Shown: positions 1-64,000 of the stretch, piece after piece | Numbering within the stretch: the first letter of the stretch is position 1 | How the letters are laid out: each line of letters opens with the position of its first letter | Source: Bacteroidota bacterium | GTDB lineage: Bacteria; Bacteroidota; Bacteroidia; Flavobacteriales; TMED113 | Direction of reading: 5' to 3' | Assembly (NCBI GenBank): GCA_036158635.1 | Contig: JAYYFR010000029.1 | Span: 13,802-77,801 of the forward strand | Length of the DNA stretch: 64,000 nucleotides | Made by a program: the position numbers and the translations under genes | The notes under the pieces: generated by a model | What the model was told of the DNA's origin: nothing | Databases searched by the model: none | Seen by the model: the letters and a program-made list of their open reading frames with translations, nothing else

Positions 1-123
1 ACTAGATCCGCCCTGACCAACAATTAGAATAGAATTAAATTTATTCTTTGTTAATTTTATGGAATTAAAATTTGAAAAACTATTAATTAAATGGTCTGGA
101 AAAGATTTTATATTTTCTTCCAT
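1..123 (-). CDS. 5' fragment (41 codons) of a CDS that runs off the left edge; possibly a SIS-domain sugar-phosphate isomerase
   Basis: Own minus-strand translation from ATG at 121-123 gives MEENIKSFPDHLINSFSNFNSIKLTKNKFNSILIVGQGGSS. The ATG overlaps the htrA stop (TAATG). The ILIVGxGGS stretch resembles the start of SIS/PGI-PMI domains. The fragment is too short for certainty. Confidence 0.35.
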   Translation of the reverse strand, partial: MEENIKSFPDHLINSFSNFNSIKLTKNKFNSILIVGQGGSS

Positions 124-1319
124 TAGGATTTTTGCATGATTTCAGAAGCTTCTTCTAAACTCATTAGTTTAACTTTTAAAGTTTTAGATTTTCCTTTCCT
201 CAAGACTTCAACATTAATATAATCACCAGGATTTTTTTGTAATAACTTTTCTTGTAACTGAGGAATTGTATTTATAATTGATCCATCAATTTTTTGCATT
301 ACATCTCCTTCTTTAATTCCATTTTTTTCAGCTGTACTATTACTAGTATATCCACTGATGTAAATTCCTCGAATATCTTTATCTAAATCAAATTTCTTAC
401 AAAGATCAGGATTTAATTCCTGAATAAATACACCTAGTAAAGCTCTTTGAACTGCTCCATATTCTATTAAATCACTACAAACTTTATTTGCAATATTTGA
501 AGGAACTGCGAAAGAATAGCCCTCATATCCCCCACTTCTACTTGCAATAGCGGTATTAATCCCTATTAGGTTACCGAAAATATCAACTAGAGCACCTCCA
601 CTATTTCCTTGGTTTACTGCAGCATCCGTTTGTAAAAAAGATTCAACAGAAAACTTTTCACCTCTCAATATATTAATATTTCTAGCTTTAGCACTTATAA
701 TTCCAGAAGTAACTGTAGATTTTAAATCTAAAGGATTACCTACTGCCAGTACCCATTGTCCAACTTTGACTAAGTCTGAGTTTGAGAAATTTAAATAATT
801 TAAATTCTTTTCCTTAATTTTTAAAACTGCTATATCAGTTGAGGGGTCTTTACCAACCAGTTCAGCATCAAATAATCTAGAATCATTTAATGTTACTTCA
901 AACTTGTCAAATCCTTGAACAACGTGACTATTTGTTATAATATATCCATCTTCTGAGATTATAACACCAGAACCCATACCTGAGGAAGGTTTTCTAGGAG
1001 CATCAAAAAACCCCCAACCTCCTCCAAAAGGATCAAAATCAAAAGGGTTGAATTCTATTCGATTACTTTCATTTTTTGTTTTTTCTAGACTAGATTTTAT
1101 ATGAACAACTGCCTTAGTTGCTTTTTCAGAAGCAGAAGAAAAATCAAAATAATTATTCGTGTTTACAGGGCTAGAAAACTCTACTGGTGTATTTTGTTCC
1201 TTAATAATAATAGTTTCTGTTTTTTTTGGAGAAATAATTGTGATTAAAATAAAAATAACAGATAAAACTAGAGACGTTAAACCAACAGTAAAAAAGATTT
1301 GTGTTTTTTTCATATTCAT
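123..1319 (-). CDS. htrA: Periplasmic serine endoprotease, HtrA/DegP (S1C) family, with one C-terminal PDZ domain
   Basis: N-terminal TM/signal anchor. Catalytic triad contexts are TNSHVV (His), DIAVLKI (Asp) and GNSGGALVD (Ser). The PDZ-like tail is GIYISGY...GDVMQKIDG. Confidence 0.9.
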   Translation of the reverse strand: MNMKKTQIFFTVGLTSLVLSVIFILITIISPKKTETIIIKEQNTPVEFSSPVNTNNYFDFSSASEKATKAVVHIKSSLEKTKNESNRIEFNPFDFDPFGGGWGFFDAPRKPSSGMGSGVIISEDGYIITNSHVVQGFDKFEVTLNDSRLFDAELVGKDPSTDIAVLKIKEKNLNYLNFSNSDLVKVGQWVLAVGNPLDLKSTVTSGIISAKARNINILRGEKFSVESFLQTDAAVNQGNSGGALVDIFGNLIGINTAIASRSGGYEGYSFAVPSNIANKVCSDLIEYGAVQRALLGVFIQELNPDLCKKFDLDKDIRGIYISGYTSNSTAEKNGIKEGDVMQKIDGSIINTIPQLQEKLLQKNPGDYINVEVLRKGKSKTLKVKLMSLEEASEIMQKS

Positions 1320-1387
1320 TTGTAAATATTATTATTGTAATTTTTAACTAAAATTATAAAGAAATATTATAAAATTAAAAAGATTTT

Positions 1388-3700
1388 TTATCTTAATTTA
1401 AACTTTTTTACAGCAGTATTATCATTAAAAATTTCAATTTGAATTCCATCAATATCCTTAGTTAATTCTTTACCTAAAATATCAATAACTTTTATAAGTT
1501 TTTTTTGATTATTAGAAACGTCCAAAGTTGATGATATTAAATCATTATTATAATTAAATGATGGAGATTGAATAACAAAATCTCCAAATCCGTTAGGGAC
1601 ACGTGCAAAACCTTGGTCTGTTTGTTGCTCACCAAACACACAATTATCAATTAAATTTAGATTTTGATCAGATAAATATACTGATTCTCCAGAGGCAGAT
1701 AATTTAAATGTAGCATGATTATAATCTCCTTGATCTTCTTCATCATCATCCGCCCAAACAATGAAATATTGGTCGGGGTCTAAAGTAACATCTGGAAAAG
1801 TATATTTTGTTAAATTATTTAGATCATCAGATAGAAAATAACCTGACAAATTTATTGACTCATTTCCTTTATTATAAATCTCAATCCAATCATCAAATTC
1901 TCCAAATTCATCAACAGCAGTAAAATCATTAGAAGCCATAATCTCATTAATAACAATATCACTGAACAAATCTTGATTCATTTTTACTTGATATATATAT
2001 ACATCATGTTCAGCTCCTTCGGGATTATATTTCCTAACACCATTTTTATCAATTGTTTCTATGTAGAATCTAATATATTGACCAGGATCATGAGCAGGAA
2101 TATTGTAGAAATAATAATTCAAATTATTTTCCATTTGCACTTTTTCAAAATGACCTGTAAACCCAGAACCGTAATATAAATTTACTTGATCTACTAAATC
2201 TGGAGAATCTAAAATTACTGAAACTAAAGTTTCATCTAAAGAGCTTGGTTGAGAAAAATTAACACCATTAACAGAATAAATAACACTTTCAAATTCTACG
2301 GTTTCCTGATTAACCTCATCATTTGATAATAAATAAGATTTTCTTTCTTGAAAATATTCTTTTAATTCTTCTACTTCATTTAGAAAATCAACATAAGAAT
2401 ATATCTTTTGGGGATCATTATAAACACTTTGATTAATGAATTCAGCATAATAATCAATTAAATTATTAATATAATTTTCCTCAAAACATTGATTTAAAAT
2501 AGTTCTAAAATGAGCTAAGTACCTTTGTCTAAATTCTGGTATAGCTAACAATTTATTTAAAAGAGCAAAATCAGAGTTATTTTCATTATAAAATGGACTC
2601 CAATTAGTATTACCAAATACTGTATTTCCATCATATTCAATTGGTAATATCCTATCATTAAATTTATCGAAATAAACATAATAATCCATTCCTCCCTTGT
2701 TTATGTAACTGTCATCATCTGAAAATATAATTTCAACAGCTAAATGCCATAAAGCTGCATCTAAATCAAGACGTTCGTTAATATCATTGTACTGATCTTC
2801 ATAATTTTCAACATTTTCAATAGCTATACAAGCATTTACTAAATCTTGCCAAGGATCATTTTTGTATGACTTTTTTAAATTATAATGCTCTAAGTAGTAA
2901 GAAGTGTCGATTCCAAGAAAATTTAGAGAAGATGTACCTGCTCCAAAATTTGGCCCCCCTCCTCCAGGACCCCCTCCTCCAGGACCTCCACCTGTAAAAG
3001 AATCCCCACAACCAGGAGCCTCACTATTTGGGTTTTCAGCTCTCCATCTAGTACACTCATCATCAAAAAACCACTCCCCAGCATGTTTTTTATCTAATTG
3101 TTGAATGTTTGGATAAATACCCCAGTCCTCATCGTTAATCATTAATTTTATGAAGTTTACTTGAGCAGAAGGAATATAATTTCTAGATAATTTTGAAAAA
3201 ATAAATTCTCTTAAAAAACTAGGATCTTGGTAGCAATTATTTAAGTTTAATGTTTCATAACCGTTAATATTTTGATTTGTTTGCCAATCAAGCTCAATAT
3301 TAAATGACTTTTTATCTGTATCAACATTATTACCTCCAGGACCTCCTCCTCCAGGACCTCCTCCTCCAGGACCACCACCATTTTGAGAACCATTTGTATT
3401 TGCATATGAAGTCTGACCTTTAAATCTTACACCAACGTTTTCAAATGTTTCTCCGTCATAAATCAAAGTTGCTGGAATATTAATTTTATCACAATAATTA
3501 TTATGTAAAATGTCCCAGAAATTTGGTTGATCAAAATATAAATAAATAGTTTTTATTTCTGATTGATCATAAAAACCACCTAGATCCAATCCTCCTCTTA
3601 TTAATCTATTTCCATCCTCAGAAAAATAGTACTGACTCGGTAGGTTTTGAGAAAATAAAAAAAATGAGTAAAAAAATGATAAAAAAATAAAACTCTTCAT
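1388..3700 (-). CDS. Secreted CotH-family (atypical kinase fold) protein with a lamin-tail domain and a probable T9SS C-terminal sorting domain
   Basis: Signal peptide. CotH-like blocks are VRFKGQTS...KKSFNIELD...LNLNNCYQDPSFLREFIFSKL...INDEDWGIYPNIQQLDKKH. The LTD-like block is IVINEIMASN...DDWIEIYNKGNESINLSGYFLSDD. The tail LIKVIDILGKE...KKFKLR resembles a Por secretion tail. Two GGGPGGGGPGGGGP insertions are present. Confidence 0.8.
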   Translation of the reverse strand: MKSFIFLSFFYSFFLFSQNLPSQYYFSEDGNRLIRGGLDLGGFYDQSEIKTIYLYFDQPNFWDILHNNYCDKINIPATLIYDGETFENVGVRFKGQTSYANTNGSQNGGGPGGGGPGGGGPGGNNVDTDKKSFNIELDWQTNQNINGYETLNLNNCYQDPSFLREFIFSKLSRNYIPSAQVNFIKLMINDEDWGIYPNIQQLDKKHAGEWFFDDECTRWRAENPNSEAPGCGDSFTGGGPGGGGPGGGGPNFGAGTSSLNFLGIDTSYYLEHYNLKKSYKNDPWQDLVNACIAIENVENYEDQYNDINERLDLDAALWHLAVEIIFSDDDSYINKGGMDYYVYFDKFNDRILPIEYDGNTVFGNTNWSPFYNENNSDFALLNKLLAIPEFRQRYLAHFRTILNQCFEENYINNLIDYYAEFINQSVYNDPQKIYSYVDFLNEVEELKEYFQERKSYLLSNDEVNQETVEFESVIYSVNGVNFSQPSSLDETLVSVILDSPDLVDQVNLYYGSGFTGHFEKVQMENNLNYYFYNIPAHDPGQYIRFYIETIDKNGVRKYNPEGAEHDVYIYQVKMNQDLFSDIVINEIMASNDFTAVDEFGEFDDWIEIYNKGNESINLSGYFLSDDLNNLTKYTFPDVTLDPDQYFIVWADDDEEDQGDYNHATFKLSASGESVYLSDQNLNLIDNCVFGEQQTDQGFARVPNGFGDFVIQSPSFNYNNDLISSTLDVSNNQKKLIKVIDILGKELTKDIDGIQIEIFNDNTAVKKFKLR
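2951..2992 (-). repeat. GC-rich 15-nt tandem coding repeat (GGTCCTGGAGGAGGN) encoding GGGPGGGGPGGGGP, copy B
   Basis: The plus strand reads tggcccccctcctccaggaccccctcctccaggacctccacc. The motif aggacc recurs with period 15 at 2966 and 2981. This is a GC island in an otherwise AT-rich gene. Confidence 0.9.
3332..3379 (-). repeat. GC-rich 15-nt tandem coding repeat (GGTCCTGGAGGAGGA) encoding GGGPGGGGPGGGGPGG, copy A
   Basis: The plus strand reads acctccaggacctcctcctccaggacctcctcctccaggaccaccacc. The motif aggacc recurs at 3338, 3353 and 3368. The repeat is near-identical to copy B, which lies 387 nt (129 codons) away in the same gene. Confidence 0.9.
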
Positions 3701-3718
3701 AATAAGCTAACTAATGTA

Positions 3719-4468
3719 TTATCTTCTGGAGTTTAATTTTGCTAATAATCTCAAAATTTCTAAGTATAACCAAACTAATGTAACTAATAAACCAAATGCA
3801 CCATACCATTCCATATATTTTGGAGCTCCTTTTTCAGCCCCTTCTTCAATAAAGTCAAAATCCAAAACTAGGTTCAATGCAGCAATTACCACTACGAACA
3901 AACTAAAACCAATACTTATAAGAGAAGCATTGGAAGGATCCATAATTGGCATCGAAGCGCCAAATAAAGACATGATAAAAGAAGCTATATAGACTAAAAA
4001 AATTCCACCAGTAGCAGCAAAAATTCCTAATTTAAAGTTTTCAGTGGGTTTAATAATTCTAGTCTTGTAAGCAAAGAGTAGAGATGCAAAAATACTAACA
4101 GTTAATAAAATAGCTTGAGAAACTATTCCAGGATAAAAAGCTTCTTTATAAATATAGGAAATGCCCCCCAAAGCTAATCCTTCTAAAATTGCATAAATCG
4201 GAACAGTAATTGGTGCCCATTCTTTTTTAAAAATTGTAATCATAGCTACAATAAAACCACCTATAAAACCTGGCCAAATTAACCAACTGTAATCAGGAGA
4301 AAATGTAAAAGAACCTGCCGCAACCAATAAAAATAAACTAAAAGCAGTTTTATTAACTGTTCCTTGTAGCGTCATTACTTCTCCTTGGGAAGTAATAGAT
4401 TTATTAAATACTTCAGATGTCAAAGCAGGATTACCAGACCTGCCTAAAGATGTTGAAAGTTTACTCAT
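3719..4468 (-). CDS. Bax inhibitor-1/YccA family integral membrane protein
   Basis: About 7 predicted TM helices, typical size, N-terminal SGNPAL motif and a charged C-terminal tail, as is typical of BI-1/YccA proteins. Confidence 0.75.
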   Translation of the reverse strand: MSKLSTSLGRSGNPALTSEVFNKSITSQGEVMTLQGTVNKTAFSLFLLVAAGSFTFSPDYSWLIWPGFIGGFIVAMITIFKKEWAPITVPIYAILEGLALGGISYIYKEAFYPGIVSQAILLTVSIFASLLFAYKTRIIKPTENFKLGIFAATGGIFLVYIASFIMSLFGASMPIMDPSNASLISIGFSLFVVVIAALNLVLDFDFIEEGAEKGAPKYMEWYGAFGLLVTLVWLYLEILRLLAKLNSRR

Positions 4469-4502
4469 GTCAAAAAAAAATTTAGTTAAACAAATGTACG
4501 AT

Positions 4503-5660
4503 TTAAGAAACTTTTATACAAGATGCTACTTGTTTTGCTTTTTTGACTAAAAAATCTACAGATTCAGGACCATAAGATAAAGCAACTCCCATTCTCCTAA
4601 ATGGTCTACTACTTGGTTTTCCAAATATTTTATAGTCAGTATTTTTAAAACAAGCTGCTTTTTTAAAACCACTAAATAAAGGATCTTTACTGTTTTTTTC
4701 TGCCAAAATAACAGCACTTGCTCCATTTTTTAATAAAGGAATTTCTAAAACTGGTATTCCTAAAATAGCTCTAGCATGTAACTCAAATTCTGAAAAATTT
4801 TGAGTATTAGCTAGAGTAACCATACCTGTATCGTGAGGTCTTGGAGATAATTCAGAAAAAATAGGACCATTTTTAGATATAAAAAACTCAACACCCCAAA
4901 TTCCTGATCCCTCTAAAGATTTTGTAATTTTAGCAGCTATTTTTTGAGCAGAATTTAAATGTTTTTCATTCATATCCATTGGCTGCCAACTTTCTTGGTA
5001 ATCCCCCCTTTCTTGTCGATGACCAATTGGTGGACAAAATAATGTATTACCATTTTGTTGAGTCAGAGTTAATAATGTTATTTCATAATCAAAGTTAACA
5101 AACTCTTCTACTATAACTTCTACTAGATCTCCTCTTGAACCATCGATTGCATAATTCCAAGAATCTTCAATTTCTTCATATTTTTTAATTGTAGATTGGC
5201 CTTTACCAGAACTAGACATTAATGGCTTAACTACACATGGAAAGCCACAATAATCAACTGCACATCTTAACTCATCAAGAGATTTAGCATATTTATACTT
5301 TGCAGTTTTTATATTTAATTCATTTGCAGCTAAATCCCTTATTGATTTTCTATTCATTGTATAATTTGCAGCTTTTGCTGAAGGAACCACTTGTATTCCA
5401 TTATTTTCATACTCATACAACCTTTCAGTTCTTATTGACTCAACTTCTGGTACAATTATATCTGGATTATGTTTTTTTACTATTTTATCTAATTCTTCTC
5501 CATCAAGCATATTAATCACCTCAAATTCATTTGAAACTTGCATTGCAGGTGCATTAAAATAATTATCTACAGCAATTACATGCTGGCCCAATCTCTGACA
5601 AGCAATTACAAATTCTTTACCCAATTCACCAGACCCTAAAAGCAATATTTTTTTTTTCAT
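4503..5660 (-). CDS. purT: Formate-dependent phosphoribosylglycinamide formyltransferase (GAR transformylase 2)
   Basis: The N-terminus [25 protein letters not shown], the ATP-grasp core and the length (385 aa) match PurT. Confidence 0.9.
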
Positions 5661-5770
5661 TTTATTAATATTTAAAAACTAATAAGATTTTTAAAATAAT
5701 GTTTTACGTCTTAGAAATTATTTTATATTAACAATTATATTATTTATTAAAAAAATAAAACATTATTAAA

Positions 5771-7378
5771 GTGAAATTAAACAAAATTATTCCAATTCTA
5801 ATCCTACCAATATTTATTTTTAGCCAAGAAAAAAATAAATCATTTGAAGAAAAAATAAATTATTATAAATCAAAATTTGAAATTAACTGTGTAACTGAAA
5901 AAGCAACTGATAACAAAGGAAATGGTTTAGAAATTTTATACGGAACCAGAAATTTTAGATCAATTCTTCACGGAATAGCTTATAGAGGAGGTGGGAATAA
6001 TTATTATCACAAAAAAAATAAAAGAGGAAATAAAAACCCATTACCTCAAGACGGGCTTGAGAACTTGTTAGAACAAGATTTCTCTAATATTGTTTATTTA
6101 TACAAAACAAATTGGAATACTGCTCCTCGATTTGTAGAAAAGGGTAACAAAAGACTAGATTATTATCAGTTAAGCGGTAATGACAAAGAATCAAGAGACT
6201 CAATACTTTTAATGGTTTATGAAGCAATAAATAATAATGAGTTAGGACCTATATATTTACATTGTTGGAACGGTTGGCATCAATCGGGATACATTTCAGC
6301 TGTATTATTGAAACAGTTTTGTGGATTTTCGACTCTTCAAAGTTTACATTATTGGGAAGACTGTGCAGATAGTTGGTCGAAAGGGTATGACAGAATAAAA
6401 GATGCAATTATCAATTTTGAACCAATTGAAAAATATAAAATTGAAAAAAGTAAAGCTGATTTAATTTGCCCATGTTACGAAGATCTCAGAAAAGATGACA
6501 CAATTAAATATGTAAGTCAATCCATGGAAGTATTAGATCTCAACCTTCCTTTTCCAAGTGGGGGTTTTGATTTAGAGCCATCAGTATCTACATTTTTAGA
6601 TGAATATGGAAATATGTTAAAGAAAAGGCCTGAAGTAACTATAGAAATTCAAGGTCACTCAGATCATATTGGAGATGAAAATAAAAATAAAATTCTTTCA
6701 GAAAAAAGAGCAAAAAAAGTTCATGATTATTTAATAAAAATTGGTGTAGACTCAACAAAAATTAATTACTATGGCTATGGAGAAACACAACCTATTATTT
6801 ATTGTGATGATAAAAAAAATAAATGTTCAAAGGATGAAATTTCAAAAAATAGACGTGTAACATTTAGAATAAAATCAATAGAGTGTAAAATAAATTTCGA
6901 AAAAGAAAAAGACAATATTCCAAATAAAGATAAAGAATGGTTAAATGAAATATTTGACTTTTTATCATCTGACAAAAATATAAAAATTGAAATTCAGGGT
7001 CATGCAGATGGAGGAACAGGTAGTGATTTTGTAAATCAAGAAATATCTGAAAACCGAGCTAGAAAAGTATATGAATATTTAAAAAATAAGGGTTTTAATA
7101 TTAAAAATGTTTCTTGGAAAGGTTATGGTTCAAAAAAACAAAAATATTATGACACTAGAGACAGAAGAATTGAATTAAATATTACTTATCCAAAAAAAAA
7201 TATTAATCAAACAAAAAGATATCACACAATTAAAAAAGGAGATTCATTAAGCAAAATTGCATTAAAATATTATAATGACTACAATAAAATTTCTAAACTA
7301 ATTAAACTCAATAAAAAAACTTTAAAAAATGGTGAGAGAAGTATTTTGATAGTTGGGGGAAAACTTAGGATAAGATGA
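5771..7378 (+). CDS. Secreted multidomain protein: PTP-like domain with degenerate P-loop, two OmpA-like peptidoglycan-binding domains, and C-terminal LysM
   Basis: GTG start and signal peptide. NFRSILHGIAYRG and LHCWNGWHQSGYISAVLL (HCX5Q at nt 6260) resemble a tyrosine-phosphatase fold. OmpA_C blocks are IEIQGHSDHIGDENKNKILSEKRAKKV...NRRVTFRI and IEIQGHADG...ENRARKV...DRRIELNI. The LysM block is YHTIKKGDSLSKIALKYY. Confidence 0.8.
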   Translation: MKLNKIIPILILPIFIFSQEKNKSFEEKINYYKSKFEINCVTEKATDNKGNGLEILYGTRNFRSILHGIAYRGGGNNYYHKKNKRGNKNPLPQDGLENLLEQDFSNIVYLYKTNWNTAPRFVEKGNKRLDYYQLSGNDKESRDSILLMVYEAINNNELGPIYLHCWNGWHQSGYISAVLLKQFCGFSTLQSLHYWEDCADSWSKGYDRIKDAIINFEPIEKYKIEKSKADLICPCYEDLRKDDTIKYVSQSMEVLDLNLPFPSGGFDLEPSVSTFLDEYGNMLKKRPEVTIEIQGHSDHIGDENKNKILSEKRAKKVHDYLIKIGVDSTKINYYGYGETQPIIYCDDKKNKCSKDEISKNRRVTFRIKSIECKINFEKEKDNIPNKDKEWLNEIFDFLSSDKNIKIEIQGHADGGTGSDFVNQEISENRARKVYEYLKNKGFNIKNVSWKGYGSKKQKYYDTRDRRIELNITYPKKNINQTKRYHTIKKGDSLSKIALKYYNDYNKISKLIKLNKKTLKNGERSILIVGGKLRIR

Positions 7379-9210
7379 TAAAAATATTTTCTTTATTATT
7401 AATTAATATTTCATTTATCTTTTCTCAAGTAGTTGATTCTTCACTCATTTATAAAGAAATTGATTCTCTAACTTTTAAAAAAGAAGTTTTTTATGACTCT
7501 TTACAATTTAGTGAATGTTTTAAAATATCACATAATCCGTTAATTTATGACTCAATCATTAATTTAAAAGCAAGTATATGCGAAGGAACTTTACTTTATT
7601 TAAAAAATAGTTTAAATGAAAAAAGAAAAAAGGAATTTCCAGATTCAATGAAAATTGAAAAAACAACATCTCTATGTTTTTTTCAAAAAACAAATGATTC
7701 AATTAAAGAATTAGGTTGTCACACATTCATAATTGATTTTAAAACAAATTTCCATGTTGTATCACTCATTATTAATAATAGTGATTTTTTAGGAGAAAGT
7801 CGCGGTATATATGCTAAAGGACACAATGCATATTGGGATACAATTGAGAAAAGACATATGAATGCCAACTTTTCAAAAAAATGGGAAAGAAAATTAAATG
7901 TTGAGATATTTAATAGCAAAAATATTCAAATCTTAAATCAGAATTCTGGAGTCAGAATATTTGGGGGGATGACAAAATATGGGAAAGAAAAATCTTTAAG
8001 ATTAATTGCAAGAGAACAATACGGAAAAAAAAGATTCAATGCAGATTTATTCGGTGTTGGAGAAAAAAAATATAAGCAATTTGTTCTTAGGCACTCAGGA
8101 AATGATCATAATAATACGAGATTTAAGGATAGTTTTTTAACTTCAATTATCTCTGAAGAAGGTACTGATGTTCAAAAATCAACTCCTGCCCATCTATTCA
8201 TCAACGCAGAATACTGGGGGGTGTATAACATAAGAGAAAAAATCAACGATCATTACATAATAAACAATTATAATATAAAATCTGACAGTCTTACAATTTT
8301 ACAGGGATTAAAAACAGTTGAATTTGGTAGTAATAAAAGCTATGTCAAATTAAGAAACTATATCAAAAAAAATAATTTAAAAGATAGTATTCATTATCAT
8401 AATGTACAAAAAGAAATGGATACAAGAAATTATATCAATTGGTGGATATTTCAACTTTTTATAGCAAATAATGACGCAAGGGGAAATATTAGATTTTGGA
8501 AATCAGGCTTGTTAGACAATAAGTTTAGATGGATTGTTTATGATACAGACCTAGGTTTTGACTTGGGGGATCATAGAAATAACATGATTAAAAATTTTAC
8601 CTCCCCTTATATGACACATTGGTACAATCCCCAGTGGGCAACCTTTCTCTTAAGAAATTTATTAAAAAATAAAGATTTTGAGACTGATTTTATCAATCAA
8701 TTTTTTTGGTTAAAATCAAGTAAATTAAATACAGAATACTTGACTAATAGAATTGATTGGTTTGAAAATATTTATGATGATGAAATGAAAATTCATTTTA
8801 CAAGATCACCAAATAAATCAATGAGTGACAGATGGTATCATTTAGAAGGAATTGGCAGAAATTATGATTATTGGAAAAAGGAAGTAAATAAATTAAAATT
8901 ATTTGCAATTAAAAGACCTGCTTATTTCCTTAAACATTTAAAACAAAAATTTAAAATTGAAACATATTTATTGAATCTAAATATTGTTGGAAAAGAACAT
9001 GGAACTGTACTCATAAATAAAAATACACTAGAAAAAAGTAATCTCACTACACTGTTTTCAAAAAACCATAAACTTCCAATTAATGTAATACCAAACGAAG
9101 GTTATCAAACAAATTTTAACCAAAAGTTTATTCAAACAAAGAAAGATACTTTAGATATTAATATAACTTTTGAAAAAATACCAAAAAAATATTGGTGGAG
9201 AGAAGACTAA
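7375..9210 (+). CDS. Secreted CotH-family (atypical kinase fold) protein
   Basis: The start overlaps the upstream stop (ATGA). Signal peptide. CotH-like blocks are FGGMTKYGKEKSLRLIAREQYGKKRF...FVLRHSGNDHNNTRFKDSFLTSI...AHLFINAEYWGVYNIREKINDHYI...NNDARGNIRFW. Confidence 0.8.
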   Translation: MIKIFSLLLINISFIFSQVVDSSLIYKEIDSLTFKKEVFYDSLQFSECFKISHNPLIYDSIINLKASICEGTLLYLKNSLNEKRKKEFPDSMKIEKTTSLCFFQKTNDSIKELGCHTFIIDFKTNFHVVSLIINNSDFLGESRGIYAKGHNAYWDTIEKRHMNANFSKKWERKLNVEIFNSKNIQILNQNSGVRIFGGMTKYGKEKSLRLIAREQYGKKRFNADLFGVGEKKYKQFVLRHSGNDHNNTRFKDSFLTSIISEEGTDVQKSTPAHLFINAEYWGVYNIREKINDHYIINNYNIKSDSLTILQGLKTVEFGSNKSYVKLRNYIKKNNLKDSIHYHNVQKEMDTRNYINWWIFQLFIANNDARGNIRFWKSGLLDNKFRWIVYDTDLGFDLGDHRNNMIKNFTSPYMTHWYNPQWATFLLRNLLKNKDFETDFINQFFWLKSSKLNTEYLTNRIDWFENIYDDEMKIHFTRSPNKSMSDRWYHLEGIGRNYDYWKKEVNKLKLFAIKRPAYFLKHLKQKFKIETYLLNLNIVGKEHGTVLINKNTLEKSNLTTLFSKNHKLPINVIPNEGYQTNFNQKFIQTKKDTLDINITFEKIPKKYWWRED

Positions 9211-9225
9211 AAAATATCGTAATAT

Positions 9226-11007
9226 CTAATCAATTATAATAGGAATTTTAAGAACATGGTTTTTTGTTTCTAAATTCACAATATAAGTACCCTTTATTAA
9301 AGTTAAATCAATAGTTTTAACAGAGTTTTTTACATAACCATCTATTAATTCATTATAAACCTCTTTTCCTAATATATTAAATACTCTAATATTAAATTCC
9401 ACTTGATCCTCATTTAAAACTATATTAAATGAACCTTTATTAGGATTTGGATAAAGACTTATATACAAATTCAATTCTTCTTCAATATTGACATTATTGT
9501 AAAAATCTCCACATATTTCTATATTATCGTAATAAGTAAATCCAGAACATGGTGTTCCTGTACAAAAACCAAATAAATTTAATGCATCTAAAACACTTGA
9601 TGCTCCTGCTGAACCATTACTCCAAGCCCAAGAAGAAATCATTTCACCATTGTAATAAAGAGTAATAAGATCATTATCAATATCTATTTCATGACGAACC
9701 TCTACCCAAGTATCATATATAGCATCAAAATATACAAGCTGATCAAGATTTATATAAGATTGATCTCCTGAACTAGCTGAAGCGAAGAAAACCTCAAATG
9801 CCCAATTAGAATTAGCAGCAGCATAATTATGTAACATATTGTAATAAGCTCCAGCATCATCTGTAGAAGGTATATACATATAAAATATCACCTCTCCTGA
9901 TCCAGCATTTATTTCAGGATTAAGATCCCAAACCAAATCATCATTCTGTTCAACAAGAATTGATTGACTATCATCTAAGTAAGTATTCATTGAAAAATCT
10001 ACAACATCAACACCTGAGTTTCCATTATCCCAACCAATCCAATCGCTAGACTGAGAATCAATATTTCCAAGATTATAATTGCCAAATGATTCTAGTATTT
10101 GTTGATTTATACAATCATCCCAAGGATATTCACAAGAGCCATCATCTAGTATCGCATCCGGGTTATAATTAATTGCATTAGATTCTGTACACCCCTCCGT
10201 ATATTCATCAATACATGAATTAAAAGTAAAATCATACCCCTCTTCGTCTGTCCAAGTCCAAATAGCACAGCAACCATCACAATAATCATCTACACAAGTT
10301 GCTCCAGGAAAAGGTGAAGGTGATGTAGAACATGGTGACACAAAACAATCAACACCATAATCACAACTACCATCATCAGTTGTAGCATCAGGATTGTAAT
10401 TACATGCCTCTTCTTCTGTACAGCCTGCAGTACCTTCACTACAATCTCCACAAGATTCAGGACAAATTTCATAAACACTGATACCAAAACCAATTCCGGC
10501 AATAAAATCAGATAAATCTGCATCACAAGCCAGTATTGCAAGTTCAGAACAAGAAGTTCCATATTGTTCTAATATACCGTCTGGATCATCTTCACAATCT
10601 GCAATAACTTCACATGCACCCATGGTAAAATCAAAAATGTTATTACATGCTGCTTCTCCAGAATTACTATATGTAACACCATCGCATCCACAAACAGGGT
10701 CTACAACAGTCATAAACACACAACCAGGAATCAACTCAGCAATACAATCATCTCCTCCTTGATTGCAATCCCATTCTAATATCGTTTCATTACCAAAAGA
10801 ATCCGAATAAATTGTAATTCCAGAAGCTTCAGCTACACAAGAATTAGAGTACTCTAAACCATCACACCCGATTACAGGGTCATATATTAAAGGGCATATA
10901 GCCATAGGTTCAATCCACTCTAGATTAATACAACAATCTCCTATAACTTGAGAGTTTGAAAATTGAAAACTAAGTATTGTAATAAAAAGTAAAAATTTCT
11001 TCAACAT
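9226..11007 (-). CDS. Cysteine-rich T9SS cargo protein with two N-terminal Kazal-like modules, two Cys-bracketed NYNP...DDGSC modules and a beta-sandwich region
   Basis: Signal peptide. Kazal-like blocks are CPLIYDPVIGCDGLEYSNSC and VVDPVCGCDGVTYSNSGEAAC. Cys-bracketed modules are GCTEEEACNYNPDATTDDGSCDY and GCTESNAINYNPDAILDDGSCEY. The Por tail is SLYPNPNKGSFNIVLNE...GTYIVNLETKNHVLKIPIIID. Confidence 0.8.
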   Translation of the reverse strand: MLKKFLLFITILSFQFSNSQVIGDCCINLEWIEPMAICPLIYDPVIGCDGLEYSNSCVAEASGITIYSDSFGNETILEWDCNQGGDDCIAELIPGCVFMTVVDPVCGCDGVTYSNSGEAACNNIFDFTMGACEVIADCEDDPDGILEQYGTSCSELAILACDADLSDFIAGIGFGISVYEICPESCGDCSEGTAGCTEEEACNYNPDATTDDGSCDYGVDCFVSPCSTSPSPFPGATCVDDYCDGCCAIWTWTDEEGYDFTFNSCIDEYTEGCTESNAINYNPDAILDDGSCEYPWDDCINQQILESFGNYNLGNIDSQSSDWIGWDNGNSGVDVVDFSMNTYLDDSQSILVEQNDDLVWDLNPEINAGSGEVIFYMYIPSTDDAGAYYNMLHNYAAANSNWAFEVFFASASSGDQSYINLDQLVYFDAIYDTWVEVRHEIDIDNDLITLYYNGEMISSWAWSNGSAGASSVLDALNLFGFCTGTPCSGFTYYDNIEICGDFYNNVNIEEELNLYISLYPNPNKGSFNIVLNEDQVEFNIRVFNILGKEVYNELIDGYVKNSVKTIDLTLIKGTYIVNLETKNHVLKIPIIID

Positions 11008-11070
11008 ATAATATTTTAATAATTTAAAACTAAGTTAATTAATTAAACCTTAATTTAAAGATTTGAAAAA

Positions 11071-12138
11071 CTATTTCATAAAATCACTAATCAATGTATG
11101 AAAATGATGAACTCCTGTTTCCATTGATGGTGAAAACCTTCCCTTATCATAAAATCTAGACTTAACTCCCCTTTGAACAGATTCAACTATTTCTTCATCC
11201 TCTTTTTCTACTTTATCTAAATCTGAACCAGCTCCCTTTTTTAATTTTGTCTTATCCCAAACAAATGATCGAAATTCAATTTTTGTTAAATCTTTAGAAA
11301 TGGGCTTGACAATATTTAATGATAAACCCCAAGGATAAAAATTAAACATCATGTTTGGAAAAATCCAAAAGTAATATGCTATGATATTTTTTCCGTAGTC
11401 TGAAGATGATTTAGGTAAATTAAAACAGTCTTGTCCTCTCTTTCCAATTCCAAGTTGTAAATTTGAATACGGAAATAGTTCAACTGAATATTCGTCATAT
11501 TCAAACTTCTTAGCTAAATCATGATGTACAAAAGGAATATGAAAACCTTCTAAATAATTATCACAATATAAAGCCCAATTTGCCTTTACTTCATAATCCT
11601 TAGATAGTTTTGGTTCAAAAACAAAATCCTCAATTGGCATCCATCCAATTCTTTTATCCATTTCTGAAAAAAAGTGATCAATTCTTAGCTTATTGTTTAA
11701 CGAACAAAAAATAAACTGTCGCCAGTTAGACACATTTATTTTTTTTAAGTCGTCTTTGGGTGATGGGAAACCTTCTACATTTTCAAACTTAGGCATATAA
11801 ACACATTTACCTTTAGAATTAAACCTTCTTCCATGATATCGACAATAAAAATTACTTGAAAAAACGGAGTGTTTTTCAACTAAAATATTTCCTCTGTGGG
11901 TACAAACATTTGAAAAACAATTAACACTATCATTATTTTTAATAATAACCAAAGGTTCATCAATAAATTTATCTAGATAGCTAAAGGGAAAGGCGTTTTT
12001 CTCAGCAAGATTAGATTCGTGAGTGACAAACTGCCAAGTATTTTCAAAAATTTTTTTTGACTCAAAAAAAACAAAATCTGATGTGTAAAACTTACTATCT
12101 ATAGTACTTGATTTCTCTATTTTTTTGTTTACCAGCAC
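11071..12138 (-). CDS. Rieske [2Fe-2S] non-haem iron oxygenase, alpha-subunit-like
   Basis: GTG start. Rieske ligands are CTHRG...CRYHGRRF. The mononuclear Fe motif is NYLEGFHIPFVHH. No reductase or ferredoxin partner is adjacent. Confidence 0.8.
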   Translation of the reverse strand: MLVNKKIEKSSTIDSKFYTSDFVFFESKKIFENTWQFVTHESNLAEKNAFPFSYLDKFIDEPLVIIKNNDSVNCFSNVCTHRGNILVEKHSVFSSNFYCRYHGRRFNSKGKCVYMPKFENVEGFPSPKDDLKKINVSNWRQFIFCSLNNKLRIDHFFSEMDKRIGWMPIEDFVFEPKLSKDYEVKANWALYCDNYLEGFHIPFVHHDLAKKFEYDEYSVELFPYSNLQLGIGKRGQDCFNLPKSSSDYGKNIIAYYFWIFPNMMFNFYPWGLSLNIVKPISKDLTKIEFRSFVWDKTKLKKGAGSDLDKVEKEDEEIVESVQRGVKSRFYDKGRFSPSMETGVHHFHTLISDFMK

Positions 12139-12144
12139 GTAAAA

Positions 12145-13323
12145 TTAAAGGGATTCTATTTGGGACTTAATCCTTCTCATGTTTTTGATATCTCCTACCT
12201 TATAATATATTTCTTTTAAAACATTGAGAATCATAACGTTATCTGGTTGTATTTCTATACATTTTTCTAAATGAGGAATGCTTTCATTATATAGATTGTT
12301 TCTTCTTTTTTTGTAATTATTATATTTTTTTTGATCGCTTGAGCTAGAACCAAGATTATTCATTTTTGTTATTAAAGAAGTGGTTTCATCTAAATACATA
12401 CTAGCTAGATTGTTATGAGCGTCAAAATAATTTGAATCCAATTGAATAGCTTGTGTATATGACTTTTTAGCACCTTCATTATCTTCTAGTGACTGTAACG
12501 CTGTCCCAAGAGCAAAATGAAGTGTTGGGTTTTTAGAATCAGATTCTAAGGCACTGTATAAACTATTTTTTAGTCCTTCTTTATCATCAATAGATATATA
12601 AAAATTAACTTCTCTATTAATTATATCTTGAGAATTAGGAATGTTAGTTCTAGCAGAGTTAATAGCAGAAAGTAGTAAATCATTATCACCATTTTTTTCT
12701 AAACAAACTAATAATCGAATTTGAAACTTTTCGTCTTTTGGATTTAATTCAACTAATTTTCTAGCTTGCTCTAAGGCTAAAATGTCAGCATCAGGTGTCC
12801 CAACATCAGAAAATAAAAGACATGAATTAAATAATGAGGCTGTATCTACAACTCCAATTGATTGATTATTTCTAATATTATAAGTTTTTAAAAATAAGTT
12901 AGCTGAGTTAAATAAATTTTCTTTAGCTGAGGTCTTATCAGTTTCAAAAAGTTCTAATGCTTTATTGTAATTTTCGTCAGCTAGGTTTAAACACTTTATT
13001 GCACATAAATTTAAGGCATTAACTGATTTTTTTTGAAGACCACCTTTTGCATTTAATTTAATATCAGATTTAAATGATTCAACAGAGATGTCTAAGTCAC
13101 CCAAAGCTAAATATATCTGTCCTCTGTAATGCCAAAACTTTGATACCAGTTTTGGCTTAAATGAGTCTACTCCTTTTTCCATAAATTTATTATATGCATT
13201 ATCAATTAATTGCTTAGCAGCTAAAGTATCCTTCTTTTGAAATGCTAAAATTGAACTAGTTAAGTCAGATTTTTGTGCACTTATTAGTGAAAAAAGTAAA
13301 AAAAATAAAATAGTAATTCTCAT
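12145..13323 (-). CDS. Secreted tetratricopeptide-repeat (TPR) protein
   Basis: Signal peptide and repeated 34-residue TPR-like A/Y/L patterns (e.g. YRGQIYLALGD, AHNNLASMYLD). This is the conserved position downstream of gyrA in flavobacteria. Confidence 0.7.
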   Translation of the reverse strand: MRITILFFLLFSLISAQKSDLTSSILAFQKKDTLAAKQLIDNAYNKFMEKGVDSFKPKLVSKFWHYRGQIYLALGDLDISVESFKSDIKLNAKGGLQKKSVNALNLCAIKCLNLADENYNKALELFETDKTSAKENLFNSANLFLKTYNIRNNQSIGVVDTASLFNSCLLFSDVGTPDADILALEQARKLVELNPKDEKFQIRLLVCLEKNGDNDLLLSAINSARTNIPNSQDIINREVNFYISIDDKEGLKNSLYSALESDSKNPTLHFALGTALQSLEDNEGAKKSYTQAIQLDSNYFDAHNNLASMYLDETTSLITKMNNLGSSSSDQKKYNNYKKRRNNLYNESIPHLEKCIEIQPDNVMILNVLKEIYYKVGDIKNMRRIKSQIESL

Positions 13324-13350
13324 AATTTAAATTTAAATTCTTAGTATTAT

Positions 13351-15984
13351 TTAATCATTAATATCATCTACACCTTCTGTGTTATTATCTAAAATTTCAG
13401 GTGGATTATTTGAATCTTCTGAAGAAAAATTATTTTCATCAGTTAGCTTATCTGAATCCATAACTGGATTCTTTAAATTATCTAAATTTTGTTCTAAGCT
13501 ATCTTCTTTCTCTTCATCCGAAATTTCAACTTTAGCAACAGCAGCGATTATGTCGTCATTTTTTAAATTAATTAATCTTACTCCTTGAGTTGCCCTACCC
13601 ATAACACGCATGTCATCAACTGACATTCGAATAGTAATACCTGATTTATTTATTATCATCAAATCATCACCATCTTTAACATTTTTGATAGCAATTAGAT
13701 TCCCTGTTTTGTCTGTTATATTTATTGTTTTAACTCCTTTACCCCCTCTGTTAGTGGTTCTATAATCATTTACTTTTGAACGTTTTCCATATCCATTTTC
13801 AGAAACAACTAATACTTCAGTTTCAACATCATCAACACATATCATTCCAATTACTTGATCTTTTTCGTTAGCAAGTCTTATTCCCCTAACTCCTGTACTT
13901 CCCCTACCCATAGAACGAGCTTTTTCTTCATTGAACCTAATACACTTACCAGATTTTAGTGCCATCATTATATCCATCGAGCCATTGGTAAGTTTGGCTT
14001 CTAATAATTGATCATCTTCTCTGATATTAATTGCTTTTATTCCATTTTGGCGTGGTCTTGAATATGATTCAAGAGAGGTTTTTTTAATTACCCCTTTTTT
14101 TGTACACATTAGAATATAATTTGAATTTATATAGTTTTCATCTTTTAAATTATCAACGTTAATGAAAGCCATAATTTTATCCTCAGAAGGTATATTAATT
14201 AAGTTTTGAATAGCACGACCCTTTGCTGTCTTTGAACCTTCAGGTATCTCATAAACTTTTAACCAGAAACATTTTCCGTTCTGAGAGAAAAACAACATAT
14301 AATTATGATTAGTCGCAATAAAAATATGTTCTAAAAAATCTTCATCTCTAGATGATGCTCCTCTATGGCCTACACCTCCTCTATTTTGTTGTCTATACTC
14401 AGATAGTGGTGTTCTCTTGATGTAACCTAAATGGGAAATTGTAATAACAACTTTTTCATTTGGAATCATATCTTCAATACTCAAGTCTGCACTAGAATAT
14501 TCAATTTGGGTTCTTCTTTCATCACCAAATTTTTCTTTAACGTCTTTGAAATCTTCAATCAAAATACTTAATCTTAAGTCTTCATTATTAAGAATCTCAT
14601 TAAGATTTTTAATTTTATCCATTAATTGTTGGTGTTCAAATTTAATTTTATCTCTCTCTAAACCAGTTAACTTTTGTAATCGTAAATCAAGAATCGCCTT
14701 TGCTTGTATCTCAGTTAAATTATAGTTATTTATTAAGCCATTTCTAGCTTCCTCAGGAGTTTGTGATTTTTTGATTAACGAAATAATATCATCAAGATTA
14801 TCTAAAGCAACTAAAAGACCCTTTAAAATATGTGCACGTTTTTCTGCTTGTTTTAAATCAAATTTTGTTTTTCTAATCAAAACTTCATGTCTGTGAGCAA
14901 CAAAGAGTTGAATAATTTGCTTGAGATTTAGTAATTTAGGTCTTCCTTTAACAAGAGCAATATTGTTAATACTAAAAGATGACTGCAGTTGAGTGTACTT
15001 GAAAAGTTTATTTAACACGATGTTGGGAATTGCATCTCTTTTTAAGACATAAACAATTCTCATCCCTCTTCTATCCGACTCGTCTCTTATATCAGATATA
15101 CCTTCTAATTTTTTTTGGTTAATCAAGTCAGCTGTTTTTTTAATCATCTCCGATTTATTAACTTGATAAGGAATCTCAGTTACAACAATAGCTTCTCTGT
15201 TATTTTTTAATTCCTCAAAATGAGTTTTGGATCTGAGGACCACTCTTCCTTTACCAGTTTCATAAGCCTGTTTAACACCTTCATAACCATATATAATTCC
15301 TCCGGTAGGAAAATCTGGTGCCTTAATATAATTCATTAAGTCAGATAGTTCTATTTCTCCTTTAGTTTCTATATATTTAATTATCCCATCTAAAACTTCA
15401 GTTAAATTGTGAGGAGCCATATTAGTAGCCATACCAACCGCAATTCCACTAGCTCCATTAACTAAGATTGAAGGAATTCTAGTAGGTAAAACAGTAGGTT
15501 CCTTTAAAGTATCATCAAAATTTAATTGAAAATCTACAGTGTCTTTTTCAATATCTGATAGCATTTCTTCAGCCATTTTTCTCAAACGAGCTTCAGTATA
15601 TCTCATAGCAGCAGGGCTATCTCCATCAATTGAACCAAAATTACCCTGACCATCAACCATTTGATATCTTAATGACCACTCTTGAGCCATTCTTACCATA
15701 GCATCATAAACTGAGGAATCACCATGAGGGTGATACTTTCCAAGAACTTCACCAACAACTCTTGCAGATTTTTTATGAGCCCTGTTAGCCATTAGGCCCA
15801 ATTCATGCATCCCGTATAAAATTCTTCTATGAACAGGTTTCAATCCATCTCTCACATCAGGAAGGGCTCTAGAAACAATAACACTCATGGAGTAATCAAT
15901 ATATGCGGACTCCATTTCATTAACTATGTTGATTGGAATAATTCTTTGGTTTTCTTGTTCTTCGTTTAAATCTTGATTGTCCAT
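13351..15984 (-). CDS. gyrA: DNA gyrase subunit A
   Basis: [16 protein letters not shown], the active-site region [11 protein letters not shown]-terminal beta-pinwheel repeats and an acidic tail. Confidence 0.97.
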
Positions 15985-16123
15985 AAATTTTTACTTTGTT
16001 TCTTCTTGTGATTTAATGTGACAATATAAGGCATATATATTAATTTTTTACATTTAAATATAATGTTTTTAATAACAATTTATTAAAAATTTCATCTTTT
16101 GATTTTTTAACAACAAAAGTCAT

Positions 16124-16131
16124 TATATTTG
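16124..16131 (+). promoter_or_regulatory. Candidate Bacteroidota -7 promoter box (TATATTTG) for clpC
   Basis: Matches the TAnnTTTG consensus 22 nt upstream of the ATG at 16153, and a TTG lies at 16099-16101. Chance matches are common in AT-rich DNA. Confidence 0.3.
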
Positions 16132-16152
16132 ATTGTATATTATTTAAATAAA

Positions 16153-18663
16153 ATGGAACAAAGTTTTTCTAATAGAATCAAAGAAGTAATAAGCTATAGT
16201 AGAGAAGAAGCCCTAAGGCTTGGTCACGCATTTATTGGAACTGAACATCTTTTATTAGGAATAATCAGAGAGGGTGAAGGGGGCGCTATTGATATTCTTT
16301 CAAGTTTAAAAATTGAAATAAATATATTGAGAGAAAAAATCGAAGATTTTGGCCAAAAAAATAACATTGAACAAGCTATATCAAAAAAACAACTCCCCTT
16401 AACTAAACAAGCAGAAAAAGCTTTAAAAACTACTTTTTTAGAAGCTAGAAAATTTGAGAGTAATATAATAGGTACCCCACACCTTTTACTATGTGTACTT
16501 AGAAATTTTGATGATCCGTTAACTAAGCTACTAAATGAATTTGATATAACTTACGAAAGTGTTAAAAATGAATACAGTAATTACCTTCACAAAAAAGAAA
16601 AACAGGACGAAAATATATTTAAAGGTTCTTTGAGTGATGACGATAATCATGAAAGAGAATCAAAAAGTTGGGTTAGTAAGCAAAAATCCAAATCTAAATC
16701 GTCTACTCCAATTCTAGATAATTTTAGTAGAGATATCACCAGATATGCTGAGGAAGGAAAATTAGACCCCGTAATTGGAAGAAAAGAAGAAATTGAAAGA
16801 GTATCTCAAATTTTATCAAGAAGAAAAAAAAACAATCCTCTGTTAATAGGAGAACCGGGGGTTGGAAAATCCGCTATCGCTGAAGGATTAGCTATAAGAA
16901 TTGTAAAAAAACAAGTATCCAGAGTCTTATTCAATAAAAAAATTCTTACTCTGGACTTACCGTCTTTAGTAGCTGGAACTAAATATAGAGGTCAATTTGA
17001 AGAAAGAATGAAGGGGATAATGAACGAATTGGAAAAAAATACAAATATCATCCTTTTTATTGACGAAATACACACGATTGTAGGAGCAGGCGGAGCTACA
17101 GGTTCTTTGGATGCTTCAAACATGTTTAAACCGGCTCTTGCAAAAGGGGAAATTCAATGTATCGGAGCAACTACTTTAGACGAGTACAGACAATTCATTG
17201 AAAAAGACGGTGCTTTAGAACGAAGATTCCAAAAAGTTATTGTTGACCCAACATCCCCAAAAGAAACTATTGAAATATTGAAAAATATTAAAGAGAAATA
17301 TGAAGATCATCATAATGTTTTATACTCTGATGAAGCAATTAATGCTTGTGTTAATTTAACAACGAGATATATAACTGATAGATACCTTCCTGATAAAGCG
17401 ATTGATGCCCTTGATGAAGCTGGATCAAGAGTACACATAACAAATATTAATGTACCGGAAACAGTTACCAAATTAGAAAAACAATTAGAAAAAATACAAC
17501 AACAAAAAAAAGATGTTGTGAAAAAACAAAAATATGAAGAAGCTGCAAAATTAAGAGATACTGAAAAACAAACAGAATCAAAATTAATTGAGGAGCAAAT
17601 TAAATGGGAGGAAAAAATAAAATTAGAAAAAGAATTAGTTTCTGAGAGCAATGTTGCTGAAGTTGTTTCAATGATAACTGGAATTCCTGTTCAAAGAATT
17701 GCAAAAAGTGAAAGTGCAAAATTATCAACTATGACCAATGATCTAAAAAAAAGTATAATTGGTCAAAATGAAGCAGTTGAAAAAATTGTAAAAGCTATTC
17801 AAAGAAATAGAGCTGGTTTAAAAGATCCTAACAAACCTATTGGCTCATTCATATTTTTAGGACCAACTGGTGTTGGAAAAACACAATTAGCAAAAGAACT
17901 AGCAAAATATTTATTTGATTCAGAAAATGCATTAATTAGAGTTGATATGAGTGAATATATGGAAAAATTTGCTGTTTCAAGATTAGTTGGAGCTCCTCCT
18001 GGATATGTAGGATATGAAGAGGGAGGACAATTAACAGAAAAGGTTAGAAGAAAACCCTATTCCATAATCCTTCTTGATGAAATTGAAAAAGCTCATCCTG
18101 ATGTGTTTAATTTACTTCTTCAAGCTATGGATGACGGAGAAATGACTGATAGTTTAGGGCGAAAAATAGATTTTAAAAATACTGTTATTATTATGACATC
18201 AAACGTAGGAACTAGAAAATTAAAAGAATTTGGAGCCGGAATTGGATTTAGTACTAATTCAAAAAAAGAAAATTTAGATGAACATACAAAAAGTGTTTTA
18301 AATAACTCTTTAAAAAAGACCTTTGCACCAGAATTTTTAAATAGACTTGATGATGTATTATTATTTAATAATTTATCAAAAGAAAATATTGATTTAATTA
18401 TTGATATTGAAATAGAAAAACTCAAAAAAAGAATTAAAGTTCTAAAGTATGAATTTCAACTAAGTAAAAAAGCAAAAAACTATATTGCAAAAAAAGGATT
18501 CGATGAAAATTTTGGAGCTAGACCTTTAAAAAGAGCTATTCAAAAATATATTGAAGATCCATTCGCTGAAGAAATAATTCTGGGTAAAGTTAAAGAAGGT
18601 GATAAAATAAAAATAGACTATAACGAAAAAGAAGACTTGATATCATTAACTATAAAAAACTAA
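16153..18663 (+). CDS. clpC: ATP-dependent Clp protease ATP-binding subunit ClpC (class I AAA+)
   Basis: Double Clp_N repeat, two Walker A sites (GEPGVGKS, GPTGVGKT) and a UVR-like motif KYEEAAKLRD. I prefer the ATG at 16153 (MEQSFSNRIKE) to the track's TTG at 16129, which lies inside the putative -7 box. Confidence 0.93.
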   Translation: MEQSFSNRIKEVISYSREEALRLGHAFIGTEHLLLGIIREGEGGAIDILSSLKIEINILREKIEDFGQKNNIEQAISKKQLPLTKQAEKALKTTFLEARKFESNIIGTPHLLLCVLRNFDDPLTKLLNEFDITYESVKNEYSNYLHKKEKQDENIFKGSLSDDDNHERESKSWVSKQKSKSKSSTPILDNFSRDITRYAEEGKLDPVIGRKEEIERVSQILSRRKKNNPLLIGEPGVGKSAIAEGLAIRIVKKQVSRVLFNKKILTLDLPSLVAGTKYRGQFEERMKGIMNELEKNTNIILFIDEIHTIVGAGGATGSLDASNMFKPALAKGEIQCIGATTLDEYRQFIEKDGALERRFQKVIVDPTSPKETIEILKNIKEKYEDHHNVLYSDEAINACVNLTTRYITDRYLPDKAIDALDEAGSRVHITNINVPETVTKLEKQLEKIQQQKKDVVKKQKYEEAAKLRDTEKQTESKLIEEQIKWEEKIKLEKELVSESNVAEVVSMITGIPVQRIAKSESAKLSTMTNDLKKSIIGQNEAVEKIVKAIQRNRAGLKDPNKPIGSFIFLGPTGVGKTQLAKELAKYLFDSENALIRVDMSEYMEKFAVSRLVGAPPGYVGYEEGGQLTEKVRRKPYSIILLDEIEKAHPDVFNLLLQAMDDGEMTDSLGRKIDFKNTVIIMTSNVGTRKLKEFGAGIGFSTNSKKENLDEHTKSVLNNSLKKTFAPEFLNRLDDVLLFNNLSKENIDLIIDIEIEKLKKRIKVLKYEFQLSKKAKNYIAKKGFDENFGARPLKRAIQKYIEDPFAEEIILGKVKEGDKIKIDYNEKEDLISLTIKN

Positions 18664-19472
18664 TCTAAATTTAATTTTTCTATAATTTCATCACTTATAC
18701 CCACGTTTGAAAATCCACCATCGTGATATAAGTTTTGCATAGTTACCATTCTTGAATAATCAGAAAATAACATTACACAAAACTTAGCACAATCTAATGC
18801 ACTTGCATTACCTAAGGGGGACATTTTTTCAGAATATTTAAAAAAAGTATCAAAACCCTCTACCCCACTACCAGCAGTTGTCATTGTTGGAGATTGAGAA
18901 ATGGTATTAATTCGAACTTTTTTCCTAGTACCATAATGATAACCAAAACTTCTAGCTATAGATTCTAAAAAAGCTTTGTTTTCAGCCATATCATTGTAAC
19001 TAGGAAAAGTTCTTTGAGCTGCTATATAAGACAAAGCTAAGATAGAGCCCCAGGTGTTCACAGCATCTAACTTCATTGAAACTTGTAATAATTTGTGAAA
19101 AGATACTGCAGAAACATCTAAACCTTTCATTAAATAATCGTAATTAAGATCAGTATAAGGTCTTTTTTTTCTAACATTAACAGACATTCCAATAGAATGT
19201 AATATAAAATCTATTTTTCCATTGAAAATCTTCATTGATTTAGTTAACAAATTTTCTAAATCCTCTAGAGAAGTTGCATCAGCAGAAATTACTTCTGTGT
19301 TACATTTTTTTGCCAATTCACTAATACTCCCTAACCTTAAAGCAGTTGGCGCATTTGTTAAAACTACTTTTGCTCCATTTGTCGCACATTCCTCAGCAAC
19401 CTTCCATGCAATTGATTTTTCATCTAAAGCGCCAAATATAATTCCATTTTTACCTTCCAATAAATTATTCAT
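18660..19472 (-). CDS. fabI: Enoyl-[acyl-carrier-protein] reductase (NADH)
   Basis: SDR fold. The N-terminus LEGKNGIIFGALDEKSIAW is typical of FabI, and a YxxxxxxK-type active-site region is present. Confidence 0.88.
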   Translation of the reverse strand: MNNLLEGKNGIIFGALDEKSIAWKVAEECATNGAKVVLTNAPTALRLGSISELAKKCNTEVISADATSLEDLENLLTKSMKIFNGKIDFILHSIGMSVNVRKKRPYTDLNYDYLMKGLDVSAVSFHKLLQVSMKLDAVNTWGSILALSYIAAQRTFPSYNDMAENKAFLESIARSFGYHYGTRKKVRINTISQSPTMTTAGSGVEGFDTFFKYSEKMSPLGNASALDCAKFCVMLFSDYSRMVTMQNLYHDGGFSNVGISDEIIEKLNLD

Positions 19473-19510
19473 AAGTCACAAATTTAATAACCGTAATTAG
19501 TATTAGTTGT

Positions 19511-21181
19511 TCAAATATTTAACATTTTTTTAGCATTTGCAATAGCTTCGTTAGTTATTTCTTTACCACTTAATAATCTTGCTAGTTCTAAAACACGATT
19601 TTTATTATCCAATAAATTAATTTTCGTTTCTATTTTTTCATCTCCAAGTTCGTTTTTGAAGACCTTATAATGATCATCTGAAATAGACGCAATTTGAGGT
19701 AAATGTGTAATTGCGATAATTTGCTGTTCTTTTGCAATTTCTTTCATAAAAAAACCTAATTTTTCTGCGATTTGTCCAGAGACACCTGAGTCAATCTCAT
19801 CAAATACAATGGTAGATATTTTTTTTGTGAGATATAAATGTTTTTTAATACATAACATTAATCTTGACATTTCTCCACCGGAGGCAACTTTTTCAATTGA
19901 TTTTAATTCATGACCTTTATTTGCAGAAAAAAGTAATTCTACAGAATCTTTACCATAATAATTTAAATTTGCTAATTCTTTAAACGAAAATTGAAGATTT
20001 GCATTTTTAATTCCCAATTGCTCTAAATCTTTAATTAGTATTGATTCAATTTTTGTGGCAAAAACTTTTCTTGATTTGGATAATTTTTTTGAAGTAATTA
20101 ATAACCATTCTTTGTTTTTATTAAATTTTTTTTCTAGGTCATTTAAATTATTATTTGAAGTATCTAAATTTGAAAAACCATGTGATAATTCTTCTAATTT
20201 TTTCAATAAATCTTCAACAGAACTAACAAAATATTTATCCTCCAGATAATTAATAAAATTTATTCTGCCTTCAATTTCCTCTAATTTATTTTTATCAACA
20301 CTCAATCTATCTTGAAATAAATTAATTTCTTCATTTAAATCCTTTACGTCAATAAGACTTGAAGAGAGTCTTTCACTAAAACTAGCTAATTTATCATTGT
20401 ACTCTGAAATTGAACTTAATTGAGAATGAGATTTATTCATTTTAGCAATCACTCCATTTTCTTCTTGAAAAAAAAATAAAATTTCATTTAATGACTTTTT
20501 AATTTGAACTATATTATTTAATAAATTATGCTGTTTCGTAATTTCTTCTTTTTCACCAACTTTTAAATTAGCATTTTGAAGTTCTAATATTGAGGACTGT
20601 AATTTTTCAAACTTTTCTTTTTCAGATTTACTATTTAACTTAAATTTTTCAATTTTTTGAAATAAGTCTTGATTTTCTAAAAATTTTTTTTGAAAATCTT
20701 TTAATGTATCTGAGTAACTTAAATCTGTTAAAGTTAATAAGCTATCTAAAAAATTTAATTGAAAAAACTCATCGTTTAATAGTAAATTCTCATGTTGTGA
20801 ATGTATATCAATAATTTTACTTGAAAGAAATTTTAAAACCTCTAGCCTTATCAAACAATCATTAATAAATGAACGAGATTTACCATTTGGCAAAATCTCT
20901 CTTCTAACAATTAAACTATCTCCATAATCAATATTATTGGATTTGAAAAAATTAGTAAACTCTAAACTAGATATATTAAATTCAGCCTCAATAATAATTT
21001 TTTTTGTTTTATCATTAAATTTTGAAAAATCTGCTCTTTTGCCAGAAATTAAATTTAATGCTCCAACAATAATTGATTTTCCAGCACCAGTTTGACCTGT
21101 AAGAACTAAAAAACCACCGTTAAAAAAAATTTCTATTTCATTAATGGTAGCAAAATTTTTAATTGATAATTTTCTTAACAT
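19511..21181 (-). CDS. recN: DNA repair protein RecN
   Basis: The N-terminus is MLRKLSIKNFATI...LTGQTGAGKSIIVGAL. There is a long coiled-coil and a C-terminal SMC signature SGGEMSRLMLCIK. Confidence 0.93.
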   Translation of the reverse strand: MLRKLSIKNFATINEIEIFFNGGFLVLTGQTGAGKSIIVGALNLISGKRADFSKFNDKTKKIIIEAEFNISSLEFTNFFKSNNIDYGDSLIVRREILPNGKSRSFINDCLIRLEVLKFLSSKIIDIHSQHENLLLNDEFFQLNFLDSLLTLTDLSYSDTLKDFQKKFLENQDLFQKIEKFKLNSKSEKEKFEKLQSSILELQNANLKVGEKEEITKQHNLLNNIVQIKKSLNEILFFFQEENGVIAKMNKSHSQLSSISEYNDKLASFSERLSSSLIDVKDLNEEINLFQDRLSVDKNKLEEIEGRINFINYLEDKYFVSSVEDLLKKLEELSHGFSNLDTSNNNLNDLEKKFNKNKEWLLITSKKLSKSRKVFATKIESILIKDLEQLGIKNANLQFSFKELANLNYYGKDSVELLFSANKGHELKSIEKVASGGEMSRLMLCIKKHLYLTKKISTIVFDEIDSGVSGQIAEKLGFFMKEIAKEQQIIAITHLPQIASISDDHYKVFKNELGDEKIETKINLLDNKNRVLELARLLSGKEITNEAIANAKKMLNI

Positions 21182-22087
21182 TTAATTACCAGTTAAAATT
21201 TTTTGCCATTTATCAGAATTTTTAGGAGATATTCTCGTTAAAACATTGACTAACTGATTTGCTTGCATTAAACTTCCCTGAGAAAATATGTTAATAATTT
21301 CATCAGTTTTTGAATCAAAAAATAATTGAACAAAATAACTTTTGGGTCGTTGATTATACACATCTAATAATTTAATTAAAGCATCAGCTATAGTTTCTCT
21401 GACCATATCTGGTTTTTCAGTAAAATTATCCATTCCTTCCCTATGATATTTATAAAAAGAATTTCTCATATTCTCGAAATCAGGATTTAATAAATTTTCA
21501 ACTAACCAATACCTATTTTTTGAACCTTCAAAAGACTTCCATCCTGATGCATTATTATCATTTTGTGCATTATTTACAATTTTTTGCGCCTTTATAAAAT
21601 ATTTATCTCCTCCATTTAATAAAAAACTATCATAATCTAAACCAATAATTATGTAAGCATAATATGCTAAAACAGACGTCAAATTCGAAAGATGAGTATT
21701 TTCATTAAATTCTAATGGTTCAAATTCTACATATTTAAATCTAAATTGATCATCTACTAAATTAATTACAGGAGAATTATAAGTGCTTTTAAAGATAGGA
21801 CGCGATGATTGTACTGAAATAGTACCAGTAAATTCGTCAGTAGAAATTTGTTGATTAATCCTAATTAATATTGTACAATCAATACGTTCCTCATTAGAAA
21901 AAATATCATTGGTCCATTTAGTTGTATTCATAAATTCATTAATACTTTGTCTCATTGAATTAAACATTTCCTTGTTGGCACTAGGAATAGATGAATAATT
22001 TAAAGATACCCTACAATTAATTTCTTGAGAGAAAATTATAGTATTTATTAAAAAAAAGAGTAAAAATGAATTTTTAAACACTAACAC
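21182..22087 (-). CDS. DUF4835 family protein (labelled T9SS-associated PorD in some annotations)
   Basis: Signal peptide. The N-terminus EINCRVSLNYSSIPSANKEMF...KWTNDIFSNEERIDCTILI is typical of DUF4835, and the gene sits in the conserved position between coaBC and recN. Confidence 0.7.
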   Translation of the reverse strand: MLVFKNSFLLFFLINTIIFSQEINCRVSLNYSSIPSANKEMFNSMRQSINEFMNTTKWTNDIFSNEERIDCTILIRINQQISTDEFTGTISVQSSRPIFKSTYNSPVINLVDDQFRFKYVEFEPLEFNENTHLSNLTSVLAYYAYIIIGLDYDSFLLNGGDKYFIKAQKIVNNAQNDNNASGWKSFEGSKNRYWLVENLLNPDFENMRNSFYKYHREGMDNFTEKPDMVRETIADALIKLLDVYNQRPKSYFVQLFFDSKTDEIINIFSQGSLMQANQLVNVLTRISPKNSDKWQKILTGN

Positions 22088-23322
22088 TTTTTAATTTCTT
22101 TATTAATATTTAAACGACTAAAAAAAATATTTGTTGCTTTTTTAACAATAATTTTAGATGCTTCTTTTTTGGTCATTAAAGGATATTTTTTATGTTTAAG
22201 GTCCTTGTCAATAATTGTAATTTTGTTAGTATCAAAACCAAAACCTGCCCCCTCATCATTTAATGAATTTAAAATAATAGCATCTAAATTTTTATCTTTT
22301 AACTTCTTGAAAGCGTTTTTTAATTCTTGATTAGTCTCCAATGCAAATCCAATCAAAACCTGCTTCGTTTTAATAGTCCCTAATTTCTTTAAAATATCAT
22401 TTGTTTTCTTGAAAGAAATATTTAGTTCATCCGCTTTCTTAATTTTTTTCTTAAAATTTTTTTGTGGTTTAAAGTCTGAAACAGCGGCAGAAAAAATGAC
22501 AATGTCTTGATATTTAAATTTTTTTAAAGATAAATCATACATTTCTTTTGAAGAAACAACTCTGTTAATAGTCATATTTTCATCAACTTTCTCAGAACTA
22601 GGACCAATTATTAGATTAACATTAGCACCTAATTTTTGTAGTTCATTTGCAATACAACATCCCATTTTACCAGACGAAAAGTTTCCAATATATCTAACTG
22701 GGTCAATTTTTTCAAAGGTAGGTCCAGCAGTAACTAAGCAGTTTAGACCAGTTAGGGGTTTTTGATTAGAACAAAAGGATTCTAAAATTGAAATAATTTT
22801 TTCCGGTTCTTTAAGTCTACCCTCCCCACTTAAACCACTAGCAAGGCTTCCAGAGTCAACATCAATTAAATTATAATTATTTTTCTTAAGTATACTTATA
22901 TTTTTCTGGGTAATTTTGTTTAGATACATATCATGATCCATTGCAGGAGCAATAAAAACAGGGCATCTTGCTGATAAAATTACGGCCAATAGAAGATTGT
23001 CGCATGCCCCTTGAGATATTTTAGAGATAGTATTAGCAGTTGTTGGTGCAACAATAATAATATCAGCCCAAATACCAAGTTCTACGTGATTATTCCATAT
23101 ATTATCTTCACTATAAAAATTAGTGTGAACCTTGTTTTTTGACAAAACTGAAAGTACTAAAGGAGAAACGAAATTATGAGCAGATGGAGTTAATACAACC
23201 TTAACAATGGCACCACACTCTTTTAGTAAACGAACTAGAAAAATAGATTTATATGCTGAAACACCGCCAGTAATACCAACGAGAATTTTTTTCTTGAATA
23301 ATGAAGAATTTTTGATTTTCAT
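22081..23322 (-). CDS. coaBC: Bifunctional phosphopantothenoylcysteine decarboxylase / phosphopantothenate-cysteine ligase
   Basis: Flavoprotein N-domain (ILVGITGGVSAYKS) plus a DFP C-domain (TAGPTFEKIDPVRYIGNFSSGKMG). Confidence 0.93.
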   Translation of the reverse strand: MKIKNSSLFKKKILVGITGGVSAYKSIFLVRLLKECGAIVKVVLTPSAHNFVSPLVLSVLSKNKVHTNFYSEDNIWNNHVELGIWADIIIVAPTTANTISKISQGACDNLLLAVILSARCPVFIAPAMDHDMYLNKITQKNISILKKNNYNLIDVDSGSLASGLSGEGRLKEPEKIISILESFCSNQKPLTGLNCLVTAGPTFEKIDPVRYIGNFSSGKMGCCIANELQKLGANVNLIIGPSSEKVDENMTINRVVSSKEMYDLSLKKFKYQDIVIFSAAVSDFKPQKNFKKKIKKADELNISFKKTNDILKKLGTIKTKQVLIGFALETNQELKNAFKKLKDKNLDAIILNSLNDEGAGFGFDTNKITIIDKDLKHKKYPLMTKKEASKIIVKKATNIFFSRLNINKEIKKC

Positions 23323-23338
23323 TAAAAAATTATGAAAT

Positions 23339-23755
23339 CTAAACTTCTTTTATTTCAGTATTTGATTCCTTTGTAGAATCAGAATTATTTTCATTGTTAT
23401 TCTCTATAGAATCTGCTAATTTATCCAAATTATCTTCCTCAGGTTCAGGTTCTCTATGATAAACATTACCTTCAATCATTTCTTGTATGGCTATAGAAGT
23501 TGATTTTGGTAGTCTTTCATAATACCTAGATACTTCTATTTGTTCTTTATTTTCGAAAACCTCTTCTAAAGAATTATTAGTAGTAGCAAATTCATCTATT
23601 TTCTCTAACAATTCTTCTTTCATCTCAACACCAATTTGCTTAGCTCTTTTTGATAAAATGGAAATAGTCTTATAAATATTGTTTGTTTCTTTACTTAACT
23701 CCTTAACATCTCTGGAAATTGTAGTTTTACTAGCGTTAGTTTTTTTATAATTCAT
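23339..23755 (-). CDS. rpoZ: DNA-directed RNA polymerase subunit omega (Bacteroidota type) with an acidic C-terminal extension
   Basis: IYKTISILSKRAKQIGVEMKEELLEKIDEF and EQIEVSRYYERLPK match flavobacterial omega. The gene sits in the conserved bamD-rpoZ-coaBC position. Confidence 0.8.
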   Translation of the reverse strand: MNYKKTNASKTTISRDVKELSKETNNIYKTISILSKRAKQIGVEMKEELLEKIDEFATTNNSLEEVFENKEQIEVSRYYERLPKSTSIAIQEMIEGNVYHREPEPEEDNLDKLADSIENNNENNSDSTKESNTEIKEV

Positions 23756-24509
23756 TTCTTAATTTTTTTAATTCAATTAAATATTTACTATTTGGATATG
23801 TCAAACTAAAATCTTGGAATGCAAATATAAACTCTTTTGTTCGTAAATCCTTTTTTTCTTCAATACTATTTTTAGCTAATTCAAAATAAGATTTTGTTTG
23901 ACAGTAAGATACTTCTTCTAAAAAACTAGAATTTGGATAAGATTCAATAAAATTATTAAAAGCATATATAGCAGAGTTAAATTTACTTGTTTTGAAGTAA
24001 GAGTATGCAATATTGAATTCTTTTTCTTCTAAAATTAAATTTAATTTAGAAATTAAATTCTCAGCTTCAGTAATATTTTCACTGTCAGGATAATTAGAAG
24101 TAAAAAGCTCTAATTGTTTTATAGCCTCAAATGTATTTGATTGATCATAATGACTAGGAGGAGTATCTAAATAATAACATTTAGCAGACATAAATGCCAT
24201 TTCTTCAACTTTAGTTGATGAAAAAAAAGTTTTAGAAAAATTATTAAAATGATACGCAGCACTTGTATAATCTCCTAAGTAAAAAAGTGAATAAGTATAA
24301 TAATAATAAATGTCCTCTGACTTATTGCTTCCTTTAAATTCACTTAAAATATCTTCGAACAAAACTAAAGCCCTTGAATACTTAGATTCATTGAAATAAG
24401 ATAAAGCAGTCTCAAATTTTAAGTCAAAATTATCACTTTTTAACAATTTTTGATAATTACTACAAGAGGAAAATGTTAAAATGAATAAAATAAATAGTAC
24501 CTTTTTCAC
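23745..24509 (-). CDS. bamD: Outer membrane protein assembly factor BamD (lipoprotein, TPR-like)
   Basis: Lipobox-like FSSCS, TPR-like repeats, and synteny with rpoZ. Confidence 0.85.
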   Translation of the reverse strand: MKKVLFILFILTFSSCSNYQKLLKSDNFDLKFETALSYFNESKYSRALVLFEDILSEFKGSNKSEDIYYYYTYSLFYLGDYTSAAYHFNNFSKTFFSSTKVEEMAFMSAKCYYLDTPPSHYDQSNTFEAIKQLELFTSNYPDSENITEAENLISKLNLILEEKEFNIAYSYFKTSKFNSAIYAFNNFIESYPNSSFLEEVSYCQTKSYFELAKNSIEEKKDLRTKEFIFAFQDFSLTYPNSKYLIELKKLRNEL

Positions 24510-24539
24510 ATAGCTAAATTAAAACAAATTTATTAATTG

Positions 24540-24547
24540 TACTTTTG
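24540..24547 (+). promoter_or_regulatory. Candidate -7 promoter box (TACTTTTG)
   Basis: TAnnTTTG match 23 nt upstream of the ATG at 24571, in a divergent intergenic region. Confidence 0.25.
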
Positions 24548-24570
24548 TATTTTAAAAAACTCATAATATT

Positions 24571-25830
24571 ATGGATTTATTTGATAAAATTGAAAAAAAT
24601 ATGGAGATATCTCCACTGGGAAAACATGCAAAAGAAGCTCATGGTTATTTTACTTATCCTAAACTTGAAGGAGAAATTTCTAGTAGAATGTTATTCAGGA
24701 ATAAAGAAGTTATAACATGGAGTATAAATAATTATCTCGGACTTTCAAACCATCCTGAAATAAGAAAAATAGATGCAAACGCTGCAAAAGAATGGGGTTT
24801 AGGAACTCCTATGGGTTCAAGAATGATGTCTGGTGAAACAAAATATCATGAAGAATTAGAAAATAACTTATCTGAATTCGTTCAGAAAGAATCTACGATA
24901 TTGTTAAATTTTGGATATCAAGGTATGCATTCTGCTGTTGATGCATTAGTCGACAGAAGAGATGTAATTGTTTATGACGAAGAGTCCCATGCTTGCATTT
25001 TAGATGGTATTCGGTTACATAAACTAAATGGAACCACTTTTAAATATTTACATAATGATATTGAAAGTTTAGAAAAAAATCTAATAAGAGCTGAAAGTGT
25101 AGTGGAGAAAACAAAGGGTTCAATATTGTTAATAACTGAAGGTGTATTTGGAATGGCAGGAGACTTAGGAATATTAGATAAAATTTGTAAACTAAAAGAA
25201 AAATATTCATTTAGACTTTTTGTTGATGATGCACATGGAATTGGAACTATGGGAGATCATGGAAGAGGAACTGGTGAACATTTTGGAGTTCAAAGTGAAA
25301 TTGATATTTACTTTGGAACTTTTGCAAAAAGTTTTTCAAGTATAGGTGCCTTCATTAGTTCTAAAAAAACTGTAATTGATTACTTAAAATATACAACAAG
25401 ATCTCAAATTTTCGCAAAATCTCTTCCTATGCCCTTAGTTATTGGCGCAATTAAAAGATTAGAGATGATAAGAACAAAACCTGAATTGAAAAATAATCTT
25501 TGGCACATAACAAACTTGTTACAAAATGGATTGAAAAAAGAGGGGTTTGACTTAGGAAAAACACAAAGTTGTGTCACTCCTGTATGGCTTGAAGGTGGAG
25601 TTACTGAATCAACAAATTTAACTTTTGATTTGAGAGAAAATCATGGAATATTTTGTTCAATTGTTACCTATCCAGTAATACCAAAAGGGAAAATTATGTT
25701 GAGGTTAATTCCAACAGCAGTTCATACAGAAGATGATGTGCATAAAACTGTAAAGGCATTTACAGAGGTCAAAGAAAAATTATTTTCTGGAAAATACATT
25801 ACTGAGAAAATAGAAAAACCTATTTCTTAA
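24571..25830 (+). CDS. PLP-dependent alpha-oxoamine synthase family acyltransferase (KBL/AONS/serine-palmitoyltransferase-like)
   Basis: Class I/II aminotransferase fold. The PLP-lysine context is GTFAKSF and the motif DDAHGIG is present. The substrate (serine, cysteate or glycine) cannot be assigned from sequence by eye. Confidence 0.85.
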   Translation: MDLFDKIEKNMEISPLGKHAKEAHGYFTYPKLEGEISSRMLFRNKEVITWSINNYLGLSNHPEIRKIDANAAKEWGLGTPMGSRMMSGETKYHEELENNLSEFVQKESTILLNFGYQGMHSAVDALVDRRDVIVYDEESHACILDGIRLHKLNGTTFKYLHNDIESLEKNLIRAESVVEKTKGSILLITEGVFGMAGDLGILDKICKLKEKYSFRLFVDDAHGIGTMGDHGRGTGEHFGVQSEIDIYFGTFAKSFSSIGAFISSKKTVIDYLKYTTRSQIFAKSLPMPLVIGAIKRLEMIRTKPELKNNLWHITNLLQNGLKKEGFDLGKTQSCVTPVWLEGGVTESTNLTFDLRENHGIFCSIVTYPVIPKGKIMLRLIPTAVHTEDDVHKTVKAFTEVKEKLFSGKYITEKIEKPIS

Positions 25831-28800
25831 TAACTATTTTTTTATTAATAAAACCATTTTCATAGTCAATAGTCAAATTATATATTCCCATTGAAAGTGA
25901 TGTAAAATCTAACTCTTGGGAAATATCCTTTGCATTATAACTTTTAGACGAAATTAAATTACCAACTAAATCATATATAGACAAAACAAATTCTTTTTTC
26001 TCTTCAAAAGAAATATTGAAATATAAAATATCTGAAGTTGGATTAGGGTAAAGAACAAAACTACTTATTCCTTCAAATTCGTTAATATTAAACTGATTGA
26101 ATGGTTCACATTCATCAGTGTTATTTACTGAAATAACATTTTCATAATCTTGATTAATAACATCTATTATTTCTTCAATACATATAAAATTATTACCATC
26201 TATATTTACCCCCAATGGTAAAGAATAATATACTCTACAAAGTGGAACAGGATCATAATTTTTTTGAATTAAGCTATCTTGTAATGAAACACCTAAAATT
26301 ATATTATCATATACAGAAAAAGATGGTGTAATAGGGTAATCATTCTCAGAAATTAAATTTTCAACATCAGTTATTATAACTTCTTCGTTACCTAATTTAA
26401 ATTGATAACCTAACACCTCATTGTTTGGATTTTGAATACTTATATCAACATAACCTTCTTCAAAATTCCAATCATAAATATCAAAAGAGACAGTATCATT
26501 TGGATTAGTGACTTCTAAACCATATTGACAAGGTTCAGATTGGTTATCTCTTGTGATGACACTAAAGTTATTTATACAATTTACAAGTAAACCTATATCA
26601 GAAACAGTAATTTCACCATCTGAATCTAAATCAGTACAATTTGTTGGAGTTATATCATTATTTATAATCTGGTTAATGTATTCTTGTCCATCATTGACAT
26701 CAATAAAACCATCAAAATTCAAATCTCCAGTTGTAGCCTCACCCCCACAAACACCATTACAATCTAATTGAGCGTTACCAAATTCTTCTCCATTACAATC
26801 TGTATATGAGGGACAATCACTCAAACCGAAAGGATTGTCATCAAGTTCATTTAGAATTCCATTTCCATCAATATCATCGTCATCACCATTCAAAATACCA
26901 TCTCCATCAATATCAGGATCATTAATATTATCAATACCATCATTATCTAAATCAGTAGAAAGAACATAACTTTTTGAACCATCTTCTAAAGTAATTACCC
27001 TTATACATGTTTGCATCCAGTTATTTTCATAAGTAAGTTCAACATTCCCTAGGGCATCAGGATCTTGATCCCAATTTGTTCTTACAACCATAGTATAATC
27101 ACCATCTGGAACAGTTGTTATATCAATCCATTGACAAGATAAACCAGCACCATAAATATCACCACATCCTGCAGAAATACCCATTATACTACAACCATAT
27201 TGAGCAGTTCCACCATCACTACATTCTAAATCCATTACACAAAAACCATTTTTAAACCCAACTGGAATTAATTGTCCTTCAGTATCAAATAAAACGTATT
27301 CTGCATATCCTTTGTAATGCCAATGATTGTGACATTCATCCCATTCAAATTGATTAGTTTCTTCATTATCATTTACAGAACCAATAAAATAATCTTCATC
27401 ACCGATGTTTTTAATCCATGTGGTAAATCTAACAAGATATCTTGTACCATAACCATTCAAACACCCTTCATCTATAGCACAACCATCATTATTTTCATAA
27501 ACCTCTAAATACATTGAATCTTCAAATGGTAAAACCGCTAAGTCTGGACCACTTGTGCAATCAGGATCGCCAGGGTACAAACAATTATCATCATCGACTT
27601 CAGCAATTGGGTTAAAATTACAAGCTGCTGGATCCATACATCCTTCAACAGGGCCAACATAAGAGATTTCCCAATCAATCTCAGAACAATCTCCATTTAT
27701 TCTTATGTAATAAAATTCACCTTCTGCAAATAAAGGATTTACTTGAGATTGTAAACCGCATTCATCATCGTTATAATATATTGTTGCATCATTTGATTCA
27801 GTTGGAAGCAATCCCGTACAATAATCATAGACATAAATAATAGTGTTACACTCAGATTGACAAGTATTAATTTCATACTGACCATTTTGAGTGGGTGAAA
27901 AAACGTACCAGAAGTCGTCAGATAAAGTTTGATAGGACCCCAAACCAACCTCTATAGCAGTATTACAATCATAACCAGGGGGGCAATTCATTGTTATAGA
28001 TGCTTCATTAGAAAAATCAGGATTTTCTAAAACTAAATCATTTTCATAAAAAACTTGTAGACCACCTGAATCAAAAATTCCATCTCCATAACTGTCATAA
28101 ACTGTAAAAATATAACAACCTTCAACAGGAAGACAATACTGAAATAAATAATCAGAATAAACATTAGAAAAAACATCAGCTTCACTAGCCCAAACAACTC
28201 CCCCATTATCATTCAAAATAAATGATGTTTCCCATGGATAATTATCAGTGGAAAGTAAAACATCTATTTGTATTTCTGTATTTGAGCACTGAACGTCGTA
28301 TAAACAAGTACCATTATCAAAAGTTGCCTCAGGATTATAATTAGAAACACTGTCATCCATACAGCCATAAATATCATTCTCGTCACATATACCATTTTGA
28401 TTTAAATCATTGTAACAATTCCCATCGCAATCAATAATTTCATCAGAAAAAACACAACCATAATCAATTAAAGCAGTAGCATCATAATTACAAGCATCAG
28501 GGTTGGTGCAACCATATGAATTACAATCAACTGAAGTCATCATGAATTCTTCAGTTATTCCATAGCCTGGAGGAACTTCTCCATTATTATTAGCTAGTAC
28601 AACAGCTAAATCACACTGGCTAATTGTATAAAGACCGCCGTTCCACCCATCCCCGTAAGTGTCATATGAGTTAAATGAATAAGTCTCATTAATATTTAAA
28701 CATAAATATTGACCATAAGTCTCATAATCTTGATACCAAGAATTCAGTGGAGGACTATTAGCAATTACCTCTCCATTTTCGTTTTGTATGTCCCATGTGA

Positions 28801-29518
28801 TTTCACTAGTCCAATTTCCAAAAACAAGTGAAAGAAAAACTAAATCTTGGTTTTCAGCACAAACAGTCGAATATTCACAAGATCCATCTTCAATAAAATT
28901 ATCTATTTCAAAGTTTATAGCAGAAACGTCAGTGCAACCAATACAAAATAATTCATCATCACAATTATCACATTCATTTGGATAAGTACAAGAATCATTA
29001 TTATCAGTTGCGGAAGGATCATAGTTACAAGCCTCTTCATCCATACACCCATCTATCGAAAATGAGCATGAAAGATTTAGATTAAAATCACCTTCATAAG
29101 ATCCCCATCCACTAACATATACATAATAAACTACATTTTCTTCGGATAAAAAAGTGACTTTTGAATGTAAATAATTTTCGCAATCAGAGTCATCATTTCC
29201 AGATACACAAGTTAAGTTAAATCCATCATCTTTAAATACATGTAATTTTGTATCATAAGAAGATTCACACATACTTAATTCCATTTCTTGACCATCACCA
29301 TAAATCATGTACCAAACTCCTGATGATTCATTCACTGTCGTCCCACACTCATTTAAACCAACAGATGTTAAATATTCTTGATCTGAATTGTTATTGACTG
29401 TAGAAGATGTTATATTATCACCACAAAATATTTGAATTGCATTAGCTATTTCATCATTATTTTGAGATGAAATATAAAAGCTAAATGTGAGAAATAGTAG
29501 TATTTTTTTGATAAACAT
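25820..29518 (-). CDS. Giant T9SS cargo protein with a lysyl-oxidase-like catalytic domain, TSP3-like Ca repeats, dockerin-like and cohesin-like modules
   Basis: Signal peptide. The LOX-like blocks are described under findings. The TSP3-like segment is DLDNDGIDNINDPDIDGDGILNGDDDDIDGNGILNELDDNP. The dockerin-like pair is GDLNFDGFIDVNDG...DLDSDGEITVSDIGLL. The Por tail is VLYPNPTSDILYFNISF...GIYNLTIDYENGFINKKIVIKK. Confidence 0.85.
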   Translation of the reverse strand: MFIKKILLFLTFSFYISSQNNDEIANAIQIFCGDNITSSTVNNNSDQEYLTSVGLNECGTTVNESSGVWYMIYGDGQEMELSMCESSYDTKLHVFKDDGFNLTCVSGNDDSDCENYLHSKVTFLSEENVVYYVYVSGWGSYEGDFNLNLSCSFSIDGCMDEEACNYDPSATDNNDSCTYPNECDNCDDELFCIGCTDVSAINFEIDNFIEDGSCEYSTVCAENQDLVFLSLVFGNWTSEITWDIQNENGEVIANSPPLNSWYQDYETYGQYLCLNINETYSFNSYDTYGDGWNGGLYTISQCDLAVVLANNNGEVPPGYGITEEFMMTSVDCNSYGCTNPDACNYDATALIDYGCVFSDEIIDCDGNCYNDLNQNGICDENDIYGCMDDSVSNYNPEATFDNGTCLYDVQCSNTEIQIDVLLSTDNYPWETSFILNDNGGVVWASEADVFSNVYSDYLFQYCLPVEGCYIFTVYDSYGDGIFDSGGLQVFYENDLVLENPDFSNEASITMNCPPGYDCNTAIEVGLGSYQTLSDDFWYVFSPTQNGQYEINTCQSECNTIIYVYDYCTGLLPTESNDATIYYNDDECGLQSQVNPLFAEGEFYYIRINGDCSEIDWEISYVGPVEGCMDPAACNFNPIAEVDDDNCLYPGDPDCTSGPDLAVLPFEDSMYLEVYENNDGCAIDEGCLNGYGTRYLVRFTTWIKNIGDEDYFIGSVNDNEETNQFEWDECHNHWHYKGYAEYVLFDTEGQLIPVGFKNGFCVMDLECSDGGTAQYGCSIMGISAGCGDIYGAGLSCQWIDITTVPDGDYTMVVRTNWDQDPDALGNVELTYENNWMQTCIRVITLEDGSKSYVLSTDLDNDGIDNINDPDIDGDGILNGDDDDIDGNGILNELDDNPFGLSDCPSYTDCNGEEFGNAQLDCNGVCGGEATTGDLNFDGFIDVNDGQEYINQIINNDITPTNCTDLDSDGEITVSDIGLLVNCINNFSVITRDNQSEPCQYGLEVTNPNDTVSFDIYDWNFEEGYVDISIQNPNNEVLGYQFKLGNEEVIITDVENLISENDYPITPSFSVYDNIILGVSLQDSLIQKNYDPVPLCRVYYSLPLGVNIDGNNFICIEEIIDVINQDYENVISVNNTDECEPFNQFNINEFEGISSFVLYPNPTSDILYFNISFEEKKEFVLSIYDLVGNLISSKSYNAKDISQELDFTSLSMGIYNLTIDYENGFINKKIVIKK

Positions 29519-29589
29519 GACTTGATGATTTTAAACAAATATACAATTTATTAAATCATATTATTTTTAACATTTGATAATAAATTTTA

Positions 29590-29597
29590 TAAATTTG
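29590..29597 (+). promoter_or_regulatory. Candidate -7 promoter box (TAAATTTG) abutting the start codon
   Basis: TAnnTTTG match ending 4 nt before the ATG at 29602. If real, it would give a leaderless or near-leaderless mRNA. Confidence 0.2.
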
Positions 29598-29601
29598 ATA
29601 C

Positions 29602-30126
29602 ATGAATAATAAAACATTATTAATTGTACTAATTATTTTGATTGGTGCTTTTTCTAGAATAATTCCTCATCCACCAAATTTTACCCCTATTGGGGCTATG
29701 TCAATACTTGGAGGATTATACTTTGGAAAAAAATATTTAGCCTTTATTATCCCTCTTATGGCAATGTTAGTATCCGATATTATTTTGGGTTATAAAATGT
29801 CAGTTATAGTCTACTTTTCTTTTTTAATAATTGTTCCTATGGGAATTATTTTAAGAAAAAAATTATCATTTTCTTCTTTATTTAAAACATCACTTACTGC
29901 TAGTGTTATTTTTTTTCTTGTCACTAATTTTTTTGTTTGGATTTTCTCATCACCCGCTGAGGGAATATATTATTGTCCTCCTAACTTAAATGGATTTATC
30001 AAATGCTACACTCAAGCAATTCCTTTTTTCTCTAATACTTTGTTGGGAGATTTATTTTTTTGCTTTAGTCTTTTTGGATTATATGAAATAATTACAAAAA
30101 AGAAATTTACATATATTAACTCATGA
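29602..30126 (+). CDS. Small polytopic membrane protein, DUF6580-like putative transporter component
   Basis: About 5 TM helices. The N-terminus GAFSRIIPHPPNFTPIGAMSILGG is typical of this family. Confidence 0.6.
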   Translation: MNNKTLLIVLIILIGAFSRIIPHPPNFTPIGAMSILGGLYFGKKYLAFIIPLMAMLVSDIILGYKMSVIVYFSFLIIVPMGIILRKKLSFSSLFKTSLTASVIFFLVTNFFVWIFSSPAEGIYYCPPNLNGFIKCYTQAIPFFSNTLLGDLFFCFSLFGLYEIITKKKFTYINS

Positions 30127-31256
30127 AAAATATTCTAGTCCTGGGTTGTGGTCGAGTTGGTAGAACAATTTGCTTAGACTTAGCTAATAAAAATGGTGTA
30201 ACTGTAGCAGATATTTCTGAAAATAATTTAAATAAAGTAAAAGGATTTAATATTAACACTGTTAAAATAGATCTTTCTAATTTAACAGACTTAAGAAAAT
30301 TAATAAATAAATTCGATCTAATTATTAGTTGTGTTCCTGGTTTTATGGGCTTCAAAACACTTCAAACTATAATTGAGGAAAGAAAAAATGTTGTGGATAT
30401 TTCTTTTTTTCCTGAAGATGCATTAGAATTATCTAAGTTAGCAAAGAAAAAAGAAATTACAGCAATTGTTGATGCTGGAGTTGCACCTGGATTAAGTAAT
30501 TTAATATTAGGTTACTATAATTCAATATATAACTTATCTTACTACTCCTGTTATGTTGGTGGACTTCCAATCATTAAAAAACCTCCGTTCGAATATAAGG
30601 CACCATTCTCTCCAATTGATGTGATTGAAGAATATACAAGACCAGCAAGGTTATATGAAAACTATAAAATTGTAACAAAAGATCCATTAACTGAAATAGA
30701 AATATTAAATTTTGAAAAAATTGGAGATTTAGAAGCCTTTAATACAGATGGACTTCGAACTCTTTTATTTACGATGAATCATATACCTAATATGAAAGAA
30801 AAAACACTTAGATATAAAGGTCATGCAAAAAAAATTCTCACTTTGAAAGAAGGTGGCTTTTTTAATCATGAAGAAATTAATATTCACGGTAAAAAAATAA
30901 AACCAATAGACATTACTACTGAAATTCTTAAAAAAGACTGGTTTTTAGAGGAAAATGACTTAGAATTTACTGTAATGAAAATTGAAATTCATGATTCAAA
31001 AAATATTTATACAATTGACTTATTTGATGAATATGATACAAGTTTGAATTTATCCTCTATGTCTAGAACAACAGGTTACACTTGTACAGCTTGTGCAAAT
31101 ATGTTAATAGAAAAAATTTTTAATGAAAAAGGAATTGTTCCTCTAGAAATCATTGGAAAAAATAAAATAAGTTATGATTATATAATTAACTACTTAAAAG
31201 ATAGAAAAGTTAATTTAATAACAAATAAAAAAGAAAAAAATGGAGCAAACAACTGA
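30123..31256 (+). CDS. Saccharopine dehydrogenase (NADP-binding) family oxidoreductase
   Basis: Rossmann N-terminus MKNILVLGCGRVGR plus a Sacchrp_dh-type C-terminal domain. ATGA overlap with the upstream gene. Confidence 0.7.
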   Translation: MKNILVLGCGRVGRTICLDLANKNGVTVADISENNLNKVKGFNINTVKIDLSNLTDLRKLINKFDLIISCVPGFMGFKTLQTIIEERKNVVDISFFPEDALELSKLAKKKEITAIVDAGVAPGLSNLILGYYNSIYNLSYYSCYVGGLPIIKKPPFEYKAPFSPIDVIEEYTRPARLYENYKIVTKDPLTEIEILNFEKIGDLEAFNTDGLRTLLFTMNHIPNMKEKTLRYKGHAKKILTLKEGGFFNHEEINIHGKKIKPIDITTEILKKDWFLEENDLEFTVMKIEIHDSKNIYTIDLFDEYDTSLNLSSMSRTTGYTCTACANMLIEKIFNEKGIVPLEIIGKNKISYDYIINYLKDRKVNLITNKKEKNGANN

Positions 31257-33357
31257 CAAACCAAATAATATGAAAACAAATATTTTAAAAGGCATTATTT
31301 TATTAACAATTTTTGGAGTTATTTTTCTTATGCTTAATGACGGAAAATATATATTATTTCCAAAACAAAATCTCTCCAATGTTATTGATAAAGATGAATT
31401 TCTATATCAAACAGAACAATTTGCTGATCTAAAAATGATAAGATACAGAGTTCCAGGCTTTGAAGAACTTGATTTGAGACAAAAAAAATTAATTTATTAT
31501 CTATCTCAAGCATCTTTGAGTGGTAGGGATATAATTTTTGACCAGAATTACAGACATAATTTAAAAGTTAGGAGAACTTTGGAGACAATTGCTGCTAATT
31601 ATGATGGAAATAGAAATTCTAAAGAATTTAAAGAATTTATGATATATTTGAAACGCTTCTGGTTTTCTGGAGGAATTCATCATCACTACTCCAGCGCAAA
31701 ATTACAACCCGGTTTTTCGTCTGAATTTCTTAACAAATTAATTTCAAACTCAAACTCATCTGATGATTATCCTTTTCCATTAGAAAATGGAGAAACTAAA
31801 TCTGAATTATTTCAATTTGTTAGTAATATAATTTTTGATGATAAAACAGATCTTAAAAGAGTTAATCGTGATGAGGGGGTAGATATTATTCTAGAATCTG
31901 CTAATAATTATTATGGCCCAAACGTTTCAGAGCTTGATGTTAGTTTATTTTATCAAAAAGAATTTGAAGAAAGAGCTCCTGAATATGGACTAAATTCTCA
32001 ATTAGTTAAAGAAAATGGGAAAGTTTTTGAGAAAACATATAAAGTTGATGGAATGTATGGAGAAGCTTTAAACAAAATGATTTTTTGGATTGAGAAAGCT
32101 AAATCTGTAGCTGAAAATGAAGATCAAAAAAAATCTTTTGACCTTTTAATAGAATATTACAAAACAGGAGATATTTACAAATGGGATGAGTATTGCGTAC
32201 AATGGGTTAATAATCAAACTGACATTGATTGGATTAATGGCTTTGTAGAAGTTTACGGAGATGCTGCTGGAAGAAAAGGAGCTTATGAGTCTATTGTTCA
32301 AATTAAAGATATGGAAGCATCTAAAACAACAGAGGTGATTAATGAATATGTTCAGTGGTTTGAAGACAATTCAAGTATTATGGATGAACATAAAAAAGAA
32401 AATGTAGTTGGGGTAAGTTACAAAGTAGTTTCAGTAGCTATGGAATCTGGAGATGCATCACCTTCAACACCAATTGGAGTTAACTTACCAAATAATAATT
32501 GGATCAGAACTGAAAAAGGATCAAAATCAGTGAGCTTGGGAAATATTATTGCTGCTTACAGTGAAGCTGCCGCAGGAGGTGGTTTTTTACAAGAATTTTG
32601 TTATTCTGATGAAGAAATGGAAAGAGCAAAAAAATATGGAAATAAAGCAAGTAAATTAGGAACATTACTTCATGAAGTGGTCGGTCACGCATCCGGAAAA
32701 ATAAATGAAGGAGTTGGAACACCCAAAGAAACCTTAAAAAATTATAAGTCTACACTTGAAGAGGCAAGAGCTGATTTAGTTGGTTTGTACTACATGATGA
32801 ATAACAAACTCATTGAAATTGGTCTAATGGAAACAATGGAATGCGGCAAAGCTCATTATGAATCATATATTAGAAATGGTTTAATGCTACAATTGAGAAG
32901 AATAGAACTAGGAGATAATATTGAACAAGACCATATGAGGAATAGACAACTAGTAGCATCCTGGGCTTATGAAAAAGGTCTAAAAAATAATGTAATTGAA
33001 AAGAAAACTAAAGATGGAAAAACTTTTTTTATAATAAATGATTACAAAGAATTACAAAATATTTTTGGTCAATTACTGAGAGAAATTCAAAGAATAACTT
33101 CAGAAGGAGATTTTGAAGCTGGAAAAAAATTAGTTGAAAATTATGGAGTTCAAGTTGATAGTAAGATTCATGAAGAAGTATTGAATAGATCTAAAAAGTT
33201 TAATAGTGCTCCTTATGGTGGGTTTATTAATCCTAAATATAGTTTAGTAATTGAAGATAATGAGGTAATTGATGTTCTAATAGAATATCCAGATGATTTT
33301 GAGACACAAATGATGGAATATGCTAGAGATTATTCTTTTTTGCCTAACACAAACTAA
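31240..33357 (+). CDS. Dipeptidyl-peptidase III (M49) family zinc metallopeptidase
   Basis: HEVVGH (the HExxGH zinc motif of M49) and EEARAD (second zinc-ligand motif), with an N-terminal membrane anchor. The start may instead be the ATG at 31270. Confidence 0.8.
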   Translation: MEQTTDKPNNMKTNILKGIILLTIFGVIFLMLNDGKYILFPKQNLSNVIDKDEFLYQTEQFADLKMIRYRVPGFEELDLRQKKLIYYLSQASLSGRDIIFDQNYRHNLKVRRTLETIAANYDGNRNSKEFKEFMIYLKRFWFSGGIHHHYSSAKLQPGFSSEFLNKLISNSNSSDDYPFPLENGETKSELFQFVSNIIFDDKTDLKRVNRDEGVDIILESANNYYGPNVSELDVSLFYQKEFEERAPEYGLNSQLVKENGKVFEKTYKVDGMYGEALNKMIFWIEKAKSVAENEDQKKSFDLLIEYYKTGDIYKWDEYCVQWVNNQTDIDWINGFVEVYGDAAGRKGAYESIVQIKDMEASKTTEVINEYVQWFEDNSSIMDEHKKENVVGVSYKVVSVAMESGDASPSTPIGVNLPNNNWIRTEKGSKSVSLGNIIAAYSEAAAGGGFLQEFCYSDEEMERAKKYGNKASKLGTLLHEVVGHASGKINEGVGTPKETLKNYKSTLEEARADLVGLYYMMNNKLIEIGLMETMECGKAHYESYIRNGLMLQLRRIELGDNIEQDHMRNRQLVASWAYEKGLKNNVIEKKTKDGKTFFIINDYKELQNIFGQLLREIQRITSEGDFEAGKKLVENYGVQVDSKIHEEVLNRSKKFNSAPYGGFINPKYSLVIEDNEVIDVLIEYPDDFETQMMEYARDYSFLPNTN

Positions 33358-33362
33358 ATAAC

Positions 33363-34631
33363 TTAGATTTTCTCAGTTGTTTCTATAAAATTAATACCTT
33401 CTTCTTCCAAAGATTTAAGGATAGGAATATACAGCTCTTTATAAATAGGAATTCTAACTCCTTTTATTGAAGTTTTACGCTCTAAAATTAACTTAGCAGC
33501 AAAAAATATCGGCAAACCAACAGTTTTTGCCATTGCAGTCCTGATATTGTCAGTACCAATGACTACCATTGAACTCAAGAGTCTCTTCTTAATATTATCA
33601 GATTCAAATTCAAATTTATGCTGCATAACAATCATATCTTTATCATCATCTTTAAGTTTCCATTTTTTTTCTAAAATGTTTTGTAAATTTTTACCATTAG
33701 AATTTTCTTTTAAAAAATCTGATTTGATGATGTCTAAATAGTTTATTTTTTCTAAAATAAATTTATCGTCAATTTTATTTAGTTTTTTTACAAAATCATT
33801 TTTGGAAAACATTTTTTCAGATTCTCCATAATTGGTTAAGCCATTCTCTACTAGAAAGTCCCAGGCAGATGAAAAACCTTTTTTTCTCATAGTTCCTCTA
33901 ACTAAAGTTTGAATACCCTCTAAATTATATTTTTCTTTATAATGTAAAGAATTTCTATTTGGATAAGATTCAAAATCTCCAAAATTAGGAATTGTTACTG
34001 TTTCTAAATTTTTAAAGACTTGATTGTATTGTATTTCTTTGATATTACCATTTTTTAAATATTTAGCACCATCACATCCAGCTAAAACAACATTTCTAGG
34101 ATTCCAAGTAAATTTGTATCCCCATGGATTATCACATGACCCGGGTGCTATTAATCCACCACAAAATGATTTAAATGAAGTTATATTATAATTTTTACTT
34201 TTTAATGAATCAATAATACTCATTGCAGATAAATGATCAATCCCAGGATCTAAACCAATTTCATTTAGCATTAATATATCTTGTTTAATAGCATCTTTAT
34301 TGAAAGAATTCATCTCTTCAGAAACGTAAGAAGCAGTAATAAGATTTTTTTTATAAAACAAACAATCCTTAGCAATTATGGTGTGAAATCTTGCGGGTAA
34401 CATTGAAATAATTAATTCAGACTTTTTAACTTCTTTGTGTCTTAATTTTTCATTATGAATATCAAAAATTAGACTTTTAAAATTAGAGAAAGTTTGAAAT
34501 TGTCTTAAAAAATCATTTTCAAATTGATCTAATACGGTAACATAATAATTGTTTGATTGAGAGTAATTTAATAAATATTCAATCAAAACACTTGAAGATC
34601 TACCGGTACCTATAACAAGAATGTTTTTCAT
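33363..34631 (-). CDS. Saccharopine dehydrogenase family protein (saccharopine reductase/Lys9-like size)
   Basis: Rossmann N-terminus MKNILVIGTGRSS, EIGLDPGIDH, and a Sacchrp_dh C-domain. Confidence 0.75.
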   Translation of the reverse strand: MKNILVIGTGRSSSVLIEYLLNYSQSNNYYVTVLDQFENDFLRQFQTFSNFKSLIFDIHNEKLRHKEVKKSELIISMLPARFHTIIAKDCLFYKKNLITASYVSEEMNSFNKDAIKQDILMLNEIGLDPGIDHLSAMSIIDSLKSKNYNITSFKSFCGGLIAPGSCDNPWGYKFTWNPRNVVLAGCDGAKYLKNGNIKEIQYNQVFKNLETVTIPNFGDFESYPNRNSLHYKEKYNLEGIQTLVRGTMRKKGFSSAWDFLVENGLTNYGESEKMFSKNDFVKKLNKIDDKFILEKINYLDIIKSDFLKENSNGKNLQNILEKKWKLKDDDKDMIVMQHKFEFESDNIKKRLLSSMVVIGTDNIRTAMAKTVGLPIFFAAKLILERKTSIKGVRIPIYKELYIPILKSLEEEGINFIETTEKI

Positions 34632-34747
34632 TTTCTGAAAAATAATATTTTTTTTAATAAACTAACTAAATATTTATTATAATTTAGCTACCATATAAGT
34701 ATTAAATATTGATTTAAATCAATTAATTTTTTAATATAAAAAAACAA

Positions 34748-36325
34748 ATGATAACTATTTTAAACAAACTTAACATAAATACAGATGTTAAGTGGAATTT
34801 ATCTCCTAGTGAAATAGAAAAAATTTGCCTTCTAGAAGGTAGTGCAAAAAAAACAAATCTAGAAGCCATAACAGTTGATACTGGTAAGTTTACCGGAAGA
34901 GCCCCTAAAGACAGGTATATTGTAAGTGACAGTGAAACAAAGGATAAAGTTTGGTGGGGAGATATAAACCAACCTTATAGTGAAGAAAATTTTATTAATT
35001 TAAAAAATAAAGTTTTACAACATTTAAACTCAAAAAAAGAAATCTACGCAAGAAATTGTTTTGCTTGCGCAAATCAAAAATATAAACTAAATATTACTGT
35101 AATTTCTGAAACTGCATGGGCTAGTTTGTTTGCGTACAATATGTTCTTAAGGGTAGATAAAGAGGATAAAAATTTTAAAACTGAATGGACTATAATTTGT
35201 GCACCAACTTTTAAAGCAAATCCAAATGAAGACAACACACGAAAAGAAAACTTTGCTATTATAAGCTTTCAAAATAAAGAAATAATTATTGGTGGCACAG
35301 CCTATACAGGAGAAATAAAAAAAGGAATATTTTCTGTTTTAAATTTTTTATTACCTACAAAAAAAAATGTATTATCTATGCACTGCTCAGCCAATATTGG
35401 TAAAAATAATGATACTGCATTATTTTTTGGGCTCTCTGGAACTGGAAAAACCACCTTATCTGCTCATAGAAAAAGAAAATTAATTGGAGATGATGAACAT
35501 GGTTGGGACGAAAACTCAATTTTCAATTTTGAAGGAGGTTGTTATGCAAAATGTATTGATTTATCACTTGAAAAAGAACCTGATATATATTCTGCTATAA
35601 AAAGTGGAGCTCTTCTTGAAAATATTTGTTTCAAAGAAGGAACAAATGAAATTAATTTTAATGACAGCTCAAAAACTGAAAATACCAGAGTTAGTTACCC
35701 TATTCATCACATAGAAAATATTGCTATTCCATCATTAGGAAAAGCTCCAAAAAATATATTTTTTTTAACAGCTGATGCCTTTGGTGTTCTTCCTCCAGTT
35801 TCAAAGTTAGATTCTAATCAAGCCATGTTTCATTTCATTTCTGGGTATACTGCAAAAGTTGCCGGTACTGAAGATGGTGTCACAGAGCCAGAAGCTACAT
35901 TTTCTTCTTGTTTCGGTGCACCTTTTATGCCATTACACCCTACCATATACGCTAAAATGCTTTCAATAAAAATTAAAGAAAATAATGTTAACGTCTGGTT
36001 AATTAATACAGGTTGGATCTCTGGCCCGTATGGTTTGGGATATAGAATTAAATTAAATCATACTAGAGCAATAATTGATGCTGCATTAAATAACGATTTG
36101 AATACACAAGAATATATAACTGACGAAATTTTTGGATTAAAAATACCAAAATCTTGTAAAAATGTTCCTGATGAGATTTTACAACCCTGGAAAACATGGG
36201 ACAATAAAGAAAATTATAAAAAACAAGCCCAAAAATTAGCTATTTTATTCAATAATAATTTTAAAAAGTTTAATAAACACTCTGATGATAATATAATATT
36301 AGGTGGTCCAATATTCAAAAATTAA
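34748..36325 (+). CDS. pckA: Phosphoenolpyruvate carboxykinase (ATP)
   Basis: The kinase-1a loop GLSGTGKTTLS, the motif GDDEHGW, and the expected length. Confidence 0.95.
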   Translation: MITILNKLNINTDVKWNLSPSEIEKICLLEGSAKKTNLEAITVDTGKFTGRAPKDRYIVSDSETKDKVWWGDINQPYSEENFINLKNKVLQHLNSKKEIYARNCFACANQKYKLNITVISETAWASLFAYNMFLRVDKEDKNFKTEWTIICAPTFKANPNEDNTRKENFAIISFQNKEIIIGGTAYTGEIKKGIFSVLNFLLPTKKNVLSMHCSANIGKNNDTALFFGLSGTGKTTLSAHRKRKLIGDDEHGWDENSIFNFEGGCYAKCIDLSLEKEPDIYSAIKSGALLENICFKEGTNEINFNDSSKTENTRVSYPIHHIENIAIPSLGKAPKNIFFLTADAFGVLPPVSKLDSNQAMFHFISGYTAKVAGTEDGVTEPEATFSSCFGAPFMPLHPTIYAKMLSIKIKENNVNVWLINTGWISGPYGLGYRIKLNHTRAIIDAALNNDLNTQEYITDEIFGLKIPKSCKNVPDEILQPWKTWDNKENYKKQAQKLAILFNNNFKKFNKHSDDNIILGGPIFKN

Positions 36326-36331
36326 ATTTGA

Positions 36332-37021
36332 ATGCAATTATTTTATTCAAAAGATATAGCTTCTACACTTTTCTTAAATAAAGAAGAAAGTAAACATTGC
36401 TCTCAAGTTCTTAGGAAAAAGAAAAATGATGTGATTTTTATTACAGACGGAAATGGTTTTTTATATGAATGTGAAATTCAAAAAATTAAAACAGAAAAAG
36501 TTGATATTAAAATAATAAAATCTCATCAAGAATTAAGAAAAAAAAAGTTTGAACTAGCTATTTCTTTTCCTAAACAAAGAAATAGAGTTGAGTGGATTAT
36601 TGAAAAAGCTACTGAAATTGGAGTTGATATAATAACTCCAATAATTTGTGAAAAATCTGAAAGAACAAAAATCAATATTGATAGAATTAAAAAAATAGCA
36701 ACTTCTTCAATGAAGCAATCATTAAGAACTTTCAAACCTGAAATTTCAGAGATGATTGATTTTTCAAAATTTGTAAAAACAAATAAATTTAAACACAAAT
36801 TTATCGCTCATTGCAAAGAAGACCCTGAAAAAAAAACTATAAAAAAACTAAAATATAATAATGCATGTATTGTTATAGGTCCTGAAGGAGATTTTTCTAA
36901 AAAAGAAATCAAAATGGCTAACGATGCAAATTTTTTGTCTGTCTCGTTAAGTAAAAATAGATTAAGAACAGATACCGCAGCAATTGTCGCATGTTACACT
37001 TTAATCTCAGAAAATGAATAG
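36332..37021 (+). CDS. rsmE: 16S rRNA (uracil1498-N3)-methyltransferase
   Basis: PUA-like N-domain, a SPOUT C-domain with IGPEGDFS, and a terminal LRTDTAA. Confidence 0.88.
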   Translation: MQLFYSKDIASTLFLNKEESKHCSQVLRKKKNDVIFITDGNGFLYECEIQKIKTEKVDIKIIKSHQELRKKKFELAISFPKQRNRVEWIIEKATEIGVDIITPIICEKSERTKINIDRIKKIATSSMKQSLRTFKPEISEMIDFSKFVKTNKFKHKFIAHCKEDPEKKTIKKLKYNNACIVIGPEGDFSKKEIKMANDANFLSVSLSKNRLRTDTAAIVACYTLISENE

Positions 37022-37673
37022 AGTATACTTTATTATAGTACTATTGCTATTTAACAGTTTTGTTTATTTAAATAAAAATAACTACCAACTTGCTGTATTG
37101 AAATATCAAGGAGGAGGAGACTGGTACTCTAATCCCTCTTCTCTCAAAAATTTAGCTATATTTTGTAATGAAAACTTAAATACTAATATAAATCCTGAAT
37201 ATGCAATTGTAGAAGTGGGAAGTACGGAAATATACAACTACCCTTTTATTCATATGACAGGCCATGGAAACGTCTATTTTAATGAATTTGAATCTGAAAA
37301 TCTACGAAATTATTTACTTGGAGGTGGTTTCCTTCACATTGATGATAATTATGGAATGGATATTTACGTTAGGTCTGAGATGAAAAAAGTTTTTCCTGAA
37401 CTAGATTTTATAGAAATAACTAAAAATCATAAAATTTATAATATGAAATATAAATTTAAAAATGGTTTACCCAAAATACATGCTCATGATAATAAAAATT
37501 CACAAGCCTTTGGATTAATAAAACAAGGGCGACTCATATGTCTATATACATATGAGTGTGATCTAGGTGATGGTTGGGAAGATGCTAATGTTCACCAAAA
37601 CTCATTTGAAAAAAGAGAGCAAGCATTAAAAATGGGAGCTAATATAATAGAATATGTAATGACTTATAACTAA
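37014..37673 (+). CDS. DUF4159 domain-containing protein
   Basis: LKYQGGGDWYSNPSSLKNL...PFIHMTGHGNVYFNEFESENLRNYLLGGGFLHIDDNYG is the hallmark DUF4159 pattern. Confidence 0.7.
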   Translation: MNRVYFIIVLLLFNSFVYLNKNNYQLAVLKYQGGGDWYSNPSSLKNLAIFCNENLNTNINPEYAIVEVGSTEIYNYPFIHMTGHGNVYFNEFESENLRNYLLGGGFLHIDDNYGMDIYVRSEMKKVFPELDFIEITKNHKIYNMKYKFKNGLPKIHAHDNKNSQAFGLIKQGRLICLYTYECDLGDGWEDANVHQNSFEKREQALKMGANIIEYVMTYN

Positions 37674-37682
37674 ATTTGGTTT

Positions 37683-38696
37683 ATGAAAAATATTTCTGTT
37701 AATTTTATAGGCATAATATTAGTCCTACTATTTATTTTTCTTTTTTGGAAATTAAGTATTTTATTTGCCTACTTATTCATATCAATAATTTTAGCAATTG
37801 TCCTAAACCCACTTAAAAACAACTTACAAAAAAAAAGAATTAATAAAGTTTTTTCTTCACTAATATGTCTTTTAATTGTGTTTCTTATAATTTTTGTAAT
37901 TGGGTTTATTGGATATCCTCTAATTATAGATGAAATTGAAACAATTAGTAAAATTGATTACAAAGGTTTTCAAAAATATATGGATGATAGTATTTCAGAT
38001 TTTAATAGTTTTTTAAAAAATTTTAATATTAATGGAAACATAAAAAGTGAAGAAATTTTTTCTCTCATCAATTTCACCTCATTTACAAGTATATTTGCAA
38101 AAACTTTTAGCCTGTTAGGAAATATTTTTATGGCTACTTTTTCAATTTGTTTTATTACGTTTTTTTTACTTAAAGATGCTGAAATAATAAAAAATAATTT
38201 TTCAAAATTTATTTCTAAATACACAAAAAATACTGAAAAAAAATTAATTGAAATTACATATTATTTACGTAGATATTTTGTAGGACTCATAACTCAGTTG
38301 TCAGTTCTATTTTCTTGTTATGGAATTGGAATGGGATTTTTAAATATAGAACATGCTTGGATAATCGCTCTTTTTGCTGCAATTATTAATTTAATTCCTT
38401 ACATAGGACCAATTATTGGTTATTCTTTTGCAGCAATCATTATAATTACAACTACTCAAAATATTGATATTGTCCCCACTCTGTTATTAAAAACCTTAAT
38501 CCTTTTCAGCATTATACAAACATCTGATAATTTCATTTTTCAACCTTTGATTTTTTCGAAAATTTTAAATATTCATCCATTAGAAATATTTACTATTGTT
38601 CTATCAGCTGGAATGTTAGGAGGAATTGTTTGGATGTTATTAGCAATTCCTACATATGCTGTACTAAAAATACTAATTGGAAATATTATTAAATAA
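37683..38696 (+). CDS. AI-2E family (PerM/UPF0118) transporter
   Basis: 8 TM helices, and LIPYIGPIIG is typical of AI-2E family proteins. Confidence 0.8.
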   Translation: MKNISVNFIGIILVLLFIFLFWKLSILFAYLFISIILAIVLNPLKNNLQKKRINKVFSSLICLLIVFLIIFVIGFIGYPLIIDEIETISKIDYKGFQKYMDDSISDFNSFLKNFNINGNIKSEEIFSLINFTSFTSIFAKTFSLLGNIFMATFSICFITFFLLKDAEIIKNNFSKFISKYTKNTEKKLIEITYYLRRYFVGLITQLSVLFSCYGIGMGFLNIEHAWIIALFAAIINLIPYIGPIIGYSFAAIIIITTTQNIDIVPTLLLKTLILFSIIQTSDNFIFQPLIFSKILNIHPLEIFTIVLSAGMLGGIVWMLLAIPTYAVLKILIGNIIK

Positions 38697-38702
38697 TATA
38701 AA

Positions 38703-40184
38703 TTAAATTTTATTATTAATAAAATCCTCCCCTTTTGATATGTACTTATACAAATCTGTATCCTTTTCTATAAAAGGAACTTCTTTTCTATATTCTTTGA
38801 TTAGAGAATGAATTTTTCTGGAACTTTTTTTATTAATTATTTGAAAAGCTTGAGATGCATTCATTAATTCAATTGACAAAATAGTAGTCAAATTATTTAC
38901 TACTCGAAATAACTTTAGAGCAGAATTTGCCCCCATACTAACATGATCTTCTTGACCATTTGAAGATACAATACTATCAACAGACGCTGGTGTACACAAC
39001 TGTTTATTTTGACTAACAATTGAAGCGGAAGTATACTGAGTAATCATAAAACCGGAGTTGAGTCCTGAATTTTTAATTAAATATTTGGGAAGGCCCCTTT
39101 CTCCTGAAATTAAATTAAAAACTCTCCTCTCAGAAATATTTCCTAGTTCACTCAAAGAAATTGCTAAATAATCCATACCCATTGCTAACGGTTGGCCATG
39201 AAAATTACCACCAGAGATTATTTTTTCATTTTTTTCAAAAACAATAGGGTTATCAGTTACAGAGTTGACTTCTATTTCAATAATTTTTTTAAAATAATTT
39301 AATACATCTTTAGATGCACCATGCACTTGAGGAATGCATCTGAAAGAATAAGGGTCCTGAACAAAATCGTCGTTTAAAAAAATACTTTTACTTCCTCTCA
39401 AATTATTTAAAATATTCTTTGTTGTATCAATTTGACCTTGATGTGGTCTGACTGAGGATATTAATTTTGAAAATGGATCTATTCTACAAGAATAAGCTTC
39501 TAAGGAGATAGACGCTATTAAATCAGAAAACTTATTTAGTTTGATACTTTTTAAAAATCCCCAAATAGCATATGATAACATAAATTGTGTTCCATTAATT
39601 AAAGCTAATCCTTCTTTATAAGATAATTTATAGGTTTCTAATCCTTCATTTTTTAGTATTTTTTTTGATTTTCTAATACCGTTTTTATAATAAAACTCAC
39701 CTTTTCCAATTAGCGGTAATGACATATGCGCTAACGGAGCTAAGTCTCCGGAAGCACCTAATGAACCTTGTTCGTAAATAACAGGTATTAAATCTTTATT
39801 GTAAAAAGATATTAATTTTTTAACTAAACTTAATCTGACTCCAGAGTAACCCAAACACAAAGAATTAATTTTTAATAATAAAATTAACTTTGCAATTTCT
39901 TTAGGAATTACCTTTCCAGTACCACATGAGTGAGAAAGAATTAAATTTTCTTGTAAAACTTTAATATCTTTTTTATCAATTTGAGTATCACATAATGAAC
40001 CAAATCCAGTGTTAACTCCATATATTTTTTCTGATGAAGCTGTAATTTTTTTTTCTAGAAAATAACGAGATTTAGATATTTTATTTTCTGTTTCTTTAGA
40101 TAATTTTATTTTTTTGTTTTCAAATAAAAGCTTAGAAATTACATCTAAACTTAGATTTTTACCTAACTCAAAAAATTTATTCAT
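38703..40184 (-). CDS. hutH: Histidine ammonia-lyase
   Basis: MIO-forming triad in GSLGASGDLAPLAH. The LSHSCG selectivity motif (S-H) favours histidine over Tyr/Phe. The start overlaps the hisS stop (ATGA). Confidence 0.92.
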   Translation of the reverse strand: MNKFFELGKNLSLDVISKLLFENKKIKLSKETENKISKSRYFLEKKITASSEKIYGVNTGFGSLCDTQIDKKDIKVLQENLILSHSCGTGKVIPKEIAKLILLLKINSLCLGYSGVRLSLVKKLISFYNKDLIPVIYEQGSLGASGDLAPLAHMSLPLIGKGEFYYKNGIRKSKKILKNEGLETYKLSYKEGLALINGTQFMLSYAIWGFLKSIKLNKFSDLIASISLEAYSCRIDPFSKLISSVRPHQGQIDTTKNILNNLRGSKSIFLNDDFVQDPYSFRCIPQVHGASKDVLNYFKKIIEIEVNSVTDNPIVFEKNEKIISGGNFHGQPLAMGMDYLAISLSELGNISERRVFNLISGERGLPKYLIKNSGLNSGFMITQYTSASIVSQNKQLCTPASVDSIVSSNGQEDHVSMGANSALKLFRVVNNLTTILSIELMNASQAFQIINKKSSRKIHSLIKEYRKEVPFIEKDTDLYKYISKGEDFINNKI

Positions 40185-41548
40185 TTTTTAATTTTTTTTA
40201 TCAAATTCTCAATAGAAATAATTTCCTGAGAACCATTAATCATATTTTTGAGGGTTATTTTATTAGTTTTTAATTCATCTTCTCCAATCAAAGCAACAAA
40301 ATCAATTTTTTTCTTATTAGCATATGACATTTGCTTTTTTAGTTTTACATTATCAGGATAAAGTTCACATTTTATCCCTCTATTTCTTAACATGTCAATA
40401 TAAGATTGAGACAAAATAGCTTCTCTTTCTCCCAAATTAACAAATAAAACATCAAGTGAGAAATCTAAATCATTTGGAAACAGATTTAATTCATTTAAAC
40501 AAATTAAAATTCTTTCCACTCCAAAAGATAAACCAACTCCACTACCAACATTATTACCGAATAAAGTAGTTAATTTATCATATCTACCTCCACCACCAAT
40601 ACTTCCAATGTTTATATCATTAGATTTAATTTCAAATATCATTCCTGTATAATAATCAAGTCCCCTTGCTAATGAGAAATCAATTTCAATTGTTAAATTT
40701 TTTAGTCTAGATATTTTTGCAAGAAGATTATAAACTTCATTTTTACCTTCTTCTATTAATTGGCTTTTAAAATTAAATAAACTTGAAAATTGAGATTTAA
40801 AATCTTTAGATGAAATAGATTTACTAAATAAACTTTTGAATATAGAAATACTCTTTTTCGAGACCATATTTTTTTCTAGAAATGACAAAAACACATCAAT
40901 TCCAGACTTTTCAATTTTATCTAATGAAATACAAAATTCAATAAATGAAAATTTTGGTGTTAAATAATTATATAATCCTTCTAAAATTTTTCTATTGTTT
41001 AGTTTTAAAACTACATTTTTTAGATTTAAAGACGTAAATACTTCATCACAGATTTTAATTAAATCAGATTCTAGCCAAATAGACTGACTTCCAATAACAT
41101 CAATATCACACTGAGTGAACTCTCTTAACCTCCCCTTTTGAGGTCTGTCTGCGCGCCATACTTTTTGAATTTGATATCGCTTAAATGGCAATGTAATATT
41201 AGCTTGGTTAGATGATATGTATCTAGCAAAAGGTATAGTTAAATCATATCTTAGAGCTTTGTCAGAAACAAGAGGAGCAATAAAATTAACGTCCTTACTT
41301 AATATTTTTTTTTCATCAACTTGTGAGAGAAAATTTCCACTTTTTAGTAACTGATACACTAATTTATCACCTTCAAAACCATAATTACCAATTAATGTCT
41401 CTCTTTTTTCAATAGCAGGTGTTTCAAGTGGAGAAAAACCATATTTCTCAAATATTATTTGCATTTTAGAAAAAACATATTCTCTCTTCTTAACTTCGGA
41501 AGAAGAAAAGTCAGGCATACCACTTAATGAAAAATTTTTTCTAGACAA
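40181..41548 (-). CDS. hisS: Histidine--tRNA ligase
   Basis: Class II aaRS motifs. GGGRYDKL and FRYERPQKGR-like (WRADRPQKGRLREF) are HisS signatures. Confidence 0.93.
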   Translation of the reverse strand: MSRKNFSLSGMPDFSSSEVKKREYVFSKMQIIFEKYGFSPLETPAIEKRETLIGNYGFEGDKLVYQLLKSGNFLSQVDEKKILSKDVNFIAPLVSDKALRYDLTIPFARYISSNQANITLPFKRYQIQKVWRADRPQKGRLREFTQCDIDVIGSQSIWLESDLIKICDEVFTSLNLKNVVLKLNNRKILEGLYNYLTPKFSFIEFCISLDKIEKSGIDVFLSFLEKNMVSKKSISIFKSLFSKSISSKDFKSQFSSLFNFKSQLIEEGKNEVYNLLAKISRLKNLTIEIDFSLARGLDYYTGMIFEIKSNDINIGSIGGGGRYDKLTTLFGNNVGSGVGLSFGVERILICLNELNLFPNDLDFSLDVLFVNLGEREAILSQSYIDMLRNRGIKCELYPDNVKLKKQMSYANKKKIDFVALIGEDELKTNKITLKNMINGSQEIISIENLIKKIKK

Positions 41549-41597
41549 TTTTTATTAAAATTATATTAATAACCAAAACAAATATCGATAATATTTT

Positions 41598-41605
41598 TAT
41601 ATTTG
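41598..41605 (+). promoter_or_regulatory. Candidate -7 promoter box (TATATTTG)
   Basis: TAnnTTTG match 38 nt upstream of the ATG at 41644, in a divergent intergenic region. Confidence 0.25.
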
Positions 41606-41643
41606 CTCACCCAATTATCAGATTAATTTTAATAAAAATCATT

Positions 41644-42951
41644 ATGAAAAATTTCATTTTCTTTTTAATTTTTTCAATAAGTTTTAGTTATTCTCAAATT
41701 AAACCCATTGAATTCACAGAATTTACATTGAATAATGGACTTCATGTTATTTTACATGAAGACAACTCAACTCCAATTGTAGCAATTTCAGTTATGTATC
41801 ATGTTGGGTCAAAAAATGAAAATCCAGAAAGAACTGGTATGGCTCATTTCTTTGAACATTTATTGTTTGAGGGATCAGAAAATATAGCCAGAGGGGAATT
41901 TGATGATTACATAGAAAATTCTGGGGGATCAAACAATGCGTATACATCTAATGACAAAACATATTACCACGAAGTTCTCCCGTCTAATCAACTCGAATTA
42001 GGTTTATGGCTAGAATCTGAAAGAATGTTACATGCTAAAATTGAGCCAATTGGTATTGAAACACAAAGAGAAGTAGTTAAAGAAGAAAAAAGACAAAGAG
42101 TTGATAATCAACCATACGGAACAATGATTGAGGAAATGATGAAAAGAGCTTATCTAGAACACCCCTATAGATGGACAGTAATAGGATCAATGGATCATAT
42201 AGATAGTGCTACAGAGGAAGAATTTATGGAATTTTATGAAACATTTTATGTACCAAATAATGCAGTTTTATCAATTGCTGGGGATATAAATATAGAACAA
42301 ACAACTCAATTAGTTAACAAATATTTTAATAGTATTCCAAAAGGAAATCATGAAATTCCAAGACCTAAAATAACTGAATCAAAAAAAAATAAAGAAATAA
42401 GAGATACCATATATGATAATATTCAACTAGATGCAGTAATTCATGGATTTAGTATACCTGCTCAAGGAACCAAAGAATTTTATGCTGTAGACATGTTGAA
42501 TAAATTATTATCTGATGGAAATAGTTCCAGACTTAATGTTGAATTAGTAGAAAAAAGTCAAAAATGTGTGTATGCTGGAGCTTTTACTTTTAATCTTGAA
42601 GATCCTGGTTTAACCTTAGCTTTTGCAATGGCTAACTCCGGAGAAAATCCTAAAGAAATAGAACAATTAATGGACATTGAATATGAAAAACTGAAATCTA
42701 CACTGATTTCTGATAAAGAATTAGAAAAACTTAAAAATCAAATAGAGAGTGATTTTATAAATTCTAATTCAAGAATGGATGGAATTGCAGAAAGTTTGGC
42801 TAATTATCATTTATTCTTCGGTGATGCAAATTTAATTAATAAAGAAATAAATAAATATTTAGCAGTAACAAAAGATGACATAATGAATGCTGCCAAAAAA
42901 TACTATACTAAAGAAAATAGAGTCGCCCTCTATTATTTACCTAAAAAATAA
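41644..42951 (+). CDS. M16 (pitrilysin/insulinase) family zinc peptidase, catalytic subunit
   Basis: Signal peptide and the inverted zinc motif HFFEHLLFEG (HxxEH). Confidence 0.88.
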   Translation: MKNFIFFLIFSISFSYSQIKPIEFTEFTLNNGLHVILHEDNSTPIVAISVMYHVGSKNENPERTGMAHFFEHLLFEGSENIARGEFDDYIENSGGSNNAYTSNDKTYYHEVLPSNQLELGLWLESERMLHAKIEPIGIETQREVVKEEKRQRVDNQPYGTMIEEMMKRAYLEHPYRWTVIGSMDHIDSATEEEFMEFYETFYVPNNAVLSIAGDINIEQTTQLVNKYFNSIPKGNHEIPRPKITESKKNKEIRDTIYDNIQLDAVIHGFSIPAQGTKEFYAVDMLNKLLSDGNSSRLNVELVEKSQKCVYAGAFTFNLEDPGLTLAFAMANSGENPKEIEQLMDIEYEKLKSTLISDKELEKLKNQIESDFINSNSRMDGIAESLANYHLFFGDANLINKEINKYLAVTKDDIMNAAKKYYTKENRVALYYLPKK

Positions 42952-42962
42952 AAAAACTAATT

Positions 42963-45407
42963 ATGAAAAAATTATTATTTGTTTTAAGTTTTATCGCACT
43001 TTGTTCATACAGTCAAGAAAAAACTAACAATTCAAAAATTATCATTGAGGAAATTAAATCTTGTTTACAATTCACAGAAAAAAAGAAGGTGAAGAAAGAA
43101 AATAGTAGAAAATATGAATATCAAAAAGGATTTAATGCTGAAGGTTGGCAATGTATTGAAAACGTTATAAGTCAACATATTAATAATTTTAATTTTCAAA
43201 CAGATTGGCTCTCTGAAATTTATTTATCTAAAAAAATTGATACTAATAAACTAATTAGTTTAAGAGACCAACTAAAAAATGAGACAAAAAAGAAAAAAAG
43301 AAATTACGATTATTTAGGAATCATTGCAGAAAAATTGAATCAAAATATTACTAATATAGAGCTTGGAAAAGTTGAATGGGAAAAAATTCATGGATTTAGA
43401 AGTGAAGCTCCAAAAGCTGGAATAGCTCCGGAAGTTCAAATTGGCGATTATCAGGAGTTTAAATTAAAAAACGGATTACAGGTTATTCTAGTTGAAAATC
43501 ACAAAAAACCTGTTGTGTCATTTTATTTAGTCCCTGATTTTATACCATTTTTAGAAAAAGAAAAAACTGGCACAAAAGACATACTTTCAATGATGATGGG
43601 GACAGGGACAAAGACAAAAAGTAAGGCAGAAATTGATGAAATTACAGATTACATTGGAGCAACAATTAATTTTAATGGTCTTGATGGAATTTTTGCATCT
43701 TCTCTTAAAAAACATCAAACGACATTGTTAGAATTAATAAATGATATTATACTAAATCCTGTTTTTTCAGAAAATGAGTTTAATAAATCGAAAAAACAAA
43801 TATTATCAGGGCTTGAAAGTCAAAAAAGTAATTCTCAACAAATTTCTAATAACATAAGTAATTTATTGAATTATGGAAAAGATCATCCATATGGCGAATT
43901 AATTAATGAAAAAACTATAAATAATATTGAATTAAAAGACGTAAAAAATCTTTATTCTAAGTATTTTAAACCAAATATTTCATATTTAGTAATTGTAGGT
44001 GATATTGAATTAGAAGAAGCTAAAAGTATTACTGATACATACTTTAAAAAATGGAAGAAAAAAAAGATTCTCTCTGAAGAAATTATTGATTGTACAGCTC
44101 CAGAGAAAAATCAAGTTGCTTTTGTTCATAAAGAAGGCGCTGTTCAATCAACAATAAAAGTAACATATCCAATAGATCTAAAACCAGGGTCAAAAGATGA
44201 AATTACTTGTCAAGTAATGAATAGTATTTTAGGGGGTGGTGTCTTTTCTGGTAGATTAATGCAAAATTTAAGGGAAGATAAAGCGTATACCTATGGGGCA
44301 AGATCAAGAATATCCTCTGACAAATATATTGGTGAGTTTTCAGCATACGCAGACGTTAGAAATGAAGTTACAGATAGCGCTGTTGTAGAATTTATTCATG
44401 AATTAAATAAAATGAAAAAAGAACTAGTTACTGCAAAAGAATTGAATGTCACAAAAAATTACATGACAGGAAGTTTTTCTAGAGCACTTGAAAGTCCATT
44501 TAGAATCGCGCAATTGGCATTAAATATAAAAATGAATGATTTAGATAAAAATTATTACAAAAACTATTTAAAGGCTTTAAATGATGTTTCAGCAAAAGAT
44601 ATTTACGTTGTAGCTCAAAAGTATATAAAACCAGAAAATTGTAACATTATTGTTGTTGGTAATAAAGACATTTCTAAAAACCTAGAAAAATTTGATAGTA
44701 AAATAACATTTTTTGATTATCTAGGAGAGACTCTAAACATGGAAAAAAAGGTTATTGACGATAAAGTTACCGTTGAATCTATTATTGAAAATAATATTGA
44801 AGCTTTAGGAGGGGAAGAAAATATGAACCAATGGAGTGACGTAATTTTAAAATCTGAAATAGAAATTCAAGGAGCTCCAATGAAAATTAATTTAACTCAA
44901 GGTTATAAAAAACCGAATAGTTTTTTTATGAGTATGAAAGCAAAAATGTTAGGGGAATTACAGGGCATGAAATACAATGGTTCTGAGGCATCAATGTCTG
45001 GAATGCAGGGAGAAAGAGTATTGTCTTCATCTGACATCGAAAAAGAAATTGAAAATTTTTTACTGTACCCGATTCTTTATAGAAATGACTTAGGAAATAA
45101 GTTTGAATTAAAAGAAATTGAAGTAATCAATGGACTAGATACATATAAGGTAATTAGAACTAATAAACAAGGTGATAAAAAAAGTATGTTTTTTAGTACT
45201 AAGTCAGGACATCTTGTAAAGGAAGTCTTTCAAAAAGATGGAATGCAAAATATTATAGAATATTCAAACTACACAAACTTTAAAAATCTTACTTTACCTA
45301 AAAACACTTCTATTTCTGTAATCACTGAACAAGGAAGTCAAATAATAAAAGCTATTTTAAATGAAGTTATAATTGATGAAGGGATTGATGATTCAAACTT
45401 TAATTAA
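42963..45407 (+). CDS. M16 family peptidase-like protein lacking HxxEH (non-catalytic partner), with N- and C-terminal extensions
   Basis: Signal peptide. The M16 fold begins near FKLKNGLQVILVENHKKPVV. There is no HxxEH motif. Roughly 150 extra N-terminal residues and roughly 220 extra C-terminal residues are present. Confidence 0.78.
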   Translation: MKKLLFVLSFIALCSYSQEKTNNSKIIIEEIKSCLQFTEKKKVKKENSRKYEYQKGFNAEGWQCIENVISQHINNFNFQTDWLSEIYLSKKIDTNKLISLRDQLKNETKKKKRNYDYLGIIAEKLNQNITNIELGKVEWEKIHGFRSEAPKAGIAPEVQIGDYQEFKLKNGLQVILVENHKKPVVSFYLVPDFIPFLEKEKTGTKDILSMMMGTGTKTKSKAEIDEITDYIGATINFNGLDGIFASSLKKHQTTLLELINDIILNPVFSENEFNKSKKQILSGLESQKSNSQQISNNISNLLNYGKDHPYGELINEKTINNIELKDVKNLYSKYFKPNISYLVIVGDIELEEAKSITDTYFKKWKKKKILSEEIIDCTAPEKNQVAFVHKEGAVQSTIKVTYPIDLKPGSKDEITCQVMNSILGGGVFSGRLMQNLREDKAYTYGARSRISSDKYIGEFSAYADVRNEVTDSAVVEFIHELNKMKKELVTAKELNVTKNYMTGSFSRALESPFRIAQLALNIKMNDLDKNYYKNYLKALNDVSAKDIYVVAQKYIKPENCNIIVVGNKDISKNLEKFDSKITFFDYLGETLNMEKKVIDDKVTVESIIENNIEALGGEENMNQWSDVILKSEIEIQGAPMKINLTQGYKKPNSFFMSMKAKMLGELQGMKYNGSEASMSGMQGERVLSSSDIEKEIENFLLYPILYRNDLGNKFELKEIEVINGLDTYKVIRTNKQGDKKSMFFSTKSGHLVKEVFQKDGMQNIIEYSNYTNFKNLTLPKNTSISVITEQGSQIIKAILNEVIIDEGIDDSNFN

Positions 45408-45420
45408 AAAAAAACCAAAA

Positions 45421-45449
45421 AAAAAAGGGACTATTAAAGTCCCTTTTTT
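45421..45449. terminator. Bidirectional rho-independent terminator hairpin
   Basis: aaaaaaGGGACTattaaAGTCCCttttttt. The GGGACT/AGTCCC stem is flanked by A-run and T-run and lies between convergent genes ending at 45407 and 45467. Confidence 0.8.
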
Positions 45450-45466
45450 TATCATAAGTAATTTAC

Positions 45467-45661
45467 TTATGCTTTTTTAACTAGAGGAAGTCCAGTTCTT
45501 GAACTTTCAACAACTTGCTTACCAGCTGGAAGATCGCAAGAATTAGATCTTTCGTCTCTAGCAAAATAATAAATTGTTTGATTTCTTCCTCCTCTTAGAG
45601 TTACATCTTTTGAGTGTAAATAGTAAGTTACTCCTTTACTATTTTTATGTGAATATCCCAT
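45467..45661 (-). CDS. Small (64 aa) basic protein of unknown function
   Basis: MGYSHKNSKGVTYYLHSKDVTLRGGRNQTIYYFARDE... It has non-low-complexity composition, its own terminator and its own upstream gap. It resembles a small family I recall seeing widely, but I cannot name it. Confidence 0.6.
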   Translation of the reverse strand: MGYSHKNSKGVTYYLHSKDVTLRGGRNQTIYYFARDERSNSCDLPAGKQVVESSRTGLPLVKKA

Positions 45662-45740
45662 AATCTTAATTTTTTTAGTTATTATTCTTGGTGAATATAA
45701 TGAAATAAAATTTAATTATCAGGTAATAATTAGATATTTT

Positions 45741-46337
45741 TTATCTATAAATGAACTTTTTTTCAACACTACCATCATCATATAAAATAAAATATAAATT
45801 TTTGGCACTATCCCCATCTGTTAACTGACCTAAAAAATCAACAACTCCTATCATTTTTCTATTTATATTTTCAATATTTTTTTCTTGTAATGAAAAGTTA
45901 CAATCTGGGGAAGATAACAAATCAATATTAATTTGGCTTATCCCATTTGTAACATAAGAAATTTCTGAGTGAATTATTGAAAAATCAGAACCAAAAGAAT
46001 TGAAAGATGAAGACATATAGTCATAATTATCACATAAATTCATACCAATTATTAATTCATCTCCATCTACAAAACCTTCTTGATACTCAGTTAAAAAATC
46101 ATCAGGCCATGCAGAAATATAAGAAACTTTTTCATTGTTAAAAATTGTTGAACCACAGCACTGTAACTGTCCATTAACGTTAACAAAAAAACAACCTAAA
46201 ATATCACCCTCTTGAAAGTCATAATTAATTTCATTAATTGCAATAATATGATTACCAAATGTAACTGAATAATCGTAATTTAAATATTGAGCTACAGTAA
46301 TTAATGGAAATATTAAAAATAATATAAATTTACACAT
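45741..46337 (-). CDS. Secreted hypothetical protein, possibly with a short T9SS-type C-terminal tail
   Basis: Signal peptide MCKFILFLIFPLITVAQ. The C-terminus IGVVDFLGQ...YFILYDDGSVEKKFIYR weakly resembles Por tails. Confidence 0.55.
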   Translation of the reverse strand: MCKFILFLIFPLITVAQYLNYDYSVTFGNHIIAINEINYDFQEGDILGCFFVNVNGQLQCCGSTIFNNEKVSYISAWPDDFLTEYQEGFVDGDELIIGMNLCDNYDYMSSSFNSFGSDFSIIHSEISYVTNGISQINIDLLSSPDCNFSLQEKNIENINRKMIGVVDFLGQLTDGDSAKNLYFILYDDGSVEKKFIYR

Positions 46338-46355
46338 AAGGTAAAATTAAAAAAT

Positions 46356-47072
46356 ATGGGAGATTATTTATTTAAATATAGAGGACAAATTCCAATAATT
46401 TTATTTTTATTAATTATTCCTTTTATTTTATATAACGACTATTCTCAATACACGAGCTCTGTTATTGAAAAAAACAAAATTGTTTCTTTTTTAATTAGTT
46501 TTTTAGGAATAATTATCAGGATTTATACCGTTGGAAACACTCCTGGGGGAACATCTGGAAGAAACAGAGAGAAACAAATTGCTAAAAAATTAAATACAAA
46601 AGGAATTTATTCAATTTCTAGAAATCCATTATATTTTGGGAACTATTTAATATGGTTGGGTTTGTCTATTTATTCATTAAATACATATTATACAATTTTA
46701 ATAAGTATTTTCTTTTTTATTTACTATGGTGAAATAGTAAAAACTGAAGAAAAATATCTATTAAAAAAATTCGGGAATAAATATTTGAGCTGGAAAAATA
46801 AAACTCCTCGTTTTTTTCCATCTATTTTTAATTATCAAAAAAATGAATATTCTTTTTCACTTAAAACAGTTTTAAAAAGAGAATACTCATCATTTTTAGC
46901 TACAATATTTTCTTTTTTCTACATAGATATATTAATTAATTTTAAGATAAATTCTAACAATATTATTGATAAAAACCTATGCATAATTTTTTTAATTTCT
47001 GTTTTAGTTACTTTACTTTTAAGAAATATGAAAAAAAATACGACTATTCTAGATCAAAAAGGAAGGACTTAG
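46356..47072 (+). CDS. Isoprenylcysteine carboxyl methyltransferase (ICMT)/phospholipid methyltransferase family membrane protein
   Basis: GIYSISRNPLYFGNYLIWLG and EEKYLLKKFGNKYLSWKNKTPRFFP are the family signatures. The protein is polytopic. Confidence 0.75.
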   Translation: MGDYLFKYRGQIPIILFLLIIPFILYNDYSQYTSSVIEKNKIVSFLISFLGIIIRIYTVGNTPGGTSGRNREKQIAKKLNTKGIYSISRNPLYFGNYLIWLGLSIYSLNTYYTILISIFFFIYYGEIVKTEEKYLLKKFGNKYLSWKNKTPRFFPSIFNYQKNEYSFSLKTVLKREYSSFLATIFSFFYIDILINFKINSNNIIDKNLCIIFLISVLVTLLLRNMKKNTTILDQKGRT

Positions 47073-48501
47073 GTTTACTAATAAAAAATAAACAAATAAA
47101 TGTAATCAAGCCATTAATGATTAATAGCTCATAACCAAAGTTAAACCTGATTAATAACACATCGTATAAACTAATTATATATGTTAATAAAGGAGAAACA
47201 ATAACCACTAATGGAACATAGTGGTCATTTACATTTCTTTTTGTAAAAATACCAAAAAAGAACAAACCTAGTAAAGGCCCATAAGTGTATGAAGCTAAAG
47301 TAAATAATGTTGATATAATATTATCATCATTTAGATAATGAACCAAAAGTATTATGCAGAATAGAAGAAAAGAGATGAAAATATGAACTTTTTTTCGTTT
47401 TAAAACATTTTTTTTATTAGATTTTTTTGTGTCCATTTCTAAAAAATCAACACAGAAAGAAGTAGTTAATGAAGTCAAAGCTGAATCTGCACTAGAGTAA
47501 GCCGCACTCATTAAACCAAGTAAAAAAGTTATAAAAACAAAAACTCCTAATTTTTCACTTTTTATAATTTCAACAAATAAATTATCTCCATCACTAATTA
47601 TACTATTAACGGAGGCAAACTCATATAAAAGAGAACCTAAATACAAAAAAAGCAAGTTTACAAAGACTAATACTAAACTAAAGCAAACCATATTTCGTTG
47701 CGCTTCTTTAATATTTTTACATGATAAATTTTTTTGCATCATATCTTGGTCTAGACCTGTCATTGCAATTGAAATAAACATACCAGAAAGAAAATATCTT
47801 ATAAAATGCCTATTGTCATTAAAATCGTCAAACAAAAAAAAATTTAAATCCAATTTATTTTGTTCAACACTTTGACTAATTGATTCGAATCCTAAGTCTT
47901 TAAAAATTACATAAATACAAATGACAACAGTTAAGAGCATAAACGTAGTTTGTAATGTGTCAGTCCAAATAATTGTTTTTATACCTCCTTTATGAGTGTA
48001 AACCCATATAAAGAAAATTGTAAATAAAGATGTAACAAAAAAAGGAATATTAAATGAACTGAAAAATAATAAATCTAGGACCTTTGCAACTAAAAACAAT
48101 CTCAAAGAAGCCCCTAGTGTTCTTGATAAAAAGAAAAAAAAAGCACCAGATTTGTGAGAAAAATATCCAAATCTATCTTTTAAATACTCATATATTGAGT
48201 AAACTTTCATTTTATAATATATTGGCATCAGTATATAAGCAACAAAAATATAGCCAGGTACAAACCCTAATACCATTTGCATATAATAAAACTCCTGAGT
48301 TTTAACCCAACCCGGTACTGACAAAAAGGTAATTCCTGATAGTGAAACTCCCACCATACCATAAGCAACAATATACCATGGAGAACTTCTTTTACCTAAA
48401 AAAAAGGTATCGTTATCCTCATTGCCTTTAGTCCATTTAGAAATTAAAAACAAAAATGTAAAATACAATACAATTATTAATATTGTCAATAACTCTGTCA
48501 T
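47044..48501 (-). CDS. Sodium:solute symporter (SSS) family transporter
   Basis: About 13 TM helices with SSS-like N-terminal organisation. The substrate is unknown. Confidence 0.75.
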   Translation of the reverse strand: MTELLTILIIVLYFTFLFLISKWTKGNEDNDTFFLGKRSSPWYIVAYGMVGVSLSGITFLSVPGWVKTQEFYYMQMVLGFVPGYIFVAYILMPIYYKMKVYSIYEYLKDRFGYFSHKSGAFFFFLSRTLGASLRLFLVAKVLDLLFFSSFNIPFFVTSLFTIFFIWVYTHKGGIKTIIWTDTLQTTFMLLTVVICIYVIFKDLGFESISQSVEQNKLDLNFFLFDDFNDNRHFIRYFLSGMFISIAMTGLDQDMMQKNLSCKNIKEAQRNMVCFSLVLVFVNLLFLYLGSLLYEFASVNSIISDGDNLFVEIIKSEKLGVFVFITFLLGLMSAAYSSADSALTSLTTSFCVDFLEMDTKKSNKKNVLKRKKVHIFISFLLFCIILLVHYLNDDNIISTLFTLASYTYGPLLGLFFFGIFTKRNVNDHYVPLVVIVSPLLTYIISLYDVLLIRFNFGYELLIINGLITFICLFFISKPKSFLFDLE

Positions 48502-48548
48502 GAAAAAATAAAATTATACATACAAGAAGTATTTAATATTAGTTTGAT

Positions 48549-48556
48549 TATTTTTG
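48549..48556 (+). promoter_or_regulatory. Candidate -7 promoter box (TATTTTTG) abutting the recR start
   Basis: TAnnTTTG match ending 5 nt before the ATG at 48562. Confidence 0.2.
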
Positions 48557-48561
48557 ATAAT

Positions 48562-49179
48562 ATGAATTTTTCTTCAAAGTTAATAGAAAATGCAGTTAAT
48601 GCACTTTCTTCTATGCCAGGAATTGGAAAAAAAACTGCTTTAAGGTTAGTACTTAACCTAATAAAGAAATCAAAAAAAGATGTTTACATAATTTCAAACT
48701 CCCTTAAGGAATTAATTGATAATATAAATTATTGCAAAATATGTAATAATATATGCGAAGAAAGTATTTGTAAAATTTGTTTAGAAAGAGATAGACACAA
48801 AAGTATTATTTGTGTAATAAGAGATTTTAGAGATTTAATTGCAATTGAAAATACAAATGAATACAAAGGTTTGTACCACATTCTTGGAGGAGTCATTTCT
48901 CCTATGGAAGGAATATCCCCGTCAGACCTGAACATTGACTCATTAATTGATCGTGTAAGGGCAAACAAAATTGATGAAATTATTTTAGCTCTCAGTACAA
49001 CAATGGAGGGCGAAACAACAAACTTCTATCTATATAAAAAACTCATTCCATTTAATTTAAAAATTACAACAATGTCACGTGGAGTATCCATTGGTGATGA
49101 ATTAGAATACACTGATGAAATTACACTTGGAAGATCATTAGTTAATAGGCAGTTATTTGAAAATACTTTACAGAAATGA
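48562..49179 (+). CDS. recR: Recombination protein RecR
   Basis: HhH (LPGIGKKTALRL), a C4 zinc finger (YCKICNN...CKIC) and a Toprim domain. I prefer the ATG at 48562 (MNFSSKLIE) over the track's TTG at 48544. Confidence 0.92.
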   Translation: MNFSSKLIENAVNALSSMPGIGKKTALRLVLNLIKKSKKDVYIISNSLKELIDNINYCKICNNICEESICKICLERDRHKSIICVIRDFRDLIAIENTNEYKGLYHILGGVISPMEGISPSDLNIDSLIDRVRANKIDEIILALSTTMEGETTNFYLYKKLIPFNLKITTMSRGVSIGDELEYTDEITLGRSLVNRQLFENTLQK

Positions 49180-50786
49180 CACTTTCAATTATAATTGTTA
49201 ACTATAACGTTAAATATTTCTTAGAGCAATGTCTACAATCTATTGAATTATCTTCAAAAAAAATTAAAAAAGAAGTACTTATAGTTGATAATAATTCAAC
49301 TGATGGTTCATCTTTAATGGTTAGAAAAAAATTTCCAAAATTTAAGTTATTTGAAAATAAAAAAAATGTAGGATTTTCTAAAGCAAATAATCAAGCAATA
49401 AAAAAAGCCAAAGGAAAATATATTTTGCTTTTAAACCCAGATACAATATTAGAGGAAGATACCTTGAAAAAATGTTTAGATTTTTTTAAAATAAAAAAAA
49501 GTATTGGGGGCTTAGGTGTAAAAATGATTGATGGAAACGGTAATTTTCTACCTGAGTCAAAAAGATCATTTCCCAGCCCTACTATTGCCTTCTATAAAAT
49601 TTTTGGACTCAGTTTTTTATTTCCAAAGTCTAAAAAATTTGGAAAATACCATTTAGGTTTTTTGGATAAAAACAAAGTTCATGAGGTTGATGTATTATCT
49701 GGTGCTTTTTTTATGACAAAAAAATCTATTTTAAATAAAGTAGGCTTGTTGGATGAAAATTTTTTTATGTATGGTGAAGATATTGATATTTCTTACAGAA
49801 TTAAACTAGCAGGCTTTAAAAATTACTATTTTCCTAAAACTAGGATTATTCATTATAAAGGAGAAAGTACAAAAAAGACAAGTTTAAATTATGTTTTTTT
49901 GTTCTACAAAGCAATGAGCATATTTTACAACAAACACTTTAAAGGTGAATACAACTCTCTATTTAATTTCATTATTCACCTAGCAATATACTTAAGAGCT
50001 GGATTATCTTTAATAAAAAGATTTGTTGAAGACACAATATTTACCTTAATTGACATTGTTTTAATTTATAGCGGCACTTACGCTCTAAAAAGTGGATGGG
50101 AGAAATATTCTATTAGTTTAATTGGAGAACAAAAAATTTTACCATCAGAATTTATGAAATTTACTGTCCCAATAATTATTCTTATTTGGATTATCTTCTT
50201 ATATAAATTTAAAGCTTATGAAAAAAATGTTGAGATTAAAACAATTTTTAAATGCACCCTACTGGCAAGTTTAGTTATTTTAATAATTTATGGTTTACTG
50301 CCCGAAATTTACAGAAGTTCTAGAGCTTTGATTCTGCTTAGTTGTTTCTGGACAATCATTTCTTTAACTAGTTACAGAAAAATATTGAGCTCAATTGGAT
50401 TATCTAATTTTAAAACAAAAATTAAAAAAATTGCAATAATTGGTGATAAATCCCAATTTTTGAGAATCAAAAAACTAATCAATAGAAATCTTGATAACAA
50501 GACATATATTAAGCATATCTACTTTAATAATATAAACTCTAAAAAAAAGTCAGTTGAATTAAATGATGAAATCATAAAATCCATTAATATTGACTCAGTT
50601 AACGAAATAATATTTTGTGCGAAAAATATTTCTTTTAATCAAATATTAAATAAAATATCTTTTCTAAATAAATATCAAATCAAAATGAAAATAGCACCTG
50701 AAAATGGCGAATTTATAATTGGTAGTGATTCAAAAAACAAACAAGGAGAATTATATACAATTGACAAAAAAAAAATAAGTAATTAA
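49176..50786 (+). CDS. Family 2 glycosyltransferase fused to a multi-TM plus Rossmann-like (CoA_binding_3-like) C-terminal module
   Basis: The GT2 N-terminus is LSIIIVNYNVKYFLEQCL...DNNSTDGS...LLNPDT. It is followed by about 5 TM helices and then KIAIIGDKSQFLRIKKLI...VNEIIFCA. Confidence 0.8.
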   Translation: MTLSIIIVNYNVKYFLEQCLQSIELSSKKIKKEVLIVDNNSTDGSSLMVRKKFPKFKLFENKKNVGFSKANNQAIKKAKGKYILLLNPDTILEEDTLKKCLDFFKIKKSIGGLGVKMIDGNGNFLPESKRSFPSPTIAFYKIFGLSFLFPKSKKFGKYHLGFLDKNKVHEVDVLSGAFFMTKKSILNKVGLLDENFFMYGEDIDISYRIKLAGFKNYYFPKTRIIHYKGESTKKTSLNYVFLFYKAMSIFYNKHFKGEYNSLFNFIIHLAIYLRAGLSLIKRFVEDTIFTLIDIVLIYSGTYALKSGWEKYSISLIGEQKILPSEFMKFTVPIIILIWIIFLYKFKAYEKNVEIKTIFKCTLLASLVILIIYGLLPEIYRSSRALILLSCFWTIISLTSYRKILSSIGLSNFKTKIKKIAIIGDKSQFLRIKKLINRNLDNKTYIKHIYFNNINSKKKSVELNDEIIKSINIDSVNEIIFCAKNISFNQILNKISFLNKYQIKMKIAPENGEFIIGSDSKNKQGELYTIDKKKISN

Positions 50787-50821
50787 TTGTAATCAAAAAA
50801 GTAACAAATTGTATATTTTAT

Positions 50822-50829
50822 TAATTTTG
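50822..50829 (+). promoter_or_regulatory. Candidate -7 promoter box (TAATTTTG)
   Basis: TAnnTTTG match 20 nt upstream of the ATG at 50850. Confidence 0.25.
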
Positions 50830-50849
50830 GATCGATTTAAAATTTAATC

Positions 50850-52172
50850 ATGGGAAAAAGAGAATTAAAAATGCCAAAAATGGGTGAAAGTGTAGCTGAA
50901 GCTACTATTATTAGTTGGCAAAAAAAAGTTGGAGACAAAATAGAGGTCGATGAAACTGTAGTTGAAATAGCAACAGATAAAGTTGATTCTGAAATTCCAT
51001 CTGAAGTTAATGGTACTATTAAAGAAATACTATTTGATGTTGATGATGTTGTAAAAGTTGGACAAACTATCGCTATTATTGAAACAAATGATGGTTCCAA
51101 TGATACAAATGAAAAAATTATAGATAAATCAAAAATGCATGTGGAGCAAGAAGTTAAAAAGTCAGTTGATAGCATCAATAACGAAATTGAAAAAGCTAAA
51201 ATTAATTCTAACAATCTTGAAATCTTAAATAATAATAAATTTTACTCTCCATTAGTTAAAAATATCGCAAAAAAAGAGGGCATCAGTAACGAAGAACTGA
51301 ACAACATTGTTGGAAGTGGAAAAAATCAAAGAGTTACGAAAAATGACATATTAAATTATATTGATAAAAAAACAATTGCTAATAACGAAGATAAAACTGT
51401 ATCAAAATCAATTTATGAGGAAAATGATATAAAACAAAAAACAGTTCCGCTAAAATTTGAAGGAGAAAATGAAATTATTGAAATGAGTAGAATGAGAAAG
51501 TTAATAGCAGATCATATGACAATGAGTAAATCTACCTCTGCTCATGTAACTTCTTTCAATGAAGTAGATATGACTAATATCGTTAACTGGAGAAATAGTA
51601 TAAAAAACAAATTTAAAATTAGAGAAAAACAAAACATAACATTTACTCCAATTATCATTGAAGCTATTATTAAAGCATTAATTGAATTTCCAATGATAAA
51701 TATTTCAGTTGATGGAAATAAAATCATAAAACATAAAAACATAAATATTGGTATGGCCACTGCCCTATCCGATGGAAATTTAATTGTTCCTGTTATTAAA
51801 AATGGAAATGAAAAAAATTTATTAGGTCTTACAAAATCAGTTAATGACTTAGCTAATAGAGCAAGAAATGGGAAATTAAATCCTGATGACACCTCTGGGG
51901 GAACATTTACATTTACAAATGTTGGTAGTTTTGGAAGTGTAATGGGAACACCTATAATCAATCAACCTCAGGTTGCAATTTTAGCTGCTGGTGTAATACA
52001 AAAAAAACCTGCGGTTTTGGAAACTGAACACGGAGATCTAATTGGTATAAGAAGTAAAATGTTTTTATCATTGTCTTATGACCATAGAGTTGTGGACGGA
52101 GCTTTAGGTGGTAGTTTTTTAAATCGAGTTGCTCATTATTTAGAAAGTTTTGATATTAAAAGAGAAATATGA
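50850..52172 (+). CDS. 2-oxoacid dehydrogenase complex E2 (dihydrolipoyllysine-residue acyltransferase)
   Basis: Lipoyl domain (MPKMGESVAEATI...IATDKVDSEIPS), a peripheral subunit-binding domain, and a catalytic domain with SLSYDHRVVDGA. Which 2-oxoacid complex it belongs to cannot be told from here. Confidence 0.9.
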   Translation: MGKRELKMPKMGESVAEATIISWQKKVGDKIEVDETVVEIATDKVDSEIPSEVNGTIKEILFDVDDVVKVGQTIAIIETNDGSNDTNEKIIDKSKMHVEQEVKKSVDSINNEIEKAKINSNNLEILNNNKFYSPLVKNIAKKEGISNEELNNIVGSGKNQRVTKNDILNYIDKKTIANNEDKTVSKSIYEENDIKQKTVPLKFEGENEIIEMSRMRKLIADHMTMSKSTSAHVTSFNEVDMTNIVNWRNSIKNKFKIREKQNITFTPIIIEAIIKALIEFPMINISVDGNKIIKHKNINIGMATALSDGNLIVPVIKNGNEKNLLGLTKSVNDLANRARNGKLNPDDTSGGTFTFTNVGSFGSVMGTPIINQPQVAILAAGVIQKKPAVLETEHGDLIGIRSKMFLSLSYDHRVVDGALGGSFLNRVAHYLESFDIKREI

Positions 52173-52777
52173 AAATAATCTGTATTGGTAGAAATTATCT
52201 TGAGCATATTAAAGAATTAAAAAATACATCTCCAGAAGAAATTTTATTTTTTTTAAAACCTGAAACTGCAATACCAATTAAAGGTCAGCCCTTTTTCTTA
52301 CCAGATTTTTCAAGTAATATAGAACATGAAATAGAAATAATTTTAAAAATTAATAAAACAGGAAAATTTATTCAGGAAAAATTCGCTAAAAATTACTTTA
52401 GTGAAATTTCAATTGGAATTGATTTCACTGCAAGAGATTTACAAGAAAAATTGAAAAAAAAAGGACTTCCATGGGAACCAGCTAAGTCATTTGATGGCTC
52501 AGCTGTAGTTGGGAAATTTATACCAATTATTGATTTAGAACTTAAAAATATTAATTTCTCTCTTTATAAAAATGGAAAAATAGTTCAAAAAGGAAATACT
52601 AAATATATGATGAATAATTTCAGTAAAATAATTAGCTATGTTTCTAAATTTATAACACTTAAAAAAGGTGATTTAATTTTCACTGGAACACCATCCGGAG
52701 TCTCAACTGTCAAAAAAAATGATCACTTAGAAGGATTTATAGAAAACAAAAGTTTATTTGAAATTAAAGTTGTTTAA
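52169..52777 (+). CDS. Fumarylacetoacetate hydrolase (FAH) family protein
   Basis: MKIICIGRNYLEHIKEL...GDLIFTGTPSGV is typical of the FAH/HpcE family. ATGA overlap with E2. Confidence 0.85.
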   Translation: MKIICIGRNYLEHIKELKNTSPEEILFFLKPETAIPIKGQPFFLPDFSSNIEHEIEIILKINKTGKFIQEKFAKNYFSEISIGIDFTARDLQEKLKKKGLPWEPAKSFDGSAVVGKFIPIIDLELKNINFSLYKNGKIVQKGNTKYMMNNFSKIISYVSKFITLKKGDLIFTGTPSGVSTVKKNDHLEGFIENKSLFEIKVV

Positions 52778-52778
52778 A

Positions 52779-53516
52779 TTATTTTAAATTGAATAAATCA
52801 TCAACACTCAATAATCTTTCTGATTTAAAACCCTCGGCGTACTTTACATTAATAATTCTCCCTAAATCAGATGCTCTGTAAATAATACTATCTAAAAAAC
52901 TTTTTTTTGAAATAATAGTTTCTGGCTCTTTCGATTTTGGATTAAAAAATTGTGATGAATAACACTCAATAATTTTCATTTTTTTTTCCATGTAGTTTGA
53001 AACATCAACTACAAAATCCGGTATTTCTTGGTTAAATTGAGTGTAATAATATAAAGAATTTGGTCTCCAAATTTTTTGATTTAGATTATTATAATTAGTT
53101 TTTACTTTTATCAAACCTGATAAAAAACAACATGTTTTAATTAATTCTGCGGCACGACCATGGTCTGGATGTCTATCATTTTTTGAATTAGCTAAAACAA
53201 TTTTTGGCTGAAAATGTCTGATATAAGAAATAATTTTTAATTTATTGTTGTCATTTATTTCAAAAAAACCGTCTTTCATATTTAAATTTAATCTGAAAGA
53301 AATATTCATCAATGAATTTGCTTTTTCAGTTTCTCTTTGTCTTATATCTTTACTTCCTCTAGTTCCTAACTCTCCTTGGGTTAAATCAATCAATCCTATT
53401 TTATACCCTAATTCTATGTGTTTTAAAATGGTTCCAGAACAAGATAGTTCAATGTCATCAGGATGAGCTCCAAAAACTAAAATATCGATTTTTGTATTTA
53501 TTTTTTCTTTATCCAA
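52779..53516 (-). CDS. bshB1: PIG-L family deacetylase, bacillithiol biosynthesis BshB1-like
   Basis: ILVFGAHPDDIELSCSGT (the PIG-L zinc motif) and HPDH, with size and context as in flavobacterial BshB1. Confidence 0.78.
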   Translation of the reverse strand: MDKEKINTKIDILVFGAHPDDIELSCSGTILKHIELGYKIGLIDLTQGELGTRGSKDIRQRETEKANSLMNISFRLNLNMKDGFFEINDNNKLKIISYIRHFQPKIVLANSKNDRHPDHGRAAELIKTCCFLSGLIKVKTNYNNLNQKIWRPNSLYYYTQFNQEIPDFVVDVSNYMEKKMKIIECYSSQFFNPKSKEPETIISKKSFLDSIIYRASDLGRIINVKYAEGFKSERLLSVDDLFNLK

Positions 53517-54046
53517 CTTGTTATTTTATCTGATTTAGGGCTTGTATAGGGGAAAAAATAATCAACAAGTTTTCCGTTTTGATCAACTATATACTTTTGA
53601 AAATTCCAACGAACTGTTGAGTTTTTAACGCCATTCAATTCTTTTTTTGTTAACCACTCATAAACTGGATGTATATTTTTACCTTTTACATCAATTTTTG
53701 ACATTAAAATAAAAGAAGTTGCATACTTAGAATCACAAAAAAAAGCAATTTCTTCATCTGATCCAGGTTCTTGTTTTCCAAAATTATTTGCTGGAAAAGC
53801 AATAATTTCAAAACCATATTTTTTATACTCCTTATACAAAGACTCCAAATCTTGGTATTGGTACGTTAAACCGCAATATGATGCTGTATTTACAATTAAA
53901 ACCTTTTTTCCTTTTAAACTTGAAAAATCTAAAATATCTCCATTAATCATTTTTGCTTTAAAATCATGTAATGATTTTAAATTTTCTTGACTAACAGATT
54001 TAGAACTACAAAAAAAGCTAAACATAATTATTAATAATAATCTCAT
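53498..54046 (-). CDS. Secreted glutathione peroxidase family (thioredoxin-fold) peroxidase, Cys-type
   Basis: Signal peptide. The peroxidatic Cys is in NTASYCGLT (codon TGC, not TGA). FPANNFGKQEPGSDEEIAFFC contains the resolving-Cys position, and WNFQKY is present. Confidence 0.88.
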   Translation of the reverse strand: MRLLLIIMFSFFCSSKSVSQENLKSLHDFKAKMINGDILDFSSLKGKKVLIVNTASYCGLTYQYQDLESLYKEYKKYGFEIIAFPANNFGKQEPGSDEEIAFFCDSKYATSFILMSKIDVKGKNIHPVYEWLTKKELNGVKNSTVRWNFQKYIVDQNGKLVDYFFPYTSPKSDKITSWIKKK

Positions 54047-54059
54047 TTAAATAACAAAG

Positions 54060-57000
54060 TTAATTGGTTTTATTTTTTTTTAAATATGAGTAATGAAATT
54101 TTATACCAGATAATGACAAAATAATTATTGTGAATATTAATGATATATAAATCCAGGATTGAGCTGGAGGAGGCTCTCCATTAGCATATGAGTGTAGACC
54201 AGATAAATAAAAATTAACACCAAAATATGTCATTATTATTGAGGCAAAACCAATAAATGAAGCAGCACTAAAAATATATTTAAATCTTTTAGTTGATACT
54301 AATCTTATATGCAAAATAATTGAGTAGACAATTACACTAATTAAGGCCCATGTTTCTTTAGGATCCCAGCCCCAATATCTCCCCCAAGACTCATTAGCCC
54401 ATACACCACCCAAAAAAGTCCCAACTGTTAATAAAAATAGACCTATAACCATGCATATTTCATTTATCCCAACTAATCTTTTTATTTCTTGATTTAATTT
54501 ATTAAAATTAAAATCAGTAGTAAATATTACTAAAAGCATTGATAATAGTCCTAAAAACGCACTTAAAGCTAAAAAACCATAACTTGATGTTATAATTGAA
54601 ACATGAATCATCAGCCAATAAGAATTCAGTACTGGTACTAAATTTGTTATTTCAGGGTTTATCCAGTTTAAATTTGCCACTAAGAGGAGAATGGAGCCAA
54701 CAATTGATGCTCCAGCTAAGGAAAAATTTGATTTTTTTGTAAAAATTAGTCCTGATAATAAGGTTGCCCATGAAATAAAAATTAATGATTCATAGGCATC
54801 ACTCCAAGGTGCGTGACCAGAAATAATACCTCTAAAAGTTAAAAATACAGTGTGAAAAATAAAACCTGCAAAAATCAAATATTTAATTGATTTTATGAAA
54901 AAATTAATGATGGTCTTTTTTTCAAAAAATATTTCAACAATCAAGAATATTAATAAAATAAAACCTAACATCAAATAGAAAATAAGTAACCTAGAAAAAT
55001 GAAAGGGATTTACATCATTATAAAAATTTTCTAAATTTATTTTTCCTTCAGATGGAATGATATCATTAGCATTTTTCCTTTGATAATCAATTATATCTTG
55101 AACTAATAAATTAAATTTCTGAGATTGATTTGTTTCAATATATTGCTTAATTAGCTTGAAATAAGTCATTTCATCTTCTTTTATCCTATCAAATGTCCAT
55201 TTCTCATTTAATAAAACCTTTTTTAAATTTTTATCGACCGGTACAGGTAATTCTTTTGGAAAGAAATTTAAGTGAACTTCAGAAGAACTATCTAAAGTTC
55301 TATAAATTGAATTAAAAATAATATGACAAATATTAAATCTTTCATCAAGGTCAATTATTGCATTATCAAATTTGGATCTTAAACCAGGTTTTTTTGAATA
55401 AGAATTTTCAACATAAGTTTTTAACCTGTAGTTAAAAGCTCTTAAATCTAAAGTAGGAACAAAGATTATTTGTTTATCCCCCCTAGTTACAGTAAAAACA
55501 ATTTTTTCTTGAAAAGAAAATTTTTGATTAGGAAAAATTAAACCTTTCTTACCTTCTTTTTCACCATTTAAAATCATGTATTTGATTGTGTCAGATGAAA
55601 TAATATTTATAAATCCAGCTTCGAGATTTAAATTAATATGCTTATCTAAATTTTCATTAAAAGAAAATCTGAAGTCATTTAAACTTATTGGATTATCAGA
55701 TGAGAAAATTGTTGTATCTAAAGAATTAAATGAAGTTGGAGGAAAGTTAATTTTTAGACCTGGTTTCCAAAAATCCCAATATGAAAGATATTCTTTATTT
55801 AGCGGGAATATATTTTTTACTTTTTCATTTTTACCTATAGTTATTAAATCCATTTTCATCCATTCAGAAGGATATAAAATCATGCCCAATAGAACTTGGT
55901 TTGAATTAATTTTATAATTCTGTCCATTATGCTCGTATGAAAAAGATTGTTTTCTTGAAATTTTCCTCAACATCTCAGAGCTTAAAGATTGAAAAGGCTT
56001 AATTCTTCCGTCATTATCTTCTACTAATATTTTAGAAAAATAATTTGACTTTTCAATATCTATTTTACTTAAAAGATTATGTACTGAATCTGATTCGGAT
56101 GAGTAAGAGAGGTTAAAACTAAATAAAAAAAATAAAAAAAATAGATTCTTAGTATTATTAAGTCTTTTTGATAAAGTTCCAAATCTAGTAGATCTAGAAA
56201 TTATGACTGAAATAACAGAAATAAGTAACATTAAATAACCTAAATATGTAACAGCTGTACCCAGCTTATCTTGATTAACAGATAATATAGTACCTGATTC
56301 ATCAGGAAAATAAGAAGCTTGAAAAAATCTGTAACCCTTGTAATTTAAAATATTGTTCATATATATTCTATAGTTAAAAGAATTTGTGTTTTGTTTATTA
56401 ACAGGGGGAATAACACTAATTTCACTTGCATAAGATGAGGGACTATCAGAACCTGGGTATCTTTCCATTTGAAAATCATTTAATTTAATTTTAAAAGGTA
56501 ATTTAACTTCTTTAGAGCCATAAGAAATTTTAAAAAAGAGAGAGTCTAAATTTATATATACTGGTTCTCCAATAATTCCTATAGCACCATCTAAATCTAT
56601 TATGGTATCATAATTTAAATAGCTCAATTTTATTTTAAGTAAATCAGAGATTTCTTGTTCATTTTTTGAAAAGTTTTTTCCAACTTGATTATTAATATTT
56701 ACGTCAGCCAAAACAGAGCTGTTAAATGAAAATGTTATACCTCCTTTATCTAAATACTGACCATCATGTAAATATGAAACCTCTTTGCCTGATGTTACTA
56801 TTTCTAAAAAAACTTCACCATCTTGATTTTGGATATCCCTAAGTAAGAATGCGTTATTATTCAAAAAATATGGTGTCATTTTTTGAAAAGGATGATATTT
56901 ATTTGCCTCTAAATTTTGTTGACTACTGGGATCCTGCATATTTGCTTGAATAATTGGGTAGTTTGATTCAAAAATTAATTCACTAGATTTCAAAGAATAG

Positions 57001-57518
57001 TCAGCAATAAAATCATTATAAGTTAACACCACAGGGTTACCTCTAAAGTCTTTTGTTTTAATTTCAAAATAATTATCTCTTAATTGAGACAAAAGTAATT
57101 TTCTGGGTATTAAATTCCACTGAGTTTTAGTATCATGAAAACTAAATTCTAAATAAGCTTCAGATGATATGAATGAATCTTCAGACTCACCTTCTGAGAT
57201 TGGCATTGTACCCTCCTGACTAACGTACCTTGTAATACCAGCTCCAATTAAAATAAATATAAAAGATAAGTGCAAAAATAAAATAGGTAGTTTTTTTCTT
57301 AGAAAAAGCTTGTATTTAAAAATATTAAATACAAAAATAATGGTGAGCAAATAAAGAAGTACTTCAAACCAAAAAGCATTAAAAACATAAGCTTTAGCTT
57401 CAATGGTCCCAAAATCATTTTCTATAAAAGTAGCTACAGCCATGCATACAGCAAAGACAAACAAGAAGAATATACTTGAATAGATAGAAAAAAAATACTT
57501 AAAAAACGTTTTTATCAT
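54060..57518 (-). CDS. ccsBA: System II cytochrome c synthase, fused ResB/CcsB-CcsA (CcsBA)
   Basis: N-terminal ResB-like TM plus periplasmic domain, and a C-terminal CcsA with the WWD motif WGRYWGWDPKETWALI. The large fusion is typical of Bacteroidota. Confidence 0.88.
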   Translation of the reverse strand: MIKTFFKYFFSIYSSIFFLFVFAVCMAVATFIENDFGTIEAKAYVFNAFWFEVLLYLLTIIFVFNIFKYKLFLRKKLPILFLHLSFIFILIGAGITRYVSQEGTMPISEGESEDSFISSEAYLEFSFHDTKTQWNLIPRKLLLSQLRDNYFEIKTKDFRGNPVVLTYNDFIADYSLKSSELIFESNYPIIQANMQDPSSQQNLEANKYHPFQKMTPYFLNNNAFLLRDIQNQDGEVFLEIVTSGKEVSYLHDGQYLDKGGITFSFNSSVLADVNINNQVGKNFSKNEQEISDLLKIKLSYLNYDTIIDLDGAIGIIGEPVYINLDSLFFKISYGSKEVKLPFKIKLNDFQMERYPGSDSPSSYASEISVIPPVNKQNTNSFNYRIYMNNILNYKGYRFFQASYFPDESGTILSVNQDKLGTAVTYLGYLMLLISVISVIISRSTRFGTLSKRLNNTKNLFFLFFLFSFNLSYSSESDSVHNLLSKIDIEKSNYFSKILVEDNDGRIKPFQSLSSEMLRKISRKQSFSYEHNGQNYKINSNQVLLGMILYPSEWMKMDLITIGKNEKVKNIFPLNKEYLSYWDFWKPGLKINFPPTSFNSLDTTIFSSDNPISLNDFRFSFNENLDKHINLNLEAGFINIISSDTIKYMILNGEKEGKKGLIFPNQKFSFQEKIVFTVTRGDKQIIFVPTLDLRAFNYRLKTYVENSYSKKPGLRSKFDNAIIDLDERFNICHIIFNSIYRTLDSSSEVHLNFFPKELPVPVDKNLKKVLLNEKWTFDRIKEDEMTYFKLIKQYIETNQSQKFNLLVQDIIDYQRKNANDIIPSEGKINLENFYNDVNPFHFSRLLIFYLMLGFILLIFLIVEIFFEKKTIINFFIKSIKYLIFAGFIFHTVFLTFRGIISGHAPWSDAYESLIFISWATLLSGLIFTKKSNFSLAGASIVGSILLLVANLNWINPEITNLVPVLNSYWLMIHVSIITSSYGFLALSAFLGLLSMLLVIFTTDFNFNKLNQEIKRLVGINEICMVIGLFLLTVGTFLGGVWANESWGRYWGWDPKETWALISVIVYSIILHIRLVSTKRFKYIFSAASFIGFASIIMTYFGVNFYLSGLHSYANGEPPPAQSWIYISLIFTIIILSLSGIKFHYSYLKKNKTN

Positions 57519-57588
57519 TAGTATAATTAATTGCAGTACAAAAGTATTTAATTTTATGTTATATTAATACATATTTATAACTAAAGAA

Positions 57589-58350
57589 ATGAATATTTGT
57601 TTTATTGGGTCAGGAAATATTTCAACAAATCTTGGAATTGAATTTAAAAGATTAAAATTTAATATAAATAGGATTTGTTCTAAAAATGAATTAACAGGTA
57701 AAAAACTTGCAAAAAAATTAAATGCAACATATTCAAGCGTAATTGATATTCCGTCTAATACAGACTTAGTAATTATTGGAGTTCCTGATGACCAAATTAA
57801 AAGAGTAAGTAAACATATAAAAACCAAAGCAGTTATTCATACATCTGGGTCAAAAGATATAAATGTCCTAAAAGATTGTTCTAAAAATTATGGAGTTGTT
57901 TGGCCAATTCAATCTTTTTCAAAGCAAAAACTAAATTTTAAAAACATCCCAATTTGTATTGAGGGGAATAATAAATTTTTTGAAAAAAAACTAAATAAAA
58001 TATTTCAAAAATCAAGTAATTCAATTTTTAATCTAGATTATGAAACAAGAAAAATAATTCATTTATCTGCTGTTTTTTCTTGTAATTTTTTAAACTATTT
58101 ACTTTACATTTCAGATGATTTATTAAAAACCAAAAAAATTGACTTACCAATCTTAAACCCAATAATTAATGAAACCATTAGAAAAGCATTTAAAGGAAAT
58201 ATAATGTCAAATCAAACAGGTCCTGCTGTAAGAAAAGACTTTAAAACAATTGAAAAACATCTTTCAATTCTATCAAAAAATAGAAAAAAGAAATATATTG
58301 ATGTATATAATTCAATAACAAAAAATATAATTTCTTCCAATGAAAATTAA
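57589..58350 (+). CDS. Rossmann-like plus DUF2520 domain protein
   Basis: The N-terminus is MNICFIGSGNISTNLG. The C-terminal half is like DUF2520. The gene is in the conserved position upstream of kdsC-maf. Confidence 0.65.
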   Translation: MNICFIGSGNISTNLGIEFKRLKFNINRICSKNELTGKKLAKKLNATYSSVIDIPSNTDLVIIGVPDDQIKRVSKHIKTKAVIHTSGSKDINVLKDCSKNYGVVWPIQSFSKQKLNFKNIPICIEGNNKFFEKKLNKIFQKSSNSIFNLDYETRKIIHLSAVFSCNFLNYLLYISDDLLKTKKIDLPILNPIINETIRKAFKGNIMSNQTGPAVRKDFKTIEKHLSILSKNRKKKYIDVYNSITKNIISSNEN

Positions 58351-58864
58351 TTACAAAGAAAAATTTAAAGAAATAGACACATTTATTTTTGATGTGGACG
58401 GAGTGCTTACAAATGGTGGTCTTTACATTTTTCCTGATGGAAAATTCGTTCGAAAAATGAATGCAAAAGACGGTTTTGCCTTGAAACTAGCACTTCAAAT
58501 GAAATATAATATTGCAATAATAACAGGGGGACGAGAAAACAATATTAAAGAACGTTTAAATAAATTAGGTATTAAACATGTCTATTTAAATGCCCATGAT
58601 AAATTACCAATAATGAATAAATATATTTCTGATAATAAATTAGATAAAAGTACGTGTTTATATATGGGTGATGACATTCCAGATTTAAAACCAATGCAAA
58701 ATGTAGGCCTAGCTTGTTGCCCAAGTAATGCAGTGAATGAAATAAAAAAAGCTAGTGATTATATTTCTAATTTTAAAGGTGGAGATGGATGCGTAAGAGA
58801 TGTTATTGAACAAGTTCTAAAAGCAAATGATAAATGGAATTATAATGATGGAATGCAATACTAA
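58340..58864 (+). CDS. kdsC: HAD-IIIA hydrolase, KdsC family (3-deoxy-D-manno-octulosonate 8-phosphate phosphatase-like)
   Basis: FIFDVDGVLTNG, ITGG and MGDDIPDL are the HAD motifs in the KdsC arrangement. Confidence 0.85.
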   Translation: MKINYKEKFKEIDTFIFDVDGVLTNGGLYIFPDGKFVRKMNAKDGFALKLALQMKYNIAIITGGRENNIKERLNKLGIKHVYLNAHDKLPIMNKYISDNKLDKSTCLYMGDDIPDLKPMQNVGLACCPSNAVNEIKKASDYISNFKGGDGCVRDVIEQVLKANDKWNYNDGMQY

Positions 58865-59444
58865 TTTAAATAATTACAAAATTATTCTTGGTTCACATTC
58901 ACCAAGAAGAAAAGAACTTTTAGAAAAAACAGGTTTGAAATTTATTGTTAAAGCAACTGATGTGAAAGAAGACTTTAAAGCCTTTATTAATATTGAAGAA
59001 GCAGCTAAAGCAATGGCCAAATTAAAAGCAAACAGTTTTAATGACTTAAAAAATAATGAAATATTAATATGCGCTGACACATTAGTTTCTGTGGGAAAGA
59101 AAATATTGGGTAAGCCGAAATCCGAAAAAGAAGCAGAAGAAATGCTCAGATTATTATCAGGAAAAGTACACAAAGTAACGACTGGTGTTGCAATTAAGTC
59201 AAATAAGAATCAAAAAATTTTTTTTGAATCAACAAAAGTTGTTTTTAAAGAGTTAACAGACAAAGAAATAAAGTACTATATTAAAAACTACAAACCTTTT
59301 GATAAGGCTGGATCCTATGCTATTCAAGAATGGATTGGATTAATTGGAATAAAAAAAATTAATGGATCTTACTTTAACGTCATGGGATTACCTACCGAAA
59401 AATTATTTAGTGAACTAATTAAATTTTGTTATGAAAAAAATTAA
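58827..59444 (+). CDS. maf: Maf family nucleoside triphosphate pyrophosphatase
   Basis: IILGSHSPRRKELL, ADT and GSYAIQE are present. The true start may be ATG 58845 or 58848. Confidence 0.88.
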   Translation: MINGIIMMECNTNLNNYKIILGSHSPRRKELLEKTGLKFIVKATDVKEDFKAFINIEEAAKAMAKLKANSFNDLKNNEILICADTLVSVGKKILGKPKSEKEAEEMLRLLSGKVHKVTTGVAIKSNKNQKIFFESTKVVFKELTDKEIKYYIKNYKPFDKAGSYAIQEWIGLIGIKKINGSYFNVMGLPTEKLFSELIKFCYEKN

Positions 59445-60837
59445 TATTTTTTGGGCTCTATCCCCGATATTACTTTTAATTTTTCTTTTGACTTTAAATG
59501 TTATTATTTTCTCTGATGATGCTACATCTGGAGCAAATCAAATTGCCTTAATCCTATCTGCAATGTTTGCATCGGCTATTTCATTAAATTATGGGTATAG
59601 CTGGAAATCACTAAAAGACGGCATTATTAAAAGTATAAGTTCTGCTATGAGTGCAATTATAATATTACTTATTATTGGCAGTCTTACCGGAACCTGGTTA
59701 TTAGGTGGTATTGTTCCTGCATTAATATATTATGGTGTGCAAATAATTGATCCAAGTTTCTTTTTATTTGCTAGTTGTATAGTATGTGCATTAACTGCAT
59801 TATCTATTGGTAGCTCATGGACAACAGTTGCTACTATTGGAGTTGCTTTAATTACTATTGGCGAAGCCTTAAACATCCCTGTCGAAATGACAGCAGGATC
59901 AATCATATCTGGTTCATATTTTGGTGACAAAATATCTCCGTTGTCAGACACAACCAATTTAGCTTCAGCTATGGCAGAAGTTGATTTGATAAAGCATATA
60001 AAATATATGCTTTACACTACAGTACCTTCAATTATAATATCATTAATCTTATTTTTAATAATTGGAGCTAAATTTTCAGGGGTTATTGAGTCGAATGAAA
60101 TAAATCAGTTAATGTTAACAATTGAAAATAACTTTTATATTGGTCCAGAATTATTTTTAACTCCAATAATAATGGCTTTTTTAATATTTAAAAAAGTACC
60201 TGCATTTCCCACTTTATTTATTGGAACAATACTTGGAGCTGTAACTGCTGTATTATTTCAAAAAAATGTAATTTATAATTTATCAGAATCTGATTTTATA
60301 TCTGGTCTTGACTATTACAAGGTAATTTTACAATCCATGTTTGGTGAAATAAAAATAGGTGATGAATTATTAAATTCACAAGGTATGTTCGGAATGTTAA
60401 ATACTGTGTGGCTCATTATTTGCGCAATGATATTTGGAGGAGTTATGGAAAAATCTGGTTTTTTGAAGCAAATAGCAAATAAAATAATGACAAAAGCTAA
60501 ATCTGCCTCTTCCTTAGTTGCTACAACAGGTGGTAGTTGTATGTTTTTTAATTTAACTGCTTCAGATCAGTATTTAGCAATAGTGGTTCCCGGAAGAATG
60601 TACAAAAGTATGTATAAAAAAAGAAAATTGAGTCCTGAAAATTTAAGTAGAACCCTTGAAGACACCGGTACGGTAACATCAGTACTAGTTCCATGGAACA
60701 CTTGTGGGGCTTATCAAGCTGGAGTTTTAGGAGTTGCAACTCTTAACTACTTACCCTTTTGTTTTTTTAATTTAATATCTCCTTTAATGACACTATTGTA
60801 TGCATATGCCAAAATCAAAATAAAAAAAATCTCTTAA
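59431..60837 (+). CDS. nhaC: Na+/H+ antiporter, NhaC family
   Basis: About 11-12 TM helices. The YFGDKISPLSDTTN and TGTVTSVLVPWNTCG blocks are typical of NhaC. Confidence 0.85.
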   Translation: MKKINIFWALSPILLLIFLLTLNVIIFSDDATSGANQIALILSAMFASAISLNYGYSWKSLKDGIIKSISSAMSAIIILLIIGSLTGTWLLGGIVPALIYYGVQIIDPSFFLFASCIVCALTALSIGSSWTTVATIGVALITIGEALNIPVEMTAGSIISGSYFGDKISPLSDTTNLASAMAEVDLIKHIKYMLYTTVPSIIISLILFLIIGAKFSGVIESNEINQLMLTIENNFYIGPELFLTPIIMAFLIFKKVPAFPTLFIGTILGAVTAVLFQKNVIYNLSESDFISGLDYYKVILQSMFGEIKIGDELLNSQGMFGMLNTVWLIICAMIFGGVMEKSGFLKQIANKIMTKAKSASSLVATTGGSCMFFNLTASDQYLAIVVPGRMYKSMYKKRKLSPENLSRTLEDTGTVTSVLVPWNTCGAYQAGVLGVATLNYLPFCFFNLISPLMTLLYAYAKIKIKKIS

Positions 60838-60838
60838 C

Positions 60839-61009
60839 ATGCTCAGGACAAGGAAAAACAAAAAATTCAATTACAAACCCAAATATTTCCAGGAAAATTC
60901 ATCAAAAAAAAAATTTTTCAAAAAAAAAAATAAACCAAAATCAAAATTTAGATTAATAATATTTTTATTAATGTTATTTTTGTTTGTATCATTTATAGTT
61001 TTTTCTTAA
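60839..61009 (+). CDS. Unannotated 56-codon ORF: lysine-rich N-terminus plus a single C-terminal TM helix
   Basis: Own translation gives MLRTRKNKKFNYKPKYFQENSSKKKFFKKKNKPKSKFRLIIFLLMLFLFVSFIVFS. It exactly fills the nhaC-mutL gap, starting 1 nt after the nhaC stop, and its TAA overlaps the mutL ATG (TAATG). An open frame this long is unusual in DNA this AT-rich. Confidence 0.45.
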   Translation: MLRTRKNKKFNYKPKYFQENSSKKKFFKKKNKPKSKFRLIIFLLMLFLFVSFIVFS

Positions 61010-62760
61010 TGCAGACTAGAATAAAATTACTGCCGAAAAATGTAATTAATCAAATTGCTGCTGGAGAAGTAATTCAAAGACCTTCTTCAATAGTAAAAGA
61101 ACTGATTGATAACTCCATTGATGCTAAATCAAAAAATATTCATTTAATTGTAAAGGACTCTGGAAAAACTCATATACAGATAAATGACGATGGAGAAGGT
61201 ATGAACAAAAAAGAAATGTCAATTTGCTTTGAAAGACATACTACGTCTAAAATTAAAAATACAGAAGACATATTTCATATTAATACCTTAGGATTTAGGG
61301 GCGAGGCTTTATCATCAATTGCCTCAGTTTCAAAATTAATAATTAAAAGTAAATCAAAGTCACAAGACACTGGCAATCAAATCGTTATTGAACAAGGTTT
61401 ATTACAAGAAGAAAAAGAAATAGTAAAATCAGTTGGAACAGAGATAATTGTTAAAAATCTTTTTTTTAACATTCCTGCTAGAAAAAATTTTTTGAAATCA
61501 AATAAAGTAGAATTAAAGCATATTGTTGACGAATTTTTTCGTGCTGCTTTAACAAATGAAAATATTAATTTTAAATTAACTCACGACGGTAGCGTTTTAT
61601 TTAGTTTAAAACAGGAAAACAGAAAAAAAAGAATAGCTAACTTATTTGGTAAAAATATTACTGAAAAAATAATACCAATTCAAGAAGAAACAGATATTGT
61701 TCATATTTCAGGTTTTTTAGGAAAGCCTAATCATGCAAAAAAAACTAGAGGAGAGCAATTTTTTTTCGTTAATAACAGATATGTAAAAGCACCATATTTA
61801 CACCACGCTATTATGAACGCATTTGAAGGATTAATTCAAAAAGATGTTTTTATTTCATATTTCATTTATCTAAAAATTGATACCAAAAAAATTGATTTAA
61901 ATGTTCATCCGTCTAAAACTGAAATTAAATTTGAAGACGATAAGCTTATATATTCAATTCTATTTTCTGCGGCAAAAAGATCAATTGGAAAATTTAATAT
62001 TTCTCCAAGTATTGACTTTGAAACTGAATCTAGTTTTAACGTACCAACTTACACCAGAAAATTTATATCAGAACCAAAAATTGAAGTTAATAAATCATTT
62101 AATCCCTTTGATGAAATAAAATCTTATAAAACTAACAACATTGAAACACTTTTTAATGTTGAACAAAGTGATATTAAAGAAGAAGAATCAATAGAAATTA
62201 CTGATCTTATTCAAATTAATAACAGTTACATCTTTTGTGTTCTAAAAAACTCTGAAAATATTTCAAATTATTATTTATTAAATCAAAGCAAATCTCACCA
62301 GAGAATTATTTTTGAAGACCAATTAAATAATTTAAAAAACAAAAAAATCATAAGTCAAAAACTTGCCTTTACTGAAGAAATTATAATGACAAAAAGTGAT
62401 TTAATGATTTTAAAAGAAAATGAAGAGCTATTTAATGAAATAGGTTATAACTTTGAAAAAATTAATGATACTAAACTTGTAATTGATGGTATTCCATCAT
62501 TTGTAAGAAAAGAAAATATTAAAGAAAAGATAGAACTATTTCTTGAAGAAATAAAAAATAAAAATTTGAATATTAAAATTAAAGTATTTGAAAAATTAGC
62601 AAAATCTGTTGCATATAGCTCTTCGATTAAGATGAATGAAAAATTAGAAAAAATTGAAATGGTTGAAATAATCAAATCATTATTCAAATGTGAGTCTCCA
62701 TTTATTAGCTTAGACGGAACCGCTTGTATGGTTAACTTTGACCCAAAACATTTATTTTGA
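61009..62760 (+). CDS. mutL: DNA mismatch repair protein MutL (GHKL ATPase intact; C-terminal endonuclease motifs degenerate)
   Basis: The N-terminal GHKL motifs are IAAGEV, ELIDNSIDA, DDGEGM and GFRGEAL. The C-terminal domain is present but atypical (see findings). Confidence 0.92.
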   Translation: MQTRIKLLPKNVINQIAAGEVIQRPSSIVKELIDNSIDAKSKNIHLIVKDSGKTHIQINDDGEGMNKKEMSICFERHTTSKIKNTEDIFHINTLGFRGEALSSIASVSKLIIKSKSKSQDTGNQIVIEQGLLQEEKEIVKSVGTEIIVKNLFFNIPARKNFLKSNKVELKHIVDEFFRAALTNENINFKLTHDGSVLFSLKQENRKKRIANLFGKNITEKIIPIQEETDIVHISGFLGKPNHAKKTRGEQFFFVNNRYVKAPYLHHAIMNAFEGLIQKDVFISYFIYLKIDTKKIDLNVHPSKTEIKFEDDKLIYSILFSAAKRSIGKFNISPSIDFETESSFNVPTYTRKFISEPKIEVNKSFNPFDEIKSYKTNNIETLFNVEQSDIKEEESIEITDLIQINNSYIFCVLKNSENISNYYLLNQSKSHQRIIFEDQLNNLKNKKIISQKLAFTEEIIMTKSDLMILKENEELFNEIGYNFEKINDTKLVIDGIPSFVRKENIKEKIELFLEEIKNKNLNIKIKVFEKLAKSVAYSSSIKMNEKLEKIEMVEIIKSLFKCESPFISLDGTACMVNFDPKHLF

Positions 62761-62763
62761 CCT

Positions 62764-63450
62764 ATGCTAAATAATTATCGCTTTCAAATTTTACCCCCAG
62801 TAGTTAAAAACTTATTAATTATCAATGTCTTACTTTTTATTGCTACAGGAGTATTAAGCGCCCCCCCTTTTAATATTGATTTAACTAATATTTTAGGCCT
62901 TCATTATTGGGAGTCTGATCTTTTTAAACCTTGGCAAATAGTCACATACATGTTTATGCATGGAAATATCCCTCACATTCTTTTTAATATGTTTGCAGTT
63001 TGGATGTTTGGCAGTCATATTGAAAACAGATGGGGTTCTAAAAGATTTTTAAATTATTACCTACTAACAGGTCTTGGCGCTGCCTTTTTACATTATTTAA
63101 TTTTTCATTTTTATACTTTACCGGGAATTCCATCTCAAGTTTATTCAAATACTTATCCATTAACAGCTTATGAATATTTTTTACAAAATAGTGTAGTAGT
63201 TGGCGCATCTGGATCTTTATTTGGTATTCTATTGGCCTTTGGAGTTCTATTCCCTAATACGCTACTATATTTATATTTTGCAATTCCAATTAAAGCAAAA
63301 TATTTTGTAATAGGTTATGGATTAATTGAACTTTTCTCTGGAATTAGTAATAATCCTGGAGATAATGTTGCTCATTTTGCTCACTTAGGAGGAATGTTAT
63401 TTGGGCTTTTAATTTTTGGATACTGGAAATTAAAAAATGAATTTTATTAA
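62764..63450 (+). CDS. Rhomboid family intramembrane serine protease
   Basis: HGNIPHILFNM (HxxxN), the GASGSLFG catalytic Ser motif, and AHLGG for the catalytic His. Confidence 0.88.
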   Translation: MLNNYRFQILPPVVKNLLIINVLLFIATGVLSAPPFNIDLTNILGLHYWESDLFKPWQIVTYMFMHGNIPHILFNMFAVWMFGSHIENRWGSKRFLNYYLLTGLGAAFLHYLIFHFYTLPGIPSQVYSNTYPLTAYEYFLQNSVVVGASGSLFGILLAFGVLFPNTLLYLYFAIPIKAKYFVIGYGLIELFSGISNNPGDNVAHFAHLGGMLFGLLIFGYWKLKNEFY

Positions 63451-63473
63451 AAATTATAAATGATTATAATTAT

Positions 63474-64000
63474 ATGTTAAATAAAATACTTTTTTTAAAT
63501 ATTTTTATATTTTCTCTTATTCATATTTTAAATTTATTTATTGACATTAATTTTCAAGAAGTTAGAAATTTATTAGGGATCTCATCTGAAATTAATGAAG
63601 TTACTAAAAGACCCTGGGTTATCATTTCATACATGTTTCTACATGTAAATATTTTTCACCTCTTATCAAATATGATTTTTCTACATTTTTTTGGAAAATT
63701 ATTTTTAAAATATTTAAGTAACACAAAACTTTTTAGTAATTATATTTTAGGTGGTTTAACAGGCGGTTTTTTTTTTATGTTATTTAGTAACTATACTAAT
63801 CTACAAATTGAATCAGATCCTTTAATTGGCTCTTCAGCATCAATTTTATCAATTTTGGTTACTTGTTTTGTTTTTACCCCAAATTACTCATTTAAAACAT
63901 TTAATAACTCTGAAAAAACTATTAAACTAAAATATTTAGCAATAATTTTTATTATTTATTCTATTATTAATCCTTTATATACACATAATATTGGAGGTTT
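63474..64000 (+). CDS. Second rhomboid family protein, 3'-truncated by the window edge
   Basis: Own translation from ATG 63474 gives MLNKILFLNIFIFS...YMFLHVNIFHLLSNMIFLHFFG...LIGSSASILSILV... The frame is open to the end of the window. It is not in the track because it has no stop codon. Confidence 0.75.
   Translation, partial: MLNKILFLNIFIFSLIHILNLFIDINFQEVRNLLGISSEINEVTKRPWVIISYMFLHVNIFHLLSNMIFLHFFGKLFLKYLSNTKLFSNYILGGLTGGFFFMLFSNYTNLQIESDPLIGSSASILSILVTCFVFTPNYSFKTFNNSEKTIKLKYLAIIFIIYSIINPLYTHNIGG

Follow-up and report, generated by a model that had tools for sequence, protein, structure and literature searches.

The P-loop arginine is essential in the characterized Cys-based phosphatases, and the periplasmic Cys-based dual-specificity phosphatase (DSP) TpbA of Pseudomonas aeruginosa keeps this CX5R arginine and is an active enzyme. 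The PFA-DSPs, which are cytosolic inositol-pyrophosphate phosphatases, are atypical with respect to the general-acid Asp. STYX and the inactive myotubularin-related proteins have the protein tyrosine phosphatase (PTP) fold without a catalytic residue and bind rather than hydrolyze. In the Wzc/Wzb (tyrosine kinase, LMW-PTP) and PASTA kinase/PP2C pairs, the catalytic domains are cytoplasmic and carry canonical residues. CotH kinase homologues are widespread outside spore-formers, and to our knowledge none has an established function there; our literature searches likewise returned no established function for CotH homologues outside spore-formers, and a search on CotH with LysM and peptidoglycan gave nothing relevant. 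In Bacillus, the CotH kinase gene sits beside a partner gene in the cotG-cotH-cotB cluster (PMC7821199). Here we describe a two-gene unit from a marine Flavobacteriales genome in which a PTP-like gene (ORF1) is coupled to a gene for a CotH-type kinase homologue (ORF2), a pairing suggestive of an extracytoplasmic phosphorylation system that is as yet unstudied.

The gene pair and its conservation

The DNA stretch analyzed (64,000 nucleotides, the window) belongs to a Flavobacteriales MAG, and one related locus (L004) is 98% identical to it. ORF1 (5771..7378, + strand; 535 aa, GTG start) encodes, according to the ORF listing and Pfam, a signal peptide, a PTP-like domain, a pair of OmpA domains and finally a LysM; ORF2 (7375..9210, + strand; 611 aa) is a CotH-family kinase homologue by Pfam, AlphaFold and Foldseek. 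The ORF1 stop and ORF2 start share an ATGA (7375..7378, + strand), which can be read directly from the sequence and confirms the overlap reported in the preliminary description. Because a purT-like gene (4503-5660, - strand) runs divergently from ORF1 and a second gene (9226-11007, - strand) converges on ORF2, the pair forms a self-contained two-gene unit. The GC content is ~27% across the region, similar to the flanks; in DNA of this composition a sigma-70 promoter scan was uninformative (38 sites vs 29 expected), a terminator scan found none, and no sporulation genes occur in the neighborhood. A defense-system reading was dropped, as the PADLOC match reflected only the generic MotB/OmpA-like domain of ZorB and none was obtained for ORF2.

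A CotH gene lies directly 3' of the PTP-like/OmpA gene, with an overlap or a gap of ≤3 nt, in all 20 loci that have downstream room, at CotH identities of 33-92%. The pairing recurs in L084 (CotH identity 35%), while CotH is missing downstream of the PTP-like gene in L025; overall, 21 of 22 related loci retain it, which answers favorably the question of conservation raised by the preliminary description. The ORF1 orthologues in L004-L006 are also 535 aa long. Furthermore, the two domains meet in single chains with the order CotH-(LTD)-PTP-like-LysM (P0300, P0304, P0319, P0324, P0326 and P0292), one CotH-LTD-PTP-like-LysM fusion being present on three contigs. The fusions form a separate clade in a neighbor-joining tree, at 34-38% identity to the operon clade in the PTP-like part; their CotH part is closer to ORF2 than to the other CotH of the window, and they retain the CotH catalytic motif. 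These single-chain proteins make the functional link between ORF1 and ORF2 stronger than could have been known from the window alone.

The kinase homologue and the predicted export of both proteins

The CotH kinase domain of ORF2 (aa 193-517; 7951..8925, + strand) covers profile positions 1-321 of 322 of the Pfam CotH model (PF08757; 131.1 bits vs a cutoff of 23.8, E 8.1e-38). Its AlphaFold model (pLDDT 86.5), in which the N- and C-terminal ends carry extra beta-rich domains, retrieves 5JDA/5JD9 as the best Foldseek match (E 1.3e-11, TM 0.75 on target), the next match having an E of 7.5e-3; family and fold thus both bear out the original placement of the partner ORF in the CotH family. Searches of the PDB by sequence, with ORF2 as a single sequence and with a 17-sequence profile, returned no CotH entry; the deposited 5JD9 sequence was found with a B. 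subtilis CotH sequence as bait and was then aligned to ORF2 with hhalign (probability 90%). This alignment, which begins at ORF2 residue 262 and covers the C-lobe only, locates the catalytic core at 8473..8550 (+ strand), equating Asp367 (NNDARGN) with the catalytic Asp228 of B. subtilis CotH, as supported by a numbering check, and Asp390 and Asp392 (YDTD) with the metal-binding Asp251/253. B. subtilis CotH mutants D228Q and D251A are inactive (PMC7821199). Asp367 and Asp390 are invariant in two alignments, of 17 and of 28 homologues, and ~40 further positions are invariant among homologues at 32-75% identity; such invariance despite divergence is the pattern expected from selection on catalysis. 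In the nucleotide-binding N-lobe, where the comparison was by eye only, EKSLRLIA of ORF2 was set against KKSYHVMF of 5JD9; the homologue alignment shows no variation at K206 or S207. With the fold and the catalytic and metal-binding aspartates retained, we propose, from sequence and model together, that ORF2 is a putatively competent CotH-type kinase.

The N-termini of ORF1 and ORF2 are hydrophobic and, judged by inspection, signal-peptide-like, both ending FSQ. For ORF1, inspection gives a predicted Sec signal peptide (MKLNKIIPILILPIFIFS; 5771..5824, + strand) with probable cleavage before Gln19, in keeping with the earlier reading of a signal peptide here; a Gln directly after the cleavage site is a habit of Bacteroidetes, and a hydrophobic N-terminus is common to all PTP-like family members. 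Pfam finds two OmpA stretches in ORF1 (PF00691; E 2.8e-35, 121 bits vs a threshold of 27.2), corresponding to OmpA-like peptidoglycan-binding domains at 6551..6874 (+ strand; best stretch aa 261-349, with NCBIfam Pal/YiaD-like matches) and 6881..7204 (+ strand). The motifs GHSD...EKRA and GHAD...ENRA are readable in these domains, and the second domain was recovered in orthologues by tblastn with that segment. A LysM domain follows (PF01476; 7223..7372, + strand, aa 485-534; 27.1 bits vs a cutoff of 20.9), so that the previously described arrangement of two OmpA-like domains and a LysM behind the N-terminal region is reproduced by Pfam with all matches above threshold. Across the whole PTP-like family, the only fusion partners are OmpA, LysM and CotH/LTD. 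We infer that ORF1 is exported and tethered to the wall.

An Arg-less PTP-like family

The N-terminal domain of ORF1 (aa ~37-240; 5879..6490, + strand) was delimited with AlphaFold, Foldseek and HMMER. The sequence-only call is marginal: Y_phosphatase2 scores 16-19 bits, below the cutoff of 27, and the domain falls under every Pfam PTP threshold, so structure prediction was needed to confirm a phosphatase-type fold. Among 33 PTP-like family members, 26 match Y_phosphatase2 weakly, and the best E in a search of the PDB with the PTP-like profile was 0.078. The AlphaFold model of the domain (pLDDT 90.7) consists around the active site of a strand (161-165), then the P-loop, then a helix (171-184), and all 18 Foldseek PDB matches with E ≤ 0.001 are Cys-based PTP/DSP enzymes, including periplasmic TpbA, VHZ (TM 0.70), PFA-DSP1 and Siw14. 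On the strength of this model, we confidently assign the domain a predicted Cys-based PTP/DSP fold, the fold that had been proposed for it, and not another.

The variant P-loop HCWNGWHQSG (aa 164-173; 6260..6289, + strand), identified by alignment and by family conservation, aligns without gaps to HCKRGKHRTG of At1g05000/AtPFA-DSP1, the cationic K/R/K/R of the PFA-DSP type being replaced by W/N/W/Q. Cys165 is encoded at 6263-6265, and Gln171 sits at the canonical Arg position; these features, and the peptides NFRSILHGIAYRGGG and LHCWNGWHQSGYISAVLL, are all present as first noted. The domain contains many Cys residues, of which C184 and C233 are conserved throughout the family, and we propose a C184-C233 disulfide as a candidate.

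An HMMER search with the PTP-like domain among 1.84 billion representatives recovers a discrete family of ~340 clusters. It is an undescribed family with no Pfam model, and literature searches on the P-loop motif and on bacterial Arg-less pseudophosphatases yielded nothing relevant. In 190 family domains, conservation reaches at least 97% at H164, C165, N167, G168, H170 and G173 (the P-loop Cys in 187, the preceding His in 189), and the aromatics at +1 and +4 of the P-loop are ~95% conserved, giving an almost invariant H-C-[W/Y]-N-G-[W/Y]-H. Position 171 is Q in 99 of these domains, A in 78, S in 3, M in 3 and E in 2, with N, T and P also found; Arg never occurs. The HCX5Q motif of the preliminary description must accordingly be replaced: the fixed part is HC[W/Y]NG[W/Y]H, and the Arg position is free. 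Two arginines, R60 and R72, are conserved universally; among residues 112-160 of the 190 domains, no Asp that might act as general acid reaches 90% conservation.

The typical family member is a stand-alone protein of ~240 aa. Since most members are of this kind, with no CotH within 10 kb, the PTP-like domain would have a function of its own, independent of CotH. An Ala-variant OmpA-fused clade (L076-L081) also has no CotH linkage. Clustering of the neighborhoods around stand-alone genes found no conserved partner; small outer-membrane-barrel-like ORFs (6 loci) and an ORF of 534-545 aa (5 loci) recur near such genes.

The designation "pseudo-phosphatase" is not established by these data. Cys165, His164, His170 and Asn167 are kept in 98-99% of domains at ~35% identity between clades, in an exported protein, which suggests an active site that still works, or a pocket shaped for precise binding, rather than a decayed site. 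On the other hand, the P-loop Arg is absent from the whole family, which speaks against efficient catalysis as a phosphatase unless its part is taken by R60 or R72, which could serve as anion binders; K84 and R85 were considered alongside these two as residues that may reach the Cys165 pocket.

Proposed mechanism, rival explanations and known systems

Our verdict from sequences and models is that ORF1-ORF2 very probably constitutes a real, undescribed, peptidoglycan-tethered CotH/PTP-like module. As its best explanation we favor, with somewhat more confidence than doubt, a dedicated two-component module whose place of work is the extracytoplasmic peptidoglycan layer. The two proteins would leave the cytoplasm via Sec, and the two OmpA-like domains and the LysM would hold ORF1 on the sacculus, where it would present a PTP-fold pocket that keeps the Cys, both His and the glycine-rich loop and has lost the P-loop cationic side chains. 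Translational coupling would supply ORF2 in fixed proportion with ORF1. The CotH protein would act as writer, phosphorylating a wall-associated substrate, either protein or glycan; the tethered PTP-like domain would recognize the phospho-product and probably turn it over via Cys165 as an atypical eraser, or alternatively it may keep the product bound as a reader or trap. In our judgement, which is not a calculation, the eraser role is a possibility that falls short of probable, and a role that is neither eraser nor reader/trap deserves the same credence; the reader or trap role is put forward a little more tentatively. The substrate, any catalytic activity and the phosphate donor of the module are likewise matters of inference. 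Against the module speaks that the periplasm, in which an exported kinase would need a phosphate donor, is generally regarded as devoid of ATP.

The phosphorylation module suggested in the preliminary description, none of whose three refuting outcomes came about, is supported in its folds, kinase aspartates, pairing and fusions, and it loses the HCX5Q motif, the "pseudo" label and the idea of a mere dock. A substrate-trapping domain may still be at work, but a mere dock for CotH does not suit a family in which most members stand alone without CotH. More broadly, although we regard it as doubtful, Gram-negatives may phosphorylate their cell wall, or proteins bound to it, in a regulated manner outside the cytoplasm by means of a Sec-exported CotH and an Arg-less PTP branch, which would have moved its phosphate-binding Arg (R60/R72), adopted a new cysteine chemistry or become a phospho-reader. 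Extracytoplasmic phosphorylation by CotH, if true, would require a periplasmic phosphate donor, contrary to the usual assumption that the periplasm offers none. Through the module, the orphan CotH kinase would acquire both an obligate partner and a place of action at the peptidoglycan layer, and hence become a testable system; the Arg-less, Cys-keeping family would be either a natural experiment on how PTPs catalyze or a phospho-reader of a new type.

The PTP-like domain could instead be a thiol-dependent enzyme or a lectin-like binder acting on a neutral wall substrate, unrelated to phosphate: its target would be the peptidoglycan glycan or stem peptide, the P-loop amides would form an oxyanion hole or the Trp pair would stack on sugars, and CotH would be linked to it only through a shared workplace at the sacculus. 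The change of the four PFA-DSP-type cationic P-loop residues to W, N, W and Q/A, the ~95% conserved +1/+4 aromatics and the stand-alone members without a nearby kinase are in line with this, as is the recurrent fusion to OmpA and LysM, which points at peptidoglycan itself. However, we know of no PTP-fold enzyme described with such chemistry; the universally conserved R60 and R72 could bind an anion; and a phosphorylated ligand is the simplest explanation for why operons and fusions have repeatedly and independently joined the domain to a kinase. We consider a neutral substrate unlikely.

Slightly less credence is due to a structural or adhesive envelope complex, in which ORF2, for want of extracytoplasmic ATP, would not act as a kinase but would resemble the surface invasins reported among fungal CotH proteins, with ORF1 as wall anchor. 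The signal-peptide-like N-termini of both ORFs and the beta-rich domains at both ends of ORF2 are compatible with such a complex, and surface and virulence roles have been described for CotH homologues of Mucorales; yet the aspartates and ~40 other positions of ORF2 are invariant at 32-75% identity, and the catalytic motif is also kept in the CotH fusion proteins. Finally, some CotH homologues and most PTP-like genes are solitary, as might be seen if unrelated envelope genes merely shared an operon, but the persistence of overlap or abutment in 21 of 22 deeply diverged loci, together with independent fusions in a different domain order, effectively refutes incidental adjacency, to which we attach almost no probability.

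Among described proteins, PFA-DSP1 (At1g05000) and yeast Siw14 (Y_phosphatase2) have the same PTP/DSP fold as ORF1 and are its best sequence-level match, sharing H-C-x-x-G-x-H-x-[S/T]-G and an N-terminal NF...[Y/F]R[G/S]G. They differ in the P-loop, where the catalytic Arg and three other cationic residues of HCKRGKHRTG are gone from HCWNGWHQSG, and in location, the Cys-rich ORF1 domain being predicted to be exported whereas PFA-DSPs are cytosolic. The top structural match, TpbA (4R0T, E 4.7e-5), is a periplasmic Cys-based DSP; unlike ORF1, it is not known to carry peptidoglycan-binding domains or to be paired with a CotH kinase. STYX-type pseudophosphatases typically lose the Cys among other residues, whereas the PTP-like family keeps it (98%) and only the Arg is missing. 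ORF2 has its Pfam family, fold, and catalytic and metal-binding Asp residues in common with Bacillus CotH and, like Bacillus cotH, adjoins a dedicated partner gene; however, it is only ~12-18% identical to B. cereus CotH, adds a predicted signal peptide and N- and C-terminal beta domains, and belongs to a non-sporulating Gram-negative Bacteroidota rather than serving as a spore-coat kinase. The protein paired with it is a peptidoglycan-binding one of PTP fold, in contrast to CotB and CotG, the Ser/Lys/Arg-repeat substrates of Bacillus CotH. Wzc/Wzb and PASTA/PP2C resemble ORF1-ORF2 in placing a writer and a candidate eraser side by side with a connection to the cell envelope, but their kinase and phosphatase families are unrelated to those of ORF2 and ORF1.

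The gene pair and its setting

ORF1 (5771-7378, + strand, 535 aa, GTG start) and ORF2 (7375-9210, + strand, 611 aa) share the sequence ATGA at 7375-7378, in which the ORF1 stop codon is overlapped by the ORF2 start codon, as the preliminary description had it. Of the domains assigned there, Pfam calls the OmpA pair (E 2.8e-35) and the LysM (aa 485-534) of ORF1 and, in ORF2, a CotH domain over its full length (aa 193-517, E 8.1e-38). A divergent purT-like gene and a convergent gene flank the pair, whose GC content (~27%) is that of its surroundings, and one reference locus, L004 from an uncultured marine Flavobacteriales MAG, is 98% identical to the window locus. Bacteroidetes reportedly favour Gln as the first residue past the signal-peptidase I cut; because the hydrophobic N-termini of ORF1 (5771-5830) and ORF2 (7375-7431) end in F-S-Q and match this habit, we infer Sec export of both proteins.

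A similar signal-peptide-like N-terminus ending in F-S-Q (3640-3700, - strand) begins a second CotH paralogue (1388-3700, - strand, 770 aa), which is 19% identical to ORF2 and includes a Lamin Tail Domain and two Gly/Pro-rich inserts (GGGPGGGGPGGGGPGG). Its C-terminus resembles a type IX secretion sorting signal by appearance, with no Pfam call, and in loci L004 and L006 the paralogue stands in the same place and orientation with respect to the pair. The ORF at 2904-3104 (+ strand, 66 aa), rich in PPPPGPPPPGPPP, is a Gly/Pro-rich insert of this paralogue read in antisense and almost certainly not a gene. A Cys-rich secreted protein (9226-11007, - strand, 593 aa; Pfam) combines Kazal-type protease-inhibitor motifs (Kazal_1, E 3.2e-9; Kazal_2, E 1.2e-4; Pfam), which are uncommon in bacteria, with a type IX secretion C-terminal sorting domain.

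The PTP-like domain and its pocket

The AlphaFold model of the PTP-like domain, built from a 33-sequence alignment, is confident (pLDDT 90.7, pTM 0.86), and all 18 Foldseek matches in the PDB at E <= 0.001 are Cys-based phosphatases, including periplasmic TpbA, CDC14, PIR1, VHZ (TM 0.70 on target), AtPFA-DSP1 and Siw14. The PTP-type fold proposed for the N-terminal region of ORF1 is thus borne out. By sequence, the phosphatase assignment is marginal, with Y_phosphatase2 scoring 16-19 bits against a threshold of 27 bits (Pfam). The closest protein at this level, with single-sequence and profile queries alike, is PFA-DSP1/At1g05000, to whose P-loop (HCKRGKHRTG) that of ORF1 (HCWNGWHQSG) aligns without gaps; Gln171 therefore occupies exactly the position of the catalytic Arg, in agreement with the substitution originally noted, and the remaining three cationic P-loop residues of PFA-DSP1 are W, N and W in ORF1.

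Exhaustive HMMER searching of 1.84 billion representatives recovered only 340 clusters at E <= 0.001; the family is therefore discrete and well apart from canonical PTPs. Among 190 PTP-like domain sequences from all clades, R60, Y71, R72, H164, C165, N167, G168, H170, G173, Q182, C184, Y194, W195 and C233 are at least 95% conserved, and W166 and W169 ~93-95%. Position 171 is unconstrained (Q in 99, A in 78, and S, M, E and others besides), with Arg in 0 of the 190. HCX5Q, the variant named earlier, consequently gives way as the motif to HC[W/Y]NG[W/Y]H, which on these alignments is the conserved element of a pocket evidently under strong selection. A decayed pseudo-enzyme is hard to reconcile with such selection, notably on an unpaired Cys in an exported protein. 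The universally conserved C184 and C233 probably pair in a disulfide.

In one family protein, P0266 (690 aa, PTP-like-OmpA x2-LysM x2), HGWNGWQRPP replaces the P-loop and the Cys is lost, making it a rare candidate for a truly degenerate copy. Both CotH-linked clades have Gln at position 171, and a second OmpA-fused clade (L076, L077, L079 and L081, from Crocinitomicaceae, Parvicellaceae and other Flavobacteriales MAGs) has HCWNGWHASG, with Ala at the Arg position, and no adjoining CotH; Gln versus Ala thus correlates with CotH linkage in the sampled loci, although stand-alone Ignavibacteria proteins also have Gln.

The CotH core and its linkage to the PTP-like domain

The ORF2 model (AlphaFold, pLDDT 86.5) has B. 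cereus CotH (5JDA/5JD9) as its sole convincing structural match (E ~1e-11, TM 0.75; Foldseek). Sequence searches with ORF2 against the PDB did not reach a CotH entry; the deposited 5JD9 sequence was retrieved with a B. subtilis CotH sequence as query and compared by hhalign with a 17-sequence ORF2 profile (probability 90%, E 1.5e-6), the N-lobe falling outside the alignment. Asp367 (NNDARGN) aligns to the equivalent of B. subtilis Asp228, and Asp390 and Asp392 (YDTD) to Asp251 and Asp253. The CotH variants D228Q and D251A are catalytically inactive (PMC7821199). Neither of the catalytic-core residues Asp367 and Asp390 of ORF2 varies among 17 or among 28 homologues (32-75% identical), so that the aspartates called for by the initial assignment as a kinase are kept. 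With the fold, the Pfam domain and the catalytic aspartates of the family, ORF2 is, as far as alignment can tell, a CotH homologue with an intact catalytic core.

A scan of reference genomes yielded 378 loci with a PTP-like domain, 80 of which were fetched. In L001 and L004-L023, from marine Flavobacteriales, Chitinophagales, Saprospirales and other Bacteroidota MAGs, the architecture is PTP-like-OmpA-OmpA, with LysM added only in the three closest relatives, and CotH (92% down to 33% identical to ORF2) lies directly 3' of the PTP-like gene, overlapping it or separated by <= 3 nt in 20 of the 20 loci with sufficient downstream sequence. The pairing first seen in the window is therefore conserved in relatives. 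Within the paired clade only L025 departs from this; located from the CotH side, L084 holds a further pair (35% CotH identity), and another two distant CotH genes stand alone. Around ~55 stand-alone PTP-like genes (~240 aa) of Ignavibacteria, Kapabacteria and Oligoflexia, no neighbour is conserved and CotH is found nowhere within 10 kb.

Six proteins (P0292, P0300, P0304, P0319, P0324 and P0326; HMMER) join CotH-(LTD)-PTP-like-LysM in one polypeptide. Their N-termini look like signal peptides, the NxDxRGN kinase motif is intact and the P-loop reads HCWNGWH[Q/M]SG; one of the six is encoded on three separate contigs. Their PTP-like parts are 34-38% identical to that of the window and branch off as a clade of their own in a rough NJ tree, and their CotH parts resemble ORF2, not the second CotH of the window. 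Because this fusion has another domain order and lies in a distant clade, it testifies independently to a joint function of the two modules. No fusion partners other than OmpA, LysM and CotH/LTD occur anywhere in the family, and each of them points to the peptidoglycan layer.

Other ORFs recur beside several of these genes. In six Ignavibacteria-type loci (L002, L026, L028, L031, L032, L034) an ORF of 174-209 aa directly after the stand-alone PTP-like gene looks like a small outer-membrane beta-barrel and weakly matches DUF3575, and in L035, L040 and L046 an ORF of 534-545 aa lies immediately 3', its family recurring close by but on the other strand in L068 and L083; these neighbors hint at an envelope context for stand-alone members as well. 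Five Chitinophagales/Saprospirales-type loci (L016, L018, L019, L020, L025) have a conserved ORF of 181-184 aa with the motif GLNPSSANEKKLDPT, which is the first or second ORF upstream of the PTP-like/OmpA gene and lies on its strand.

Proposed working, alternatives and known systems

Beside the direct observations, namely a Cys-containing, Arg-less PTP pocket, an intact CotH core, peptidoglycan-binding modules, conserved translational coupling and gene fusions, we place a reading to which we give somewhat better than even chances: ORF1 and ORF2 form a writer plus eraser-or-reader module. Both proteins would be exported via Sec, ORF1 would be tethered to the sacculus, and CotH would phosphorylate a wall-associated substrate, the phospho-product then being bound, and perhaps hydrolyzed, by the PTP-like domain. 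Within this module, we lean slightly towards an atypical active enzyme working via Cys165 over a reader or trap without catalysis; R60 or R72 may serve as a relocated arginine acting with Cys165.

The loss of all cationic P-loop residues and the existence of stand-alone family members would also suit a PTP-like domain engaged in thiol chemistry or glycan binding, independent of phosphate, which we regard as unlikely. A structural, non-kinase role for CotH, to which the lack of an obvious ATP source outside the cytoplasm lends weight, seems to us more doubtful still; for the writer and eraser-or-reader module, the ATP source of the exported kinase is the main mechanistic gap and also part of the interest of the system. 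Given little credence at all is a chance adjacency of ORF1 and ORF2.

Our literature search found nothing on the HC[W/Y]NG[W/Y]H motif, on CotH alongside LysM or peptidoglycan partners, or on what CotH does in Bacteroidota, and among PADLOC defence models the pair matches only a generic OmpA/MotB-like domain. The nearest resemblance of the PTP-like domain is to the Y_phosphatase2/PFA-DSP type, whose fold it shares. It has no Arg six residues after the Cys, the defining CX5R feature, and falls below the threshold of every Pfam PTP family; we therefore do not assign it to a phosphatase family. We regard its family, which has no Pfam model, as a new Arg-less PTP-fold family. Bacillus CotH is a spore-coat protein, whereas ORF2 is not, and we regard the pairing of a CotH kinase with a PTP-like partner as new.
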